Origin: Spirochaetia bacterium
GTDB lineage: Bacteria > Spirochaetota > Spirochaetia > DSM-2461
Assembly (NCBI GenBank): GCA_963666985.2
Contig: CAXXIA010000002.1
Span: 2,336,001-2,400,000, forward strand
DNA length: 64,000 nucleotides
Direction of reading: 5' to 3'
Positions 1-64,000 of this stretch are shown in pieces. The position numbers and the translations under genes are program-made. How positions within the stretch are numbered: position 1 is the first letter of the stretch; the number at the start of each line of letters is the position of its first letter. Below the pieces are notes generated by a model that did not search any database, had not been told where the DNA came from, and was given only the letters and a program-made list of their open reading frames with translations.

Positions 1-614
1 TGCTCCTGGCTTCGATCGTAACTAATAATTTCAGCAAGGAGCATTATGATATTCGCGGAAATCCTGTATTGATAATGAGGGCGCTGTTTTTCTACACGAT
101 CAAAAATCGTATCATATAAACGCACAATAACATTATGTAATCCAATATAATATACCGGTTTTTCCGGAGAAATGACTCCTTCCGACTGAAGTGCTTCGAG
201 GTATTCTCCCTTCACTCCCACCCAATACTCATTCCATCCGATATCATCATCCGGTTTATATGCATGTTTTACTCCGGGGAAAAGTAGCATTATCGTCCCC
301 GGGATGACTGTATACTCCCTGCCTCTGGACACAAACCTTCCCCGGCCTTTGGTAATATAGACTATTTGATATTCGGATAAAATTCGTGATGTGGCCACAG
401 CTTTGAACGCTTTCGGATGCTTCTCAAGATTTGGCGGATAAGATGTGCTGGCCCCGATTTCATTAGACCCTACATCCGTACAGATAAGCTGCCATTTGAG
501 GTCATCATCCGAGTAGGTCAGGTAAGTCGAGAAATTTTTAATATCCGGCCTCCTTCTTTTCGCCATTTTACAACAGGCATCTTTAAAGCTGTTGTGATTC
601 CGTAAAAAATCCAT
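1..614 (-). CDS. AraC-family transcriptional regulator, N-terminal cupin ligand-binding part (3' end runs off the window)
   Basis: Manual minus-strand translation is open from ATG 614 (alternative 566) to the window edge: ...RILSEYQIVYITKGRGRF...PGTIMLLFPGVKHAYKPDDDIGWNEYWVG. This is a typical AraC_binding cupin, divergent from the sugar operon. Absent from the ORF track, presumably because it is truncated. Confidence 0.8.
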   Translation of the reverse strand, partial: MDFLRNHNSFKDACCKMAKRRRPDIKNFSTYLTYSDDDLKWQLICTDVGSNEIGASTSYPPNLEKHPKAFKAVATSRILSEYQIVYITKGRGRFVSRGREYTVIPGTIMLLFPGVKHAYKPDDDIGWNEYWVGVKGEYLEALQSEGVISPEKPVYYIGLHNVIVRLYDTIFDRVEKQRPHYQYRISANIIMLLAEIISYDRSQE

Positions 615-738
615 TCCTTAAATAGTTCTGTCCATCATATCCAGAGAAAGTCTATGCCTGTTACGTGAAAAGTCCATTTCTTAACGGAGAATCCCTGGAG
701 GATAGTAGTTCTACTACGATAAAGACGGAGTCGACAAC

Positions 739-1053
739 ATGAATCAGGTAGCGTTTAAAATGCAGCTTAAACCCGGTTTTAAAGAAGAGTACAAGAAACG
801 TCACGATGAAATTTGGCCTGAATTGCATGCCGCCTTGGCTGAAGCCGGTGTCTATGACTATGCAATTTATTTGGATAAAGAAACGCTGACACTTTTCGCT
901 GTTCAGAAATTGAAGGATGGGGAGACTACCTCCGAACTTCCCGACAATCCGGTTGTTAGGAAGTGGTGGGATTATATGGCCGATATCATGGAAACCTATT
1001 CGGATAGGGCCCCGGTTTGTATCGGTCTTCAAGAAGTCTTTTACATGGAGTAG
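739..1053 (+). CDS. rhaM: L-rhamnose mutarotase
   Basis: 104 aa; motifs AFKMQLKPG..EEYKKRHDEIWPEL and VVRKWWDYMADIM; GGAG RBS upstream. Confidence 0.9.
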   Translation: MNQVAFKMQLKPGFKEEYKKRHDEIWPELHAALAEAGVYDYAIYLDKETLTLFAVQKLKDGETTSELPDNPVVRKWWDYMADIMETYSDRAPVCIGLQEVFYME

Positions 1054-1057
1054 GGAG

Positions 1058-2482
1058 ATGAATAAACCCGTCACCATAGGTCTATACGGAATCGGATTAG
1101 ATACATACTGGCCTCAATTCGTAGGTTTGGAAGACCGGTTGAAGGGTTATCTCGGAGAGATCGCCGATCGCCTCAATAAGGATAATATTCGAATTATTAA
1201 TGCCGGATTGGTGGACAATCCGACATCTGCCCGGGAGAAGGGGCGGATATTCAAATCGGAAAACGTTGAGATTATCGTTCTCTATATATCAACCTATGCA
1301 CTCTCCTCTACAGTTCTGCCGGTTGTACAGTCAGTGGGAGTTCCGGTGATTGTTCTGAATTTGCAACCGGTATCTCGAATTGATTATGAGTCATTCAATG
1401 CTCTTGGAGACAGAGAAAGAATGACTGGAGAATGGCTGGCGCATTGCCAAGCATGCTCCGTACCGGAAGTGGCTAACATTTTTAACCGATCGAGTATCCC
1501 TTACCACTTAATTACCGGTTATTTAAAGGAAGAGAGAGTCTGGAGAGAGGTTGATGAATGGCTGGATGCCGTTGTGGTGAAGGCCGGAATACGAGACGGG
1601 CGAATCGGTATACTCGGACATTACTACAACGGCATGCTCGATGTTTATACCGATATCACATTGATGTCGGTAGTATTCGGGACGCATTTTGAGTTGCTTG
1701 AAATGTGTGAGCTGAAAACTCTACGTGATGCTGTTTTACCTGAAGTTTTGGAAAATAAAATCCATCAGTTTCATAGGGAGTTTGAAGTATCGGATGAATG
1801 CGAATCCTCTGAGATTGAACGTGCCGCACTTACTTCCTGTGCGCTTGACGCTCTGGTTGAGAGGAATTCATTGGATGCTATGGCCTATTACTACGAAGGA
1901 TCAAGCGGAAATGATTATGAGAATATCGTTACTTCATTGATTGCCGGCAATACACTGTTGACCGCGCATAACGTCCCTATTGCGGGAGAATGCGAGATAA
2001 AGAATGTCATGGCTATGAAAATCATGGATCTGTTCGGTGTTGGAGGCTCCTTCTCGGAGCTCTATGCTATGGATTTCATTGATGACATCGTAATGTGGGG
2101 ACATGATGGTCCGGCCCATGCGGCTATAGCTGAGGATAGTGTCGGTCTCGTACCGCTTCCAGTCTATCACGGGAAGCCTGGGAAAGGGCTGTCCATACAA
2201 ATGTCGGTGAAGAACGGACCGGTTACTCTGCTAGCGGTCGTTCAGGGTTGTAAAGGGAAAACTTTTCTTCTCTGTGCCGAAGGCGAATCGGTAGTTGGGC
2301 CGGTTTTAAATATCGGCAATACCAATTCCCGATATAAATTCCCGCTATCTGCACGGGATTTCATTGAAGCTTGGTCTCTTCGGGGACCATCTCATCATTG
2401 CACCATCGGCATCGGTCATATTTCCGGCAAATTGGAAAAACTGGCATCGCTTTTAGGTATTGAGTGTATAAAAGTCTGCTGA
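1058..2482 (+). CDS. L-fucose/L-arabinose isomerase family protein
   Basis: Start placed at ATG 1058 after GGGAG; motifs AGECEIKN, GGSFSE, WGHDGPAH and C-terminal GPSHHCTIGIGH. Confidence 0.85.
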   Translation: MNKPVTIGLYGIGLDTYWPQFVGLEDRLKGYLGEIADRLNKDNIRIINAGLVDNPTSAREKGRIFKSENVEIIVLYISTYALSSTVLPVVQSVGVPVIVLNLQPVSRIDYESFNALGDRERMTGEWLAHCQACSVPEVANIFNRSSIPYHLITGYLKEERVWREVDEWLDAVVVKAGIRDGRIGILGHYYNGMLDVYTDITLMSVVFGTHFELLEMCELKTLRDAVLPEVLENKIHQFHREFEVSDECESSEIERAALTSCALDALVERNSLDAMAYYYEGSSGNDYENIVTSLIAGNTLLTAHNVPIAGECEIKNVMAMKIMDLFGVGGSFSELYAMDFIDDIVMWGHDGPAHAAIAEDSVGLVPLPVYHGKPGKGLSIQMSVKNGPVTLLAVVQGCKGKTFLLCAEGESVVGPVLNIGNTNSRYKFPLSARDFIEAWSLRGPSHHCTIGIGHISGKLEKLASLLGIECIKVC

Positions 2483-2549
2483 CTGCTGAAAGGTTTATCC
2501 TCCGCTTTTGCGGAGAAGGATGTGAAGGTAAATGTTCTTTAGGAGGGAC

Positions 2550-3551
2550 ATGATGAAAAAACTGAGCATGATCGTGCTGTTTCTGGTAGTGTCGGGGATG
2601 CTGTATGCCAATGGCGGCAGTGACAAAAAAGCAGATGATGAAATCATCATCGGTTTTAACAATGGTTCCACTACGGTGAATTTCCTGCGTTTGGTCGGTG
2701 AAAGTATGGAAAAAGCCGCCGCGGATTACGGGATTAAGATCCTTGTTGCCGAATCGAATTTCGAAGCTGAGAAGATTTTGCCGAATGTCGACAACATGCT
2801 GGTCCAGGGTGCGGATATCATTGTTGATTTTAATGTAAATGCAGAAATCGGCGGCAGCTTGGTTGACTATTGCGGTGAACAGGGAATACCCGTCATCGGA
2901 GTAGATGTGCTTTATACCGGAGCCGATGGAGCCGAAGGCTATTTTTTTGGCGCCAATAATCAAATGGCCGGAGAAGTGGCGGGCGGTGGCCTGGCTGATG
3001 CCGTTAAGGTGAATTGGGGGGGGGAGATCGATACTTTCCTTGCCTTTTTCAACTCGGAAAACGGCGATTTGGTCCGTCTGCGTCTTTCCGGAATGATCGA
3101 TGGAATGCGAAATGCAGGCATCAAGATTGCTGATGACCAGATTGAATGGATTGAGATGGGTGGCGGTGGATCCGATACAACATTGACGGCCAATCAGAAG
3201 ATGACCGACTGGCTGACCGCCCATCCCGATTTAAATAAAATTGCCGTGGGAACTGTTAATTGCGAAACTGGTCAAGGTGTATTCTCTGCTGTTCAGGCTG
3301 CCGGTCGCGACTCGGATGTATTCCTCGCGACCAACAACAACGGTGCTCAGACTTTGGCGGCTTTCGAGCAAGGTGAGAATATGTGGCTTGGCGGAACCGA
3401 GTACTTTCCCAATCGCTATGGTGAATACATTGTACCTATGGCTTTGGATATCCTGGCCGGTAAGGATGTACCGAGGGTTCTGACGATGGAGCATGAGTTT
3501 TTAACTCGTGATGACATTCCGGCAATCAAGGCCGCCAACGGAATCGAGTAG
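2550..3551 (+). CDS. Sugar ABC transporter substrate-binding protein (RbsB-like fold)
   Basis: AGGAGG RBS; signal peptide MMKKLSMIVLFLVVSGMLYANGGSD; periplasmic-binding motifs (GIPVIGVD, FFGANNQMAG). Confidence 0.85.
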   Translation: MMKKLSMIVLFLVVSGMLYANGGSDKKADDEIIIGFNNGSTTVNFLRLVGESMEKAAADYGIKILVAESNFEAEKILPNVDNMLVQGADIIVDFNVNAEIGGSLVDYCGEQGIPVIGVDVLYTGADGAEGYFFGANNQMAGEVAGGGLADAVKVNWGGEIDTFLAFFNSENGDLVRLRLSGMIDGMRNAGIKIADDQIEWIEMGGGGSDTTLTANQKMTDWLTAHPDLNKIAVGTVNCETGQGVFSAVQAAGRDSDVFLATNNNGAQTLAAFEQGENMWLGGTEYFPNRYGEYIVPMALDILAGKDVPRVLTMEHEFLTRDDIPAIKAANGIE

Positions 3552-3620
3552 ATCCCTATAATCAACATCAGCACCGCTTGGATCTGTGATTCTGGGCGGT
3601 GTTTTACTTTGGAAAGTAGA

Positions 3621-5129
3621 ATGAACGACCCATACGTTCTTAGATTGAAGAACATTGTAAAAAGGTTTCCGGGTGTTCTTGCGCTGGACCGGGCAGACCT
3701 GGAAGTGGCAAGAGGCGAGGTGCTGGCAGTCATTGGCGAAAACGGTGCGGGAAAATCAACAATGATGAAAATCATTTCCGGGGCTTATCGACTAGATTCG
3801 GGAGAAATACTTCTGGAAGGTGAGCCTTTAAATCCCGCTTCGACTCCTCGAGAGCGATTGGATGCCGGTATCGCGACTATTTATCAAGAATTGACCTATC
3901 TGAATGAGATGACTATAGCCGAGAACCTCTGTATGGGAAGTATTCCCTTGAAAGGTATCTTTAAAAAAGTTGACTACTCCCGGATGTACAAGGAAGCCCG
4001 GAATTTGATGCGAACTTTCGGGCTTGAATATGAGCCCGACATGCCCGTTAAGGAGCTTACGGTAGCCGAGAAGCAGATAATTGAAATCCTCAGAGCTGTA
4101 TCGAGACAGGTGAAAGTTCTGATTATGGACGAACCGACATCGTCGCTGAATGAAATAGAGTCAGAGAGACTTTTCGAGTTCATTCGTGATCTGAAATCCA
4201 GAGATGTCTCAATAATTTTTATTTCTCATAAGCTTGAAGAAGTTTATTCCATCGCGGACCGTGTTCAGGTGATGCGTGATGGAAAAAGAGTCTGTGTCTC
4301 ACCGATTGGTGAAATCAACAGTGATGAACTGGTTACCCAAATGGTCGGACGAACCATCACCGATATGTACCCGAAAGATTCTGCTGAAATAGGTGAAGAG
4401 GTTTTACGGGTGGAGAATCTTTCTTGCCGCCGTATGAGGAATGCATCATTCAGTGTTCGGAAAGGAGAAATCCTGGGATTGTTCGGGCTGGTGGGATCGG
4501 GCCGGGTTGAGGTTATTGAGGGAATACTGGGACTGAAGAAGCCGGATTCCGGAAAAATATATATCGACGGTGTCCGAGTAGAGATTCCTGATCCGCTTGA
4601 GGCAAAGAAATATGGAATCAGTTATATACCGAGTGACAGAAAACAGGATGGCCTTGTACTGATTAATACCGTTAAGAATAACCTGACGGTTACAAAGCTG
4701 GATGAGCTGAACAAATGATTTCGGTTGGATGCTCGTGCGGAAGACGGGTATTGTCGGAAGTGGATTGAGAAATTGGGAGTGAAAACCCCTTCTGGGGATA
4801 CGGTCATCGAAACATTGAGCGGAGGCAATCAGCAAAAAATAGTAATAGCAAAATGGCTGCTGACGGAGCCAAAAATTTTGATTATGAACGATCCTACCCG
4901 TGGCATTGATGTCGGTGCCAAGGTGGAAATCTATAAAGTGATGGAAGAACTCTGTAAAGAAGGGATTTCCATCATCATGGTCTCCTCGGAGCTGCCTGAA
5001 ACCATGGGTATTACCGACAGGATGATTGTATTCGCCGATGGAAAAATCGCAGGCGAAGTGAAACGAAAAGATTATGACCAGAAAAGCCTACTTCAGATGG
5101 CCGTCGGAGGAGAAAATTATGACAAATAA
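3621..5129 (+). pseudogene. Sugar ABC transporter ATP-binding protein (RbsA/MglA type) interrupted by an in-frame TGA at 4716-4718
   Basis: Walker A GENGAGKST and Walker B IMDEPT lie in the first ORF; the LSGGNQQK signature lies in the second ORF (4725-5129), in the same frame 6 nt after the TGA. Confidence 0.8.
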
Positions 5130-6102
5130 TACAACATCGCCCCTAAGAGCCGGAGCTTTTTTCAGCAAGCTCCCCATAGAAGGTAATACATTGAGTCTTA
5201 CTATCGCCTTTGTGGCTTTGTGTGCTGTTTGGACGGTTTTGTCTCCCTTTTTTCTGACTTTACAGAACATTATGAATGTTTTGATGTTCGCTTCGATATT
5301 GGGTATAAGGGCTTCCGGATTGACAGTCGCCATGATATTGGGCTGTATGGACGTTTCTCAGAATTCAGTCGGTGCCATTGCGGCATTGCTTGCCGCTTTG
5401 GCCGCCGCTGCCGGTGCGCCCTGGTGGCTTGTGATTCTCTTGGTGTTTGGATTAAGTCTTTTAATGGGTTTCGTCAATTCGACACTGATCAGCGTATTCA
5501 AGATTGCGCCGATTATTACGACATTGGGAACGATGCAGATATTCAGAGGAATCGCTTGGCTAATCAAAGATGCCACGGTTATGGTTAAGGATCCGGTTCT
5601 CTTACGTTTCGGTCGGGGAAGGCTTTTTGGTGTTGTTCCTTTTATCGCACTTATTGCAGTCGGAATATTGACACTGACATGGTACATCTTGAAGTACACG
5701 TCATTCGGCCGAAAAGTGTATATGGTAGGTGGAAACGAGCAAGCTTCGTATCTTTCCGGTATTAACAGTAACAAGGTGAAATTTTTAGCTTTTACCATAA
5801 GCAGCCTCACTGCGGGAATAGCCGGTTTTTTGCTGGCCTGTCAGGTAGGAGCCGCGCTTCCTCAATCCGGAGCCGGAACAGAGATGAGCACGATCTCGGC
5901 AGTTATTCTCGGCGGTATCAGCTTGTCAGGAGGTAAAGGCAAAATATCCGGCACAATCTTGGGTGTTCTAATTCTTCAGGTGATCAATAATGGCCTCACG
6001 TTATTGAGCGTGAATGCGTACTTTCAGATGGTTGTAAGCGGTACGGTTCTTCTTCTTGCCGTTCTGATTGATATTGTTCGAAGCGGGATGCTCAAGAAGT
6101 AA
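5119..6102 (+). CDS. Sugar ABC transporter permease (RbsC type)
   Basis: Hydrophobic protein with FGRKVYMVGGNEQASYLSGI and ISAVILGGISLSGGKG motifs. Confidence 0.9.
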   Translation: MTNNTTSPLRAGAFFSKLPIEGNTLSLTIAFVALCAVWTVLSPFFLTLQNIMNVLMFASILGIRASGLTVAMILGCMDVSQNSVGAIAALLAALAAAAGAPWWLVILLVFGLSLLMGFVNSTLISVFKIAPIITTLGTMQIFRGIAWLIKDATVMVKDPVLLRFGRGRLFGVVPFIALIAVGILTLTWYILKYTSFGRKVYMVGGNEQASYLSGINSNKVKFLAFTISSLTAGIAGFLLACQVGAALPQSGAGTEMSTISAVILGGISLSGGKGKISGTILGVLILQVINNGLTLLSVNAYFQMVVSGTVLLLAVLIDIVRSGMLKK

Positions 6103-6126
6103 CTGTAATTAAACTTAAGTTTTTAG

Positions 6127-6264
6127 AGGTCTTTTCAAAATGCACCTTTGATTCGTATACAGCGTTTGGCGGTTCCCGAAAAGCCCATATATCTGCACTG
6201 CATTGCGGTTTTATGCTCCGGCGGCCTTGTCTGTAAAACCAAATCCATTGTTTTGAGAAGGCCT
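6127..6264. repeat. Short palindromic element with imperfect terminal inverted repeats (MITE/REP-like)
   Basis: AGGTCTTTTCAAAA (6127-6140) matches the reverse complement of TTTTGAGAAGGCCT (6251-6264) at 12/14; partial internal self-complementarity. Confidence 0.45.
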
Positions 6265-6421
6265 TTTTATAAAAAATATTTGATAAGGAGGGATGGACTT
6301 CTCCATGCTTTATATTCTCTTCATTCGATGTCTGTTTCTTATATCTATCTTATATGGATGATTCAATAAGAATAAAATTAAATTGGGAGATGAGCCTCCC
6401 ATGTTCTCTATACGGCAAAAA

Positions 6422-8144
6422 GGGGCTGTCTCATAAGAGGCGGCCCTTTTTCATGTCTGGAAGAATTCCCTTCTGAATTCAAGGGTGGTAGAATTCTTCA
6501 TGGACACTAAAAAGAAGGCTACATTCAAAGATTACGAAATCAGCCAACAGATGCTCCTGCCTCCAAGTCTCGATGAACTGCTTCCCGCAAACCATATATC
6601 CCGCACAATCAACAACTTCATCGACACGATGGATACCAGTGAGCTCTTCAACGCCTATCCGGGAGGCGGTGCCAGCAGCTACCACCCGGTGATGATGCTG
6701 AAGGTTCTGGTGTTGGCCTACTCGAAACAGCTGTATTCCTGTCGTCAAATCGCAGACGCTCTTCGTGAGCAGATATGCTTCATGTGGATCAGTGGTAATA
6801 ACCGTCCTGATTTCCACACGATAAACAGATTTCGTAACGGTCCATTGAAGAAGAGCATCGAGAAAATCTTTGCCTCAATGGCCAACAGCCTCATCGAGAG
6901 CGGACATGTCCAGATGGAGAACTACTTTCTCGACGGCACAAAAATCGAATCAGCAGCTAACAAATACACATGGGTATGGGGCCGGGCGACAGACAAGTTC
7001 CAGAAGCGCCTGGCCGGCAATATGGATGAGCTTTTCGAATACATCGACCGCATCAATGAAGAAGAGGATGAGAAGTACGGCGACCATGACCTTCCCCATG
7101 TGGATCCTCAAGGCAGGCCGATGTCGGAGATTCTCGAAGATGCGGTATCCAAGCTCAATGAAGAGCTGCGCAAGGATCGGGAGGAGCGAGAAAAGAAGGA
7201 GATTCAACGGAGATTGAATACCGCTAGCAAGGACTATCTCCCTCGTGCCAAAAAGTATGAGCAGCAGAAGAGAATCCTCGGCGACCGAAATAGTTACTCG
7301 AAAACAGACTATGATGCGACTTTCATGCGGATGAAAGAAGACTATATGAAAAATGGTCAGCTCAAGCCCGGGTACAACATCCAAATGGGTACTGAGAACC
7401 AGTTCATCCTCGGATATAGCATCCACCAGAGTCCCGGTGACTCCCTGACATTGCCGCTACATATGGAGAAACTGAAAAAGAATCTGAAACGCTATCCGAA
7501 AAGAATCATTGCTGATTCAGGATATGGTAGTGAAGAGAACTACCAGTGGTGTGAGGATCATGGTGTCGAGAAGTACATCAAGTTCAGCTACTTCCACAGG
7601 GAGCGGAAACGGAAGTTCAAGAAGCAGATTCATATGAAAGAGAACTGGGACTATCGTGCCTCTGATGATACATACCGGTGCCCCAAGGGTCGCCGATTCA
7701 AACACGAGGAGACCAGAATCTCGAAAACAGGTTCAGGATTTCCGACCACTGAAAAAAGGTATACAGGCCCTGGATGCCAAAGGTGTTCTCTCCGAATCCG
7801 GTGCTGCAAATACGGAGGCAAAGAGCGCATCCTGACGGTTCGTCCAAACCTGGAACGGCATAAGTCTGAAGTGCGCAAGTTGCTGACTTCAGAGGAAGGA
7901 CTGAGAATGCGCTCTCTCAGGCCGATTGAAGTCGAATCTGTATTCGGAGATATCAAGACGAATATGGGATTTCGGAGATTCCGAACCAGGGGATTGAAGA
8001 TGGTCAGTACTGAATGGGGACTGTTGAGTATGGCTCATAACATGAGGAAGCTACAGAAACGATAAGGGGATGGGAGGGAACCTCCCGTCTTCGGAGGTCA
8101 ACCAAATTTTAAAAGGGGCTGTCTCAAACTAATGAGACAGCCCC
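6422..8144 (+). mobile_element. IS1182-family insertion sequence
   Basis: Left end GGGGCTGTCTCATAAG (6422-6437) and right end CTAATGAGACAGCCCC (8129-8144) form a 15/16 inverted repeat around a single transposase. Confidence 0.85.
6500..8065 (+). CDS. IS1182-family DDE transposase
   Basis: Motifs YHPVMMLKVLV, PDFHTINRFR, FLDGTKIESAANKY, SYSKTDYDATFMRMKED, ADSGYGSEENY and VESVFGDIK. Confidence 0.95.
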   Translation: MDTKKKATFKDYEISQQMLLPPSLDELLPANHISRTINNFIDTMDTSELFNAYPGGGASSYHPVMMLKVLVLAYSKQLYSCRQIADALREQICFMWISGNNRPDFHTINRFRNGPLKKSIEKIFASMANSLIESGHVQMENYFLDGTKIESAANKYTWVWGRATDKFQKRLAGNMDELFEYIDRINEEEDEKYGDHDLPHVDPQGRPMSEILEDAVSKLNEELRKDREEREKKEIQRRLNTASKDYLPRAKKYEQQKRILGDRNSYSKTDYDATFMRMKEDYMKNGQLKPGYNIQMGTENQFILGYSIHQSPGDSLTLPLHMEKLKKNLKRYPKRIIADSGYGSEENYQWCEDHGVEKYIKFSYFHRERKRKFKKQIHMKENWDYRASDDTYRCPKGRRFKHEETRISKTGSGFPTTEKRYTGPGCQRCSLRIRCCKYGGKERILTVRPNLERHKSEVRKLLTSEEGLRMRSLRPIEVESVFGDIKTNMGFRRFRTRGLKMVSTEWGLLSMAHNMRKLQKR

Positions 8145-8156
8145 TTTTCGCTATCG

Positions 8157-8283
8157 TACCGGCGGTACTCTCCGCAACAACGACGTTGTTGCGGAGGTTC
8201 GTCCTGCGTCGGCTCGGTCATGTCTGAGCAAGCTCAGCCACGACGCTCGCTCTCCTTGTCCGTCGAACTCTTCGAGTCCTCCC
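8157..8283 (-). repeat. 127-bp structured repeat, copy 1, ending in the tRNA-Leu 3' terminus
   Basis: Differs from 8351-8477 at 4 positions; on + it begins TACCGGCGGT, identical to 8521-8530. Confidence 0.9.
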
Positions 8284-8350
8284 GAGGTCTCCAAATGAGT
8301 AAGCGTGATTCTGTGAGTAAAAGATGGTGGCCCGGGGGATAAGATGTCTA

Positions 8351-8477
8351 TACCGGCGGTACTCTCAGCAACAACGTCGTTGTTGCTGAGGTTCGTCCTG
8401 CGTCGGCTCGGTCATGTCTGAGCAAGCTCAGCCACGACGCTCGCTCTCCTTGTCCGTCGGACTCTTCGAGTCCTCCC
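8351..8477 (-). repeat. 127-bp structured repeat, copy 2, ending in the tRNA-Leu 3' terminus
   Basis: Direct repeat of 8157-8283. Confidence 0.9.
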
Positions 8478-8482
8478 ATAAA

Positions 8483-8519
8483 CCAGAAAAAGCCACCCCG
8501 ACGGGATGGCTTTTTCTGG
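8483..8519 (-). terminator. Hairpin directly downstream of tRNA-Leu, probable intrinsic terminator
   Basis: CCAGAAAAGCCA-CCCCGACGGGA-TGGCTTTTTCTGG inverted repeat with A/T tracts. Confidence 0.6.
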
Positions 8520-8520
8520 A

Positions 8521-8604
8521 TACCGGCGGTCGGACTCGAACCGACACGTTCTTGCGAACAACAGATTTTGAGTCTGTCGTGTCTACCAATTTCACCACGC
8601 CGGC
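8521..8604 (-). tRNA. tRNA-Leu (anticodon CAA)
   Basis: Minus strand GCCGGCGTGGTGAAATTGGTAGACACGACAGACT-CAA-AATCTGTTGTTCGCAAGAACGTGTCGGTTCGAGTCCGACCGCCGGTA; long variable arm; CCA not encoded. Confidence 0.95.
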
Positions 8605-8775
8605 GGGTAAACGTGAGACGGATTATAGGACGGGGCGGGGAGCGGGGTCAACGGAATGTGAAAGAATCGGTACCCGCCGTATTTCGATGATCGCCGGTTC
8701 GGCGGGATTCGCGGCATATCCAATACCATTCCTTTCGCGTATCATGCCGTATTCTTCGGCGGAGACTTAAAAAAG

Positions 8776-9672
8776 ATGAACCGAAAAACAAATCCGACAA
8801 TGAATATCGGAATGATGGAAATCGTCTTGGCGGTTTTCATTTTGAGCTTCAGCGGGCCGTTTGTTCGGTGGGCCGGATTGAACACGGGAGCCATGACGTT
8901 CCTGCGGACGGCGATTCCCAGTGTGGTTCTGGGCCTCTGGCTGCTGATTCGAGGCGGGATTTGGCAGGGAATGACCCGAAGGAAGTTCGTTTGGATGCTT
9001 ATCGCCTCCACTTTGAATGCCGTGCGCCTTTGGCTTTTTTTTGAATCCTTCCGGATAACGTCGGTGGGGAACGCCGTTATCGTTTTGTATTCCTGGCCCG
9101 TCTTTACGGCGCTGTTCGGAGCGCTGCTTCTGAAAGAGTACTTGAACGGACGTGATATGGTGTTCCTGGGCATTGCGTTTTTTGGAATGATCGTCGTGTA
9201 TTCCGGCGGCGAGTTTTCGCTCGGCGATGATGATTTTCTCGGAATGACTCTGATGCTGATTTCCGCCATTTTGTATTCCCTGATGATTGTGCTGATTCGT
9301 CGGGAGAAGATCGAGAAGCTCCAAGCGACGTTCTGGCAGAATCTTGTCGGGGCGATTGTTTACATTCCCGCGTTCCTCGGTGTTGCCGGAACAATGGCGC
9401 CTTCCTCGTGGATTTTCGCCGGTTTGAACGGTTTTCTTGTGGGTACAGTGGGTTTTGCCCTCTTTTTCTCCGCGCTGGGACGCATCCCCGCCGCCATAGT
9501 GGGGCATATTTCGTATCTTGAAGTGGTTTTTGCTCTTATCTGGAGTTGGGCCATTTTTCATGAACCCGTGGGATGGCGCCATCTTTTGGGCGGAGGACTG
9601 ATTATTCTTTCCATGGTGATTCGCGCCGAACTGACCCGGAGAAGTTCCTTATCCGGCAAGACGGCCGCCTGA
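8776..9672 (+). CDS. DMT/EamA family transporter
   Basis: About ten hydrophobic segments in two EamA-like halves (SWPVFTALFGALLLKE; SYLEVVFALIWSWAIFHE). Confidence 0.85.
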   Translation: MNRKTNPTMNIGMMEIVLAVFILSFSGPFVRWAGLNTGAMTFLRTAIPSVVLGLWLLIRGGIWQGMTRRKFVWMLIASTLNAVRLWLFFESFRITSVGNAVIVLYSWPVFTALFGALLLKEYLNGRDMVFLGIAFFGMIVVYSGGEFSLGDDDFLGMTLMLISAILYSLMIVLIRREKIEKLQATFWQNLVGAIVYIPAFLGVAGTMAPSSWIFAGLNGFLVGTVGFALFFSALGRIPAAIVGHISYLEVVFALIWSWAIFHEPVGWRHLLGGGLIILSMVIRAELTRRSSLSGKTAA

Positions 9673-9810
9673 TTATAGCAAGAGCGCCTTCCGGCGTATC
9701 GATTCCGGAGGGGCTTATCGGAAAAAAGCGCCGCCGCCGGTAACGGCGGCGGTCAATCTCGGCGAACGTTCAGGCGATTCCCGGACTCCAACTTTAAGTC
9801 CGATTAAAAA

Positions 9811-11901
9811 TCAGTCTGTTTCCGGAGGTTTGCGCCGCACCTTCAGAGCGCTTGTTTCGGTTCGTTCCCGATCCGCCGCCAATGCGGCTATCGAATTGGC
9901 GAAATATTCCTGAATACGGAACGGCTTTTCTCCTTTGGCCGGTTTCTTCATTTCCCAGGTACCGTCCGCAAGGAGTTCCCAGGCACGCGTATTGTCCCTG
10001 AAATAGGCGTCCAGCGATCGGGTGATTCTCCGTTTATGTCCGGGATCGGCAATGGGAAAGAGGAGTTCCACCCGGCGGTCGAGATTCCGGGTCATCCAAT
10101 CGGCGCTTGATAAGTACACTTCCCGGTTGCCTCCGTTGTTGTAGACGAAGGCCCGCGTATGCTCCAGGAAACCGTCGATGACGCTTATAACACGAATATT
10201 TTCACTTAAACCCTTTACCCCCGGCCTCAGGCAGCAGATGCCCCTGACATTCAGATCGATGCGGACTCCCGCGGATGAGGCTTCGTAGAGGGCGTCGATG
10301 ATTTCCGGATCCACCAGAGAATTCATCTTCGCGATAATACCGGCCTCTTCTCCGCCCCGGGCTCTTTCGGCTTCCCTGGCGATAAGGCGGAGGGTTTCCC
10401 TGCGGATTCCGAAGGGCGCCATGAACAGGGCTTTTAAATGAGGTTCGGAGGAGTAGCCGGTAACGGCGTTGAAAAAAAGCGCGACATCACGGGTGTATTT
10501 CTCTCTTGAGGTCATCAAGCCCATGTCGGTGTAGAGCTTCGCCGTGGAATCGTTGTAATTGCCCGTACCCAAATGAACATACCGGCGGATGCCTTCGTCT
10601 TCACGTCTGACGACCATGAGCGCCTTGGCGTGAACTTTCAGTATCGCAAGTCCGAAGATTACGATGGCTCCGGCCTTCTCCAGGCGTGATGCCCAGGCGA
10701 TGTTGGCGCCTTCGTCGAAACGGGCCTTCAATTCCACCAATACTGTTACCTGGATTCCCCGCTCGGCGGCTCTGATGAGCGCTTTAACGATGGGGGAATC
10801 GCCGCTGGTGCGGTAGAGGGTCATTTTGACGGCCATGACGGCCGGGTCCTCGGCGGCTTCTTCCACCATCCTGATAACCGGCGAATATGATTCGTAGGGG
10901 TGGTGAAGCAGAACGTCGCGGTCTTTGAGAGTTTCCCAGAGATCGTCCTCGTCGGTTAAATCTTCGGCGGGTTTGGGCGTCGGAACAGGAGACTTGAGTG
11001 CGTCGAATCCCGGCAGAGTCGTTAGGGCGAAGAAGGCTTTGACATCGAGGGGCCCCTCGATGCGGATGTGATTCGCCTTGGGCAGTTCCAGTGTTTCTCT
11101 GATTTTATCGGCCAGAACCGCGTCGCCTTTGGACATGATTCTGACGGGGAAACTTCGTTTTCGGCTTTCGAGAACTTCCTTCATCGCGGCAATGAAGTCT
11201 TCATCCCTCTCTTCATCGACCGTCATGTCCGCATCCCGCGTTACGCGGAACAGGCAGGACGATTCAATGGTACGGCCCGGGAAGTAGCGTTCCGCCCGGG
11301 AAAGGAGAATATCTTCGAGCAGGATGATTCCCAAGCGGCCGTCTTCCATACGGAGCTTCCGAAATCTGTTGAGTATTTTCGGTACCCGTACAATGGCCAA
11401 ATCTCCGCCGTCCAGGGAAAAAGCGGCGTAGATCCGCGTTTGGGCCACGAGTTCGTCCAAATCGCGTCCTTCGGTAAGGGCGATGGGGGTGGAGGTTGGA
11501 AAGAGTTCGTGCTCAAAAACCCGGTCGGCTTTTATGTTTTCATCACGTCCCCATTGATCCGGAGGCAAAAGAACCAGGCCCTTTTCGACGAGAGAGGGAA
11601 TGATGTCCCGGATCATTGTTCTATCAATACGCTCCGTTACACGGCGGATATCGTTCAGGAGTTCTTTCAGCACCTCGGACGGACGTTCTCCTCCGGGTGT
11701 GTATACGGCATCTCCCGCCGCCGCGTCGCGCATCAGCCTGGCCACGCGGACCATATAAAATTCGTCGTAGTTCGAGGCGGTTATGGCCAGAAATTTCAGA
11801 CGATCCAGGAGCCCCAGGTCTTCTCTGAGTCCCTCGTTCATAACACGTTCATTGAATGCGTTCCAGGAGAGTTCACGCTGGATGTATTTGCCGTCTTTCA
11901 T
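9811..11901 (-). CDS. ppk1: Polyphosphate kinase 1
   Basis: Motifs RELSWNAFNERV, DVLLHHPYESY, ELKARFDE, KVHAK, HLGTGNYN and SSADWMTRNLDRRVE. Confidence 0.97.
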   Translation of the reverse strand: MKDGKYIQRELSWNAFNERVMNEGLREDLGLLDRLKFLAITASNYDEFYMVRVARLMRDAAAGDAVYTPGGERPSEVLKELLNDIRRVTERIDRTMIRDIIPSLVEKGLVLLPPDQWGRDENIKADRVFEHELFPTSTPIALTEGRDLDELVAQTRIYAAFSLDGGDLAIVRVPKILNRFRKLRMEDGRLGIILLEDILLSRAERYFPGRTIESSCLFRVTRDADMTVDEERDEDFIAAMKEVLESRKRSFPVRIMSKGDAVLADKIRETLELPKANHIRIEGPLDVKAFFALTTLPGFDALKSPVPTPKPAEDLTDEDDLWETLKDRDVLLHHPYESYSPVIRMVEEAAEDPAVMAVKMTLYRTSGDSPIVKALIRAAERGIQVTVLVELKARFDEGANIAWASRLEKAGAIVIFGLAILKVHAKALMVVRREDEGIRRYVHLGTGNYNDSTAKLYTDMGLMTSREKYTRDVALFFNAVTGYSSEPHLKALFMAPFGIRRETLRLIAREAERARGGEEAGIIAKMNSLVDPEIIDALYEASSAGVRIDLNVRGICCLRPGVKGLSENIRVISVIDGFLEHTRAFVYNNGGNREVYLSSADWMTRNLDRRVELLFPIADPGHKRRITRSLDAYFRDNTRAWELLADGTWEMKKPAKGEKPFRIQEYFANSIAALAADRERTETSALKVRRKPPETD

Positions 11902-13478
11902 GCCTTTTTCAATCCTTGTCCCGAATCGTCGAATCTCAGGATAACTTTAAATCCGAAGACATCTTCGAACAGGTCGCTTTTTTCCGCGAGGCTCATGCTC
12001 TCCATTGATAAATCTCCGGGATAGGAGGTGTGGATAACCAGACGGTCATCTTTAACATCCAGTCCTTCGATGGGAACCTGCTGGGTATGGGAACGATCCA
12101 GCGCGTCGGCCACCCGAAGGAGGGCGGAGAGTTTCTGCACGACGATTCGATCGGTTCTGCCGAGGTTCATGTAAAGTCCGTGAGTTCTTTGAGGCTTGGC
12201 CCTTCTGTGATACCGGACGATATGAGCGACGATTTCCTTATCATGCGCGGAGAGACCGAAAATATCCGAGTTTCTGACGATATACTGGCTGTGTTTATGA
12301 TGACCGGTTCCGCTGATGAAGCTTCCCACGTCATGCAGGATGGCCGCGGTTTCCAGAAGGAGCCTGTGGTATCCCTTCAGGCCGAGCTCGGCGGTCATGG
12401 CGTTATAGAGAACAATTGCCTGGTTGCGAACGAATTCCGCGTGCTTCAAATCGGCCCGGTAATGTTTGGCCAGAACCCGGGCGCCGGCCAGAACCTGGGT
12501 GCTGAACAGCTCGTGAAGCGTATTGCGGCCGGCGGCATAATTCACCAAAAGACCTTGGCGTATGCTTGCCGAGGGAACCAGAATTTCATCGGCCCGCGTG
12601 GCCTGAACGAATGTGTCGAAAATCACCATGGCCGGGTAGAGGAGTTCCGCTTCATTCCAGGTTAAATCCAGATTGGAGACGATGTCTTCCGGATTGAGGG
12701 TTTCGATTTTCTCCATGAATTCGCGAAACGCTTGTCTGGGAATAACGGACATTTCATCGGTGAGCCGTTTGCCGAGCTTGGAAGCCACCAATCTTGCGTC
12801 GCTTCCAACCGCAACCAGTTTGGATATTTTCGAAAGTTCCATTTCATGGGAAACGGGCGTTACGTTTCTGACTGCGTAGTTGCGGAAGAACGATTGGATA
12901 TTGCTCGGCGCTCCGTATTGGCCGTTCAGTTTCTGAAGAAACCGGAGCGTTCCCAGCGGAAGAGCTTTCGTGCTGGAGATGTTCCCGTGGCGCAGAATCA
13001 TCAAGTCGGTGTTTCCGGCGCCGACTTCGATAATAAGGCAATTGTGCCGGCGGAATCCGGGCAGCGCTTCTTCCAATGGTTCGCGGACGGCAAGCCAGGT
13101 GAGCTGATTGGCCTCGACTCCGTCGATGACTCGAATCTCGATACCCGTTTGAAGCATCACGCGATCGATGAACATTTCCCGGTTATAGGATTCCCTCAGG
13201 GCGCTGGTTCCGATGGCGACGATTCGGTCCACGCTGTAGGGAACCATCAGTTCCCGGAATCCTTTCAGGATTTCCACCGCCCTGTTTATCGTTCGGCGAT
13301 CGATGCTTCCTTTTCGAAACACGTCCCGGCCGAGGGCCAGGGGCTGCTCCGCCCGTTCAAGGATTTCCCAGTCCCTCGGGCCTCCGTTTTCGTTGGCGTC
13401 AAAGGGGCTTTGAGCAATGAGAAGGCGAATTGCGCTTGAGCCGATATCGATGACGGCAATGATTTCTATTTCGCTCAT
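11898..13478 (-). CDS. ppx: Exopolyphosphatase Ppx/GppA with C-terminal HD domain
   Basis: Motifs AVIDIGSSAIRL, IGTSALRES, IEVGAGNT, AAILHDVG and HHKHSQY; 4-nt overlap with the ppk1 start; start placed at MSEIEII. Confidence 0.9.
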   Translation of the reverse strand: MSEIEIIAVIDIGSSAIRLLIAQSPFDANENGGPRDWEILERAEQPLALGRDVFRKGSIDRRTINRAVEILKGFRELMVPYSVDRIVAIGTSALRESYNREMFIDRVMLQTGIEIRVIDGVEANQLTWLAVREPLEEALPGFRRHNCLIIEVGAGNTDLMILRHGNISSTKALPLGTLRFLQKLNGQYGAPSNIQSFFRNYAVRNVTPVSHEMELSKISKLVAVGSDARLVASKLGKRLTDEMSVIPRQAFREFMEKIETLNPEDIVSNLDLTWNEAELLYPAMVIFDTFVQATRADEILVPSASIRQGLLVNYAAGRNTLHELFSTQVLAGARVLAKHYRADLKHAEFVRNQAIVLYNAMTAELGLKGYHRLLLETAAILHDVGSFISGTGHHKHSQYIVRNSDIFGLSAHDKEIVAHIVRYHRRAKPQRTHGLYMNLGRTDRIVVQKLSALLRVADALDRSHTQQVPIEGLDVKDDRLVIHTSYPGDLSMESMSLAEKSDLFEDVFGFKVILRFDDSGQGLKKA

Positions 13479-13594
13479 GAGGTTGTATTCCTGTACCATT
13501 TCCGTTCGAATTCCATTAAATATCAGTATGGGGGACGAAGTTTCTTTTGTTAAAGGGCTATTCTCCATAGATTGCTGAGGATATAGTCCGGAAT

Positions 13595-13987
13595 ATGAAA
13601 ACGGTCGTCGCGGCCTATTGCTTTCGAGGAAAAGGCGCCGAACACGAAATCCTTCTCATCACGAGTTCCACCGGCAGGTGGATTATCCCCAAAGGGAAAA
13701 CCGAGAAACGCTGGGGAAAAACGACTGTTGCCCTGATGGAAGCCTGGGAAGAAGGCGGCGTTAAGGGTCATGTTGTCGGCCGTCCCCGGACTTATGTTAT
13801 CCGGAGAGGAGCGACGAGCGAATGGAAATTCTATCCCGTGGAAATCAGTGAAATCGCCGATGATTGGCCCGAGAAAAATAAAAGGAAAAGGAAATTCGTT
13901 TCCCGCAAAAAAGCGAAAACGCTTATCGATAATCCCGATTTGGCGAATGCCGTAGCGGAACTCGCTAAAATATACCGGAAAGTGTAA
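13595..13987 (+). CDS. Nudix hydrolase, DIPP/Ap6A-hydrolase-like subgroup
   Basis: ILLITSSTGRWIIPKG...ALMEAWEEGGV Nudix box and WPEKNKRKRKF. Confidence 0.8.
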   Translation: MKTVVAAYCFRGKGAEHEILLITSSTGRWIIPKGKTEKRWGKTTVALMEAWEEGGVKGHVVGRPRTYVIRRGATSEWKFYPVEISEIADDWPEKNKRKRKFVSRKKAKTLIDNPDLANAVAELAKIYRKV

Positions 13988-13997
13988 AATACCTTCC

Positions 13998-14753
13998 ATG
14001 CCCCTGGAAACCGTTTACCGTACTACGCTGATTTTTCTGTTATCCGCCGCCGCGGTTATTTTCATCTCTTTGCTGTTCGTGAGCGCTCCTTACGGAAAAT
14101 TTTCCCGGAAAGGCTGGGGGCCGAGGATGAACTCGCTGTTCGCCTGGATGCTCATGGAGTTCCCGGCCGTATTGACCATTGCCCTTTGCGCCTGGATTTA
14201 CCGCGGAACCATCGGATGGGGGTGGGTTTATCTGGCCGTTTGGGAGTTCCATTATCTGTATCGGACTTTTATTTTTCCGATCGGGATGCACCACGGCAGA
14301 AAGACTTTCCCGGTTTCCATGGTGATTTCGGCCGTATTTTTCAACGTACTTAACGGCTTTATCAACGGATATGGACTTTTTCATCTTCATCCGACCGTCG
14401 ATGCGGCCTGGTTTTTCGATTTACGCTTCATCGCCGGATTGGCGCTGTTCTTTTTCGGCTTTGCCGTTCATTTCGATTCCGACAGGCGCATTCAGGCGCA
14501 GAAACCCGGTCCGGGGCGTTATGTCGTTCCTCAAGGGGGGCTGTTCCGGTGGATCTCCTGCCCGAATTATTTCGGGGAAATCATCCAATGGTTCGGATGG
14601 GCGCTGCTGACTTGGTCTTCGGCCGGACTGGCCTTCGCCGTTTTTACCTTCGCCAACATTTTTCCTCGGGGACTCTCCGGGCACCAATGGTACAAAGAGA
14701 CCTTTCCCGATTATCCGGATGAAAGGCGGGCCGTTATTCCCGGCCTTCTTTAA
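13998..14753 (+). CDS. Steroid 5-alpha-reductase (3-oxo-5-alpha-steroid 4-dehydrogenase) family membrane protein
   Basis: Motifs APYGK, AWMLMEFP, GGLFRWISCPNYFGEIIQWFGWA and HQWYKETFPDYP..RRAVIP. Confidence 0.85.
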   Translation: MPLETVYRTTLIFLLSAAAVIFISLLFVSAPYGKFSRKGWGPRMNSLFAWMLMEFPAVLTIALCAWIYRGTIGWGWVYLAVWEFHYLYRTFIFPIGMHHGRKTFPVSMVISAVFFNVLNGFINGYGLFHLHPTVDAAWFFDLRFIAGLALFFFGFAVHFDSDRRIQAQKPGPGRYVVPQGGLFRWISCPNYFGEIIQWFGWALLTWSSAGLAFAVFTFANIFPRGLSGHQWYKETFPDYPDERRAVIPGLL

Positions 14754-14843
14754 TCCGGGCATCCCATCGTTTGCTTTCTTTCACGCTTGTGAGGATGCCG
14801 GCGGAAGCCCGAGTTCCCTCCGGCAATTCCCGAAGCGGTTCTG

Positions 14844-16259
14844 TCAGTCGTCGATTTCCAGCTGCAGGAAGGGCTGCTCTTTATTCTTCGGTTTTGAAAG
14901 CCGTTCCGATTGAGGATTTCCCGCTTGGGCGTCTTCCACATATTCTTCGGGAAGACTTTTTGCCGTGGAGATTCCCAGTTCTTTGAGCATTTCCGCTTGG
15001 CGGATAACGTTCCCGCGGCCGCTGGAGAGTTTGGTTTTGGCGTTCTCGAAGCTGGATTGAGTCCGTTCGATGTGCCTGCCGACATCCTCGAAATCCTGTA
15101 TGAAGCCGACGATTTTCTCGTAGAGCGCCGCCCCTCTTTTGGCGATTTCCTTGGCATTGCGGCCGCGGTATTCCTGCCTCCAATGCTGCATGACAATCCA
15201 CATAACGGGCAGCAGCGTGGAGGGACAAACCAGAAGGATGTTGTTTTTCCAGGCCTCTTCCCAAAGCTTGGATTCTTCGGAAACCGCGACAACATAGGCC
15301 GGCTCGATGGGAATGAACAGGACGACGAAATCCGGCGACTTCTCGTCATGGAGTTTTTCATATTCCTTGGACGCCAAGCCCTTGATATGGGTGCGTATGG
15401 AGGCGACGTGACGCTTGAGAGCTTCGGATCGTCTTTCGGGATCTTCCAAACTCATGTATTCCTCATAGGCTTTCAGCGACACCTTGGAATCGATAACCAG
15501 ATGGCGGTCTTCCGGGAGGTGAATCACCACGTCCGGCTGCAGGCGCCCGCCGTCCAAGCTGTGGCTTTCCTGAACCGTATATTCCTCGCCCTTTCTGAGA
15601 CCGGAGACTTCCAGGATGCGTTCAAGGATCATCTCCCCCCAGTTCCCTTGAGTCTTGCTTTCCCCTTTCAGGGCGTTCGTCAGGTTCACCGCCTCTTTGG
15701 AGAGACGGTCGTTCATTTCCATGAGCTTGTGAACTTCGTTCCGGAGAGAATGACGTTCTTTACCTTCGGTTTCGTAATTTTCCTGAATTTTCTTTTGAAA
15801 TTCCCCGAGTTTTTCTTTGAGCGGATTCAGGATTTCTCCGAGCCCTGTCTTGCTGCTTTCGGCGAAACTCTTGGTTTTTTCTTCGAGGATGGAATTGGCC
15901 AGGACTTTGAAATGGTTCCCCAGTTCTTCCCGAGCTTCTTTGAGGAGCCGGAGCTTTTCCTCTCCCTGTTCGATTTCTTTTTCGAGGTCTTTCCGGGAGA
16001 GTGCCAAATCCCGTTCCAGAGAAGAGATGGTTCTCTCCCTTTCGCTTAGAGATTGATTCAGCTTTTCGATTTCGTCCTTGCGGCTTTCGGCCTCCGAGAC
16101 CAGCCGCGTCCGTTCGGTCTCATATCCGCGGATGCGCTCCTCGAGAACGGCCTGTGTTTCACCGGCCTTGCCGGCGGAATTCCGTTTTTTAAGCAGCACC
16201 GCGGCCGTTGCGGCGGCGAAAATCAAAATCGAGAGAAGAATGATGATAAGGATTTCCAT
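14844..16259 (-). CDS. rmuC: DNA recombination protein RmuC
   Basis: N-terminal TM and coiled coil; KTQGNWGEMILERILE, QPDVVIHLP, IDSKVSL and PDFVVLFIPIE. Confidence 0.93.
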   Translation of the reverse strand: MEILIIILLSILIFAAATAAVLLKKRNSAGKAGETQAVLEERIRGYETERTRLVSEAESRKDEIEKLNQSLSERERTISSLERDLALSRKDLEKEIEQGEEKLRLLKEAREELGNHFKVLANSILEEKTKSFAESSKTGLGEILNPLKEKLGEFQKKIQENYETEGKERHSLRNEVHKLMEMNDRLSKEAVNLTNALKGESKTQGNWGEMILERILEVSGLRKGEEYTVQESHSLDGGRLQPDVVIHLPEDRHLVIDSKVSLKAYEEYMSLEDPERRSEALKRHVASIRTHIKGLASKEYEKLHDEKSPDFVVLFIPIEPAYVVAVSEESKLWEEAWKNNILLVCPSTLLPVMWIVMQHWRQEYRGRNAKEIAKRGAALYEKIVGFIQDFEDVGRHIERTQSSFENAKTKLSSGRGNVIRQAEMLKELGISTAKSLPEEYVEDAQAGNPQSERLSKPKNKEQPFLQLEIDD

Positions 16260-16463
16260 ATTAAGACTTCCTTTTCTTAAGGCGGGTTCCATCCGTCAGT
16301 GTATCGGAAAGAAGCGTGCGGGGGGACCGCTTCCTGAATATCGATGAAATGACTATAATCCCTCAACCGACCGATGAACAATCTCGGCATCGAATCCCCG
16401 GCATTGATATCAGAGGCTCATGAACAGGCTTTTTAAAGCCCTCCCGGAAGGAGAACCCTTAAC

Positions 16464-18299
16464 ATGAATAATAATCTCAGGAACGAACACTTACGAAATA
16501 TCGCCATCATCGCTCATGTCGATCATGGAAAAACAACTTTGGTGGACGCCATTTTCCGGCAGGCCGGTGTGTTCCGTGACGGTCAGGAAACCAAAGAACG
16601 CCTGATGGACAGCATGGACCTGGAACGGGAGCGGGGCATCACCATCGCGGCGAAGAACTGCGCCGTTTTGTGGAAAGGGGTAAAGATTAATATCCTCGAT
16701 ACTCCGGGGCATGCCGATTTCGGCGGTGAAGTGGAACGGGCCTTGTCCATGGTGGACGGGGTGGTTCTTCTGGTGGACGCCTCCGAGGGACCGCTGCCGC
16801 AGACACGGTTCGTTCTTGAAAAGGCCCTGAAAGCCGGGCTCAACGTTATCGGCGTTATTAATAAAATCGACCGATCCGACGCCAGACCGCTGGCCGTTCT
16901 GAACGACATTCACGATTTGTTGATTGATCTGGATGCCCGCGAGGACCAGCTGGATTGTCCGATTTTGTTCGCCGACGGCCGTTCGGGAATTGTTAAAAAG
17001 AATCTTGAGGACGAAGTCGATAATCTTCACATCCTTCTTGATACCATCATCGAATCCGTTCCTTCTCCGTCCTACAGCTCGGACGAGCCTTTTCAGATGC
17101 TGGTATCCGATCTTTCCTATTCGGATTTCCTCGGCCGTCTGGCGGTGGGAAAGGTTATTCACGGCACGGCGAAGAACCGGGAAGCCCTGGTTTGCCTCGG
17201 AGCGGGCGGCCGCAAGATTCCGCTGAACGTTACACGCCTTCAGGTTTATAACGGACCGGCTCTGGAAGAGACCGACAAAGCCGAACCGGGGGATATCATT
17301 GTTCTTTCGGGCGTGGAAGATGTGCATATCGGCGACACCATCTGTTCCAAGGATGAACCGAAGGCCCTGCCGCGTATTTCCGTCGACGAACCGACGGTTT
17401 CCATGGTTTTTGCCCCGAATACCTCTCCTCTGCTCGGCAAGGAGGGAAAGTTCGTACAGTCGGGCAAAATTCGGGAACGACTGCATAAAGAAACCATGCT
17501 GAATGTTTCCATGCAGGTGGAGGATTTGCCCGGCAAAGAAGGATTCCTTGTGAAAGGCCGGGGGGAGTTTCAGATGGTTATTCTTCTGGAAACCATGCGC
17601 CGGGAGGGTTTTGAGCTGAACGTCGGACGGCCCAGGGTTATCTGTAAGAAAGAAGACGGAAAACTTTTGGAACCCATCGAGCATCTTTATGTCGAATGCG
17701 ATGATTCTTTTACCGGAATCGTAACCGAGAAGCTCTCGAAACGGAAAGGGCGGATGATCAACTACGAATGTCATGAAGGTCATCGGGCCCGGCTGGAATT
17801 CAGCATTCCCTCCCGGGGACTCATCGGATACCGCGACGAGTTTCTTACCGACACGCGCGGAACGGGAATCCTCAACTCCGCCCTGGACGGCTATGAGGAG
17901 CACCGCGGAGATTTCCCGTCACGCTTTACAGGATCGCTTGTGGCGGACCGGCTCGGCGAATGCGTCCCCTACGCCCTGTTTAATCTGGAACCGCGCGGAA
18001 CGCTGTTCGTCGTTCCGGGCAACCCGGTGTATGAAGGAATGATTGTGGGCGAGCACAACCGGGACAACGATTTGAACGTGAATCCCTGCAAGACGAAGAA
18101 GCTCACGAACATGCGGGCCTCCGGGAAGGACGACGCGGTGATTTTAACTCCGGTTATGCCGATGACTCTCGAACGGGCCATCCAATTCATTCGGGACGAC
18201 GAGATGGTGGAGATTACGCCGAAATCCATTCGATTGAGAAAAGCCTCTTTGGCGGCCCAGGACCGCAAATCCGATCTTCGGAGGATGAACATCTCCTGA
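16464..18299 (+). CDS. typA: Translational GTPase TypA/BipA
   Basis: Motifs NIAIIAHVDHGKTTLVD, ERERGITIAAKN, DTPGHADFGGEVER and KKLTNMRASGKD. Confidence 0.97.
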   Translation: MNNNLRNEHLRNIAIIAHVDHGKTTLVDAIFRQAGVFRDGQETKERLMDSMDLERERGITIAAKNCAVLWKGVKINILDTPGHADFGGEVERALSMVDGVVLLVDASEGPLPQTRFVLEKALKAGLNVIGVINKIDRSDARPLAVLNDIHDLLIDLDAREDQLDCPILFADGRSGIVKKNLEDEVDNLHILLDTIIESVPSPSYSSDEPFQMLVSDLSYSDFLGRLAVGKVIHGTAKNREALVCLGAGGRKIPLNVTRLQVYNGPALEETDKAEPGDIIVLSGVEDVHIGDTICSKDEPKALPRISVDEPTVSMVFAPNTSPLLGKEGKFVQSGKIRERLHKETMLNVSMQVEDLPGKEGFLVKGRGEFQMVILLETMRREGFELNVGRPRVICKKEDGKLLEPIEHLYVECDDSFTGIVTEKLSKRKGRMINYECHEGHRARLEFSIPSRGLIGYRDEFLTDTRGTGILNSALDGYEEHRGDFPSRFTGSLVADRLGECVPYALFNLEPRGTLFVVPGNPVYEGMIVGEHNRDNDLNVNPCKTKKLTNMRASGKDDAVILTPVMPMTLERAIQFIRDDEMVEITPKSIRLRKASLAAQDRKSDLRRMNIS

Positions 18300-18490
18300 C
18301 AATCCGTTTCTTGAAGGATGGCCGTGCAGGGAGATTCCTTTAGGCCCGGTTTGCTGTAATTGACGTTTCAGGCCCGCCCAACCCTTGTCTGGGGGCCGGG
18401 CCGAAATCGTTGAACCGCTTTACACAACACGAACGTCTTCGCTAATCTTTTTTATGCTTATTCTTATTTTGAGAGAAGAGGTTGCACCGT

Positions 18491-19615
18491 ATGCCTGTTG
18501 ATGAATTCGTCGACATCGGCGTTCTCTTCGGCGTCTTTTTATCCCTCATAATGATCGTCGCGCAGCTGCTGCTGGTAAAAAAAGATCAAAAGAATTATCT
18601 GTTCATCACGGCGATCGCGTGTCTCGGAATCTATCAATTATCCCTTTGTTTCGGCATGTTCGGGCAGATAGAGCATTGGCAGGAGATCTTCCGGCCTCTT
18701 TACATTCTCGGCATGGCCGCTTTGTTCTCCAGCATCCCGGCGATCTTCTTTTTCTTTCGTTCTCTTCCGGATGCGGAATATGCCTTGAATAAATACGCGC
18801 TGCCGCATCTTCTCATTCCAATTTTCGCGGCGGTTTCACTGCTCCTTTTCGGTCGCTTCCCGGTAAATCCTTCCGTCGCTCCCCCAAATTATTACGATTT
18901 TATTTATAAAAACAGCTTAGCCGTCCGCGTTATAGACATGCTCTCAATTATCTGTGCACTTCTCTATTTCTCTTTCTTATTTGTGTTTTATTACCTAAGA
19001 GCGAAGAAGGCGGAAAGTCATAGTAAAAGAAATATCATATTCGTTTTGTATTTCTTATTTCTTTCTCTTTTTTTCCTGCTGATTTATTTTCAGAGCATCA
19101 AGGATTCGGAATATCTCTATTATGTTTTCCGGTTGAGATTCACAATAATGTTGAGCGGCGTTTTCGTTTTCGGTTATCGTTTTCCCTATATCGCCAATAT
19201 CGTCAAACTCGAGGCTTACCGGGAATACTATTACAAGTCCCAACTTGCGAATGTGAATGTCGAACTTATCCTCAAAAGTTTGGAACAGATGATGGAGAAG
19301 GAGCATGCCTACAGAGAAAACGGCCTGACCATGAATATGGTTGCCAAAAGTCTGGATATTTCTTCTCATCAGCTCTCGGAGATATTCAATACTCGCTTAG
19401 AGACGACTTTCAGTGCCTATATCAATGAAAAGCGAATAGGATTTGCCGAGGAGCTTCTTCTTAAAGAACCCTACAAATCCGTAATGATGGTGGCTATGGA
19501 ATGCGGCTTTAATACGATTTCCACTTTTAATAAGGCATTTAAAAAGAAGACAGGCCTGTCGCCTTCGGAATATAGAAAGACAAAAAAATCGGGAAAAACG
19601 ATCAATGCGGATTAG
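18491..19615 (+). CDS. Membrane-anchored AraC-family regulator, paralog 1
   Basis: Multi-TM N-terminus and C-terminal AraC HTH (SHQLSEIFN...ECGFNTISTFNKAFKKKTGLSPSEYR). Confidence 0.85.
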   Translation: MPVDEFVDIGVLFGVFLSLIMIVAQLLLVKKDQKNYLFITAIACLGIYQLSLCFGMFGQIEHWQEIFRPLYILGMAALFSSIPAIFFFFRSLPDAEYALNKYALPHLLIPIFAAVSLLLFGRFPVNPSVAPPNYYDFIYKNSLAVRVIDMLSIICALLYFSFLFVFYYLRAKKAESHSKRNIIFVLYFLFLSLFFLLIYFQSIKDSEYLYYVFRLRFTIMLSGVFVFGYRFPYIANIVKLEAYREYYYKSQLANVNVELILKSLEQMMEKEHAYRENGLTMNMVAKSLDISSHQLSEIFNTRLETTFSAYINEKRIGFAEELLLKEPYKSVMMVAMECGFNTISTFNKAFKKKTGLSPSEYRKTKKSGKTINAD

Positions 19616-19668
19616 GCGGACGAACAACGACGGAGTCATCGTTCTATTGCTTGGCAAGGTTTACCGAA

Positions 19669-20790
19669 ATGCCCATTGAACGATTCGCCGACATCGGTGT
19701 TCTCTTCGGCGCGTTCCTGGCTCTTTTAATAACCGCCGGGCAGCTTCTTCTGGCTAAGAAAGATCAAAAGAACTATCTGTTCATTCTGACCATCGCGTGC
19801 CTGGGCCTCTATCAGGTATCCCTCTCTTTTCCCTTGTTCGGACATTTGGAGCATTGGCAGGAGATCTACCGTCCTCTCTACATCGCCGGCATGGGCGCCG
19901 TTTACAGCAGCATCCCGGCGATGTTTCTTTTCGTTCGCTCTCTCCCCGATTCGGAATATTCCAGGAAAGGGTACAGGCTGCTTCATTTCCTGATTCCGCT
20001 GATCGCGACGCTCGTCTTGGCTCTTTTTGTGTCGTTTCCCAAGGATCCGGCCGTCTCTCCGTGTGATTATTATGATTTCCTCTATAATGGAAGTCCGCTA
20101 CTTCGGATCATTGATCAAATCTCCGTACTCATGGCTTTAGGCTATTTCTCTCTGGCCTTTGCGCAATTCTATTCACTAACCAAGAAATCAAGCGATGAAA
20201 AGAAGAAAAATCTCTTAGCCGTTTTAGTTGTCTTATTCTTGATTCTTTTCTTCATGTCGCTTTATTTTCGATACTCGAATCAAGGCGACCTGCTTCATTA
20301 TCTGTTCAAGTTGCGATTCACCCTGCTGATGATCTGCGTTCTCGTTCTCAGCTACCGCTATCCCTATATCACCAACATCATCAAGCTGGAGGTCTACCGG
20401 GAGTCCTACACTAAATCCACCTTGGCGAAAGTGAATGTCGACAACGCCTTGATGCTTCTGGAGAAGTCCATGGAAACCGACCATGCCTTCCGTGACAGCA
20501 CTCTGACCATGAAAAGGATTGCCGCGGACTTAGGCCTTTCGGCTCACCAGCTCTCGGAAATTTTCAATACGCGTCTTAAAAAGACATTCAGTTCCTACAT
20601 CAATGAAAAGAGGGTTGCGTTCGCCAAAAAACTGCTGTCGGAAGAGATCGGCATGCCCGTAACCGACATCGCGAAGGAATGCGGATTCAATTCCATTTCG
20701 AATTTCAACACTCTATTCAAAAAGGCCGCGGGGATATCGCCTTCCGATTATAGAAAGTCCCTTCTTTCAGGTAAAAAGAAGGGACTTTGA
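19669..20790 (+). CDS. Membrane-anchored AraC-family regulator, paralog 2
   Basis: Collinear with paralog 1 (KKDQKNYLF, EHWQEI, HQLSEIFNTRL, ECGFNSISNFN). Confidence 0.85.
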   Translation: MPIERFADIGVLFGAFLALLITAGQLLLAKKDQKNYLFILTIACLGLYQVSLSFPLFGHLEHWQEIYRPLYIAGMGAVYSSIPAMFLFVRSLPDSEYSRKGYRLLHFLIPLIATLVLALFVSFPKDPAVSPCDYYDFLYNGSPLLRIIDQISVLMALGYFSLAFAQFYSLTKKSSDEKKKNLLAVLVVLFLILFFMSLYFRYSNQGDLLHYLFKLRFTLLMICVLVLSYRYPYITNIIKLEVYRESYTKSTLAKVNVDNALMLLEKSMETDHAFRDSTLTMKRIAADLGLSAHQLSEIFNTRLKKTFSSYINEKRVAFAKKLLSEEIGMPVTDIAKECGFNSISNFNTLFKKAAGISPSDYRKSLLSGKKKGL

Positions 20791-21050
20791 GAAGACCGCC
20801 GAATGTCTCTCACCGGAAAAGGCTCCCGACGAGGGCGCTGCGGTCCGGACCGCGGCCAAAGAGAATTTCCTGCCGGTATGATTCTATTCCTAAATTGTTT
20901 TACGGGAAAGACATACGCATATTAATGGCTAATTTGCACTATTTAAAAAAACTATCAGACTTATAAGATCCTGAGACAGTCTTCAATCTAACCGTCATTC
21001 TTTTCTTCCAAAAAAAGAGGCGGATAAGAAATCCGCGATTGGAGGAGACC

Positions 21051-21512
21051 ATGAAATCAAGGAACTTTGTTCTTTCGGGAATTCTGGCGGGGCTTCTTGC
21101 CGTTCTGGCGGCGGGATGCGGCAACCCCAATTCCAACGCTGACGGCGGGACATCTCTGCAGACCGGTACTTTGAGTATCGCAAGTAATGCCGAAAAAGAT
21201 GGTTACATAGCAGAAGTTCTAGGTAATGGCGCTGCAATGAGCTCAACTGCAACTTACTTACGTTTTGGCGACACATCAATTAATACCGTTTTTTACAATG
21301 CCGTCAGTTTTGATCTTTCGGAGCTTCCGGAGGATGCCTCCATTGCCTCGGCGGTTCAGAACGATCTTGACAACAGCCGAGACACCTGTGAATTCTGCGT
21401 CTATTCAGGAACGGATAATGACAGCACATTCTCATATGCTTACGTCTATACTGGAGACTATTCCGGCTACGAACCTTATCTTGAGCTGACGTACACATAT
21501 TCCGAGGAGTAG
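21051..21512 (+). CDS. Hypothetical lipoprotein, DNRLRE-domain-like
   Basis: GGAGG RBS; lipobox LAAG-C; SFDLSELPEDASIASA and C-terminal PYLELTY. Confidence 0.6.
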   Translation: MKSRNFVLSGILAGLLAVLAAGCGNPNSNADGGTSLQTGTLSIASNAEKDGYIAEVLGNGAAMSSTATYLRFGDTSINTVFYNAVSFDLSELPEDASIASAVQNDLDNSRDTCEFCVYSGTDNDSTFSYAYVYTGDYSGYEPYLELTYTYSEE

Positions 21513-21895
21513 GCGGTTCGGCCGGTGGGCGATACCGGCGTCTATTTTAACGGTTCCTATCAGTATCAGGCAGGTTCGTTGAGTTCCGTTGATGAAGGGT
21601 TGCGAATAATTGCTGAATCTTTCTCCGGGAGGGGCTCCCTAAGGGAGCTTTTTCCCGGAGTCTCCATGATTTGCCGGTTGAGCGTTTTTCTTCCGAATTG
21701 CTTTATGGAAGAGAGTTATTGGTTAGCATCGTTGATTTCCAAAGGTAAGGTATTGTCCTGAAAATCGTTTCCGGCGGCTGAATTTTCGGTCTCTCTGTTC
21801 GCAATATGCCTTGAAGTATAAACTGGTGCTGTGATTCATACGTTATTGATAAATATGAGCCGAATATCCGGCTATGAATATCGCCGGAGCTTCTC

Positions 21896-23170
21896 ATGAG
21901 CGGCGGCGCTCAAAAGACAGCGGGCGCTCCGAAGAAGGAGCGCCTGGGCGGATTCTTCGCCATGTTCTCCTCCGCCACCGTGGAGCGCTACTACCTGTAT
22001 CTGCTGGCTATGGCCCTCTTCGGTTTATCCTACGGGCTTTTCATCGGGGTGCAGGATAACTACTTGGCCTGGCTGGGCATCGGAAAGACCGGCCGCGGCG
22101 TGGTGGAGTTCTTTCGGGAATCTCCCGGTCTTCTTCTGATTTTCATTCTGGCCGCCTTTTCCCGGATGGCCGAGCGCAATCTCCTCCGGCTGTCTCTGAT
22201 TTTTTATGCTCTCGGTGTTATCGGAATTTGGATGTCGGGAACTTCAATTTTCGGAGCGGTGTTCTTTTTGACTCTGATGAGTACCGGTCAGCATCTGATT
22301 ATGCCGGTGCGCCAGTCGTACGCCATCCACGCGGCCGAAAAGGGGAAGGAAGGCCGGGCCGTCGGATTCATGCGCGGTTTGGAAAGCACGGGGAAGGTCG
22401 GAGGGCTGCTGGTTGTGCCGATTTTGTTCCTTCAGCCGTCCATCCGCGCGGACAGGGACGCCGGAGGCCGATTGGGTTATGTGATCATTTTCATCGCCGT
22501 TCTTATCGCCGTGGCGTTTTCTCTGACGGCCGCCATGGGTATGACGAAGTCCGGCGGATCGCTGGAGCGGAAGAAAATCTATTTCCACAGGAAGTACATG
22601 AAATATTACGGACTGGAGATTTTCTACGGCGCCAGGAAACAGGTCTTCATGACCTTCGCGCCGTACCTTCTCATCCTGGTGTACGGCGCCGGCGCCGAGT
22701 ATATCGCGACTCTGCTGCTCATCAGCGAATTGATCAATATCTTTTTTAATCCCCTCATCGGCCGCATCATCGATAAGCTTGGTTATCGGATGGTGATGAT
22801 CGGCGATACCTGCATCCTGTTTTTCGTTTGTCTTGTCTACGGTTTCGCCGGACGGTTTTTTTCACATCAAACGGCTCAGATGGTCATCAGTGTCGCGTTC
22901 ATTATGGACATGATGCTCTCCAACGCGTCCATAGCGTCCAGTATTTACGTGGGCCGGATCAGTGAGAATAAGGAGGAAATGACCTCCACTCTGTCCACGG
23001 GGCTTTCCCTGAATCATTTGGTGAGCGTTCTCATCGCTTTGGCGGGCGGCGTTATCTGGGAGAATGTCGGCGTGGGTGTCCTTTTCTCCATGGCCGCCGT
23101 CATGGCCGTGGGGAATACTCTGTTCGCCCTTACCGTGCCGAAGGTGGACGGGCACGGCCGCCCCGCGTGA
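21896..23170 (+). CDS. MFS transporter
   Basis: About 12 TM segments; FFRESPGLL, GARKQVFMTFAP and IGRIIDKLGYR. Confidence 0.85.
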   Translation: MSGGAQKTAGAPKKERLGGFFAMFSSATVERYYLYLLAMALFGLSYGLFIGVQDNYLAWLGIGKTGRGVVEFFRESPGLLLIFILAAFSRMAERNLLRLSLIFYALGVIGIWMSGTSIFGAVFFLTLMSTGQHLIMPVRQSYAIHAAEKGKEGRAVGFMRGLESTGKVGGLLVVPILFLQPSIRADRDAGGRLGYVIIFIAVLIAVAFSLTAAMGMTKSGGSLERKKIYFHRKYMKYYGLEIFYGARKQVFMTFAPYLLILVYGAGAEYIATLLLISELINIFFNPLIGRIIDKLGYRMVMIGDTCILFFVCLVYGFAGRFFSHQTAQMVISVAFIMDMMLSNASIASSIYVGRISENKEEMTSTLSTGLSLNHLVSVLIALAGGVIWENVGVGVLFSMAAVMAVGNTLFALTVPKVDGHGRPA

Positions 23171-23344
23171 TTTTTGTTCACTCGGCGCCGCCGATGAGCG
23201 CCCGCGCGGTTTTCGCTTCGGCATAGGGCTTAAGCACCCCGCGGGAAAGAAGGCCGATGGTCGCTCTGTTGGCGCTTGGTGGCGGAGAAAGACCGGAAGC
23301 CGCGGAAATAAAATCCGCTGTCCCTTCAAATCTCGAAAAGTGCT

Positions 23345-23917
23345 ATGATGCCGCTCATGAAACCGACACGAGAACAAGCGGAAAAACTTTTCTGCAAGTA
23401 CAATCAATCCGACAGTCTTTATCGTCATGCCGTTGCCGTGGAAGCGGTGATGCGGTATTTCGCGGGCGAATATGGTGAAGACGCCGAGAAATGGGGCATT
23501 ATCGGCTTTGTTCATGATTTGGACTGGGAAGAATGGCCCGAAGAACACTGTAAAAAGACGAAAGAACTTCTGGAAGCGGATGGCTGGCCCGAGGACTGGA
23601 TTCGCGCCGTTATGTCTCACGGATGGGGTTTGGTAACCGATGTGGAACCGGTTCATGTGATGGAAAAGGTTCTCTATGCCGTTGACGAACTCACGGGGCT
23701 TATCACCGCGACGGCCCTTATGCGGCCTTCGAAAAGTCTGATGGATCTGGAAGCCCGATCGGTCGTTAAGAAATGGAAAGACAAGGGTTTTTCCGCCGGT
23801 GTGAACCGGGATGTCATCGACAAGGGCGCGGCCATGCTGGGACTGGAGCGGAGCGAACTGATTAATAAAACCATTGCCGGCATGAGGATCGTCGCCGCGG
23901 ATCTCGGCCTCGGCTGA
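23345..23917 (+). CDS. HD-superfamily hydrolase
   Basis: RHAVAVEAVMRYFA, GFVHDLDWE, DELTGLITA and KKWKDKGFSAGVNR. Confidence 0.85.
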   Translation: MMPLMKPTREQAEKLFCKYNQSDSLYRHAVAVEAVMRYFAGEYGEDAEKWGIIGFVHDLDWEEWPEEHCKKTKELLEADGWPEDWIRAVMSHGWGLVTDVEPVHVMEKVLYAVDELTGLITATALMRPSKSLMDLEARSVVKKWKDKGFSAGVNRDVIDKGAAMLGLERSELINKTIAGMRIVAADLGLG

Positions 23918-23935
23918 ACCGCCGCGGTTGATTTC

Positions 23936-24892
23936 ATGACGGTCGATTCTCCGTATGCGGACTGCCGACTCTGCCCGCGTTTATGCGGCGCGGACCGGAT
24001 TGCGGGCGAGCGCGGTTTCTGCGGCGAAACCCACGAGCTTCGCCTGGCCGCGGCCGGACTCCATTTCGGCGAAGAGCCGCCTCTAACCGGGAACGGCGGA
24101 AGCGGAACCATTTTTATTTCCGGCTGCTCCATGGGCTGTCCGTTCTGTCAAAATCACCAAATCAGCAAAGGCGGACTTGGACGTGTTGTGGACCGGACGG
24201 AATTCATCCGTATCTGCGAAGTCCTCCGGGACGCCGGCTCCGAAAACCTTAATCTTGTTACACCGTCTCATATGGCTCCCACTCTCGCCGATTATCTGGG
24301 GGCCGTCCGCGAGGCGGGAATCGGCCTCCCCGTTGCCTGGAACTCGTCGGGATTCGAATCGCCCGAAGCCGTGGAACTGGCCGCGCCGCTGGTGGATATT
24401 TGGCTGCCCGATTTGAAAACCCTTGATGAATCGGCAGCGAAAGAAATTTACGGCGTTTCCGGCTATCCGCAGGCCGTCCGCGCCGCTCTCGGTGCGATGG
24501 CCGCGGCGAGTGAACTTTCTGTGGATGAAGAGGGCCGCCTTGTACGCGGTTTGATGATTCGGCACCTGGTTGTTCCGGGACGGCTGGAATCCACCAGGGG
24601 CGTTCTGGAGTGGTTCGCGGAGAATCTGGCGGAAAAGGCCTGGCTCTCGCTGATGACCCAATACACACCCGTCCGTGTTCCCGGAGAAACGAGGGCCGTC
24701 CCCGAAAGACAGCTGAACGGCTCCGAATACGAGACTCTCCTCGAATGGCTGGAGGAACTCGGAATAGACGACGGATTCCTTCAGGACCTGGTTCCCGGAA
24801 GCGATTGGCTGCCGGATTTTTCGCGGCCGAATCCGTTCGGATCGGAACTCTCGCGAATCCTCTGGCGGTGGGATACGGAATTCACCGTTTAA
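23936..24892 (+). CDS. Radical SAM protein, PflX-like
   Basis: CRLCPRLCGADR, HFGEEPP, GSGTIF and CSMGCPFC (CxxxCxxC). Confidence 0.85.
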   Translation: MTVDSPYADCRLCPRLCGADRIAGERGFCGETHELRLAAAGLHFGEEPPLTGNGGSGTIFISGCSMGCPFCQNHQISKGGLGRVVDRTEFIRICEVLRDAGSENLNLVTPSHMAPTLADYLGAVREAGIGLPVAWNSSGFESPEAVELAAPLVDIWLPDLKTLDESAAKEIYGVSGYPQAVRAALGAMAAASELSVDEEGRLVRGLMIRHLVVPGRLESTRGVLEWFAENLAEKAWLSLMTQYTPVRVPGETRAVPERQLNGSEYETLLEWLEELGIDDGFLQDLVPGSDWLPDFSRPNPFGSELSRILWRWDTEFTV

Positions 24893-25010
24893 TCCGCGGC
24901 CGCTCTTCGTCGGCCGCTTCTGCATAACCTTAACTTCCTTAGCTTCCGAAACCAATTTTTCCGGCGGCTTTTTTTCAGCACGAAACGGCGGGATCTTTTT
25001 CTACAGCCTG

Positions 25011-25712
25011 TTAGGGCGCGATTACGGTTCCGACGAATTCTTTCCCTTCCAGAATGGCCGTGAGATTCTCCAAATCCCGGCCCGCGGCGGCCACAACGGT
25101 CAGTCCCGCTTCGGCCGCCCGTTTCGTCGCCACCGGGTCGAAGGGGACATTGGCGCCGGGATTCCATTGAGTACCCGCCAAAACGGAGTATTCGTTCCAG
25201 GTTAATCGTTCCAGCGGTACGGCGTCCGGATTTTTCTTGGGATCGTCGCTGTACACCTGTGCGATGTTCGAAAGCATTAAGATTTGAGATGCTCCGAAAC
25301 GTTCGGCCAGCATGACCGCGTCGAAATCCGTTGAGAAGCCCGGTTTCCATCCGGCGGCCATGAGAATGCGTCCGGTAAAGTCGAAATCGGCCGTCGGATC
25401 GGTTACCACGGGGTCCGGACTGAGCGGTCCGAGAAGCGCCCTGACCATTTCCGCGTTGAGCCGCGTGGCCATTACGCCCACCCAGTCCAGTGATTCGGCC
25501 GGTGTGCCGGGCGCCAGTTCCCTCACCGCTCCCTGCCAGGCTCTGGCGGCTCCGCCTCCGCCCACGACCATGATGAATCGTTCCTCGGGATTCTTTCGCA
25601 GCCGATCCGCGATAAAAGCTAAGAATTGCTTCAGGAACGCCGTATCGGGTTTTTCCGGAGCAACGATGGATCCGCCGAAATCCAGAACAGTCACATTTGC
25701 ATTGTCTTTCAT
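25011..25712 (-). CDS. pyrH: UMP kinase, archaeal-type
   Basis: VLDFGGSIVAP, VVGGGGAAR, ATRLNA, GWKPGFSTDFDAV and VYSDDPKKNPDA. Confidence 0.85.
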   Translation of the reverse strand: MKDNANVTVLDFGGSIVAPEKPDTAFLKQFLAFIADRLRKNPEERFIMVVGGGGAARAWQGAVRELAPGTPAESLDWVGVMATRLNAEMVRALLGPLSPDPVVTDPTADFDFTGRILMAAGWKPGFSTDFDAVMLAERFGASQILMLSNIAQVYSDDPKKNPDAVPLERLTWNEYSVLAGTQWNPGANVPFDPVATKRAAEAGLTVVAAAGRDLENLTAILEGKEFVGTVIAP

Positions 25713-25879
25713 GGTCTTCTCCCGAGGGAATGATGCTCAGAATATCAGTCGGCATGCCTGAGGATAAAGATCATCCCGCTGAAAACCGAATATTATATTT
25801 TCCGAACCTTAATCGGGCGGCACGGAACGCCGTCTTGACGACCGGGGGGAAAGGGCGGTTAAATGGCCCGAGAGGTTTC

Positions 25880-26569
25880 GTGTTGAATCGTCCCGTCATT
25901 TTTCGCATTGTCATTATGCTGACCGTTTGCCTTGCGCAGGCCGGTTCCGCTTTCGGACAGGAAACGGCTTCCCGTTTTTTCGAAAGGGTTTCCGAGCGTT
26001 ACGAATCCATTGAGGATTACACGGCCGATCTGAAGATTACGAAAGGCGATGAGGAGCAGTTCGCGACCGTCTGGTACAAAAATCCGGACAAACTCCGTCT
26101 TGATTTTTCCGAGCCGGCCGAAATGGTTATCGCCGTTGGCGAAGAGACGCTCCAGGTCTGGGTTCCCTCATACGGCGTGACATTTTCTCAGCCGCTTAAA
26201 AGGAACAGTCAGGCTCAAATGGCCGGATTGTCCGGATCTCGGGGATTGGAGCTGCTTTCAAAATATTACACGATTTCCTATAATCCGTCCCCGACTCCGG
26301 TTCCGCTTGATGCCGGTTCCTCGGAAATGGTCGTCAAACTGAAGGCGGAATGGAAGACGACAAACGAAGGTTTCCGCAGACTCGAGCTGAGCATCGATTC
26401 CGACTTGAGAATTCGGAGGATAATCGGTGTTACAACCGTTGGTGAGACCATTATGTTCGATTTTTCGAACATGGTTCTGAATAAGGGGATTCCCGATACC
26501 CGATTTGACTATGAAAGTCCGCCAACCGGTAATACCATCGAGAATTTTTTATTTGATCCGGAGAGCTGA
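25880..26569 (+). CDS. lolA: Outer-membrane lipoprotein carrier LolA family protein
   Basis: Signal peptide; YKNPDKLRLDFSEP and FDFSNMVLNKGIPDTRFDYESP; start (GTG 25880) estimated. Confidence 0.75.
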   Translation: MLNRPVIFRIVIMLTVCLAQAGSAFGQETASRFFERVSERYESIEDYTADLKITKGDEEQFATVWYKNPDKLRLDFSEPAEMVIAVGEETLQVWVPSYGVTFSQPLKRNSQAQMAGLSGSRGLELLSKYYTISYNPSPTPVPLDAGSSEMVVKLKAEWKTTNEGFRRLELSIDSDLRIRRIIGVTTVGETIMFDFSNMVLNKGIPDTRFDYESPPTGNTIENFLFDPES

Positions 26570-26574
26570 ACATC

Positions 26575-27670
26575 ATGAAATCCCTAGGCGACACATTAAA
26601 GACGGCGCGTGAAGAACGCGGGATTTCCATGGATCAGGTGGTTCATGAAACGAATATCTCCCGGAACTACCTCGAAGCACTTGAGAATGAGGATTTTGAC
26701 GAGTTTCCCGCGGAGGCCTATCTCATAGGCTTCCTTCGAAATTATTCGGATTTCCTGGGACTCGACTCCGACAAAATCGTCGGCCAATTCAAAAATTACA
26801 AACTCAGCGAGGAACCGACTCCCTTACAGGAATTGGTCGGCCGGCCGAAAGGTTCGGTGATTAAAAAGATAGGTCCCTGGGTTCTGATTGCGGTTGTTTT
26901 GGCCGCCGCGGGAGTCCTCGGGATTCCCCGTCTGATTTCCGTGGCCGGCAACTTTAAGGAAGAGCGGGCCCGAAAGGCCGAAGAGGCGCAGGAACCGGCG
27001 GAAATCCGTGAGATTGTCCCCCCCCCCGCCGCTTTGGGAAGGAGAGATTCGCCCGACGGATATTCTCGTTCTCGAGGGCCCCGACGGAACTCTCCGTCTG
27101 TCGGTCTCCGGCGGAGAAGGCTCGCTGGCGTTTTCCGATACCGATGGACATATCTGGTCCATGATTTTGGGTGAAGAAATCTATATCCCGGACAGTCACG
27201 GAAAACCCGCCTGGAGAATGTATCTGAAGGATCTGGGACTTCCGGGAAACGGCGGAATCCTCGAAATCCAGTTGTTGGCTGAAATTATCGCCGAAGAGGA
27301 TTATGTCGCCCAAGATGTCGAGCCTCCCAGCGGAGAAGCCGAACGCCGCCGTGAACCGCAGATTATCTTCGGCGCGGAGAGACCGGATCGGTTTACCCTG
27401 GAAATCGCGTTCAATGATTTTTGTCTGTTCCGCTATAAGGTCGACAGCCAGGAACCCCGGGAAGACTATTATGCCAACGGCGAGAACTTTCGTCTGGACA
27501 TAGGCCGAACCCTGACGATTTGGGCCTCGAACGCCGGCGCTCTTTCCGCTAAAATCGGTGGGAAGGAATTGGTTTTGGGGAAACGCGGAGAAGTTTCCGT
27601 CGGGCAGTTCCGCTGGGTGCTTAACCAGGACAGCGGCGCTTACGATTTGTCATTCGTTCCCCTGTACTGA
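26575..27670 (+). pseudogene. rodZ: RodZ-like protein (HTH + TM + DUF4115-like C-terminus) split by a frameshift in a C10 tract
   Basis: ORF 26575-27174 has the HTH (LEALENEDFDEFPAEAYLIGFLRNYSDFLGL) and TM; ORF 27008-27670 in the +1 frame has IWASNAGAL...LGKRGEV; the frames join at C10 27018-27027. Confidence 0.8.
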
Positions 27671-27795
27671 TACGCGTCCGGTTCCGCCGCTTACGGCGTT
27701 ATGAACCGGCGAATGATTCGGAAGGACGAGAGTGACGCGCGGATGAAGTCCGTGCGTCGCGGAAACGTCGCCGGATGCCCCGAAGAGAGCATATA

Positions 27796-29289
27796 ATGAA
27801 CATTATGTCTTCAGACCGAATCCCCGGCGTTTCGTCCGGCGGCGGTGTTTTTTACGTGGAAAACTTGGGCTGCGCGAAAAACCAAGTCGATGCCGAGGTT
27901 ATCATCGCTTCCCTGAAAGCATCCGGCTGGACCTATGCTCCCGACAATCCCGATTCGGCCGACCTTATTATCGTCAATACCTGCGGCTTCATCCGGAGCG
28001 CTCAGCAGGAAGCTCTGGACGCGCTGATGGGCGCCAAACGCGAGTACCCGCATAAGCGCGTTATCGCCGCGGGATGTTTGGCCCAAAGATGGGCGAAGGA
28101 ACTCTCCGACCTGCTTCCCGAACTGGACGGTGTTTTCGGCAACAGGTCTCCCCGGCGCATCGCCGAGATCACCGAAGCCGTGATGGCCGGAAAAAAACCC
28201 GTTTTTACGCCGGAAGGAGAAAATCAGGGTGCCGACAGGCGTGATTTTTTCGGTTTTAAACGATCTGTTTTCCTGAAAATCGCCGACGGATGCGATCATC
28301 GCTGCCGCTATTGCGCCATTCCTTTGATTAAAGGTCCGCTGGTCAGCCGACCCGAAGCGGATATTCTGGCGGAGACGGACGCCCTGTTGGCTCAGGGCGT
28401 TTATGAGATCAATCTTGTCGCTCAGGATCTGTCGGCCTACGGATCGGACCGCGGAGAGCGGGGCGGGGAAGGATTGATCCGTCTTCTTCGCGGCATTCTG
28501 GATACGAAGCGGGTTCGGGACGATTTTCGGATTCGGCTTTTGTATCTGCATCCCGACGAGTTCCCTCTCGGCCTGCTCGATCTTATGGCTTCCGATCCGA
28601 GGCTGCTGCCTTACCTCGACATTCCCTTCCAGCATGCCTCCGCGCCGGTGCTGCGGGCCATGGGACGCTCCGGAAACACGGATTCCTATCTTCGTCTTAT
28701 CGATACGATCCGCGGCAAACTTCCCGATGCCGCGATCCGTTCCACCTTCCTTGTGGGGCATCCGGGAGAAGGCCGCCGTGAGTTCGCGGAGCTCCTTCGG
28801 TTCCAAGAGCGGGCCGAACTCGAATGGGTCGGTGTTTTTGCCTGGTCCCGGGAGGAGGGAACGCCGTCGGCCGAAGACCGGGGAGTCTTTTTCTCCCGCT
28901 TCGGGGAATTAATCGGCCGAAGGCGCAAGGAAGAAATCGAAGCGCGCCAAACCCCGCTAACGGAAATGAGGCTGGAGAGGATGATCGGGCGGGAAATCGA
29001 CGTGCTCGTGGAAGAACCGGTGGACGGCGAAGAGTTGGCCATCGGCCGGGGGCCCATGCACGCGCCGGAGGTGGACGGCAGTATCGTCCTTTCTCTGGAA
29101 GATTCGCGGGAAGGCGATGTGGTCCGTTCCCGCATTACGGGCCGGAGCGGATTTGATCTCCGGGGAGAGCCGGTCGCACAGACGGGTAAAACGGCGACCG
29201 GTTCCAGGGCCGCGGGGAAAGCGGATTCCGGATCGCCGGCAGTTGATGCGCCGTTACCGAATGATCCGGCCGCAGGGGGCGCCTTGTGA
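27796..29289 (+). CDS. rimO: Ribosomal protein S12 methylthiotransferase
   Basis: LGCAKNQVDAE, VNTCGFI, KIADGCDHRCRYCAIP, YLDIPFQHAS and APEVDG. Confidence 0.93.
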   Translation: MNIMSSDRIPGVSSGGGVFYVENLGCAKNQVDAEVIIASLKASGWTYAPDNPDSADLIIVNTCGFIRSAQQEALDALMGAKREYPHKRVIAAGCLAQRWAKELSDLLPELDGVFGNRSPRRIAEITEAVMAGKKPVFTPEGENQGADRRDFFGFKRSVFLKIADGCDHRCRYCAIPLIKGPLVSRPEADILAETDALLAQGVYEINLVAQDLSAYGSDRGERGGEGLIRLLRGILDTKRVRDDFRIRLLYLHPDEFPLGLLDLMASDPRLLPYLDIPFQHASAPVLRAMGRSGNTDSYLRLIDTIRGKLPDAAIRSTFLVGHPGEGRREFAELLRFQERAELEWVGVFAWSREEGTPSAEDRGVFFSRFGELIGRRRKEEIEARQTPLTEMRLERMIGREIDVLVEEPVDGEELAIGRGPMHAPEVDGSIVLSLEDSREGDVVRSRITGRSGFDLRGEPVAQTGKTATGSRAAGKADSGSPAVDAPLPNDPAAGGAL

Positions 29290-29338
29290 TCTTTATGCGG
29301 CTCCCGCCCCAAATACCGGTTTCTCTTTGGAGCAAGGC

Positions 29339-31555
29339 ATGAGCCGACCGGCTTCGGGGATTTCCCCATGGACTTCCGGATTGAACGAAATGCAGAGGGA
29401 AGCCGTTGTTCACGGAGCCGATCCTCTGCTGATTCTCGCCGGGGCCGGTTCCGGGAAAACGCGGGTTGTAACTTCCCGCATCGCGTGGATGGTGGCCGAA
29501 AAGGGCTTTGATGCTCCTTCCATCCTGGCGGTGACCTTTACGAACAAAGCCGCCGCCGAAATGCGCGAACGGGTTTCGGCCATGGTTCCGGCCGCCGAAT
29601 CGGCCATGATCCGCACCTTTCATTCTTTCGGCGCCTGGCTGCTCCGGCGGAACGCGGGCGCCGCGGATTTGAATCCCAATTTCACCATCTATGACGATGA
29701 CGATCAGGTAACGCTTCTTTCCCGAATCCTCGAAGGCGTGCCCCGCCGGGAACTGCGTCTCTGGGCCCACCGCATCGCCCGGGCCAAGGACGAGGGACTG
29801 AGCTGTGATGACGATTTGTCCTCGTTTTCTCACGATCCGGATTTTCCGGAGATTTACCGCCGCTATGAGGAGAGGCTGAGGAAAATCGGCAACGTGGACT
29901 TCGGCGATCTGATTCTTCTGCCCGTTCTGATGCTGCGCAAAAGGCCCGAAATCCGCGAGCGAATCAGGCAGAGGTTCCGGGCCGTTCTGGTGGACGAATA
30001 TCAGGATACGAACGTGGCCCAGTACGAACTGCTGCGGGAACTGGCCGGTCCGGAGACCTGGCTCGGAGTGGTGGGCGATGAGGATCAGTCCATTTACCGC
30101 TTCCGCGGCGCCGAAGTGAAGAACATCCTCGATTTTCCGAGCCTGTTTCCCGGAACGCGCGTGGTTCGTCTGGAACAGAATTACCGTTCCACCGGGGCCA
30201 TCCTCGATATTGCTTCTGCCGTGGTTTCCCACAACACCGGCCGCCTGGGAAAAACTCTCTGGACCGCGGGTGAGCGGGGGGAGAAGGCCGTTCTGGCTTA
30301 TCTTGAGGATCATAATCAGGAGGCTTCCTGGTGCGCGGACCGCGTGGACGCCGACGGGAATTTCGGCGGAACCGCCATTCTTTATCGGACGAACGCTCAG
30401 TCGCGAATTTTCGAAACGGTCTTTCGCCGCCGCGATATTCCGTATCGCATCGTCGGGACGACAAGTTTCTATCAGCGTGAAGAGGTAAAGGACGTTCTGG
30501 CCTATCTTTCCTGGCTCTCCAACGGGCGCGACGAGGTGGCGTTCCGGCGCATCGCCAATAAACCGGCCCGGGGACTGGGAAAGACCAGTCTGGATCGGCT
30601 GATGGCATCGGCGGCCGGCGAATACGGCGGCGATATCCTGGCGGCCTGCCGTAATACCGATTTGAAGGGAAAGGCGGGCAAAGCTCTGGAGTTTCTTCGC
30701 GGTCTTTCGGAGCGTAATAAGAACGCCGAGTTCGAGCATCTTGGGTTTCTGGTTCAGGATTTGGCCGACGCCTCAGGGTTATTGGCCCATTATCGGGAAG
30801 TGGACCGGATCGAGAACTCCAAGCGGACGGCCAACCTGGACGAGCTGGTGAATGCCGCGGCCGAATACCCGTCGACTCCGGAGGGTTTGGCGGCCTTCCT
30901 GGAACTTGTGGAGCTGGATCAGGCCGTTCTGGAAGAAGAAGAGGACGACGAGAACCGGGTAACGCTCATTACCATGCACAATACGAAGGGACTGGAATTC
31001 GACCGGGTGATTATCACCGGACTGGAGGAAGGTCTTTTTCCCAGGGCCGACGGCGGGATTGACGAGGATGAACTGGAAGAGGAACGCCGTCTGTTTTACG
31101 TGGCCATTACCCGGGCCCGAACGGATTTGGCTTTTACCACCTGCCATCGCCGGATGCTGTGGGGACGAACAGAAACGCGCCGGCCTTCCCGTTTTCTAAG
31201 AGAAATCCCGGACGAATGCGTTCGCGTTGAAGGCGGCGATGCGGATGGGATCTTCGGAGGCGCGGGAGGCTCTTGGGGCGCCGGGTATGGAGCTGGAGAC
31301 GCCGCCGGGATTGCGGGAGGCGCTGGGGTGGGAGGTGCCGATGGCCGTGATGGGAACGCTCCGCCGGATCCCTGGCAGCCGGGTGTTCGGCTGATCCACG
31401 ACGAATATGGAGTCGGCGTTGTGCAGAAACGTCTCGCGAACGGCGGACATACCGTTATTCATGTGCTTTTCGAATCCGGCCGCCGTGCTACGATACTCCC
31501 TGAGTTCTCATCGCATAAAATGGAACTGCTGGGTGTCGCCGGGGAGGATTTCTGA
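29339..31555 (+). CDS. uvrD: UvrD/PcrA DNA helicase
   Basis: ILAGAGSGKT, VTFTNKAA, LVDEYQDTN, LEQNYRST, TMHNTKGLEF and EEERRLFYVAITRA. Confidence 0.93.
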   Translation: MSRPASGISPWTSGLNEMQREAVVHGADPLLILAGAGSGKTRVVTSRIAWMVAEKGFDAPSILAVTFTNKAAAEMRERVSAMVPAAESAMIRTFHSFGAWLLRRNAGAADLNPNFTIYDDDDQVTLLSRILEGVPRRELRLWAHRIARAKDEGLSCDDDLSSFSHDPDFPEIYRRYEERLRKIGNVDFGDLILLPVLMLRKRPEIRERIRQRFRAVLVDEYQDTNVAQYELLRELAGPETWLGVVGDEDQSIYRFRGAEVKNILDFPSLFPGTRVVRLEQNYRSTGAILDIASAVVSHNTGRLGKTLWTAGERGEKAVLAYLEDHNQEASWCADRVDADGNFGGTAILYRTNAQSRIFETVFRRRDIPYRIVGTTSFYQREEVKDVLAYLSWLSNGRDEVAFRRIANKPARGLGKTSLDRLMASAAGEYGGDILAACRNTDLKGKAGKALEFLRGLSERNKNAEFEHLGFLVQDLADASGLLAHYREVDRIENSKRTANLDELVNAAAEYPSTPEGLAAFLELVELDQAVLEEEEDDENRVTLITMHNTKGLEFDRVIITGLEEGLFPRADGGIDEDELEEERRLFYVAITRARTDLAFTTCHRRMLWGRTETRRPSRFLREIPDECVRVEGGDADGIFGGAGGSWGAGYGAGDAAGIAGGAGVGGADGRDGNAPPDPWQPGVRLIHDEYGVGVVQKRLANGGHTVIHVLFESGRRATILPEFSSHKMELLGVAGEDF

Positions 31556-32394
31556 TGTTCGGGCCGCTGAATGAACAAGAGAGTGCCGCAATAGACCGTC
31601 TGCCCGTTATCTCCCGGGCTCGGGGGCATCGCCTCTACGGCATCGACGGAACACGCTGGCTGGATTGCTGGGCGGACGGCGGCCGTGCTTTGGCCGGTCA
31701 TCGTCCCAAGGGCGTTTCGCTGCGGCTGAAGAACGAGATTGACCGCGGCCTGTACGCTCCGTATCCGAATCTGTGGGACCGAAGGCTGGAAAAGGCCCTG
31801 CTTCGAATGTTCCCGGGGTATGCGGAGGTTCGGGTGTACCGAAATATTGAGCGTGCCCTGAATCTCCTGGGACTGGAAACTTGGCCCGCCGATCCCCTGG
31901 ACCTGCCGCCGGGAACTCCGTTTGTCGACGGAGCGCTCTGGGGGCGGCCGGGTTTGCCGGATCATCCCCGCTCGGAGATTCTTTTTCCCATTCTGCCGCT
32001 GCCGGGTTTTTCGGAGGCGCAGCCGGTACTCTTCGGTGGCGCGGCGGACGGCGGCACGGTGCAAAAACCGGCCGGTTCGGCTGAAAATGCCCCCAAAAAC
32101 CCCTCACCGCCCGCATCGGACAGGATTTCTCCGCTGATTATCGCGGCCATGACCCGAAGCTGCGGAATAATTCGAGAGGAAAATTCTCCGCAGGAACATT
32201 TTTCCGCCGAAATTTGGGACATGAGGGGACCATATATGCTTTTCCGGGGCAATGAAGAGGCCTACGGCCGAACCTTCGAAGCTCTTTTGAACCGCCGCAT
32301 CCTTATCGCGCCGTCTTCGAACCGTCCTTCGGTCTTTCCCGTGGAACTTTCAGCCGGAGAAGCTTCCATCCTCGCCGCGGGAGGATACCGATAA
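31555..32394 (+). CDS. Hypothetical protein with class-III-aminotransferase-like N-terminus
   Basis: ISRARGHRLYGIDGTRWLD..ADGGRALAGH; much shorter than intact aminotransferases; translationally coupled to uvrD. Confidence 0.55.
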   Translation: MFGPLNEQESAAIDRLPVISRARGHRLYGIDGTRWLDCWADGGRALAGHRPKGVSLRLKNEIDRGLYAPYPNLWDRRLEKALLRMFPGYAEVRVYRNIERALNLLGLETWPADPLDLPPGTPFVDGALWGRPGLPDHPRSEILFPILPLPGFSEAQPVLFGGAADGGTVQKPAGSAENAPKNPSPPASDRISPLIIAAMTRSCGIIREENSPQEHFSAEIWDMRGPYMLFRGNEEAYGRTFEALLNRRILIAPSSNRPSVFPVELSAGEASILAAGGYR

Positions 32395-32395
32395 C

Positions 32396-32692
32396 GTGAC
32401 CGATAATGAAATCATTCCTGTTCTTATCCGATTGGTCTGTTCCTTTCTGGCGGCGTTCCCCGCAATCGCCCTGTGGTCCAAAACCCGGGACGCATCCTGG
32501 ATGCTGATGGTCTTCGGTTCCCTTTTGTATTTCGTCGATTCTTTGTACTCGGTACTGGTGATGATCGGTCTTGTGACCTATTATCTTCCGTTCGCCGAAG
32601 AGTTTCCGCTGCTTGAGTCCCTGCTTGCCGGTATTCCTTCTTTACTTTTGGCCGCGGGGTTTTTGATCTTTCTCATAAAAAACCGCCGTTAA
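32396..32692 (+). CDS. Small hypothetical membrane protein
   Basis: Three hydrophobic segments; AIALWSKTRDASWMLMV; in operon position. Confidence 0.65.
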   Translation: MTDNEIIPVLIRLVCSFLAAFPAIALWSKTRDASWMLMVFGSLLYFVDSLYSVLVMIGLVTYYLPFAEEFPLLESLLAGIPSLLLAAGFLIFLIKNRR

Positions 32693-32734
32693 TCCCCACC
32701 CTTGACGAAATACCTTGATTCGGTGAATATATAC

Positions 32735-32895
32735 CGCCCACTAACCCCCTTGGGTTTCATCCTTTATGAGGAGCGAAACACAGGACCGGGATCGGAAATC
32801 CGTTTTCGTATTTAGCCACGGAAACGGTAATGCCGAATCCCAAAGGATGCCCCTGATGCTATAGGGGCGTTCTTGTATACAGACTTGAGGCGGAT
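32735..32895 (+). promoter_or_regulatory. Structured rplM leader (candidate L13 autoregulatory RNA)
   Basis: TTGACG -35-like box at 32702; stems GGGATCGG/CCGAATCCC, CCGTTT/AAACGG and GGATGCCCCT/AGGGGCGTTC before the RBS. Confidence 0.45.
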
Positions 32896-32900
32896 TTGAC

Positions 32901-33329
32901 ATGAAAACGACTTATGTAAAACCAGCCGATGCGGACCGCAAGTGGTTCGTCATCGACGCGGCCGGAAAGCCTCTGGGCCGCGTAGCCGTTAAAGCGGCAT
33001 ACATTGCCCGCGGCAAGCACAAACCTTATTATGTCCCCTATCACGAAATCGGCGATTACGTCATTATCGTGAACGCGGACAAGGCCGAACTCACAGGGAA
33101 TAAAAAGCGGAACAAGCTTTATTACCGTCATTCGGACTACATCGGCGGCTTGAAAGTGGAAAACTACGAGAAACTCGTGGCACGAAAGCCCACCGCGCCG
33201 ATGGAGAAAGCCGTTCGCGGAATGCTTCCCCGCGGCCCCATGGGCAACAAGCTCTACAGAAACGTTAAAATCTATGCCGGCGCGGCGCATCCTCATGAAG
33301 CGCAGCAGCCCGAAGCCCTGGAACTCTAG
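32901..33329 (+). CDS. rplM: 50S ribosomal protein L13
   Basis: RKWFVIDAAGKPLGR, GKHKP, GDYVIIVNA and HPHEAQQP. Confidence 0.98.
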   Translation: MKTTYVKPADADRKWFVIDAAGKPLGRVAVKAAYIARGKHKPYYVPYHEIGDYVIIVNADKAELTGNKKRNKLYYRHSDYIGGLKVENYEKLVARKPTAPMEKAVRGMLPRGPMGNKLYRNVKIYAGAAHPHEAQQPEALEL

Positions 33330-33338
33330 GAGATCATC

Positions 33339-33731
33339 GTGGTTAAAATTTTGTCCAACGGCACAGGCCGACGCAAGACTTCCGTAGCCCGGGTGTATAT
33401 CCGGGAAGGCGCTCCCGGAATCAAGGTGAACGGGAAAAATCTGGATGAGTATTTTCCCCTGGAAACATTAAGGGATATCATCAAGATGCCCCTGCAGGTT
33501 ACGTCCAATGAGGATAAGCTGAACATCCTGGTTAATGTCCGCGGCGGCGGCATCAACGGCCAGGCGGGCGCCATCCGACACGGCATCGCGCGGGCTCTGG
33601 TTGAGCTCGACGAAACCAATCGTCCTTCATTGAAGGCCAACGGCTTCCTGACTCGGGATGCCCGTATGGTCGAACGGAAAAAGTATGGCCGGCCCGGAGC
33701 CCGGAAGAAGTTCCAGTTCTCCAAGCGCTAG
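33339..33731 (+). CDS. rpsI: 30S ribosomal protein S9
   Basis: [31 protein letters not shown] and [17 protein letters not shown]. Confidence 0.98.
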
Positions 33732-34365
33732 AATTTCATCCCTTTCGAGAGAGGGAGCCGACGGGAGCGTGCTGCGCGTGCGCCTCGACGACGGCTCCCT
33801 TTTTTTATTGGATAACCCCTCCGCGGCCCGGGCCGCGGAGGCCTGTCGGAATGCCGCCGAATCCGTTCCCGCGCATCTCAGGGCCGCTCTTGAAGCGGCC
33901 GATGAAGCCTACCGCTGCAGGCGGAAGGCCCTGGACCTTTTGGCCCGTGCGGAGCAGTGCCGCAAAGGCCTGGAGGCAAAGCTCGCTAAGAAGGGATTTT
34001 CACGGGAAGCGGCGGCGGATGCACTGGACCGCCTGGAGTCTTCCGGATATCTGGACGATGGGCGCTTTGCCGAGGCCTGGGTCCGCTCCCGCCTGCGCAT
34101 CCGTCCGGAAGGCCGGACCCGTCTTCTTACCGCTCTGATGGCCAAGGGCATCGCCGCGGAAACGGCCCGGATCGCCGTGGAGGCGGTCCTTTCGGAATCG
34201 GGCGATCCGGATGATGCCGAACGTGCGGCCTTGGAGAGGGCGCGTCTGAAACTGCTCAGGCGCTCCGGAATGAATAATGAGAAACTCACCGCCGCGCTTT
34301 TGCGAAAAGGATTTCCCTATGCTGCCGTTCGTTCGGCAGTACAAAGCGGTGAGAATACCGAATAG
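33685..34365 (+). CDS. recX: Regulatory protein RecX (start uncertain)
   Basis: [34 protein letters not shown] and LLRKGF. Confidence 0.8.
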
Positions 34366-34499
34366 CCCGATGTTCGTTCGCCTTTGCCGGATGAATACCC
34401 AATGGGCCCGAATCGGCGAACTCGGAATCCGTCGGTCTTCCCGAAAATCGAACCTCCGAAATAATGCAACTTGCCGAACTACCCGTTATGCTGAAGGAG

Positions 34500-34772
34500 A
34501 TGAACGCACGTCATTTCATTATCAGCGGGTATGTTCAAGGCGTGGGCTTTCGATGGTTTACGCTGCGTCGGGCCCGTTTCCTGGGATTGGACGGATGGGT
34601 TCGCAATTGTTCCGACGGGACCGTTGAGGTTTGGGCCGAAGGAAGTGAAGATGCGCTGGACTCCCTGGAAGCTTCTTTAAAAGGCGGACCGCCGGGAGCC
34701 TCCGTTCGGGACGTCCGGATTGAATCCGCCGAGGCCACCTGCGCCGGCGGCGGTTTTGACGTAACGTATTAG
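34500..34772 (+). CDS. acyP: Acylphosphatase
   Basis: ISGYVQGVGFR, GWVRNCSDGTVEV and GPPGASV; AAGGAG RBS. Confidence 0.9.
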   Translation: MNARHFIISGYVQGVGFRWFTLRRARFLGLDGWVRNCSDGTVEVWAEGSEDALDSLEASLKGGPPGASVRDVRIESAEATCAGGGFDVTY

Positions 34773-34982
34773 CCCGCAGGTGTTCGGCTGCCGATTGTAT
34801 CTTCCTTAGGGTCGGAAGGAAAACGGAAAGGCATACACGCTTCGGTACGGTATTTCTTTTGAGCGGCCGTTTCACAGAGTCGGGACGGATCTCAAAAAAT
34901 CCGAATGTCTCACAGAATCGTCGGGCCGAAGAACTGCGGAACTTGATCAACCGGGGAAGTCCGTTATATATTTTGCACCCGC

Positions 34983-35055
34983 GGGGGATTAGCTCAGTTG
35001 GTAGAGCGGTTGGTTCGCAATCAACAGGTCAGGGGTTCGAATCCCCTATCCTCCA
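34983..35055 (+). tRNA. tRNA-Ala (anticodon CGC)
   Basis: GGGGGATTAGCTCAGTTGGTAGAGCGGTTGGTT-CGC-AATCAACAGGTCAGGGGTTCGAATCCCCTATCCTCCA; G3:U70 alanine identity pair. Confidence 0.95.
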
Positions 35056-35072
35056 AAAACCATTTTGAACAC

Positions 35073-35097
35073 GCCGTCCTCACCGGACGGCTTTTTT
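35073..35097 (+). terminator. Intrinsic terminator after tRNA-Ala
   Basis: GCCGTCC-TCACC-GGACGGC followed by TTTTTT. Confidence 0.8.
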
Positions 35098-35311
35098 ATG
35101 CCTGCTCGCCTGCAATAAAGAGGCGGTGGAGTCTTTGCATGACCGGTCGCATTATCGCTTTTCTTAGGCGAATTGCAGGCAGAGGGCTTATCTGTTGAGC
35201 TTCGGAAAGCGAGAACTCTTTTTTAGGATTCCGTAGGCGGATTATGTACGTCGGTCCGCATTGCCGGAATCCCACCGGCGGAAGATCGGAAAAACAGCGG
35301 AAATCTAATCC

Positions 35312-35950
35312 TTAAACCGATTTCGCTATTCGGTAGCGAAGAATGGTCTTCAGTTTTTCCGGTGCGGTTTTTCTAAAATCACTGAGGTATATCTCGCGAT
35401 GGGAATGGGCGGTTCGCTCATAGCCTTCATTTGTAATGTATTCCTCCATACGGGCAAAACTCGCCGCTTCATCATCGAAGGGACCGATGTGGAGAAGCTG
35501 ACAGCACAGCCCGTCGGTCATGGCTTCAAAGCGTAATTTCGATAAAGCGCCGCTCTCCGGTCCGGTTTTTTTTTCCTGTGTCATGACTTTTGCGCGTTCG
35601 AACAATTTCTTATCCACAAAAGAAGGCTGCCGGATCATAATCGTCCAGGAAAGTTTATCTTTCTGTGCTGCGTCGAATCCCTTCATATCGGTAACATCCC
35701 AGAGACCTTCCAGAGGCGGGACCGTGTATTCAAAATAACCTTCCGGCATAACTCCCTTCTTCGGCATCATCTTGATTGTGTAAGACAGTCCGTAAAGGGC
35801 CGCGACGGCTTCCGTGAAAGCTCCGCTTGTGTTCGGATTGCCGGTGCCTGAAATCGCTGCGAATTTCATTTTCGGTACCTCGACAATCTGCGGCGTTTTC
35901 GCGGACGGCTTATAGAGGGCGTCTTTTTTTACTTCCCATTTCTCGCTCAT
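35312..35950 (-). CDS. GyrI-like small-molecule-binding domain protein
   Basis: GTGNPN, YTVPPLEGLW, WTIMIRQP, LHIGPFDDE and HREIYLSDFRKTAPEKLKTILR. Confidence 0.85.
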   Translation of the reverse strand: MSEKWEVKKDALYKPSAKTPQIVEVPKMKFAAISGTGNPNTSGAFTEAVAALYGLSYTIKMMPKKGVMPEGYFEYTVPPLEGLWDVTDMKGFDAAQKDKLSWTIMIRQPSFVDKKLFERAKVMTQEKKTGPESGALSKLRFEAMTDGLCCQLLHIGPFDDEAASFARMEEYITNEGYERTAHSHREIYLSDFRKTAPEKLKTILRYRIAKSV

Positions 35951-36066
35951 GCTTTTTCTCCTTCCGAATGAACTCTGGCGCCATTATGGAGGGGGATATA
36001 CGAAGACCCTATGTCGTCTATTTTAAATTATTCCAAGAAAAACGCGGAAATAACCGCTTTAAAGAC

Positions 36067-37311
36067 TTAATCTCGACCGGCTTGTTTAAAAAGAGCGAAA
36101 CCGAAAGAGAAGAGCGCCCCGAAAACGGCAAGGGACCAGAGTCCCCAATGATCCGCCGCGAGTCCGATGAGAGGCGCGGCGAGAACCAAATACAGCGATC
36201 CTGCCTGGGAATCGATGGACAAAATCGTCGCTCCGACGGCGGCATCGCTGACCGTATCGATTCGGCTCATCATGATGGGCCTCCAGGTATTCTGAATAAT
36301 AACAACGAGAGCCAGGGCGGCGATGGAAAGCGTATCCCGGCCCGCCAGGAGCAGGAACGCGGCGATGCCGAATAAGAATCCGTCGATAATCCAGAGAATC
36401 TTCGACGATTTTTCGTGTCCGCCGTATTTATCGGAGAAAACTTGAGATTTCCGGGAAGCCAGACTGGAAGCGATGTACAGAACGAAATAGACGATTCCTA
36501 TGAGCAGAGCCTCGCGGGATTCGGATTTCCAGGCCAACAGGAAGGGGAGCGTCAGAACGGTTTGCCGGATAATGGGCTGGAGATAATCTTTTGTCAGCGA
36601 GGCATTCCCCTGGTGGACCGCGGATTCCAGAAACAGTCCCCGGAGCCGCTTGTTTTTGAGTGAGTCTTTTATAACGTTCCAAAGATTGACGACAAATGTT
36701 TTCAATTGAGATCCGAGAGGCTCGGAGCCGTCCCTTTCCAGTGCGACTTTTCCATCCAAATAAGACGGATAGCCCAGGAAGTTGATGATGTTGATCAGGT
36801 AGGGAATGATGGAAAGGAGAAAAATAAGCTTATAATCGCGGGTTAAGATCACGGCCGCGGCGGCCAGCAGAACCGAAACGGCCGCGCCGATTTGGCTCCA
36901 GGATCGGGTGTATCCGTAGTATTTGGTTTTTTCCTCGGTTTTTCCCACGGAGGCCAGCCAATCGAAAATCATGGCCTTATGGGTTCCCGTACGGAAAGCA
37001 TCGCCGACGGCATAGAAGAACATCGCGGCGAAAAGCTGCCAGAGGGACGGGGCGAAGGCGAAAATGAGAAAACTGATGATATAGGCGGTGAAGGAGGCGA
37101 TCATCGAGCGCCGGCGTCCGAATTGATCGGCGATGAGTCCGGAGGGGATTTCGAGGATATTGATCCAGATTTTGTTGAAGGCAATCAGAAATCCGATAAC
37201 GAAATAACTCAGTCCTCTATCGAGGAACGCCAGAAGAAGGAAAGGTTCGAAATATTTCTGGTTCTTGAGGAAACCGTAAAGAGAAAATCGGGGCAGCATA
37301 TCCTTGGCCAT
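36067..37311 (-). CDS. MFS transporter
   Basis: LEIPSGLIADQFGRRRS (MFS motif A) and GDAFRTGTHKAMIFDWL. Confidence 0.85.
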   Translation of the reverse strand: MAKDMLPRFSLYGFLKNQKYFEPFLLLAFLDRGLSYFVIGFLIAFNKIWINILEIPSGLIADQFGRRRSMIASFTAYIISFLIFAFAPSLWQLFAAMFFYAVGDAFRTGTHKAMIFDWLASVGKTEEKTKYYGYTRSWSQIGAAVSVLLAAAAVILTRDYKLIFLLSIIPYLINIINFLGYPSYLDGKVALERDGSEPLGSQLKTFVVNLWNVIKDSLKNKRLRGLFLESAVHQGNASLTKDYLQPIIRQTVLTLPFLLAWKSESREALLIGIVYFVLYIASSLASRKSQVFSDKYGGHEKSSKILWIIDGFLFGIAAFLLLAGRDTLSIAALALVVIIQNTWRPIMMSRIDTVSDAAVGATILSIDSQAGSLYLVLAAPLIGLAADHWGLWSLAVFGALFSFGFALFKQAGRD

Positions 37312-37408
37312 AAAGCATTATAGCATTCATCGGCCGTGAGGAAATCTGTCGGACGGGACTCCTGGTATCCGCGAACGAAGGATTATGTATCGGAAGCAAT
37401 CGGCTTCT

Positions 37409-39259
37409 TTATTCCTTATCATCCGTCTTGAAAACGGAAATGGATTGATCCAGGTCTTTGCCTATGCTGTTGATTCCGTGGCTGAGTTCCGTCAGATGTG
37501 CCATGATCTGGTTGATTTCTCCAAGGCCCAGGGAGATTTCCTTGATGCCGGCGGTTACCTCTTCGGATACTTGTTTTACATGAGAAACACTTTCGTCCAC
37601 GGTTCCCGTCTGTTTGCGCATGGTTCTGGAACTCCGTCCCACCTTAGCGCTTGTATCGTTGAGATCCGTCATGGCTTTTTGAATCTCCGTACTGCCGGCT
37701 TCCAGTTCATTAAGAGCGGCGTGTATTTCTTCATAGGATTTGTTGACTTCCATTACCCGCGTATCGAGGATCGCGAAGGCCTGCCGGGTTTCGTTTCCGG
37801 CGGTGAACGCGGTTTGGATGGCCTCGATCATATTATTGAGCTGTTCTGAAATTTTCTTGGAGTTTTGTGACGAAGCTTCCGCCAATTTTCGTATTTCGTC
37901 GGCTACCACGCTGAACCCTCTGCCGGCGTCTCCGGCATGAGCCGCTTCGATGGCGGCGTTCATGGCTAAGAGGTTCGTGCGTGAGGCGATGGTTTGTATA
38001 ATCCCCGTGATGTCTTTCACGCCTCCGAGACCGTCTTGAATTGATGCGATGGTTTTGGTGGTTTCCTCAAGAAGCTGTCCGCCTTTTTCGGCGGCGAGAG
38101 CGAGTTCTTCGGTTGATTCCGCACTTCGGTTTGTGATGCTGCCGACGCTCCGGATGGATGCGATCATTTCCGTTACGGCCGCTGTGGATTCCTCCACCAT
38201 TGCTATCTGTTCTTCCAGCCCATGATCGGTTTCTTCTATTGCCTCCGAGATTCCCGAGACGGCTCCCGCGGATTCCGATACGCTCTGATCCAGAATCCCG
38301 ACTTGCCGGCCGATCGATTCGGTGCTTTCCTTCATTTCCACGATGGCGGCCGATGCCTGCTCTATGGTTCCGGAAAGATCGTCTCGGGTTTCACGGCTTG
38401 AGTCCGCTGCGGCGCGGATGTTTTTCACGGAGTCCGACAGACTTCGTGAAAACTGCGAGAGGGTTCTGGTAAGGTGCCCGAGTTCATCCTTTGTTTTAAG
38501 AGTCTTTTTTTCCGTAAGATCACCCGATTCCAAATCGAGCATTCCGCCGTTGAGAACCCCGACGGCTCTGCCGATGAGGCCCGCGATGATGGAGGAAATC
38601 ATGAGAGAGAGGGCCGTAACCAAAAGAGATATGGCCCCCGCGATTATCAGGCTGCGGATAAGGACCGCATGAATCTCCTTTTCGATTATTTCCCCTTGTT
38701 TTTCGATTGTTTCCACGGTTGTAACAATATTGGAGAGAATAATGGAGGCCGTCTCTTCGTATTGCAGCACCTTGGCCTGGAAATAATTGCTGCGGTCCGC
38801 TTTGATGACGTAATAATTATCCGGCAGAATCTTCAGTTGAAAGTTCAAATCGATGGTGGTAAGACTCGTGAATTCCGATTCTATTTTAGAGAGAATGTCG
38901 AGAGCGAGGTCGATTTTCCCTTCTTGAAGATTCCTCAGTCTTCCGACCGTATCCAGAGCTTCTTTTATGGCTTCACTTGTTTTCGGGAGCTGTGTCAGTT
39001 CCTCAATGGCGTTGAACGCCTCATCCGAACGGGCCAGAGCCGCGTCCAGTTCGGTTCTTTTTAATTTATAAATTCCAGATTCAATATTAAGAAGTGAAAT
39101 CCCCAGGGCGTTTTGGGCGTCTTTCAGTTCCGTGATGACACTCTGTTCCGATTGAATCTTCAGAATGGGGGCTAGAAAACCCAGTAAAATCAGAACGATT
39201 GCCAACCCGCCCGCGATAGCTATGCCGACGAGTAACGTTAGTTTCGACTTGAGTTTCAT
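37409..39259 (-). CDS. Methyl-accepting chemotaxis protein
   Basis: Two TM segments, HAMP (KDELGHL) and signalling hairpin [38 protein letters not shown]. Confidence 0.95.
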
Positions 39260-39488
39260 TGTGAACCTCGTTTCTTTTGTGGCTATCATTGTAACCCAAG
39301 ACATTGTTTATCCGTGTTACTTTTTTGTTCTCAGTGAAAAAAGTCACTGAAAATGATGCGCTTCGGGATTTATCCGGATAGAAAGCCGATTTGGAGAAGA
39401 TAGGGATTCGAAAGACTGCGGCTCTTCGGGTTTTTACGGTAAAATCCGAACAGCCGGCATAAAGGGCCGCGAGATAAGGAGCACAACG

Positions 39489-40439
39489 ATGAATAAGGAC
39501 GGATTGAAGGGGAAGACTGCGGTTGTTACCGGCGGCGGCGGTGTTCTCGGGCGGGCCATGGCCGCAGCGCTTGCGCGTTCCGGCGCTCGTGTCGCCCTTA
39601 TCGGACGAACACCGGCTCCTCTTGAAGAGGCTTCGGAAGAACTCAAGTCTCTGGGCGCCGAATCGCTTGCCGTTCCCGCCGATGTTTTGGACGAACGCGC
39701 CTGCAGGCGGGCGTGCGGGTGCGTAACAAAAGGATTCGGAACGGTCGATATTCTGGTGAATGCCGCGGGAGGCGCTTCTCCGAAAGCTTCGACGGAAATC
39801 GAGCAGATTCTCCTTCCCGGGAAGGATCGGGGCGGGAATTCCGAAAAAGATTATTCGGAGATCGAACGAATTCGGCATTCCGATGAGCGCTCCCTCGGTG
39901 AGAATCCCGATGATTCGGCTAACGCGGGAAACGCGGATCAGAATTATCTTCGATCCATCCTGGATGTGTCTTTCGATGCCTTCCGGGGAACGGCCGATTT
40001 GAATTTTCTCGGAACTTTTCTGCCGACTCAAGCCTTTCTCCCCGAGCTGCTGGCTTCGGGGGGGTGCATCGTGAACATTACGTCCATGGGCGCTCAATGG
40101 CCTCTGACCAAGAGTCCGGCTTATTCGGCGGGGAAAGCGGCCGTAGAGAATTACACGAAGTGGCTGGCCGTTCATTTGGCCCGAGCGGGCGTGAGGGTGA
40201 ACGCCATTTCTCCCGGATTCTTTTTAACGAAACAGAATCGTTTCCTGTTGGTGGATGAAGAAACGGGAGAAATGAAACCGCGCGGACGCAAGATTCTCGA
40301 CGGAACTCCGATGGGGCGTTTCGGAAAGCCCGAAGAGCTTTGCGGCGCCCTTCTGTGGCTGGTATCCGGAGAAGCGAGTTTCGTTACCGGCGCCGTGATT
40401 CCCGTGGACGGGGGCTTCGGCGCGTACGGAGGGGTTTGA
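39489..40439 (+). CDS. SDR-family oxidoreductase (D-mannonate oxidoreductase-like) with an internal insertion
   Basis: VVTGGGGVLG, PLTKSPAYSAGK (YxxxK), PGFFLTKQNRFLL and VDGGFGAYGGV. Confidence 0.85.
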   Translation: MNKDGLKGKTAVVTGGGGVLGRAMAAALARSGARVALIGRTPAPLEEASEELKSLGAESLAVPADVLDERACRRACGCVTKGFGTVDILVNAAGGASPKASTEIEQILLPGKDRGGNSEKDYSEIERIRHSDERSLGENPDDSANAGNADQNYLRSILDVSFDAFRGTADLNFLGTFLPTQAFLPELLASGGCIVNITSMGAQWPLTKSPAYSAGKAAVENYTKWLAVHLARAGVRVNAISPGFFLTKQNRFLLVDEETGEMKPRGRKILDGTPMGRFGKPEELCGALLWLVSGEASFVTGAVIPVDGGFGAYGGV

Positions 40440-40560
40440 ATCCCGGAGGATTGCCGTTCCTCAATTTCGTATTTTGAAACCGCCGCCGGGCGTTTTCGGC
40501 TGTGCTTCGGCCGCGGTCGGCTCCTGTATCGCCGCCGACTTTTCCCGTTTACAATGAGAT

Positions 40561-41457
40561 ATGGACTTTCTGGATCTGCTTTTTCCATCGGGTTCCGGTG
40601 CCGCCGCGCTGGTGGGCGCCGGAGGGAAGACTTCGATAATGAACCGGACATCCCGTGAAGCGGCCCTCCGGAAATCCTCTCTTGTATTAACCGTTTCGAC
40701 CAAGCTGCAGCGTCCCGCTCCCGTGGATGCGGATCGGATTTATTGCGGGGCCGATGCGCTCGGGCCGCGTCCGGGGAAGGGCGAGCGCGTTCTCTGGGTC
40801 GGAGAGCCCGTTTTCGGCGGGAAAAAATGGAGCGGCCCGGCTCTTTCGGCGATTGAAGGATTTGTCGCGCTTCGGCCTGAATTCCCGATTCTGGTGGAGG
40901 CCGACGGCGCCGCGTGCCGGTCCGTGAAAGCTCCCGGCGGCGGGGAGCCCGTGATTCCGGCGGGAACCGATACGGTCGCGGCCGTTATCGGGCTTTCGGC
41001 TCTGGGATGTCCGATCGGTGAAGAACTGATTCACCGGCTTGATTCTTTTTTGGCGATAACGGATGCGCGAATCGGCGAGCCTCTCGGCCTAGAACATCTT
41101 GTCCGGCTGATTGTTCACCCGCGAGGGAGTTTTAAGGATTGTCCCGACTCGGCACGGAAGATTGTCGTTCTGAATCAGGCGGATACGGCCGGGGAGGGCT
41201 TCTTTGCCGGAAATGCGGCCGCTAAGAGCGCGGGTGAAGGTTCTTCCGCCGGATCTGCGGCAGGCATGGATGCCGCGGCCGCCGGCGAGAAGGCTTCCGA
41301 AAGGTTTCCGGATGAGTGCGCCGCCGATAAGACCGCTGGCGAGAGTGCTGCCGAGCGGATTAAAGAAGGGCTGATTTCGGCGGGCTTCGCCGGGGTCACC
41401 CTGGCGCTTTCTTCAATTGGCCACAATCCCCCAATTTGGAGTATCGTAGAGTTATGA
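40561..41457 (+). CDS. yqeC: Selenium cofactor biosynthesis protein YqeC
   Basis: VGAGGKTS, LVEADGA..SVKAP..EPVIP and VIGLSALG; ATGA overlap with yqeB. Confidence 0.85.
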   Translation: MDFLDLLFPSGSGAAALVGAGGKTSIMNRTSREAALRKSSLVLTVSTKLQRPAPVDADRIYCGADALGPRPGKGERVLWVGEPVFGGKKWSGPALSAIEGFVALRPEFPILVEADGAACRSVKAPGGGEPVIPAGTDTVAAVIGLSALGCPIGEELIHRLDSFLAITDARIGEPLGLEHLVRLIVHPRGSFKDCPDSARKIVVLNQADTAGEGFFAGNAAAKSAGEGSSAGSAAGMDAAAAGEKASERFPDECAADKTAGESAAERIKEGLISAGFAGVTLALSSIGHNPPIWSIVEL

Positions 41458-43097
41458 ACAATGAATCCGGCGTTTTTGCCGAAGCTCATCGGCTGGAAGA
41501 GCGGGGCGAGGCCTTCGCTTTCGCATTCATCATTAAGTCTCAAGGATCCGTTCCGAGAAACTCAGGCCGCATGATTGTCCATGCCGACGGATCGACCGTG
41601 GGCACCGTCGGCGGCGGCTCTTTGGAAGCCCAGGTTATTAAAGAAGCCATGGAGGCCCTCGGCGAGGGACGGTCCCGGACGGTGCGAAGAGAGCTGACCG
41701 GGAAAGGCGGGGAAGCCGACGAGATGGTGTGCGGCGGTACCGTGGAGGTTCGCATCGACGTTTCGGGCGCTCCACCGCGATTGGTTCTGATGGGCGGCGG
41801 ACACATCAGCCTGGCCGTTGCCCGGCTGGCCGCTTCTTTGGGGTTTTCCGTTGAAGTGATTGAGAGCCGGCCCGAATTCTGCAGCTCCGAGCGGTTTCCC
41901 ATGGCCCGCGCTTTTTATCTGAGGGACGATATATCGGATGCGGCCGACGAGGTTCGTGTGGACGGGAACTGTTATGTCGTTATCGTGACGCACAGTCATG
42001 AGGATGATATCCGGACTTTGGCCCGCCTGGCCGGTTCGGGGGCGGCCTATATCGGGATGATGGGGAGTAAGCGCAAAACGGCCATTGCCGTGGCGAAGCT
42101 GAGGGAACTGAATGTTCCCGAATCGGTTATCGCTTCTCTTCGGGCTCCCATCGGTTTGGATATCGGGGCTCAGACGCCTGAAGAAATCGCCGTGAGTATC
42201 ATGGCGGAGATTTTGATGGTCCGCGGCGGCAGGAGCGGTCTGCCTCTGCAGGGGATGACCAAGGATTTGGCGGTTGTCCGCGGCGGCGGGGATTTGGCCA
42301 CGGGGGTTGCCTGGAGGCTTCGGCGCTGCGGATTCCGCGTGATGATTCTGGAGGTTCCCAAGCCGACTGTTATTCGGCGGACCGTAGCGTTCGCCGAAGC
42401 GGTGAATCGGGGATCGGTGGTTATCGAGGGCATCAAGGCCCGTTCGGCCGCCGATATCGCCGGGGCTTATGAAATTCTGGAATCGGGGGATATTCCCGTG
42501 CTTGCCGATCCCGAGGCCCGCAGCCTGGATGTTCTGCGTCCCGCCGTTCTGGTGGATGCGACGCTGGCGAAAAGAAACCTCGGAACAAGGCGGGACATGG
42601 CTCCCGTGGTTGTGGCCCTCGGGCCGGGTTTTACCGCCGGGCCGGAGGGGGATTGTCATGCCGTGGTTGAAACGGCCCGAGGGCATGAGCTGGGGCGGGT
42701 GATTCTGGATGGTCCCGCCGCTCCGAATACGGGAACGCCCGGTCTTATCGCCGGGAAGGCGGCCGAACGCGTGCTGCGTGCGCCGATGGATGGAATCTTC
42801 GAGGAGGCTGCCGCTCTGGGCGACCTTGTGAAGGAAGGGCAAGTCGTGGCCCGTGTCCGTTCGGGAAATACAGCGGCCGATATTACGGCTCCTTTCGACG
42901 GAAAACTGCGGGGACTGCTCACCTCCGGGATTGAGGTGACTCAAGGATTCAAGGTGGGCGACGTGGATCCGCGGGGGGCACAGGTGAACGAGCACCTTAT
43001 TTCGGATAAGGCCCGCGCGGTCGCCGGAGGTGTTCTTGAGGCCGTTCTGATGCTTCGCGTTCATGCCGAGAGCGGTTCCGGCAGGCGAAGTTCTTAG
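41454..43097 (+). CDS. yqeB: XdhC-YqeB fusion, selenium-dependent molybdenum hydroxylase accessory protein
   Basis: XdhC half (GSVPR, GTVGGG, YIGMMGSKRK, APIGLDIGAQTPEEIAVSI) plus YqeB half (RGGGDLATGVA, IRRTVAF, ETARGHELGR, PNTGTPG, ISDKARAVAGGVLEA). Confidence 0.9.
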   Translation: MNNESGVFAEAHRLEERGEAFAFAFIIKSQGSVPRNSGRMIVHADGSTVGTVGGGSLEAQVIKEAMEALGEGRSRTVRRELTGKGGEADEMVCGGTVEVRIDVSGAPPRLVLMGGGHISLAVARLAASLGFSVEVIESRPEFCSSERFPMARAFYLRDDISDAADEVRVDGNCYVVIVTHSHEDDIRTLARLAGSGAAYIGMMGSKRKTAIAVAKLRELNVPESVIASLRAPIGLDIGAQTPEEIAVSIMAEILMVRGGRSGLPLQGMTKDLAVVRGGGDLATGVAWRLRRCGFRVMILEVPKPTVIRRTVAFAEAVNRGSVVIEGIKARSAADIAGAYEILESGDIPVLADPEARSLDVLRPAVLVDATLAKRNLGTRRDMAPVVVALGPGFTAGPEGDCHAVVETARGHELGRVILDGPAAPNTGTPGLIAGKAAERVLRAPMDGIFEEAAALGDLVKEGQVVARVRSGNTAADITAPFDGKLRGLLTSGIEVTQGFKVGDVDPRGAQVNEHLISDKARAVAGGVLEAVLMLRVHAESGSGRRSS

Positions 43098-43160
43098 GGC
43101 GGGATTTCGGCATGCCGCACGGCATGATTGAGCCGTATTTTGTAAAGAGGTTTTCCGGTG

Positions 43161-43190
43161 AAAAAAACGCCCCGCGTTCGGCGGGGCGTG
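43161..43190 (-). terminator. Intrinsic terminator between yqeB and the LamG gene
   Basis: A7 followed by CGCCCCGC-GTTCG-GCGGGGCG; the T tract falls on the minus strand. Confidence 0.7.
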
Positions 43191-43249
43191 ATTCAATCGT
43201 GATACCATCAGGTCTTATTCAATTATTCGGATTTCGCCGCCGCCTTTAA

Positions 43250-44074
43250 TCAGAAGAGGGAAGCATAAACATTGTAATCAGCGGCGATTTCTTCGGCCGT
43301 TCGAACCACATCGTAAACGTAAATCTCGTCGATCAGACCCATGAAGGTCAGATGGCCGTAGTAACCGCTGTACTGCTCGGGAAGCTGCGAGCCGACGATG
43401 AGGTCTCCCTCGGAAGTCAGCATCGGGCCCAGTCCGGTAAAGGAAGCGCGGTTGTTTTCAACTCCGTCCTGATAAAGGATCAGCACCGTTTCATCGGACG
43501 CTTCGTCGTAGCTCCAGCTGACGGCGATATGATGCCAGGTATCGGCGCTAACGCTTTGTGCGGCGATAACGGATTTGTATGCATTGTCGCCGTTCGAATC
43601 GTAATGATAGTTGAACATGATTTTCTCAGTGCCCTGATACTGCAGGCTCCAGGACTCATCCGTGAAATCGATCAGTTCGCCTTTATGCAGGATTCCGGCC
43701 CATTTATTGTCTTCACCTTCGGGACAATCCGGGTAAATCCAGACTTCGAGTGTTCCGGCCGTCGTGGATTCGGGGATGGTTTCGGCGGCGATTCGGATAT
43801 AATCACCGTCTTCATCGCCTCTCATGGCGTTCCCCGAGAGTCCTGTTTCCCAAGTAACGCCGTCTGAAATGGTAACGTCGGGATTCGTCAGAATGCCTTC
43901 GCCGTCAAGGGGGATTCCGGCAACCAAGCCATTCGAGGGGTTGCTGTTGATTCCGGTTGATTCTTCTTCGGACGCGGAATTTCTGGGCCCTGTGGGATTG
44001 CTGCAGGATATCATTGCCGCGAAAAGAAATCCGATAAGAAATATTCTCGTACAGTTTTTTAATAAGGTTTTCAT
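43250..44074 (-). CDS. LamG/concanavalin-A-like domain lipoprotein
   Basis: Lipobox MIS-C; TLEVWIYP, TWHHIAVSW, LYQDG and FMGLIDEIYVYD. Confidence 0.85.
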   Translation of the reverse strand: MKTLLKNCTRIFLIGFLFAAMISCSNPTGPRNSASEEESTGINSNPSNGLVAGIPLDGEGILTNPDVTISDGVTWETGLSGNAMRGDEDGDYIRIAAETIPESTTAGTLEVWIYPDCPEGEDNKWAGILHKGELIDFTDESWSLQYQGTEKIMFNYHYDSNGDNAYKSVIAAQSVSADTWHHIAVSWSYDEASDETVLILYQDGVENNRASFTGLGPMLTSEGDLIVGSQLPEQYSGYYGHLTFMGLIDEIYVYDVVRTAEEIAADYNVYASLF

Positions 44075-44325
44075 TTTGCCTCCAATGACTTCATTAAAAG
44101 CAATGTCTGTGCCAATTCATTTTTTTAAGGACCTGAAGTGGTTTAATTTATTTTGATGGAAGGAAATAGAGAAGAATCTTCAAGAGGTTTACCGAGAAGA
44201 AGACTTTATGAAAAAAGCATAGAAGTTTTTAGCGTTTTCGAGCTAAATTTATTTATCGCAAGCAATTACGATGTATGAATTTTGTGCGGTTTATGCATAA
44301 AGAATAGTCCGAGTTCATTTTCTGT

Positions 44326-45165
44326 TTATTGATCAGGCTCTGCTGGCTCTTGATTCGTATCGATCATTGATGAATCGAGGAGAATCCTTGGAAGGGAAAG
44401 CCGGATTCCTTCTTCCGTTAACCGTCGGTAAATGTCTCGGAACATCGAATTGCGAACGTCGATGTAGTCGTCTTTCATGAACCATATTCCGAACTTCACG
44501 CCGATGCCTTCGCTGTTCCAGTCGTTTAAATGGAAAAACGGTTTGGGTTCTTCGAGGCAGAGGCTGTTTTCGGTCGAACATTCAAAAAGAAGGGTTTCAA
44601 GATTATTCAGGTCGGTACTGTAATCAACCCGGAATTCGAAATCCATTCGGCGGATGGGAAATCGGGTGATATTCGTAACCTCGGTTGAAATGAGTGTTTC
44701 ATGAGGAATCCGAACCAGCAGGTTGTCGAATGTACGAATTTTTACCGAAAGCAGATCGATGTCGTGAACCACTCCGACCTTATCGGCCACTTTTATCACG
44801 TCTCCGATTTCATAGGATTTCTCGGAGAGAAGGAAAAGTCCGCTGAGAATATTACCGAGACTTTTCTGACTCGCAACGCCGACGGCGAGACCTAAAATTC
44901 CCGCGGCTCCGAGCAGAGCCGTTAGATTCACGCCTACTTCGGCGAGAACAACAACCAGAAGAATCGCCGTACCCACGTATGTGATGGCTTTATTGATGAG
45001 CATGCGTGATTGCCGGTTAACCTTCTGAGCCGTCGCGCGCTGCATAAGGAATGCCGTGAGCCGGATAATAACGATGCCGACGATGTAGTAAAGGATGGCG
45101 CGTCCGATATGATGCCAGGTTTCCGATGTGAAAAAAGCGATGATGGTGTCTTTATTGATATTCAT
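44326..45165 (-). CDS. mscS: Small-conductance mechanosensitive channel (MscS family)
   Basis: LLGAAGILGLAVGVASQKSLGNILSG, IGDVI and IRTFDNLLVRIP. Confidence 0.9.
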   Translation of the reverse strand: MNINKDTIIAFFTSETWHHIGRAILYYIVGIVIIRLTAFLMQRATAQKVNRQSRMLINKAITYVGTAILLVVVLAEVGVNLTALLGAAGILGLAVGVASQKSLGNILSGLFLLSEKSYEIGDVIKVADKVGVVHDIDLLSVKIRTFDNLLVRIPHETLISTEVTNITRFPIRRMDFEFRVDYSTDLNNLETLLFECSTENSLCLEEPKPFFHLNDWNSEGIGVKFGIWFMKDDYIDVRNSMFRDIYRRLTEEGIRLSLPRILLDSSMIDTNQEPAEPDQ

Positions 45166-45181
45166 GATCGGATATCCTTTT

Positions 45182-45958
45182 CTAACTCATGGAGATTGTC
45201 TTGATGAACGCGAAGCTCCGGCGAAGAAGCGCCCTATCGACGGGAACACGGGGTTCGGCGAGCTTAACAATAGACCCTGTGATGCCTTCCGGCTTTTTTT
45301 CAAAGGTAACCTGGCTCGCCTGCGTTTCACCCCGGAAGCGGATGGTTACCGAATTGGTGGCTGTAATTCGGCCGTTGGTGAAAAGAGAGAGTTCCGGGAC
45401 TCTGAGGATCATCCTTTGGAATTCGAGGATTTCCGGGGAGTTGTTTTTTACGATTAGGGGGCAGACGGCCTCCCAAGGGCCGGTTTCGGAAGGCAAAGGC
45501 CTGCCGTTGAGCGCCGTTTTCCAGGAATAAGCCGCTTCACCGTCGTCGGGAGTGCCGAACCATGTTTTTGACGGTGTTACCGGATGAAATTCACGAATGA
45601 TGATGGGATTTTCTTTGTCTTTCGCAATCAGCGCGATTCCCAGAGGAAGCGAAACCGAAGTTTTTATATGGGCGTCCGGCAGGATACGTAAATCGGATTC
45701 CGATTGAAGCACCAGCGGGAGCCTCGGAAGAATGGGACGAATCATCAGGGGACTTGAGGAGTCGAGAATCGTGATGTCTTTCGCTTCATCGGATAATTCA
45801 TCGACGAGTCCCGAACGTAATTCGATTCCGTGACGTACCAGCTTCAGTTCTCTGCCGTCGGGGAAGTTTATCCGGTATTCGTCATCCGCTTCCAAAAGGC
45901 ATCTTTTTTCTTCGGCGGCGGAAGGCGAATTGAAAATCCCGTTTCGTTTCAAAGCCAT
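45182..45958 (-). CDS. DUF432-like protein
   Basis: PSKTWFGTPDDGEAAY and AVCPLIVKNNS; lies between corA and mscS. Confidence 0.6.
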   Translation of the reverse strand: MALKRNGIFNSPSAAEEKRCLLEADDEYRINFPDGRELKLVRHGIELRSGLVDELSDEAKDITILDSSSPLMIRPILPRLPLVLQSESDLRILPDAHIKTSVSLPLGIALIAKDKENPIIIREFHPVTPSKTWFGTPDDGEAAYSWKTALNGRPLPSETGPWEAVCPLIVKNNSPEILEFQRMILRVPELSLFTNGRITATNSVTIRFRGETQASQVTFEKKPEGITGSIVKLAEPRVPVDRALLRRSFAFIKTISMS

Positions 45959-47004
45959 TTTTTAACCTTGAAATACAGCGCCATTCCTCCCGCCGTGAGT
46001 CCCATAATGCCGAGAACCGCCGGATATCCCCAGCGCCAGGCCAGCTCCGGCATGTGTTCGAAGTTCATGCCGTAGATTCCCGCGATGAACGAGAGCGGCA
46101 TGAAGAGCGTGGCGATGACGGTCAGAACTTTCATAACGGCGTTCATTCGATTGCTTTGAACCGACATCAGAATGGACATCAGATCGCCCGAAAGATCCCT
46201 GTAAAGATCCAGAAGATCGGAAATCCGCAGAGCATGGTCGGTAAGATCTTGAATAAACGGCAAGATTTCCTTGGAAAAATAACTTGTCGCATACCTGCTC
46301 ATCCATAACGGCAAATCCCGGTAGGGCCTGAATTCCCATCGCAGCCAGGCCATGAGTTTTCGGGTTTCATGGATGTTCTCCGCGAGGGAATCACCGTATC
46401 GGAACAGAATCCGTTCTTCCAGGTCCATGACATGACGCTCCATGGATTCGGCGATGGTCAGCCAGGAATCGACGCATTCATCCCAGATTCGGTAGGCAAT
46501 ATAATCCGCTCCCAGCGATCTTAAGTGTTCCGAAGTTCTCAGAGACTCTCTGATTCCGGGAAATCCTTTTCTTTCCGCCTCATGGAACGTAATGATTGTC
46601 CGGCCTTTGAGAATAATGCAGACCGATTCAATATTAATGGAAGGGAACTTATTTTCGGCTTCAAGTTTTTTAACCGTGAGAAAGAGGCCGTCGTCCAAGG
46701 CGCTGAATGACGGTCGGCGATCGATGTTCTGTATGTCTTCCTGGGTTAATTGATGGATTCCGTAAATCTCGCCGACAGCCTGAAGGAGCGCGGCGTCGTG
46801 AATGCCCGTAACTCGAATCCATGTGTACGTGTTCGCGGCCGTTTCCGGAGTGAGGCTGTCTATCGAAACGGAACGTTCCTCAATAACACCGGATTTTTGG
46901 TAACGAAATACCGTTATATCGCCGGGGCTTTCACGGTCTTGGAAGAGCGTTCCGGGAGCCATACCCGCTCTCCGGGAAAATAAACGTGTCCCGAATGGAA
47001 TCAT
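45949..47004 (-). CDS. corA: Mg2+/Co2+ transporter CorA
   Basis: MNAVMKVLT, GIYGMNF and MPEL.W.WGY signature. Confidence 0.93.
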   Translation of the reverse strand: MIPFGTRLFSRRAGMAPGTLFQDRESPGDITVFRYQKSGVIEERSVSIDSLTPETAANTYTWIRVTGIHDAALLQAVGEIYGIHQLTQEDIQNIDRRPSFSALDDGLFLTVKKLEAENKFPSINIESVCIILKGRTIITFHEAERKGFPGIRESLRTSEHLRSLGADYIAYRIWDECVDSWLTIAESMERHVMDLEERILFRYGDSLAENIHETRKLMAWLRWEFRPYRDLPLWMSRYATSYFSKEILPFIQDLTDHALRISDLLDLYRDLSGDLMSILMSVQSNRMNAVMKVLTVIATLFMPLSFIAGIYGMNFEHMPELAWRWGYPAVLGIMGLTAGGMALYFKVKKWL

Positions 47005-47247
47005 TATCGCCTCCTTATCTTAAATGATACTCGTCCTTCAGCCTCAGGCGAAACCTTATGGAACGGTTTTTTCATGATTCAAGATACAAAATGGTTCATT
47101 CCGACACAATTATTCACCTTTTATCGGCCGGAGGGATAATTCCGACACAATAGAGGCGGTTATCGACTGCGTAATCTGTTTTTTGGACGAAAGCTGTATT
47201 CTTTGTAAATTCTTATTTCAAAAAGACATAATCGCAGAAGTCTCCGG

Positions 47248-47264
47248 TTGGCATCCCTTTTGCT
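47248..47264 (+). promoter_or_regulatory. Sigma54 (-24/-12) promoter of the Hsp20 pair
   Basis: TTGGCATCCCTTTTGCT with GG(47250-51)-N10-GC(47262-63), 34 nt before the ATG. Confidence 0.7.
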
Positions 47265-47297
47265 TATTAATAAGTAACAATTCTTCGGAGGTGAGAC

Positions 47298-47756
47298 ATG
47301 GATCTCATGAAAAGAAACACTCGTTACCTTCCCAGTTCATGGAACAACCTGCGGAGTCTTCAGAAAGAAATCAACTCTCTTTTCGATGATGATTTCTTTC
47401 CCGCTTCGACCGGATTGTTCGATCGGACCTACAGCCCCGCCGTAGATGTGGCGGAGAATCCGAGCGAGTACGTCGTAACCTGCGAGCTCCCCGGACTCAG
47501 TGAATCGGATCTTGATGTCCAGGTTGCCGAAAACGTCCTGACCATTAAGGGAGAAAAGAAGGATTCTTCGGAAAATCAGAATGACCGCTGGTATAAAAAA
47601 GAATCCTGGTTCGGCAGTTTCCAGCGAACGATTCCCATGCCGTCCGGAGTTGATGGAGAGAAAATCCAGGCTGAATTGGAAAGCGGCATTCTTCGTGTAA
47701 CTCTTCCCAAGAAAGAGGAAGCCAAAACGAAGCAGATTTCGGTAAAAGTGAAATAG
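47298..47756 (+). CDS. Hsp20/alpha-crystallin small heat-shock protein
   Basis: PAVDVAE, ELPGL, VLTIKGEK, FGSFQRTI and GILRVTLPK. Confidence 0.93.
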   Translation: MDLMKRNTRYLPSSWNNLRSLQKEINSLFDDDFFPASTGLFDRTYSPAVDVAENPSEYVVTCELPGLSESDLDVQVAENVLTIKGEKKDSSENQNDRWYKKESWFGSFQRTIPMPSGVDGEKIQAELESGILRVTLPKKEEAKTKQISVKVK

Positions 47757-47766
47757 GAGGCGAGAA

Positions 47767-48117
47767 ATGAATGAAAACAATACGGAAAAAACATTCCGAC
47801 GCGCACCGTGCGATATAAGAAAGGAAGCCGACAAGATTGTGATGCGCTTGGAAATGCCCGGCGTGGACAAGTCGGGACTGGATATCAATGTTGACGGAGA
47901 TATGCTGAGGATTGTCGGGCGGCGTGCTTTGGAGAGTGAGAAATCCAATTGCATCGTTCGTGAGATTCGGCCCGGTGATTATTCCATGGAGTATTCTTTG
48001 GATAAGACTATTGACCGCGATTCCATCGATGCGCATTTGGAAAAGGGAATACTGACTCTCTACCTCGGTATTTCCGAAGCCGTGAAGCCGCGAAAGATTA
48101 AGGTGTTGAGCAAATAG
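47767..48117 (+). CDS. Hsp20 family protein, short form
   Basis: PCDIRKE, LEMPGVDK, GILTLYL and KPRKIKV. Confidence 0.88.
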   Translation: MNENNTEKTFRRAPCDIRKEADKIVMRLEMPGVDKSGLDINVDGDMLRIVGRRALESEKSNCIVREIRPGDYSMEYSLDKTIDRDSIDAHLEKGILTLYLGISEAVKPRKIKVLSK

Positions 48118-48162
48118 ACTCATGAAATGATGCGGTTCATTAAAGTGTAAGCAGCCCGCTTC

Positions 48163-48195
48163 AAGGCCCGCCTGATTCGGCGGGCCTTTATTTTA
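48163..48195 (+). terminator. Intrinsic terminator after the Hsp20 pair
   Basis: AAGGCCCGCC-TGATTC-GGCGGGCCTT followed by TATTTT. Confidence 0.75.
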
Positions 48196-48421
48196 TCCGC
48201 AGAACTCTTCCGGACTTTCATTATCAGAATCAAAATTGGCGTTAGCCGGTCGGTGGCGTGGCTGCCGGTTCAAATAAATTCAATCACTATAATTTGCTCC
48301 GGCAAATAGCGTTATATACTTAAGTAAAATCCGATTACGACTGAAGTGTGAAAATCTGGGTAAATCCATATGATGAACAATTTATGTATATTACGATACA
48401 AATTTGAGAGGAAACGTTTAA

Positions 48422-48880
48422 TCATTCTTTAGGGACATATGGGTTTGGACCTGAGTTCTTGTAAAATAATCGACTATCTCCTTTCGTATCCCATTCCAGT
48501 TCAGGTGTTCTATTCTCAATCCAGAAAACATTTGGTTCCACGAAATGAAGAATATATTCAACGTTGAATCCGCCTCTACCGAAGAAGAAGATAAGTTGTA
48601 CGTTATCGCCAAAAATATTTACTTCGAGAATTTCAAACACCCCTAATCCACCAATTTGAATATAGGGTGTACTTGCGTCCAAATCAAAGTCGTATGAATC
48701 GTTAATTACTTGGTATCCAGTTCCCCATGAAAATTCTTTTTGAGTAACCCATGAACTATCTAGATTTAAAGATTGGCTATTGGACCAAGTTCCATTCAGT
48801 TTCGAATTTACATCGTCTGCACTACAACTAGGTAATAAAAAAGAGAGAAAGAAAAACGTCAGAATGAAACATTTATTCAT
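48422..48880 (-). CDS. Hypothetical lipoprotein, candidate immunity protein
   Basis: Lipobox LLPS-C; begins 2 nt after the RHS C-terminal ORF; AT-rich. Confidence 0.6.
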   Translation of the reverse strand: MNKCFILTFFFLSFLLPSCSADDVNSKLNGTWSNSQSLNLDSSWVTQKEFSWGTGYQVINDSYDFDLDASTPYIQIGGLGVFEILEVNIFGDNVQLIFFFGRGGFNVEYILHFVEPNVFWIENRTPELEWDTKGDSRLFYKNSGPNPYVPKE

Positions 48881-48882
48881 AG

Positions 48883-49797
48883 TTATCTCCTTGGAACATT
48901 TATATAGACTGGTCGTACGTCTAGACTTGTATTATCTAGACCAGGATGTGAATCATAGATAATATTCATATCTAAATCTGCTAACTGATAATGTTTACCA
49001 TATTTTGTTTCATTTTTAATAATGTAGAAGGCCAAAACGCCTTTGCAATAATTTCCTCCAACGCTTCCTCTGCCGGTACGGCTTCGAGGCGCAATTTCTT
49101 GTAAGATCGAAAAAGCCAAATTAATTGTATCATCTGGATTTTGAACATTGAACAAATCATTCATTACATACACCGTTGCTTTCGCATCTGGTGGCTGAAA
49201 ACTTGCTTCTGTTTTCATCAAAGTTTCAGCAATTGATTTCATTTGGTTATCTGTTAAATCAATACCTAAGACGATCTGTGGAATAGCTATTAAATCAAGG
49301 AAATAGCAGGCAGTGTCGGCATGGGGGTAATCTGAATATGGAGTTTCTGTCTGAGAAGGGAGACTTACACCATCCGGTACGCCATTAAAAAATTCTGGTC
49401 CCCAATTCTTAGAATCTTCGTTCGGAGATGGATCAGTATTTTCTGCTTCATCTCCCTCAACGGTACCACCACCAAAATTATGCATTTCATCATTATCCCG
49501 AGCGGTTTTGTTAGCTGAATCAGTATTTGTCTCAGTCACAGGAACGGGATCGGTGGTACCACCACCTTGAGTCCCACCAGGAACAGACTGCCCATCTTCT
49601 TCATCTTCATCACTAGCTTCATTAGTAACCAAGCCAATACCAAAATTAGGTCCGACCAGATCTCCCCGAGAATTATCAAATGAAGGTCCTTCGCCTTCAC
49701 CAGCAGTCGAATCGTCACCTCTTGGTTGCGTTATCCAACTCCATATACTTTTCGCGATGTCCGCAAGTCCTAATCCCGTAGGATCAATCCTCGTCAT
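48883..49797 (-). CDS. RHS C-terminal toxin-like domain (orphan), papain-like/DUF261-like
   Basis: Begins at the RHS cleavage motif IDPTG; acidic linker; then Q...ACYFL...NP...HY...IIYDS. Confidence 0.65.
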   Translation of the reverse strand: MTRIDPTGLGLADIAKSIWSWITQPRGDDSTAGEGEGPSFDNSRGDLVGPNFGIGLVTNEASDEDEEDGQSVPGGTQGGGTTDPVPVTETNTDSANKTARDNDEMHNFGGGTVEGDEAENTDPSPNEDSKNWGPEFFNGVPDGVSLPSQTETPYSDYPHADTACYFLDLIAIPQIVLGIDLTDNQMKSIAETLMKTEASFQPPDAKATVYVMNDLFNVQNPDDTINLAFSILQEIAPRSRTGRGSVGGNYCKGVLAFYIIKNETKYGKHYQLADLDMNIIYDSHPGLDNTSLDVRPVYINVPRR

Positions 49798-50195
49798 CGG
49801 GTTATTCCCGAAAGCGGTGTACCAATTGAAGGAATCACGGATGGGGTCTTCAGAAATAAATCTACAAGTGGTGGGGTCATACCAACTTGATCAGAATGGA
49901 AGAAATACTTCACGTTGGCCGTGTCGTCGGAATACACACCCGCTTCATCGACTTCTCCATCGACACGCGACAAATGCTGCCCAAGCGCATAAATATATTC
50001 CCGATACTGATGCTCATCGGGATTGATAATCTCCTCATGAATCGCTTGCCCTTGAAGATCGTAGATGTAGAATCGGACTTCGGATCCTTTGGTCTTCTCA
50101 ACCCGAAGACCTTTGGCGTTATATCGATATTGAACGCTTGCAGTGCCGTTAATACTGGTTAATCGATTGGAAAGATCGCTATCCCAGATCAACAT
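49794..50195 (-). pseudogene. Truncated, internally deleted and frameshifted RHS-repeat core
   Basis: YD-type repeats (YRYNAKGLRVEK, YIYDLQG) and YFFHSDQ; a second frame gives WYDPTTCRFISEDPIRDSFNWYTAFGNNPMTRIDPTG. Confidence 0.8.
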
Positions 50196-50284
50196 CTTGA
50201 TATCGGTTCAAGGCTCTCTCTTTCTCTGTTACGATAAGAGACAGTCAGCAAGCTGAAATTTATCCCGGAAGGAAGCGATAAAAA

Positions 50285-51880
50285 GTGCCCGATTCTGAAA
50301 ATAACTCAATCCCTTTCTTTTCGGATAATTCGTCCGAACTCCTCTTTGAAGGGAATATAGAACCGCTTCTTGACGGTGTGAATGTCTGGCTCAATGTTTA
50401 TGACCGATACATGAATTTAATCTTTTGGAATTCAACGGCCGAGAAAGTCAGCGGATATGAGCGCCGTGAGGTTCTGGGGAACGATCATATCTGGGAATGG
50501 CTTTATCCCGATAAAGAATATCGGACATACGTAACTCGAAAAGCCGAGTCTCTTTTGGAAGCGGAATCCGAAATGGACCGATTCGAAACGGAAATCTTAT
50601 GCAAGAACGGCACCGGCAAGACGATTTCCTGGAGTTCCCGAACACTATTGGATAACAAAGGAAGCATTTGCGGCGCCATCACGTTCGGCCGGGACGTCAC
50701 CGATCGGAACCGGGCGGAAGCCGCCCTTCATAAAGCTCATGAAGAACTTTCCGTACTCTATAATATCGCTTCGGTAACCAGCGGCGCCATGGATCTGAAT
50801 ATTATTCTGGATCGGTCTTTGGAACATGTTTTACCCGTGCTGGAGTCGGATAAAGGGATTATTCATCTTAAGAATGAGGTTTCGGGCCGACTTCAGGTGG
50901 CGGCTTATCGGGGTCTTGACGAATCTTCCGTTTCGGAGCTTGTCGCTTTTTCCTCCGATGCCGGGATTTTTCGGAAGGTTTACGATACGCAAACACCGTT
51001 TGCTTTACCGAATATTACGGAACTTTTCGATGACGGCCCCACAAATCTTCCCAGTAAGCTTTTTAACGCCTATTTAGGGGTGCCGATGAGAGCCCGGGGG
51101 AAACTTCTCGGTGTTTTCAGTATTCTGGGCAAGGCCGGGCGCCGCTTTTCCGAAGATGAAATAACCATGGTGGCTTCCATCGCGGATCAGATAGGAACTG
51201 CCGTGGAAAATGCCCGGCTGTACGAACAAGCGCGCGCGCTTGCCGTTTCGGAAGAACGGCGCCGGCTGGCCCGAGATCTTCATGACGCCGTAACGCAATC
51301 TCTCTACAGTCTGACTCTTTTCGCGGAAGCGGGACATCGCTCCTTGAAAAACGGTGATTTGAAGAATACGGATCGTTACCTGGCGGAATTGGGTACTTCG
51401 GCGCAGGATGCTCTGAAGGAAATGCGCCTTTTGCTCCATGAACTTCGTCCGCTTCAAATTGAAACCGAGGGACTTGCCGAAGCGATCCAGCACCGGTTGG
51501 ATTCGGTGGAAGGCCGTTTGGGAATATCCGCCAGACTGGAAAACGATACCGTCGGTGAGTTCCCTCCCGAAACGGAAGGAATGCTGTACCGGATTGTACA
51601 AGAAGCGCTGAACAACGCCCTTCGTCATGCTTCGGCGAAGAACGTAACGGTGAAAATCGAGGATGGCGGTGGAGCGGTCGTCGTGACGGTTCGGGATAAC
51701 GGTATCGGATTCAATCTTAATCGGGCTTACAGTCAGGGCGGAATGGGGCTGGAAAGCATGTCCGAAAGAGCCGCATCGATCGGAGCCGCGTTTCATATTG
51801 AAACGTCACCCGGCCGAGGAACACTCGTAACCATATCGGTGCCCGCTGAAAAGAACGGCAAAGGAGAAGCGCGTGTCTGA
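50285..51880 (+). CDS. Soluble PAS-GAF sensor histidine kinase (HisKA_3 type)
   Basis: PAS (FWNSTAEKVSGY), GAF (LGVPM..GKLLGV), EERRRLARDLHDAVTQ, QEALNNALRHA and DNGIGF; no TM segment seen. Confidence 0.92.
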   Translation: MPDSENNSIPFFSDNSSELLFEGNIEPLLDGVNVWLNVYDRYMNLIFWNSTAEKVSGYERREVLGNDHIWEWLYPDKEYRTYVTRKAESLLEAESEMDRFETEILCKNGTGKTISWSSRTLLDNKGSICGAITFGRDVTDRNRAEAALHKAHEELSVLYNIASVTSGAMDLNIILDRSLEHVLPVLESDKGIIHLKNEVSGRLQVAAYRGLDESSVSELVAFSSDAGIFRKVYDTQTPFALPNITELFDDGPTNLPSKLFNAYLGVPMRARGKLLGVFSILGKAGRRFSEDEITMVASIADQIGTAVENARLYEQARALAVSEERRRLARDLHDAVTQSLYSLTLFAEAGHRSLKNGDLKNTDRYLAELGTSAQDALKEMRLLLHELRPLQIETEGLAEAIQHRLDSVEGRLGISARLENDTVGEFPPETEGMLYRIVQEALNNALRHASAKNVTVKIEDGGGAVVVTVRDNGIGFNLNRAYSQGGMGLESMSERAASIGAAFHIETSPGRGTLVTISVPAEKNGKGEARV

Positions 51881-52541
51881 CCGGATCCGTATTCTTGTGG
51901 CCGACGATCATGCCGTTGTGAGAAAAGGCCTGCAGGCATTAATCGGCACAGAAGATGGGATGACGATTATCGGCGAGGCCGAAAACGGCAGAGACGCCGT
52001 CTCTTTGGCCATGGAGCTGAAACCGGATGTTGTTCTGCTGGATTTAAAGATGCCTTTTTTAAGCGGCGTGGAGGTAATCCGAAAAATCAGGGACGCCGGT
52101 CTGCCGTCCAAGATTCTGATTCTTTCCAGTTTCGCCGACGACGACTCGGTTCTTCCGGCCATAAAGGCGGGAGCGCTGGGATATCTGCTCAAGGATTCTT
52201 CTCCCGGCGATCTTATCGCGGCGATTCGAACGGTCGGACGCGGAGAATCTTCATTGGCTCCCTCCATAGCTTTGAAGCTCGTCAGGGAGGTTCGGGACCC
52301 TCAAGGGGGCGCCTCCCAGGCCGAGAGTCTTACCGATCGTGAGCTGGATGTGCTGGAGCGAATGGCCCGCGGACTGACCAATCAGGAAATCGCCGCCGAT
52401 TTGGAGATTGCCGAAAGAACCGTTCGCAACCATGTCGGGCATATTCTCGATAAGCTCGGTTTAACCAACCGGACACAGGCCGCGGTTTATGCTCTACGGC
52501 AAGGCATTGCCGTTTTGGATGATAAGAAAACGTCCGATTAA
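51873..52541 (+). CDS. NarL/LuxR-family response regulator
   Basis: ILVADDHAVVRKGL, PDVVLLDLKMP and LTDRELDVL...NRTQAA. Confidence 0.93.
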   Translation: MSDRIRILVADDHAVVRKGLQALIGTEDGMTIIGEAENGRDAVSLAMELKPDVVLLDLKMPFLSGVEVIRKIRDAGLPSKILILSSFADDDSVLPAIKAGALGYLLKDSSPGDLIAAIRTVGRGESSLAPSIALKLVREVRDPQGGASQAESLTDRELDVLERMARGLTNQEIAADLEIAERTVRNHVGHILDKLGLTNRTQAAVYALRQGIAVLDDKKTSD

Positions 52542-52695
52542 TGCGCTGTTTCCTACACTAATGTCGCCGAATGAGTCATTCGTACCGGGTTGATTAGACC
52601 TTTTGCTTCATTTTTCTCCATTTCACCGTATTCCCTTCGGCCGATTTCGGTTCTTCCGCGTGCTTTTACAATCGAGTAAAAAAGGAAGCAATGCC

Positions 52696-54333
52696 ATGAA
52701 AAAGTCTCTCGCCGGTATTTTGGTCGGAATCAGCTTTGTCGCCCTTCTCGGGTTTGGTCTGACAGGCTGCAGCAAGTCGGAACCCGAAAAAGCCGTTCGG
52801 GCACCCGCCGAATCGGAAGAATCTTCCCTTTTGCGGGTTTCTTTCGCCTGGCCAACCTATATCGATCCGGCTGTAGGAAATGATAATTCCAGCTCCTCGG
52901 CCATGGTAAACCTCTACGATACCCTTGTTTTCCCTTTGGCCGACGGAACGGTTAAGTCCTGGCTGGCTGAAAGCTGGGAGGTCTCCGACGACGGACTGGT
53001 CTGGGATTTTATTCTTCGGAAAGGCGTGAAATTTCATGACGGTTCCGAGCTGACGGCCGATGATGTCGTTTATTCGTTCGAACGGCTTACAACGATCGGC
53101 GAAGGATACGGATATCTTTTCGGCGGTGTATCCAAAGCCGAGGCGATCGATGATTATACGGTTCGTTTCACTCTCGGCGAAGCGAACGGTCTGTTTCTTC
53201 CCAGTTTGGTTCGCCTCTATGTTTTGAACAAGGATGTTGTGGAAGCCCATCTTGCATCGGAAGGCGCTTACGGCGACAAGGGCGATTATGGTAAGGAATT
53301 CCTTCTTACCGCCGATGCCGGCTGTGGCCCCTATAAGGTTTCGGAGTTTCGCCTTGAGGAAGAGCTGGTAATGACGAGGTTCGCCGATTGGTGGGGTCAT
53401 TTTAATCCCAAGGCGCCCGAAGAGGTTCGCTTCCTTGCCGTAACGGAGGCCGCGACGATTCGAACGCTGATGAGCAACGCCGAGCTCGAAATCAGTGATC
53501 AGTGGCAGTCGGTGGACGCTTTTGAAAATCTTCAAAAGCTCGACGATGTGAGCGTGGCCGCTCTGCCGACATTCATGGAACTGTATTTGATGATGAATAC
53601 GAAAGCGGCTCCTCTGGACGATCTTGCGGTTCGGGAAGCCATCTCTTATGCCTTCGATTACGATACGGCCGTTTCTCTGGAATGGCCGGGAACCAAGAAG
53701 TCCGTGGGACCGGTACCTCAAGCCCTCGGCGGACACAATCCGAATGTCAAAACCTATGATTATAATGTGGAAAAGGCCAAAGCCGCCCTGGCAAGAAGCA
53801 AGTATGCCGGGAATATCAGCGATTACACCATTGAAATCCACTGGATTTCCGAAGTTCCCGATGAAGAGAAGTTCGCTCTGCTCTTCCAGGCCAACATGGC
53901 CGCGATCGGTCTTGATGTCGAAGTGGTTTCTTCTCCGTGGCTGAGTGTTGTGGAAAATACCGCGGCTCCCGAAACCAGCCCCGATTTGGTTATGATTTAC
54001 ATTCCTTCCGACATGCCGGAAGTCGGCCCGCTTCTCAAGCTGAGATATCATTCCTCCACGGCACCCACGTGGTCGCAGAACGAATGGCTGCTGGATCCGG
54101 AGCTCGACGCCGCGATGGATAAGGCCCTGGCGACGATCGATGTTGAAGAACGTTTCGCCAAATATGCCGATATCCAGGAAGATATCGCGGCCCGGGCATC
54201 GGCCCTCTATTTATATGATGCGGTTGAGAAGCATGCGTATCAGGATTATGTGGACTGGCCCGCCGCCAAGGGCAAAGCCAGCCCGCTGACCGGTTATTAC
54301 ATTTACGCGGCCGACATCGGTATCGATAAGTAA
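52696..54333 (+). CDS. Peptide/nickel-type (family 5) ABC substrate-binding lipoprotein
   Basis: Lipobox LTG-C; LYDTLV, LAESWEVSDDG and FHDGSELTADDVVYSF. Confidence 0.9.
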   Translation: MKKSLAGILVGISFVALLGFGLTGCSKSEPEKAVRAPAESEESSLLRVSFAWPTYIDPAVGNDNSSSSAMVNLYDTLVFPLADGTVKSWLAESWEVSDDGLVWDFILRKGVKFHDGSELTADDVVYSFERLTTIGEGYGYLFGGVSKAEAIDDYTVRFTLGEANGLFLPSLVRLYVLNKDVVEAHLASEGAYGDKGDYGKEFLLTADAGCGPYKVSEFRLEEELVMTRFADWWGHFNPKAPEEVRFLAVTEAATIRTLMSNAELEISDQWQSVDAFENLQKLDDVSVAALPTFMELYLMMNTKAAPLDDLAVREAISYAFDYDTAVSLEWPGTKKSVGPVPQALGGHNPNVKTYDYNVEKAKAALARSKYAGNISDYTIEIHWISEVPDEEKFALLFQANMAAIGLDVEVVSSPWLSVVENTAAPETSPDLVMIYIPSDMPEVGPLLKLRYHSSTAPTWSQNEWLLDPELDAAMDKALATIDVEERFAKYADIQEDIAARASALYLYDAVEKHAYQDYVDWPAAKGKASPLTGYYIYAADIGIDK

Positions 54334-54450
54334 GAAATATACGGCTTCCGGCCGCCTTTCGGGTGAGCCGGCGGTCCGTTTTTCATGAACGCGGCCCGGT
54401 CTTTTGGTCCAGGCCGCATATTTTTTGTAACGGCGGCGGAAGCAGCAGTA

Positions 54451-55476
54451 ATGAATTATGTAACGTTTGTCCTGAAGAGGGCGTTTCATGCGGTCTTTGT
54501 CCTTTTGGGATTGTCTCTGATTATCTTCACGGTTTCCCGAATCATGCCCGGCGATCCGGTTCGTCTTGCCGTAGGTTCCCGTGCTCCCCAATGGGTTGTG
54601 GACAACATGAGGGAGCAGATGCATCTGAACGAATCGATACCGGTTCAATACGGCCATTGGTTCATCGATGCCCTGCGCGGTGATTTCGGCGTTTCCCTGG
54701 TTACGCGCCGGGGGGTGGCCAAGGATATCCATGAGTTTTTTCCGGCGACGCTGGAACTGGCGCTGTTTTCCGCGGTTATCTCGCTTGTCGGCGCGCTGAT
54801 TCTGGGATCTTTGTCCGCCCGCTACAAAGACACCTGGGTGGACAACGCCATCAGGGTTTGGTCGTATCTCGGGATTGTAACGCCCTCTTTTGTCTTCGCG
54901 ATTCTGTTTGTTCTGATCTTTGCTTTCTGGCTGAACTGGTTTCCGACCATAGGCCGAATTGACAGGGCTTTTGACATTGCCCGGATAACGGGTTTTATGA
55001 CGATTGACTCCCTGCTTGCCGGAAATCTCAGGGCGTTTTGGGATGCCGTAGTGCACCTTATCCTGCCGGCCTGCGCCATCGCCATGGGACCTCTTGCCCA
55101 GGAAGCCCGCATTACCCGCTCTTCCATGGCGGATAATCTGGCAAAAGATTATATCGCAAGCGCCCGAGCCCTTGGTGTTTCGGAGCGAAGAATTATGAGC
55201 CGCTATCTTTTAAAGCCCTCGCTGATTCCGACGGTTTCCATATTCGGTCTTGATTTCGCGGCGGGGCTTGGGAACGCCTTCCTCGTGGAACTGATCTTCA
55301 ACTGGCCCGGTTTATCCCGGTATGGAATGAGCGCCATGCTTTCCAAGGACTTAAACGCGATTTCCGGAGTTATCCTGACCTTCGGAGTCGTCTTTGTTGT
55401 TGTGAATGTGATTGTTGATCTGATTGTCGCTCAGCTCGATCCCCGCATCCGCCTGAGAGCGGCGAAAGGTTCCTGA
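54451..55476 (+). CDS. Peptide-type ABC permease (DppB-like)
   Basis: PGDPV, PATLEL, DYIASARALG, FNWPGL and LDPRIR. Confidence 0.9.
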   Translation: MNYVTFVLKRAFHAVFVLLGLSLIIFTVSRIMPGDPVRLAVGSRAPQWVVDNMREQMHLNESIPVQYGHWFIDALRGDFGVSLVTRRGVAKDIHEFFPATLELALFSAVISLVGALILGSLSARYKDTWVDNAIRVWSYLGIVTPSFVFAILFVLIFAFWLNWFPTIGRIDRAFDIARITGFMTIDSLLAGNLRAFWDAVVHLILPACAIAMGPLAQEARITRSSMADNLAKDYIASARALGVSERRIMSRYLLKPSLIPTVSIFGLDFAAGLGNAFLVELIFNWPGLSRYGMSAMLSKDLNAISGVILTFGVVFVVVNVIVDLIVAQLDPRIRLRAAKGS

Positions 55477-55478
55477 AC

Positions 55479-56405
55479 ATGAAACGAAGAGATCTCGATT
55501 CCTATAAAGATTTAAACGATCCTGTTCAGCTCGCCGGATTGAAGAGAGACAGCCGAAGGGAAAACAGGGCGAGAAACTGGTATAAATTCACCCGGAATCC
55601 TTTATCCATGGTGGGACTTATTACGGTTCTCACGATCGTTGTTCTGGCGGTTTTCGCGCCGTTTATCGCTCCTTACCCCGAGCATGTGAAGCCCTTTACG
55701 GATTTCAAAAACGCCAGTCGGCCGCCCAGTGCCGAGCATTGGTTCGGTACCGACGAGATCGGCCGGGATATCTTGAGCCGCGTAATTTTCGGATTTCGAT
55801 TCTCACTGATGATGGGATTGGTCGTGCTGGTTATCGTTGTTCCCATAGGCGTGCTCCTGGGGCTTCTTGCCGGATATTACCAGAACAGCTGGGTGGACAG
55901 TCTGATTATGCGGACGACCGATGTCTTTTTGGCCGTTCCTCCGCTGATTCTCGCTTTGGCGATCGCCTCCATTCTTCAGCCGAATCTTTTCAACGCCATG
56001 CTGGCGGTTTGTTTAACGTGGTGGCCCTGGTATACGCGTCTTGTTTACGGTGTGACAAGCGGTTTGCGAAATGAGTTTTTCGTTACCTCCGCGGAAGTCA
56101 CCGGTGCGCGGCTTCCGCACATTCTGTTCAGGGAAATCCTGCCGAACTGCGTGTCTCCGATTTTTACGAAAATGAGTTTGGATATGGGCTGGGTGATTAT
56201 TCTCGGCGCGTCATTAAGTTTCGTCGGCCTGGGAGTTCAGCCGCCCCGTCCCGGTTTGGGAACGATGGTTTCGGGCGGAACCCGCTATCTTCCCGACCAG
56301 TGGTGGATTTCCGTATTTCCGGCGTTGGCCATTGTGGTTCTGGTTTTGGGTTTCAACCTGCTCGGCGACGGATTGCGGGACCTCTTCGCGGCGGAGGATT
56401 CATAA
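55479..56405 (+). CDS. Peptide-type ABC permease (DppC-like)
   Basis: HWFGTDEIGRDILSR, LSFVGLGVQPP and FNLLGDGLRD. Confidence 0.9.
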   Translation: MKRRDLDSYKDLNDPVQLAGLKRDSRRENRARNWYKFTRNPLSMVGLITVLTIVVLAVFAPFIAPYPEHVKPFTDFKNASRPPSAEHWFGTDEIGRDILSRVIFGFRFSLMMGLVVLVIVVPIGVLLGLLAGYYQNSWVDSLIMRTTDVFLAVPPLILALAIASILQPNLFNAMLAVCLTWWPWYTRLVYGVTSGLRNEFFVTSAEVTGARLPHILFREILPNCVSPIFTKMSLDMGWVIILGASLSFVGLGVQPPRPGLGTMVSGGTRYLPDQWWISVFPALAIVVLVLGFNLLGDGLRDLFAAEDS

Positions 56406-56407
56406 CG

Positions 56408-57487
56408 ATGAGCGATGCACCTTTGCTGGACATCCGGAATCTGGAAGTGGATTACCGGGTTTTCGGCGGTACCCTTCATGTCCTGGACGGAATTGATATC
56501 CGGGTGAAACCCGGTGAGAAAATCGGTCTTGTCGGTGAAACCGGCTGCGGGAAAACAACGGCGATGAAGTCCTCCTTGGGTGTTCTTCCCAGTCCTCCCG
56601 GACTGATTTCCGGAGGTGAGATTCTTTATCGGGGGAAGAATGTCCTCAATTACGGACAGAAGAAAATGAATTCCATCCGCGGCCGTGAGATGACGATGAT
56701 TTTTCAGGATCCCATGGCCGCGCTGAATCCGGTGTTTACCGTCGGACGGCAGTTCGAACCGGTTCTTCGCCATGCCGCCGGGAGACGGTTGAGCGGCAGT
56801 GAAGTCCGCGAGATGTCGATCGCCGCTCTGAAAAACGTCGCCCTGGCAGATCCGGAACGTCTTTTAGATTCTTATCCGACGCAGCTGAGCGGAGGCATGC
56901 GCCAGCGGGTCTGCATCGGCATGGCGCTTTCCACGAATCCGAAACTTCTGATAGCCGATGAGCCCGGAACGGCCCTTGATGTCACCATTCAGGCTCAGGT
57001 GCTTTCCCTGCTGAACGGTCTTGTAGACGATTTAAATACGGCGATTATCCTCATCACCCATTCGCTTGGCGTTGTTCGGGAAATGACGGACCGTGTGTAT
57101 GTGATGTACGCCGGGGTGATCGTGGAGACGGCTCCGGTTCGAGATTTGTTTTCAAATCCGCGTCATCCCTATACGCGGGGACTGATGGAATCGGTTCCCA
57201 AGCTTTCCGGCGGAGGGCTTTCCAGCGCCATTATGGGGCGAATCCCCGATTACATGCATCCTCCCGGCGGATGCCGGTTCCACCCGCGCTGTCCGAACGC
57301 AACCGAAGAATGCCGGCATCTCAAACCGGCTTTAACAACCGTTGGGACCGATCATGAAGTGGCCTGCCATTTGTACGGCGGAGAAAAAAACCGCGCGGAA
57401 TCATCAGGTAAGAGCGCTCCGAACGGCGCTTCGAAAGAATCTCCCGCCGGCGGGGAAAGAACTCAAGGAAGGAACCTCCATGCCTGA
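56408..57487 (+). CDS. Peptide-type ABC ATPase (DppD-like)
   Basis: GETGCGKT, LSGGMRQR, IADEP and GCRFHPRC. Confidence 0.9.
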   Translation: MSDAPLLDIRNLEVDYRVFGGTLHVLDGIDIRVKPGEKIGLVGETGCGKTTAMKSSLGVLPSPPGLISGGEILYRGKNVLNYGQKKMNSIRGREMTMIFQDPMAALNPVFTVGRQFEPVLRHAAGRRLSGSEVREMSIAALKNVALADPERLLDSYPTQLSGGMRQRVCIGMALSTNPKLLIADEPGTALDVTIQAQVLSLLNGLVDDLNTAIILITHSLGVVREMTDRVYVMYAGVIVETAPVRDLFSNPRHPYTRGLMESVPKLSGGGLSSAIMGRIPDYMHPPGGCRFHPRCPNATEECRHLKPALTTVGTDHEVACHLYGGEKNRAESSGKSAPNGASKESPAGGERTQGRNLHA

Positions 57488-58463
57488 GATCATCTTAACC
57501 GCGAAGGGCCTGAAAAAACATTTTGTCATCGGCCATGAGGATTTAAGGCGGAAGAAGCCGATTACCGTGAAAGCCGTCGACGGCGTGGATTTCGACCTTG
57601 TGAAGGGAGAAACGTTCGGACTGGTGGGAGAATCCGGATCAGGGAAAAGCACCATAGCCTACATGGTCGCCGGAATGTACGCTCCCAGCGGAGGCGAGCT
57701 GATCTATAAAGGGAAATCCCTTTTTGACGGGAAGAAAGAACGGCCGCTGGATTTTAAAAAGGATATTCAGATTGTTTTTCAGGATCCAGGATCGTCTTTG
57801 AATCCCAGGCGCACGATTGCGCAGAATCTGGCGGTTCCCCTGCAAATCCACAGACCCGAATGCGATATCACGCGGGAAACCATCAGACTGCTGGAGCTGG
57901 TGGATCTTCCGCAGAGTTATCTCTTCCGGTATCCGAATTCTTTAAGCGGCGGGGAAAAGCAAATTGTGGCGGTGGCCCGTGCTTTGGCGACCGATCCGTC
58001 GCTGATTATCCTGGATGAGCCCACCTCGGCTCTGGATGTTTCGGTGCAGGGGAAAATCATCAATCTGTTGATGCGTCTCCAGAAGGAATTGGATTTAACC
58101 TATCTTTTCATCACTCATGATTTGAGCCTGATGCGGAATATCGCCACACGCGTGGCCATTATGTATTTGGGCAAAATGAGTGAAATCGCTCCCGGAGGGG
58201 AATTTTTTTCCCATCCGCGGCATCCCTATACGCGGATGCTTCTTTCGGCCATTCCCGTGGTTTCCGAGGAAGAAGAAAAGCTCAAACCGGAGAAAGCCGT
58301 TTCCAGAGGCGAGATACCGAGTCCGGTGAACCTTCCCGTGGGATGCGGCTTCAATACCCGGTGCCTCCAGGCGGCGGACGTCTGTTTCCGGGACGATCCG
58401 AAAATGAAAATCATACGCCCCGATCATTTGGCCCGCTGTCATCTGCTCGAGGAAAGGAGTTGA
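57480..58463 (+). CDS. Peptide-type ABC ATPase (DppF-like)
   Basis: GESGSGKST, LSGGEKQ, LDEPTSALD and GEIPSP. Confidence 0.9.
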   Translation: MPEIILTAKGLKKHFVIGHEDLRRKKPITVKAVDGVDFDLVKGETFGLVGESGSGKSTIAYMVAGMYAPSGGELIYKGKSLFDGKKERPLDFKKDIQIVFQDPGSSLNPRRTIAQNLAVPLQIHRPECDITRETIRLLELVDLPQSYLFRYPNSLSGGEKQIVAVARALATDPSLIILDEPTSALDVSVQGKIINLLMRLQKELDLTYLFITHDLSLMRNIATRVAIMYLGKMSEIAPGGEFFSHPRHPYTRMLLSAIPVVSEEEEKLKPEKAVSRGEIPSPVNLPVGCGFNTRCLQAADVCFRDDPKMKIIRPDHLARCHLLEERS

Positions 58464-58465
58464 TC

Positions 58466-58804
58466 ATGGTACGACTGACGGTCCTGTATAATCTGCAGCC
58501 CTATGTCGACGAAAAGGAATTTCTCGAATGGAGGCTCAACGATCATCAGGAAGAGAATATGGATACCCCCGGTGTGATTCGATCGGACTTCACACGGCTT
58601 GACGATGTATTCCCCCAAGACGCTTCCAGACCTTACCGGTTTCTCACCACGGCCGACTGGCCCGATATGGAGAGTTTTGAGAAAGCGTTTTATAACCCCG
58701 ACTACCAGGTTCGGCTCAAAGAGAATTTGAAGCTTCTGAAAGATCCTGTGTTTCTGGTAGGCGAAGTTCTCGCACAGGAAAGTAATTCGCAGGAGGCGGA
58801 ATAA
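58466..58804 (+). CDS. Small EthD-like (dimeric alpha/beta barrel) protein
   Basis: AAGGAG RBS; MVRLTVLYNL...EFLEWRLNDH...PGV...YRFLTTADWPDMESFEKAF pattern. Confidence 0.55.
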   Translation: MVRLTVLYNLQPYVDEKEFLEWRLNDHQEENMDTPGVIRSDFTRLDDVFPQDASRPYRFLTTADWPDMESFEKAFYNPDYQVRLKENLKLLKDPVFLVGEVLAQESNSQEAE

Positions 58805-60867
58805 TGACGCGTGTTGCAACGGATATCGGCGGAACGTTCACCGACCTTGTTTATGTTAAAGAGGACGGAACCGTCGGAATCGCCAAAAGTCATACAACAC
58901 CCAAACAGTTCGAACAGGGTGTGATGGATGTTCTTTCCTCGGGGGGTGTTTCTCCCAAGGAATTCGTATCCTTCGTTCACGGTACGACGATTGTCATCAA
59001 TGCCATTACCGAGAAGAAGGGCGTAAAAACCGCATTGATTACAAACGAAGGTTTCCGGGATGTGCTGGAAATCGGACGGGGCAACAGACCTGACTATTTC
59101 AACCTTGAATACGTCAAACCCAAGCCGTTTGTGGAGCGGTATCTTCGCCGCGAGGTTCCGGGACGGATTAACTATAAGGGCGTTGAAACCTCACCGCTGG
59201 ATTTATCCGGACTGCCGTCGATGCTGGAAGAATTTCGGGCCGAGAACGTTCAGGCCATAGCGGTTTGTCTGATTAATTCCTATGCGGACGATACCCATGA
59301 AAAAGCCGTTCTGGAAAAAATCGGCGAACTTTGGCCCGAGGTCGCCGTTGTGGCTTCCCATCAGATTTCCCGGGAATGGCGGGAATATGAGCGGACCAAT
59401 ACCGCGGTTCTTTCCGCCTATGTTCAGCCCATCGCGCATAAATATCTGGACAATCTTACGGGACGTCTTGCTTCCGAAGGAATGAAATGCACTCCGTACA
59501 TCATGCAGTCCAACTGCGGCATCGATACCGTTAAGAACGCCCGGCAGATTCCCATCACGATGGTGGAATCCGGACCGGCCAGCGGCGTTTGGGGCGCCGC
59601 GGTTATGGGCAGGCTTATCGATGAGGAAGATGTGATTGCGCTGGATATCGGCGGCACTACCGCCAAATGCAGTCTGATCAGCGGCGGCCGAGTCACTCTG
59701 AATACCGATTATATGCTGGAGAAAACCGAAACGTTCGCCGGTTATCCGGTTATGGTTCCGGTGGTTGATCTTGTGGAAATCGGTCAGGGCGGCGGTTCCA
59801 TCGCCTGGATTGACGAATTCAATCGTCTTCATGTCGGGCCTCAAAGCGCGGGCGCCGATCCCGGTCCGGTGGCTTACGGCATGGGCGGAACGGCGCCGAC
59901 GACAACCGATGCGAACCTGGCCCTCAAATGCATCAACGCCGATTTCTTCTGCGGCGGTTCGATGACGGCGGACATGAGCGGTGTGAATGCCGCTCTGGAC
60001 GGACTGGCGGAAAAGCTGGGACTCAGCCGGGAAGATACGGCCCGGGGAATCGTCCGGCTGGCCAACAACAACATGGTGAACGCCATCAAACTCATTTCGG
60101 TGAACAAAGGGCACGATCCGAGGGATTTCACTCTTGTCGCCTTCGGCGGCGGCGGCGGCATGCATGCCTGCGCCCTGGCCAAGGAACTGGGAATTAAAAA
60201 GGTTGTTATCCCCAATCTTTCCGGTGTTTTCTCCGCCTGGGGTATGCTTTTAAGCGACCTGCGGCGGGATTACCTTCGAAGCAAGGTGGTGGAATTATCC
60301 GTTGAGGGAGCGGCGGACGTTATCGGCAATGCCTTTTCCGAGATAGAAACCGGCGCGGTTGCCGATTATGCGGCCGAGGATATTGATTCCTCCCGGGTAA
60401 CCTGCACACGGTTCGCCAGGCTTCGCTATCAGAATCAGGAACACTCCACCGAAATAGAGATTCCTTCGGGCAAAATCGATGCATCCATGCTTCCGGACAT
60501 CATTGAGGATTTCCACGCCAAGTACGAGCAGGAATACACCTATCGGCTGGAAGCTCCGGTTGAGCTTGTTACCTACCATATCATCGCCGCCGCATCGGTG
60601 GATAAATTGGAACCGAAAAAAAAGCCCGCGGCTTCAGCCTCATCCGATAAGGCCGTGAAAGGTAAGCGTGAAGTGGATTTCCTCTCCGACGGCATCAGGG
60701 AGGCCGTGATTTACGACGGTTCGAAGATGGAAAGCGGCATGGCGTTCGACGGCCCCGCGGTTATTGAAGAAGCCGAGGCCACGATTGTGATACCTCCCGG
60801 AATGAGCTGCCGGGAGGATGAATACGGGAATTACCAGATTGTTCTGAAACAGGGAGCGGAGGCCTAG
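58804..60867 (+). CDS. Hydantoinase A / 5-oxoprolinase alpha-type subunit
   Basis: DIGGTFTD, HGTT, ESGPASG, DIGGTT, GPQSAGADPGP and AFGGGG. Confidence 0.93.
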   Translation: MTRVATDIGGTFTDLVYVKEDGTVGIAKSHTTPKQFEQGVMDVLSSGGVSPKEFVSFVHGTTIVINAITEKKGVKTALITNEGFRDVLEIGRGNRPDYFNLEYVKPKPFVERYLRREVPGRINYKGVETSPLDLSGLPSMLEEFRAENVQAIAVCLINSYADDTHEKAVLEKIGELWPEVAVVASHQISREWREYERTNTAVLSAYVQPIAHKYLDNLTGRLASEGMKCTPYIMQSNCGIDTVKNARQIPITMVESGPASGVWGAAVMGRLIDEEDVIALDIGGTTAKCSLISGGRVTLNTDYMLEKTETFAGYPVMVPVVDLVEIGQGGGSIAWIDEFNRLHVGPQSAGADPGPVAYGMGGTAPTTTDANLALKCINADFFCGGSMTADMSGVNAALDGLAEKLGLSREDTARGIVRLANNNMVNAIKLISVNKGHDPRDFTLVAFGGGGGMHACALAKELGIKKVVIPNLSGVFSAWGMLLSDLRRDYLRSKVVELSVEGAADVIGNAFSEIETGAVADYAAEDIDSSRVTCTRFARLRYQNQEHSTEIEIPSGKIDASMLPDIIEDFHAKYEQEYTYRLEAPVELVTYHIIAAASVDKLEPKKKPAASASSDKAVKGKREVDFLSDGIREAVIYDGSKMESGMAFDGPAVIEEAEATIVIPPGMSCREDEYGNYQIVLKQGAEA

Positions 60868-60868
60868 C

Positions 60869-62533
60869 ATGGAAAAGAAATTCGATCCGATCACACTGGA
60901 AATCATCCAGAATTCCCTGCAGGCGGCTTCGGATGAAATGTTCGCCGCTTTGCGCCGGACCGCCATGAGCGCCATCATTTATGAAGTGCTGGATATGGGA
61001 ACGGGAATTACCGACCGGAATGGAGAGATTGCCTCTTCCGGCGCGGGTATTCCGGCATTCGTCGGCGTTCTGGATAAGACCGTTAAGAAGATTCTGGAAA
61101 AGTACAACAAGAGCGGCGATATCGAACCCGGCGACGTTTTTCTTACCAACGATCCCTACAGCGGCGGTGTGACTCACTTGAACGACGTGGTTTTGACCAT
61201 GCCGGTGTTCTTTGAAGGGGACATCATTGCCTGGACGGCCAATATCGCCCATTGGAACGACGTGGGCGGTAAGGTGCCCGGTTCCATGTCGAATGACGCC
61301 ACGGAAATCTTCCAGGAAGGAATGATCTATCCTGGGGTGAAAGTCATCGTTAAGGGGAAACCCAACCGCGCGGTTTTCGATATTCTCACCGCCAACGGCC
61401 GGATGCCGGATTTCCTTTTGGGCGATCTCTGGGCCGGCATCGCCGCGGTCCGAGTTGGTGAAAAGCGACTTTTGGACATCGCCGGGAAGTACGGCAAGGA
61501 AACCTTTCTCTATGCCGTTGAGGACTTCATGGACTTCGGCGAGCAGGTGAGCCTGAACGCCATCAGCAAGTTCAAAAAGGGGCGCTACGAACTGAGAGAG
61601 GAACAGGACGACGGCCAGTTTTATAACGTTACCATCGATATTACCGACAATGAATTCCTTATCGATTTGAGGGACAATCCTCCGCAGAGCCCCGGTCCCT
61701 TCAATATGAGTCTTGACGATACGATTATCGCCTGTCAGATGGCGTTTAAGAACGTCCTCTCTCCGGAACGGACCGCCAACGGCGGAAGCTTCCGCCCCAT
61801 GAAGGTTCTGACCAAGAAGGGCACGATTCTGGATCCTGAGTATCCGGCGGCCATGGGTATCTACTACGAGCTCAACGTCAGGATTCAGGATCTTCTGGTG
61901 CGCTGTCTTTCCGAGCGGATGCAAGACGAGCTTCCCGCGGGGAATTTTTCCTCGGTCATGGGAACCCTTTTCGGCGGCATCCATCCCGATACCGGCCGCA
62001 ATTACGCGGTGGTGGAGCCCGAGCTCGGCGGCTGGGGCGGTTCTCCCACCAAGGACGGCGAGGCCGGACAGTTCAGCGCCCTCCATGGTGAAACCTTCAA
62101 TTGCCCGGCGGAAATCGCCGAATCACGCTATGGCGTGACCGTGGATTACTTAAGCTACCACAACGACGACGGCGGCGCCGGTAAGCACCGGGGCGGCAAC
62201 GGTGTGCGCATCGATTACCGTATCCGTTCGGATAATGCCTGGCTCTCGGTTGCCTATACCCGCGACCGCATTCCGCCGTGGCCGCTGAAAGGCGGAAATC
62301 CGGGATCGTCCAATCACATCGTTATCCGGCGGAAGAACGGGGAACAGGAGCGCTATTCCACGGGAGCCGTTTCGCTGAACACCGATGACGTGATTCAGAT
62401 TATGTCCGCCACCGGCGCGGGCTGGGGCGATCCGAAGGACCGGAGTCCCGAACTGGTGAAGAAAGACGTGCGCAACGGCTACATCACCCCGGAACAGGCC
62501 AAACGGGATTACGGCGTGGATGCGTCCGCGTAA
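60869..62533 (+). CDS. Hydantoinase B / 5-oxoprolinase beta-type subunit
   Basis: EMFAALRRTAMS, NDPYSGGVTHLND, AHWNDVGG, GAGKHRGG and GAGWGDP. Confidence 0.93.
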   Translation: MEKKFDPITLEIIQNSLQAASDEMFAALRRTAMSAIIYEVLDMGTGITDRNGEIASSGAGIPAFVGVLDKTVKKILEKYNKSGDIEPGDVFLTNDPYSGGVTHLNDVVLTMPVFFEGDIIAWTANIAHWNDVGGKVPGSMSNDATEIFQEGMIYPGVKVIVKGKPNRAVFDILTANGRMPDFLLGDLWAGIAAVRVGEKRLLDIAGKYGKETFLYAVEDFMDFGEQVSLNAISKFKKGRYELREEQDDGQFYNVTIDITDNEFLIDLRDNPPQSPGPFNMSLDDTIIACQMAFKNVLSPERTANGGSFRPMKVLTKKGTILDPEYPAAMGIYYELNVRIQDLLVRCLSERMQDELPAGNFSSVMGTLFGGIHPDTGRNYAVVEPELGGWGGSPTKDGEAGQFSALHGETFNCPAEIAESRYGVTVDYLSYHNDDGGAGKHRGGNGVRIDYRIRSDNAWLSVAYTRDRIPPWPLKGGNPGSSNHIVIRRKNGEQERYSTGAVSLNTDDVIQIMSATGAGWGDPKDRSPELVKKDVRNGYITPEQAKRDYGVDASA

Positions 62534-62604
62534 GAGGCCGAAAGTAAATCGTTCGGACCGGTACGGTTCGCCGGCTTCGGCCGGATGAATTATCAAATGA
62601 TAAG

Positions 62605-62636
62605 GGGGCTGTCTCATAAGAGGCGGCCCCTTTTTT
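62605..62636 (+). terminator. Terminator-like hairpin identical to the IS1182 left-end sequence
   Basis: GGGGCTGTCTC-ATAA-GAGGCGGCCCC-TTTTTT; 25 nt identical to 6422-6446. Confidence 0.75.
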
Positions 62637-62831
62637 GTGCTTTTGTCCGGGCATCGGCTCCTGAATCCCCCCTTCAAGAATTCCTGCCTCTCCGGCGGAA
62701 GCCGTTCACAGCGGCGTCGGTTTGGGAATCATCAACCTGTTTCCGCATCCCGGACAGGTATCCTTTCCATGGCTGTGATTCGTAAGAAATCAGCCCGCAT
62801 CGCCTCCCTTATGGCTTTGGCACGTGAATTT

Positions 62832-64000
62832 TCAGCTTGCCCTTGCTTCTTCGGTGAGTCCCTCACTAATTTTCTTCTCCAGAGCCTTAAGCGCGATTTT
62901 CGGATGCCCCACGGTTCCCGGACCGCAGATACATCCTCCCTCGCAGGCCATTACTTCCCAGAGCCCCTCGGGACCGTTCCCCGCGGCCGCGGCTTTCAGG
63001 CGATTCAGCGCCTTGCGGTCGAGGCCGTCAACGGAGACTGTCGGACAGGTGAGATTTTTCCCGCTGCCGCCGATATACCGGGCGACATTTTCGGCGACGC
63101 CGCCGGAGGAGGCATATCCCCATGCTTGTCCGTCGCCGGCCCTTAGATCGGGAAGACTCTCCTCCAATTCCCGAACGTCGATATCTCGGGCCAGAAACAG
63201 GGCTCCGAGTTCTTCGAATGTGATGACATATTCCGCGGCGCCCGTTTCCAAGACTTCGGCCTTTTTGGCAAAACATGGGCCTATGAAAACTCTCGGAGCG
63301 CCTGGGAAACGTTCGGCGGCTTCCCGGCCGGTGAACGTGAGGGGCGTGGGAGTTTCGGAAACCAAAGGAGCGAATTCCGGCGCATGGAGTTTAACGGCCC
63401 TCACGTAAGCGGGGCAGCATGAGGTTCCCATGATGGCTGAACCGCCGGAGCGGCGCTCGGCGAATTCCAACGCTTCCCTCTCCGTTGTTTTTTCCGCACC
63501 GGCGGCCACTTCGGCCACTTTGGAGAATCCCAGAAGCTTAAGCGCCGTAACGGATTGGTTGACGGTTCCGGGAAATTGTCCCGCGATGGACGGGGCGATC
63601 ATGGCGACGGCGTTACCGTCTTTCAGCAATTCGATTACCGGCAGAATGGAACTGCGTTCCATGATGGCGGCGAAGGGACAGGACCGGCTGCAGCGGCCGC
63701 AATGAATGCAGGCGTTCTCGTCGATGACGGCTTTCCCCGAATCGTCCTTGGCTATGGCTCCCACGGGACAGGCCGTTTCGCAGGGAACGGTACGGAAGGC
63801 AATGGCCTCGAAAGGACAGACCTGGCGGCATTTCCCGCAATCGACGCATGCTTCCCGATTAATACGGGCCCGGCCGTCGATAATGGTGATTGCCTTTTTG
63901 GGACAGTTCGTCATGCAGGGCCGGGCCACGCAGCCGCGGCAGAGATCGGTAACGATATGACCGCCGTCGCGGCAGGACGAGCAGGCGATATCGAGAACAG
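62832..64000 (-). CDS. Monomeric [FeFe]-hydrogenase (group B-like) with ferredoxin domains; 5' end beyond the window
   Basis: H-cluster motifs TSCCP, GPCFAKKAE and EVMACEGGCICGPG; several CxxCxxCxxxCP clusters; frame open to 64000 (VLDIACSSC...VTDLCRGCVARPC). Confidence 0.88.
   Translation of the reverse strand, partial: VLDIACSSCRDGGHIVTDLCRGCVARPCMTNCPKKAITIIDGRARINREACVDCGKCRQVCPFEAIAFRTVPCETACPVGAIAKDDSGKAVIDENACIHCGRCSRSCPFAAIMERSSILPVIELLKDGNAVAMIAPSIAGQFPGTVNQSVTALKLLGFSKVAEVAAGAEKTTEREALEFAERRSGGSAIMGTSCCPAYVRAVKLHAPEFAPLVSETPTPLTFTGREAAERFPGAPRVFIGPCFAKKAEVLETGAAEYVITFEELGALFLARDIDVRELEESLPDLRAGDGQAWGYASSGGVAENVARYIGGSGKNLTCPTVSVDGLDRKALNRLKAAAAGNGPEGLWEVMACEGGCICGPGTVGHPKIALKALEKKISEGLTEEARAS

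Follow-up and report, generated by a model that had tools for sequence, protein, structure and literature searches.

A two-unit array behind tRNA-Leu(CAA)

What kind of element comes to stand repeatedly behind a tRNA gene, carries no gene of its own and ends each time in a piece of that tRNA? The question is raised by an array in the window, by which we mean the whole 64,000-nucleotide stretch of spirochaete DNA analysed here, where tRNA-Leu(CAA) has behind it, on the minus strand, two 127-bp units, the first set off from the gene by a 43-bp spacer and the second from the first by one of 67 bp. This arrangement had been described in a sequence-only reading and was confirmed by our analysis. 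We regard the array as a variant of the tRNA-linked repeats (TLRs) described from Escherichia coli, though not as a member of them, and consider the proposition evenly balanced that it is made of gene-less folded cassettes, which probably move and reshuffle as DNA at tRNA 3' ends. The proposition starts from what was observed of these cassettes, namely their layout, their match to the host tRNA, their conserved folding, patchy presence and swapped order, and their sharp start at tRNA position 57/58.

The host gene (8521-8604, minus strand) has no CCA 3' of it in the sequence and is preceded by a predicted sigma-70-like promoter (8622..8651, minus; TTGACC and TATAAT 18 nt apart, 11 of 12 consensus matches), and a 118-aa ORF (8414-8770, plus) runs antisense to it. 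Next comes spacer A (8478-8520, minus, 43 bp), with a long hairpin and a T run; it is terminator-like on inspection, and the terminator scan did not flag it. Unit 1 (8351-8477, minus) has GGGA and then, from unit position 5, the antisense motif GGACTCGAA (8465-8473), complementary to tRNA positions 54-62. Directly after this motif, the 9-nt stretch GAGTCCGAC (8456-8464) is a sense copy of tRNA positions 57-65, and the two are predicted to form a hairpin of 6 pairs whose loop is C(GAA)G. The core, hereafter module A (8396-8455), has a long stem with two tandem G·A stacks, both invariant, and a hairpin whose loop is CTTG, and is followed by a terminal hairpin (8364-8390), which had been read as a 13-bp stem with a 1-base loop and folds instead as 12 pairs with a 3-base loop. 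The tail copy proper (8351-8360) corresponds to tRNA positions 64-73 and is preceded by GAGT (57-60), positions 61-63 being absent. The host tail copy is thus split: positions 57-65 lie near the 5' end, and 57-60 plus 64-73 at the 3' end.

Spacer B (8284-8350, minus, 67 bp) is unstructured (z = +1.0 as DNA) and leads to unit 2 (8157-8283, minus, 127 bp), whose antisense segment (8271-8279), core (8202-8261), terminal hairpin (8170-8196) and tail (8157-8166) lie on the same strand. Both units end in ACCGCCGGTA, the last 10 nt of the tRNA, and share the invariant hairpin CTGAGCTTGCTCAG; they differ at unit positions 18, 91, 101 and 111, in agreement with the four differences reported earlier. 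Against shuffled sequences, the region as a whole folds with z = -7.3, and the single units with -3.4 and -2.9 as RNA and -4.5 and -3.2 as DNA. An element with a DDE transposase gene (gene at 6485..8065, plus, DUF772 + DDE_Tnp_1_6; element at window 6418-8148) adjoins unit 2 from outside the array. This element, which we take to be IS1182-like, sits in a terminator-like palindrome, and the sequence at its end recurs many times in the genome.

The same layout at other loci of the genome

Downstream copies of a gene's own tail, lying outside neighbouring tRNAs, were found for 11 of the 48 tRNA and tmRNA genes examined; 10 of the 11 also have an antisense T-loop segment of at least 8 nt. The layout is that of an antisense T-loop, a purine-rich folded body and a copy of the host tRNA tail. 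The antisense segment and the tail vary with the host tRNA and the commoner body (type B) is common to the loci, so that the earlier expectation of terminal segments matching each host tRNA held at the sister loci as well as at the wider set described below. Tails at the sister loci have their full length of 17-19 nt, and the Gly(tcc) units lack the GAA in their antisense segment. Type B bodies have two hairpins with AGGAT/ACGAT/ATGGAT loops, and their profile gave 18 matches in the genome at E <= 0.05; a sister-body profile built from relatives matches records labelled Spirochaetaceae, Treponema and Spirochaeta.

The module A profile gave 25 matches at E <= 0.05, about 10 of which had served to train it. 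Of the 25, seven belong to tRNA-linked arrays, one follows a 23S rRNA gene and nearly all others are intergenic, some of the latter flanked by 9-12-bp direct repeats; the idea that copies would sit only behind tRNAs was therefore abandoned. The rRNA-linked copy (C2:267346-267385) lies just past the 3' end of the 23S rRNA. At C1:756740, C2:1503386 and C2:737219, which are non-tRNA sites, module-A hairpins stand between 9-12-bp direct repeats, and an inner purine stretch is partly complementary to the direct repeat, which is the same design without a tRNA.

Module A also takes part in other repeats. A second intergenic family is composite, with a shared purine-rich leader followed by module A (C2:2201600-2201950, C2:2834550-2834800, C2:2281150-2281450, C1:1261000-1261400, C2:371300-371600 and C1:1297200-1297400); three stretches of this family searched against Rfam gave no match. 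In a non-coding stretch at C2:2156300-2156800, which had no Rfam match above cut-off, a duplicated segment is split around module A, resembling what a TLR-type insertion into structured sequence might leave. The long array behind tRNA-Gly(CCC) (C1:416400-418164 and C1:404300-405600) holds five near-identical 187-bp units and a divergent sixth, together with short hairpin units of 70-80 bp, each of which has no antisense segment and terminates in a tail copy of 9 nt.

Two islands of the genome have adjacent tyrosine integrases, one of about 39 kb at the tmRNA gene (C1:798186-837627) and one of about 7 kb at tRNA-Val(CAC) (C2:2042453-2049363), and an intact TLR follows the displaced att copy of each. 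The islands push the older TLR away together with its old tail. One could see in such loci a DNA device that benefits the host, either by holding spare tRNA ends for repair after damage by islands or insertion sequences, or by offering decoy att sites. The full tails of the sister loci, the TLRs behind the displaced att copies of tmRNA and tRNA-Val(CAC) and the insertion sequence directly behind our array would suit such a role. However, an array tail without positions 61-63 could not restore a T-stem, both islands integrated on the upstream side of the TLR, at the RNA gene proper, and six of ten same-genus loci do without the repeat (see below); we consider this explanation very improbable.

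The islands also bear on whether the array is a passive relic, that is, a local duplication of the decayed end of an integrative element whose hairpins are kept symmetrical by template switching. The presence of integrase-bearing islands at the tmRNA and tRNA-Val(CAC) genes and the damaged, 10-nt tail of the array are in keeping with a relic. Against it, the full T-loop, TTC included, is preserved in both island att copies but almost never in TLR tails, which start at 57/58, and one body family has been retargeted to many different tRNAs.

Gain, loss and reordering among relatives

A relative of the same genus (G010) has an orthologous two-unit array, with units 85% and 76% identical to unit 1. 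The two spacers of our array, previously called unrelated, are indeed not related to one another, but homologues of both occur in G010 (score 39.5 for spacer A and 44 for spacer B, each reached by 0 of 2000 shuffles), and cross comparisons are at chance level. Their order in G010 is swapped, with the homologue of spacer B first and that of spacer A second. The moving unit is therefore a spacer plus a body bounded by tail repeats, and the spacers are not captured DNA. Since the spacers travel with the units, the earlier proposal that the array is a repeat-spacer record of insertion events does not stand, and a CRISPR-like array was likewise rejected because the spacers are no unique captures. 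The swapped order also speaks against the passive relic.

The array is patchily present. Ten same-genus loci of tRNA-Leu(CAA) were compared, of which six are empty and four carry some form. One of the four has the present type twice, another a type-B body whose tail is complete (19 nt), a third (G004) lacks a body and joins the antisense segment straight to the same short tail, and the last holds a partial unit. The tail at the G002 tRNA-Leu(CAA) locus is full-length. On a contig of a close strain from another sample, 333 of 341 letters are alike before it departs from the window about 18 bases into unit 2; no difference was listed in unit 1 and six in the spacers, two more being unlisted. Together with the swapped spacers of G010, the differences in this strain bear out the cassette-like mobile behaviour suggested earlier. 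At the family level, a strict layout pattern matches 22 of the 38 genomes and its reversed control none.

Other forms of tail-bearing units were seen in the relatives. Behind tRNA-Leu(CAA) of G027 stand two short hairpin units (L017), each with a 15-nt tail copy, in which an antisense T-loop segment was not seen. At two further loci (L209 in G004 and L211 in G001), the antisense segments are about 20 nt long and run from the T-loop through nearly the whole acceptor strand.

Covariation and template switching

The compensatory pair and the loop change that had been noticed between the two units are present, but differences 91, 101 and 111 amount to an inverted loop plus a matched arm change in the terminal hairpin, and one template switch would yield such a loop inversion with a matched arm change. 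As one switch could explain three of the four differences, the two units alone are no proof of selection. A similar signature was found in spacer A of the other strain, where a loop-centre flip goes with a corrected G·T pair (positions 8501 and 8506). Both observations fit the passive relic.

The wider comparison points elsewhere. Across four units (two here and two in G010), 96.3% of cells are paired and double-sided changes are found in 9 of 34 pairs, which was matched by 1 of 500 shuffles. In an alignment of 12 distinct copies of module A, double-sided changes occur in 10 of 16 pairs, a value reached by 0 of 500 shuffles; slid controls gave 1-2 pairs, although the structure was hand-drawn from the same sequences and is favoured over such controls. 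Tandem G·A is kept in 11-12 of the 12 sequences at each of four positions, and a covarying pair (C-G in six, T-A in five) lies between the two tandem G·A stacks. We read the covariation of module A as selection on a single-stranded fold, because template switching would be expected to erase the kept G·A mismatches. The structural constraint that had been proposed is thus borne out by covariation across homologues and not by the two copies. Which strand folds is not fixed by the counts of G·T and A·C pairs alone (11 vs 8, a weak signal). For the family as a whole, the passive relic is largely refuted by the swapped spacers, the covariation in the core and the comparison with island att copies; for the array, we consider it quite improbable.

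The tail copy starts at tRNA position 57/58 across bacteria

A pattern composed of a T-loop, an antisense T-loop and a tail start was used to scan 2 of the 64 parts of genome_contigs, and extrapolation from these two parts gives an estimate of about 6,800 stretches with the layout across genome_contigs. The loci carry labels of Spirochaetota, Clostridia, Coriobacteriia, Patescibacteria, Holophagaceae, Desulfuromonadales and Planctomycetota. Among the 120 loci listed, 83 have at least 15 of 20 tail letters identical, the pattern demanding 6. In viral contigs, eight stretches had the pattern, four being tRNA clusters and four the real layout, the latter probably in host flanks of proviruses. Rfam searches on 20 of the 120 loci passed only tRNAs and one Gut-1 match.

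The junction was examined at 78 distinct loci with a called tRNA (82 before deduplication), after 38 of the 120 had been dropped for a weak tail or for want of a tRNA. Identity to the tRNA is found at position 58 in 78/78, which the pattern forces, at 57 in 64/78 and at 56 in 41/78, and falls to 7/78 at 55 and 4/78 at 54. In the family, 22 loci behave alike, with 22/22 at 57, 16/22 at 56, 2/22 at 55 and 1/22 at 54. This means that the tail copy starts sharply at tRNA position 57/58. The antisense segment, for its part, follows the tRNA in all 14 loci at which tRNA and tail are unlike at position 57, a set that includes relatives; in G010, where the tRNA has A57, the antisense segment of unit 1 reads G57 and so follows its own copy and not the host. 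The survey pattern forced the GAA of the antisense segment and the loci include kin; unforced complementarity is found at positions 53 (50/78) and 52 (41/78), compared with 14-25/78 at positions 49-51.

Loops of the DNA and RNA type

Loops were counted in 65 clustered bodies. DNA-type C(GNA)G triloops occur 57 times where 18.8 are expected by chance, and GCGNAGC 33 times against 10.2; on the sense strand, neither UUCG (1 vs 0.9) nor GNRA (36 vs 29.2) is clearly enriched, GNRA being enriched on the opposite strand (16 vs 7.1). PMC13037366 attributes to mini-hairpins of this kind a much greater stability in DNA than in RNA, the RNA figure being that of the tetraloop form.

These counts bear on a further explanation, namely that read-through transcription starting at the tRNA promoter produces the units as small RNAs, which are cut at the tail copies, these serving as processing signals, and which are likely to titrate a regulator such as CsrA by means of GGA motifs, with ordinary recombination spreading them. 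The genome has csrA, TLR bodies contain C-A(N)GGAN-G loops in excess (19 vs 1.8), and in 60 of the 65 bodies the better RNA fold is that of the tRNA-sense strand. The core of module A moreover has a G(CUUG)C loop, a known RNA tetraloop. In E. coli, the rRNA-linked TLRs RrA/B/F are transcribed, processed and bound by Hfq and CsrA, as stated in the portions of PMC8144298 available for this work, and the same portions give CsrA-binder scores below 0.01 for 19 tRNA-operon TLRs, which counts against the explanation. So do the terminator-like hairpin between the tRNA and unit 1, the absence of GGA from any conserved hairpin loop of the array, the replacement of the CAGGACG linker in unit 1 of G010, and the enrichment of DNA-type triloops rather than of sense-strand UUCG. 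We regard the small-RNA explanation as somewhat unlikely, while the reading as DNA cassettes and that as small RNAs can both hold for the TLR family. A sponge RNA of the CsrB/C type was rejected for the array, in which GGA motifs lie in stems, in G·A stacks or in a non-conserved linker and not in hairpin loops; the sister bodies do have GGA-type hairpin loops.

Relation to described elements

E. coli TLRs lie directly downstream of a tRNA or rRNA gene in one to five copies per locus, are defined by the identity of their last 18-19 bp with the 3' end of the upstream RNA gene, and have been without known function since 1978, as far as the consulted sections of PMC8144298 go. With these TLRs (rttR/RtT, RF00391; RrA/B/F) our array shares the tandem arrangement, the position behind a tRNA and a 3' end that repeats the host tail, as well as an antisense copy of the host T-arm or tail near the 5' end, a feature outside the definition as those sections give it. 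Inspection of E. coli K-12 (NC_000913.3) showed in the tyrT/tyrV units a tail of 19 nt that starts at A58 and an antisense T-arm that is imperfect. The tail of the lysQ unit starts at A58 too, and this unit also has a terminator-like hairpin, an antisense T-arm of 13 nt and a body rich in purines; four further lys units are complementary to the tail alone and have no antisense GAA. In the literature searched, we did not find an antisense T-loop segment of TLRs described; the original TLR papers, which are said to be those of Egan and Landy (1978) and Rudd (1999), may mention it.

Unlike the 18-19-nt tail of E. coli TLRs, the array tail has only 10 contiguous bp and is split, and module A is also dispersed at non-tRNA sites. 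The array is a TLR variant with a split 10-nt tail, which falls outside both the 18-19-bp definition and RF00391. The sequence-only reading had beforehand set a match to a described tRNA-linked repeat family against its own account; such a match was found in layout, with the E. coli TLRs, and not in sequence, as RtT (RF00391) had no match above cut-off genome-wide. Rfam gave no non-tRNA family above the gathering score at the array locus and passed only tRNA, LSU rRNA and SRP RNA over the repeats of 18 + 4 other genome stretches, and the local profiles (module A and type B) had no match at E <= 0.05 in three E. coli TLR loci.

Several other systems share single features with the array. The TwoAYGGAY motif (RF01731) has two AYGGAY-loop hairpins on a basal stem, which the fold of the array unit lacks; its likeness is to the AGGAT/ACGAT/ATGGAT loops of the type B sister bodies and not to the array units, and its best genome-wide match lay elsewhere than in the array, at 20.7 bits against a cut-off of 43 bits. 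For this motif, too, a mobile-element-like expansion has been suggested in a preprint whose parts used here do not mention tRNA tails or antisense T-loops (bioRxiv 10.64898/2026.09.22.753630). Elements that enter tRNA genes by tyrosine integrases have in common with the array the insertion at the tRNA 3' end, the tail duplication and the tandem arrangement, whereas the array has no integrase gene in or beside a unit. We know of no internal antisense T-loop segment in tRNA-targeting integrative elements, for which a scheme of sublocations within tRNA genes was reportedly set out by Williams (2002). In REP/BIME elements with their RAYT and in IS200/IS605 ends, the cleavage site on single-stranded DNA pairs with a short guide that lies beside the base of a hairpin. 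REP/BIME are, like the array, gene-less intergenic hairpins, but neither they nor IS200/IS605 leave a host-matched tail duplication.

Candidate enzymes and a possible route of movement

Membership in REP/RAYT was rejected because the Y1_Tnp domain (PF01797) is absent from this genome, which is 93% complete. Across the 38 family genomes, Y1_Tnp occurs in eight and in only three of the nine with four or more layout matches; it does not track TLR content. An integrase-mobilised tRNA island was rejected as well, since none of the seven Phage_integrase matches in the genome lies near the array. The 115 nearest flanking ORFs of at least 75 aa on each side of good loci include one of the IS110 type and no integrase, Y1 transposase or reverse transcriptase, and a candidate enzyme for the cassettes was found neither among them nor by the Y1_Tnp survey. 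The single GIY-YIG match of the genome, in a 618-aa frame, is by its length probably UvrC; one reverse transcriptase and one IS110 gene lie elsewhere, without a demonstrated link to TLRs.

How might such cassettes nevertheless move as DNA? In the model that we favour, a cassette would comprise a spacer, the antisense T-loop segment, the hairpin body and the tRNA-tail copy. On a single strand carrying the tRNA sense, the antisense segment could pair with the host T-loop and T-stem and would thereby mark the 57/58 junction, where an enzyme of the host or of a visitor would nick and join the DNA, adding or removing a single cassette and leaving the tRNA end intact. In the array variant, the T-stem part of the tail appears to have been moved next to the antisense segment, which would lock the guide in a local hairpin, and for this reason it may be mainly recombination between the short tails that maintains or multiplies its two units. 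A mobilome study, in the parts considered here, attributes the rttR signal to a likely RNA/DNA hybrid and not to circles (10.1101/2024.07.17.603846). Extended to the whole family, the DNA-cassette model would make TLRs pan-bacterial, protein-less ssDNA cassettes that guide themselves, retarget guide and tail together, enter at 57/58 and carry swappable hairpin modules, the present array being a pair reordered between species; this extension is speculative, and we think it unlikely to hold in full.

The locus offers handles on the TLR question in the 57/58 junction, the host-tracking antisense segment, the DNA-type loops and the reordered cassettes, and it adds a module-A variant with a split tail, a swapped spacer order and the probable loss of a unit in a close strain. 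If the guide model were true, it would describe a natural insertion at tRNA genes that is programmed by base pairing in many phyla, and if the small-RNA model were true, a large overlooked class of tRNA-coupled small RNAs.

The DDE transposase element that adjoins unit 2 has counterparts in comparable settings. Elements of the same type lie in terminator-like palindromes elsewhere in the genome, e.g., at C1:338688-338737 and C2:2634185-2634233. At C1:405400-405650, Gly(CCC)-type TLR units come after an IS end of this kind and have no tRNA ahead of them, and several copies of the element lie directly behind tRNA genes or within TLR arrays.
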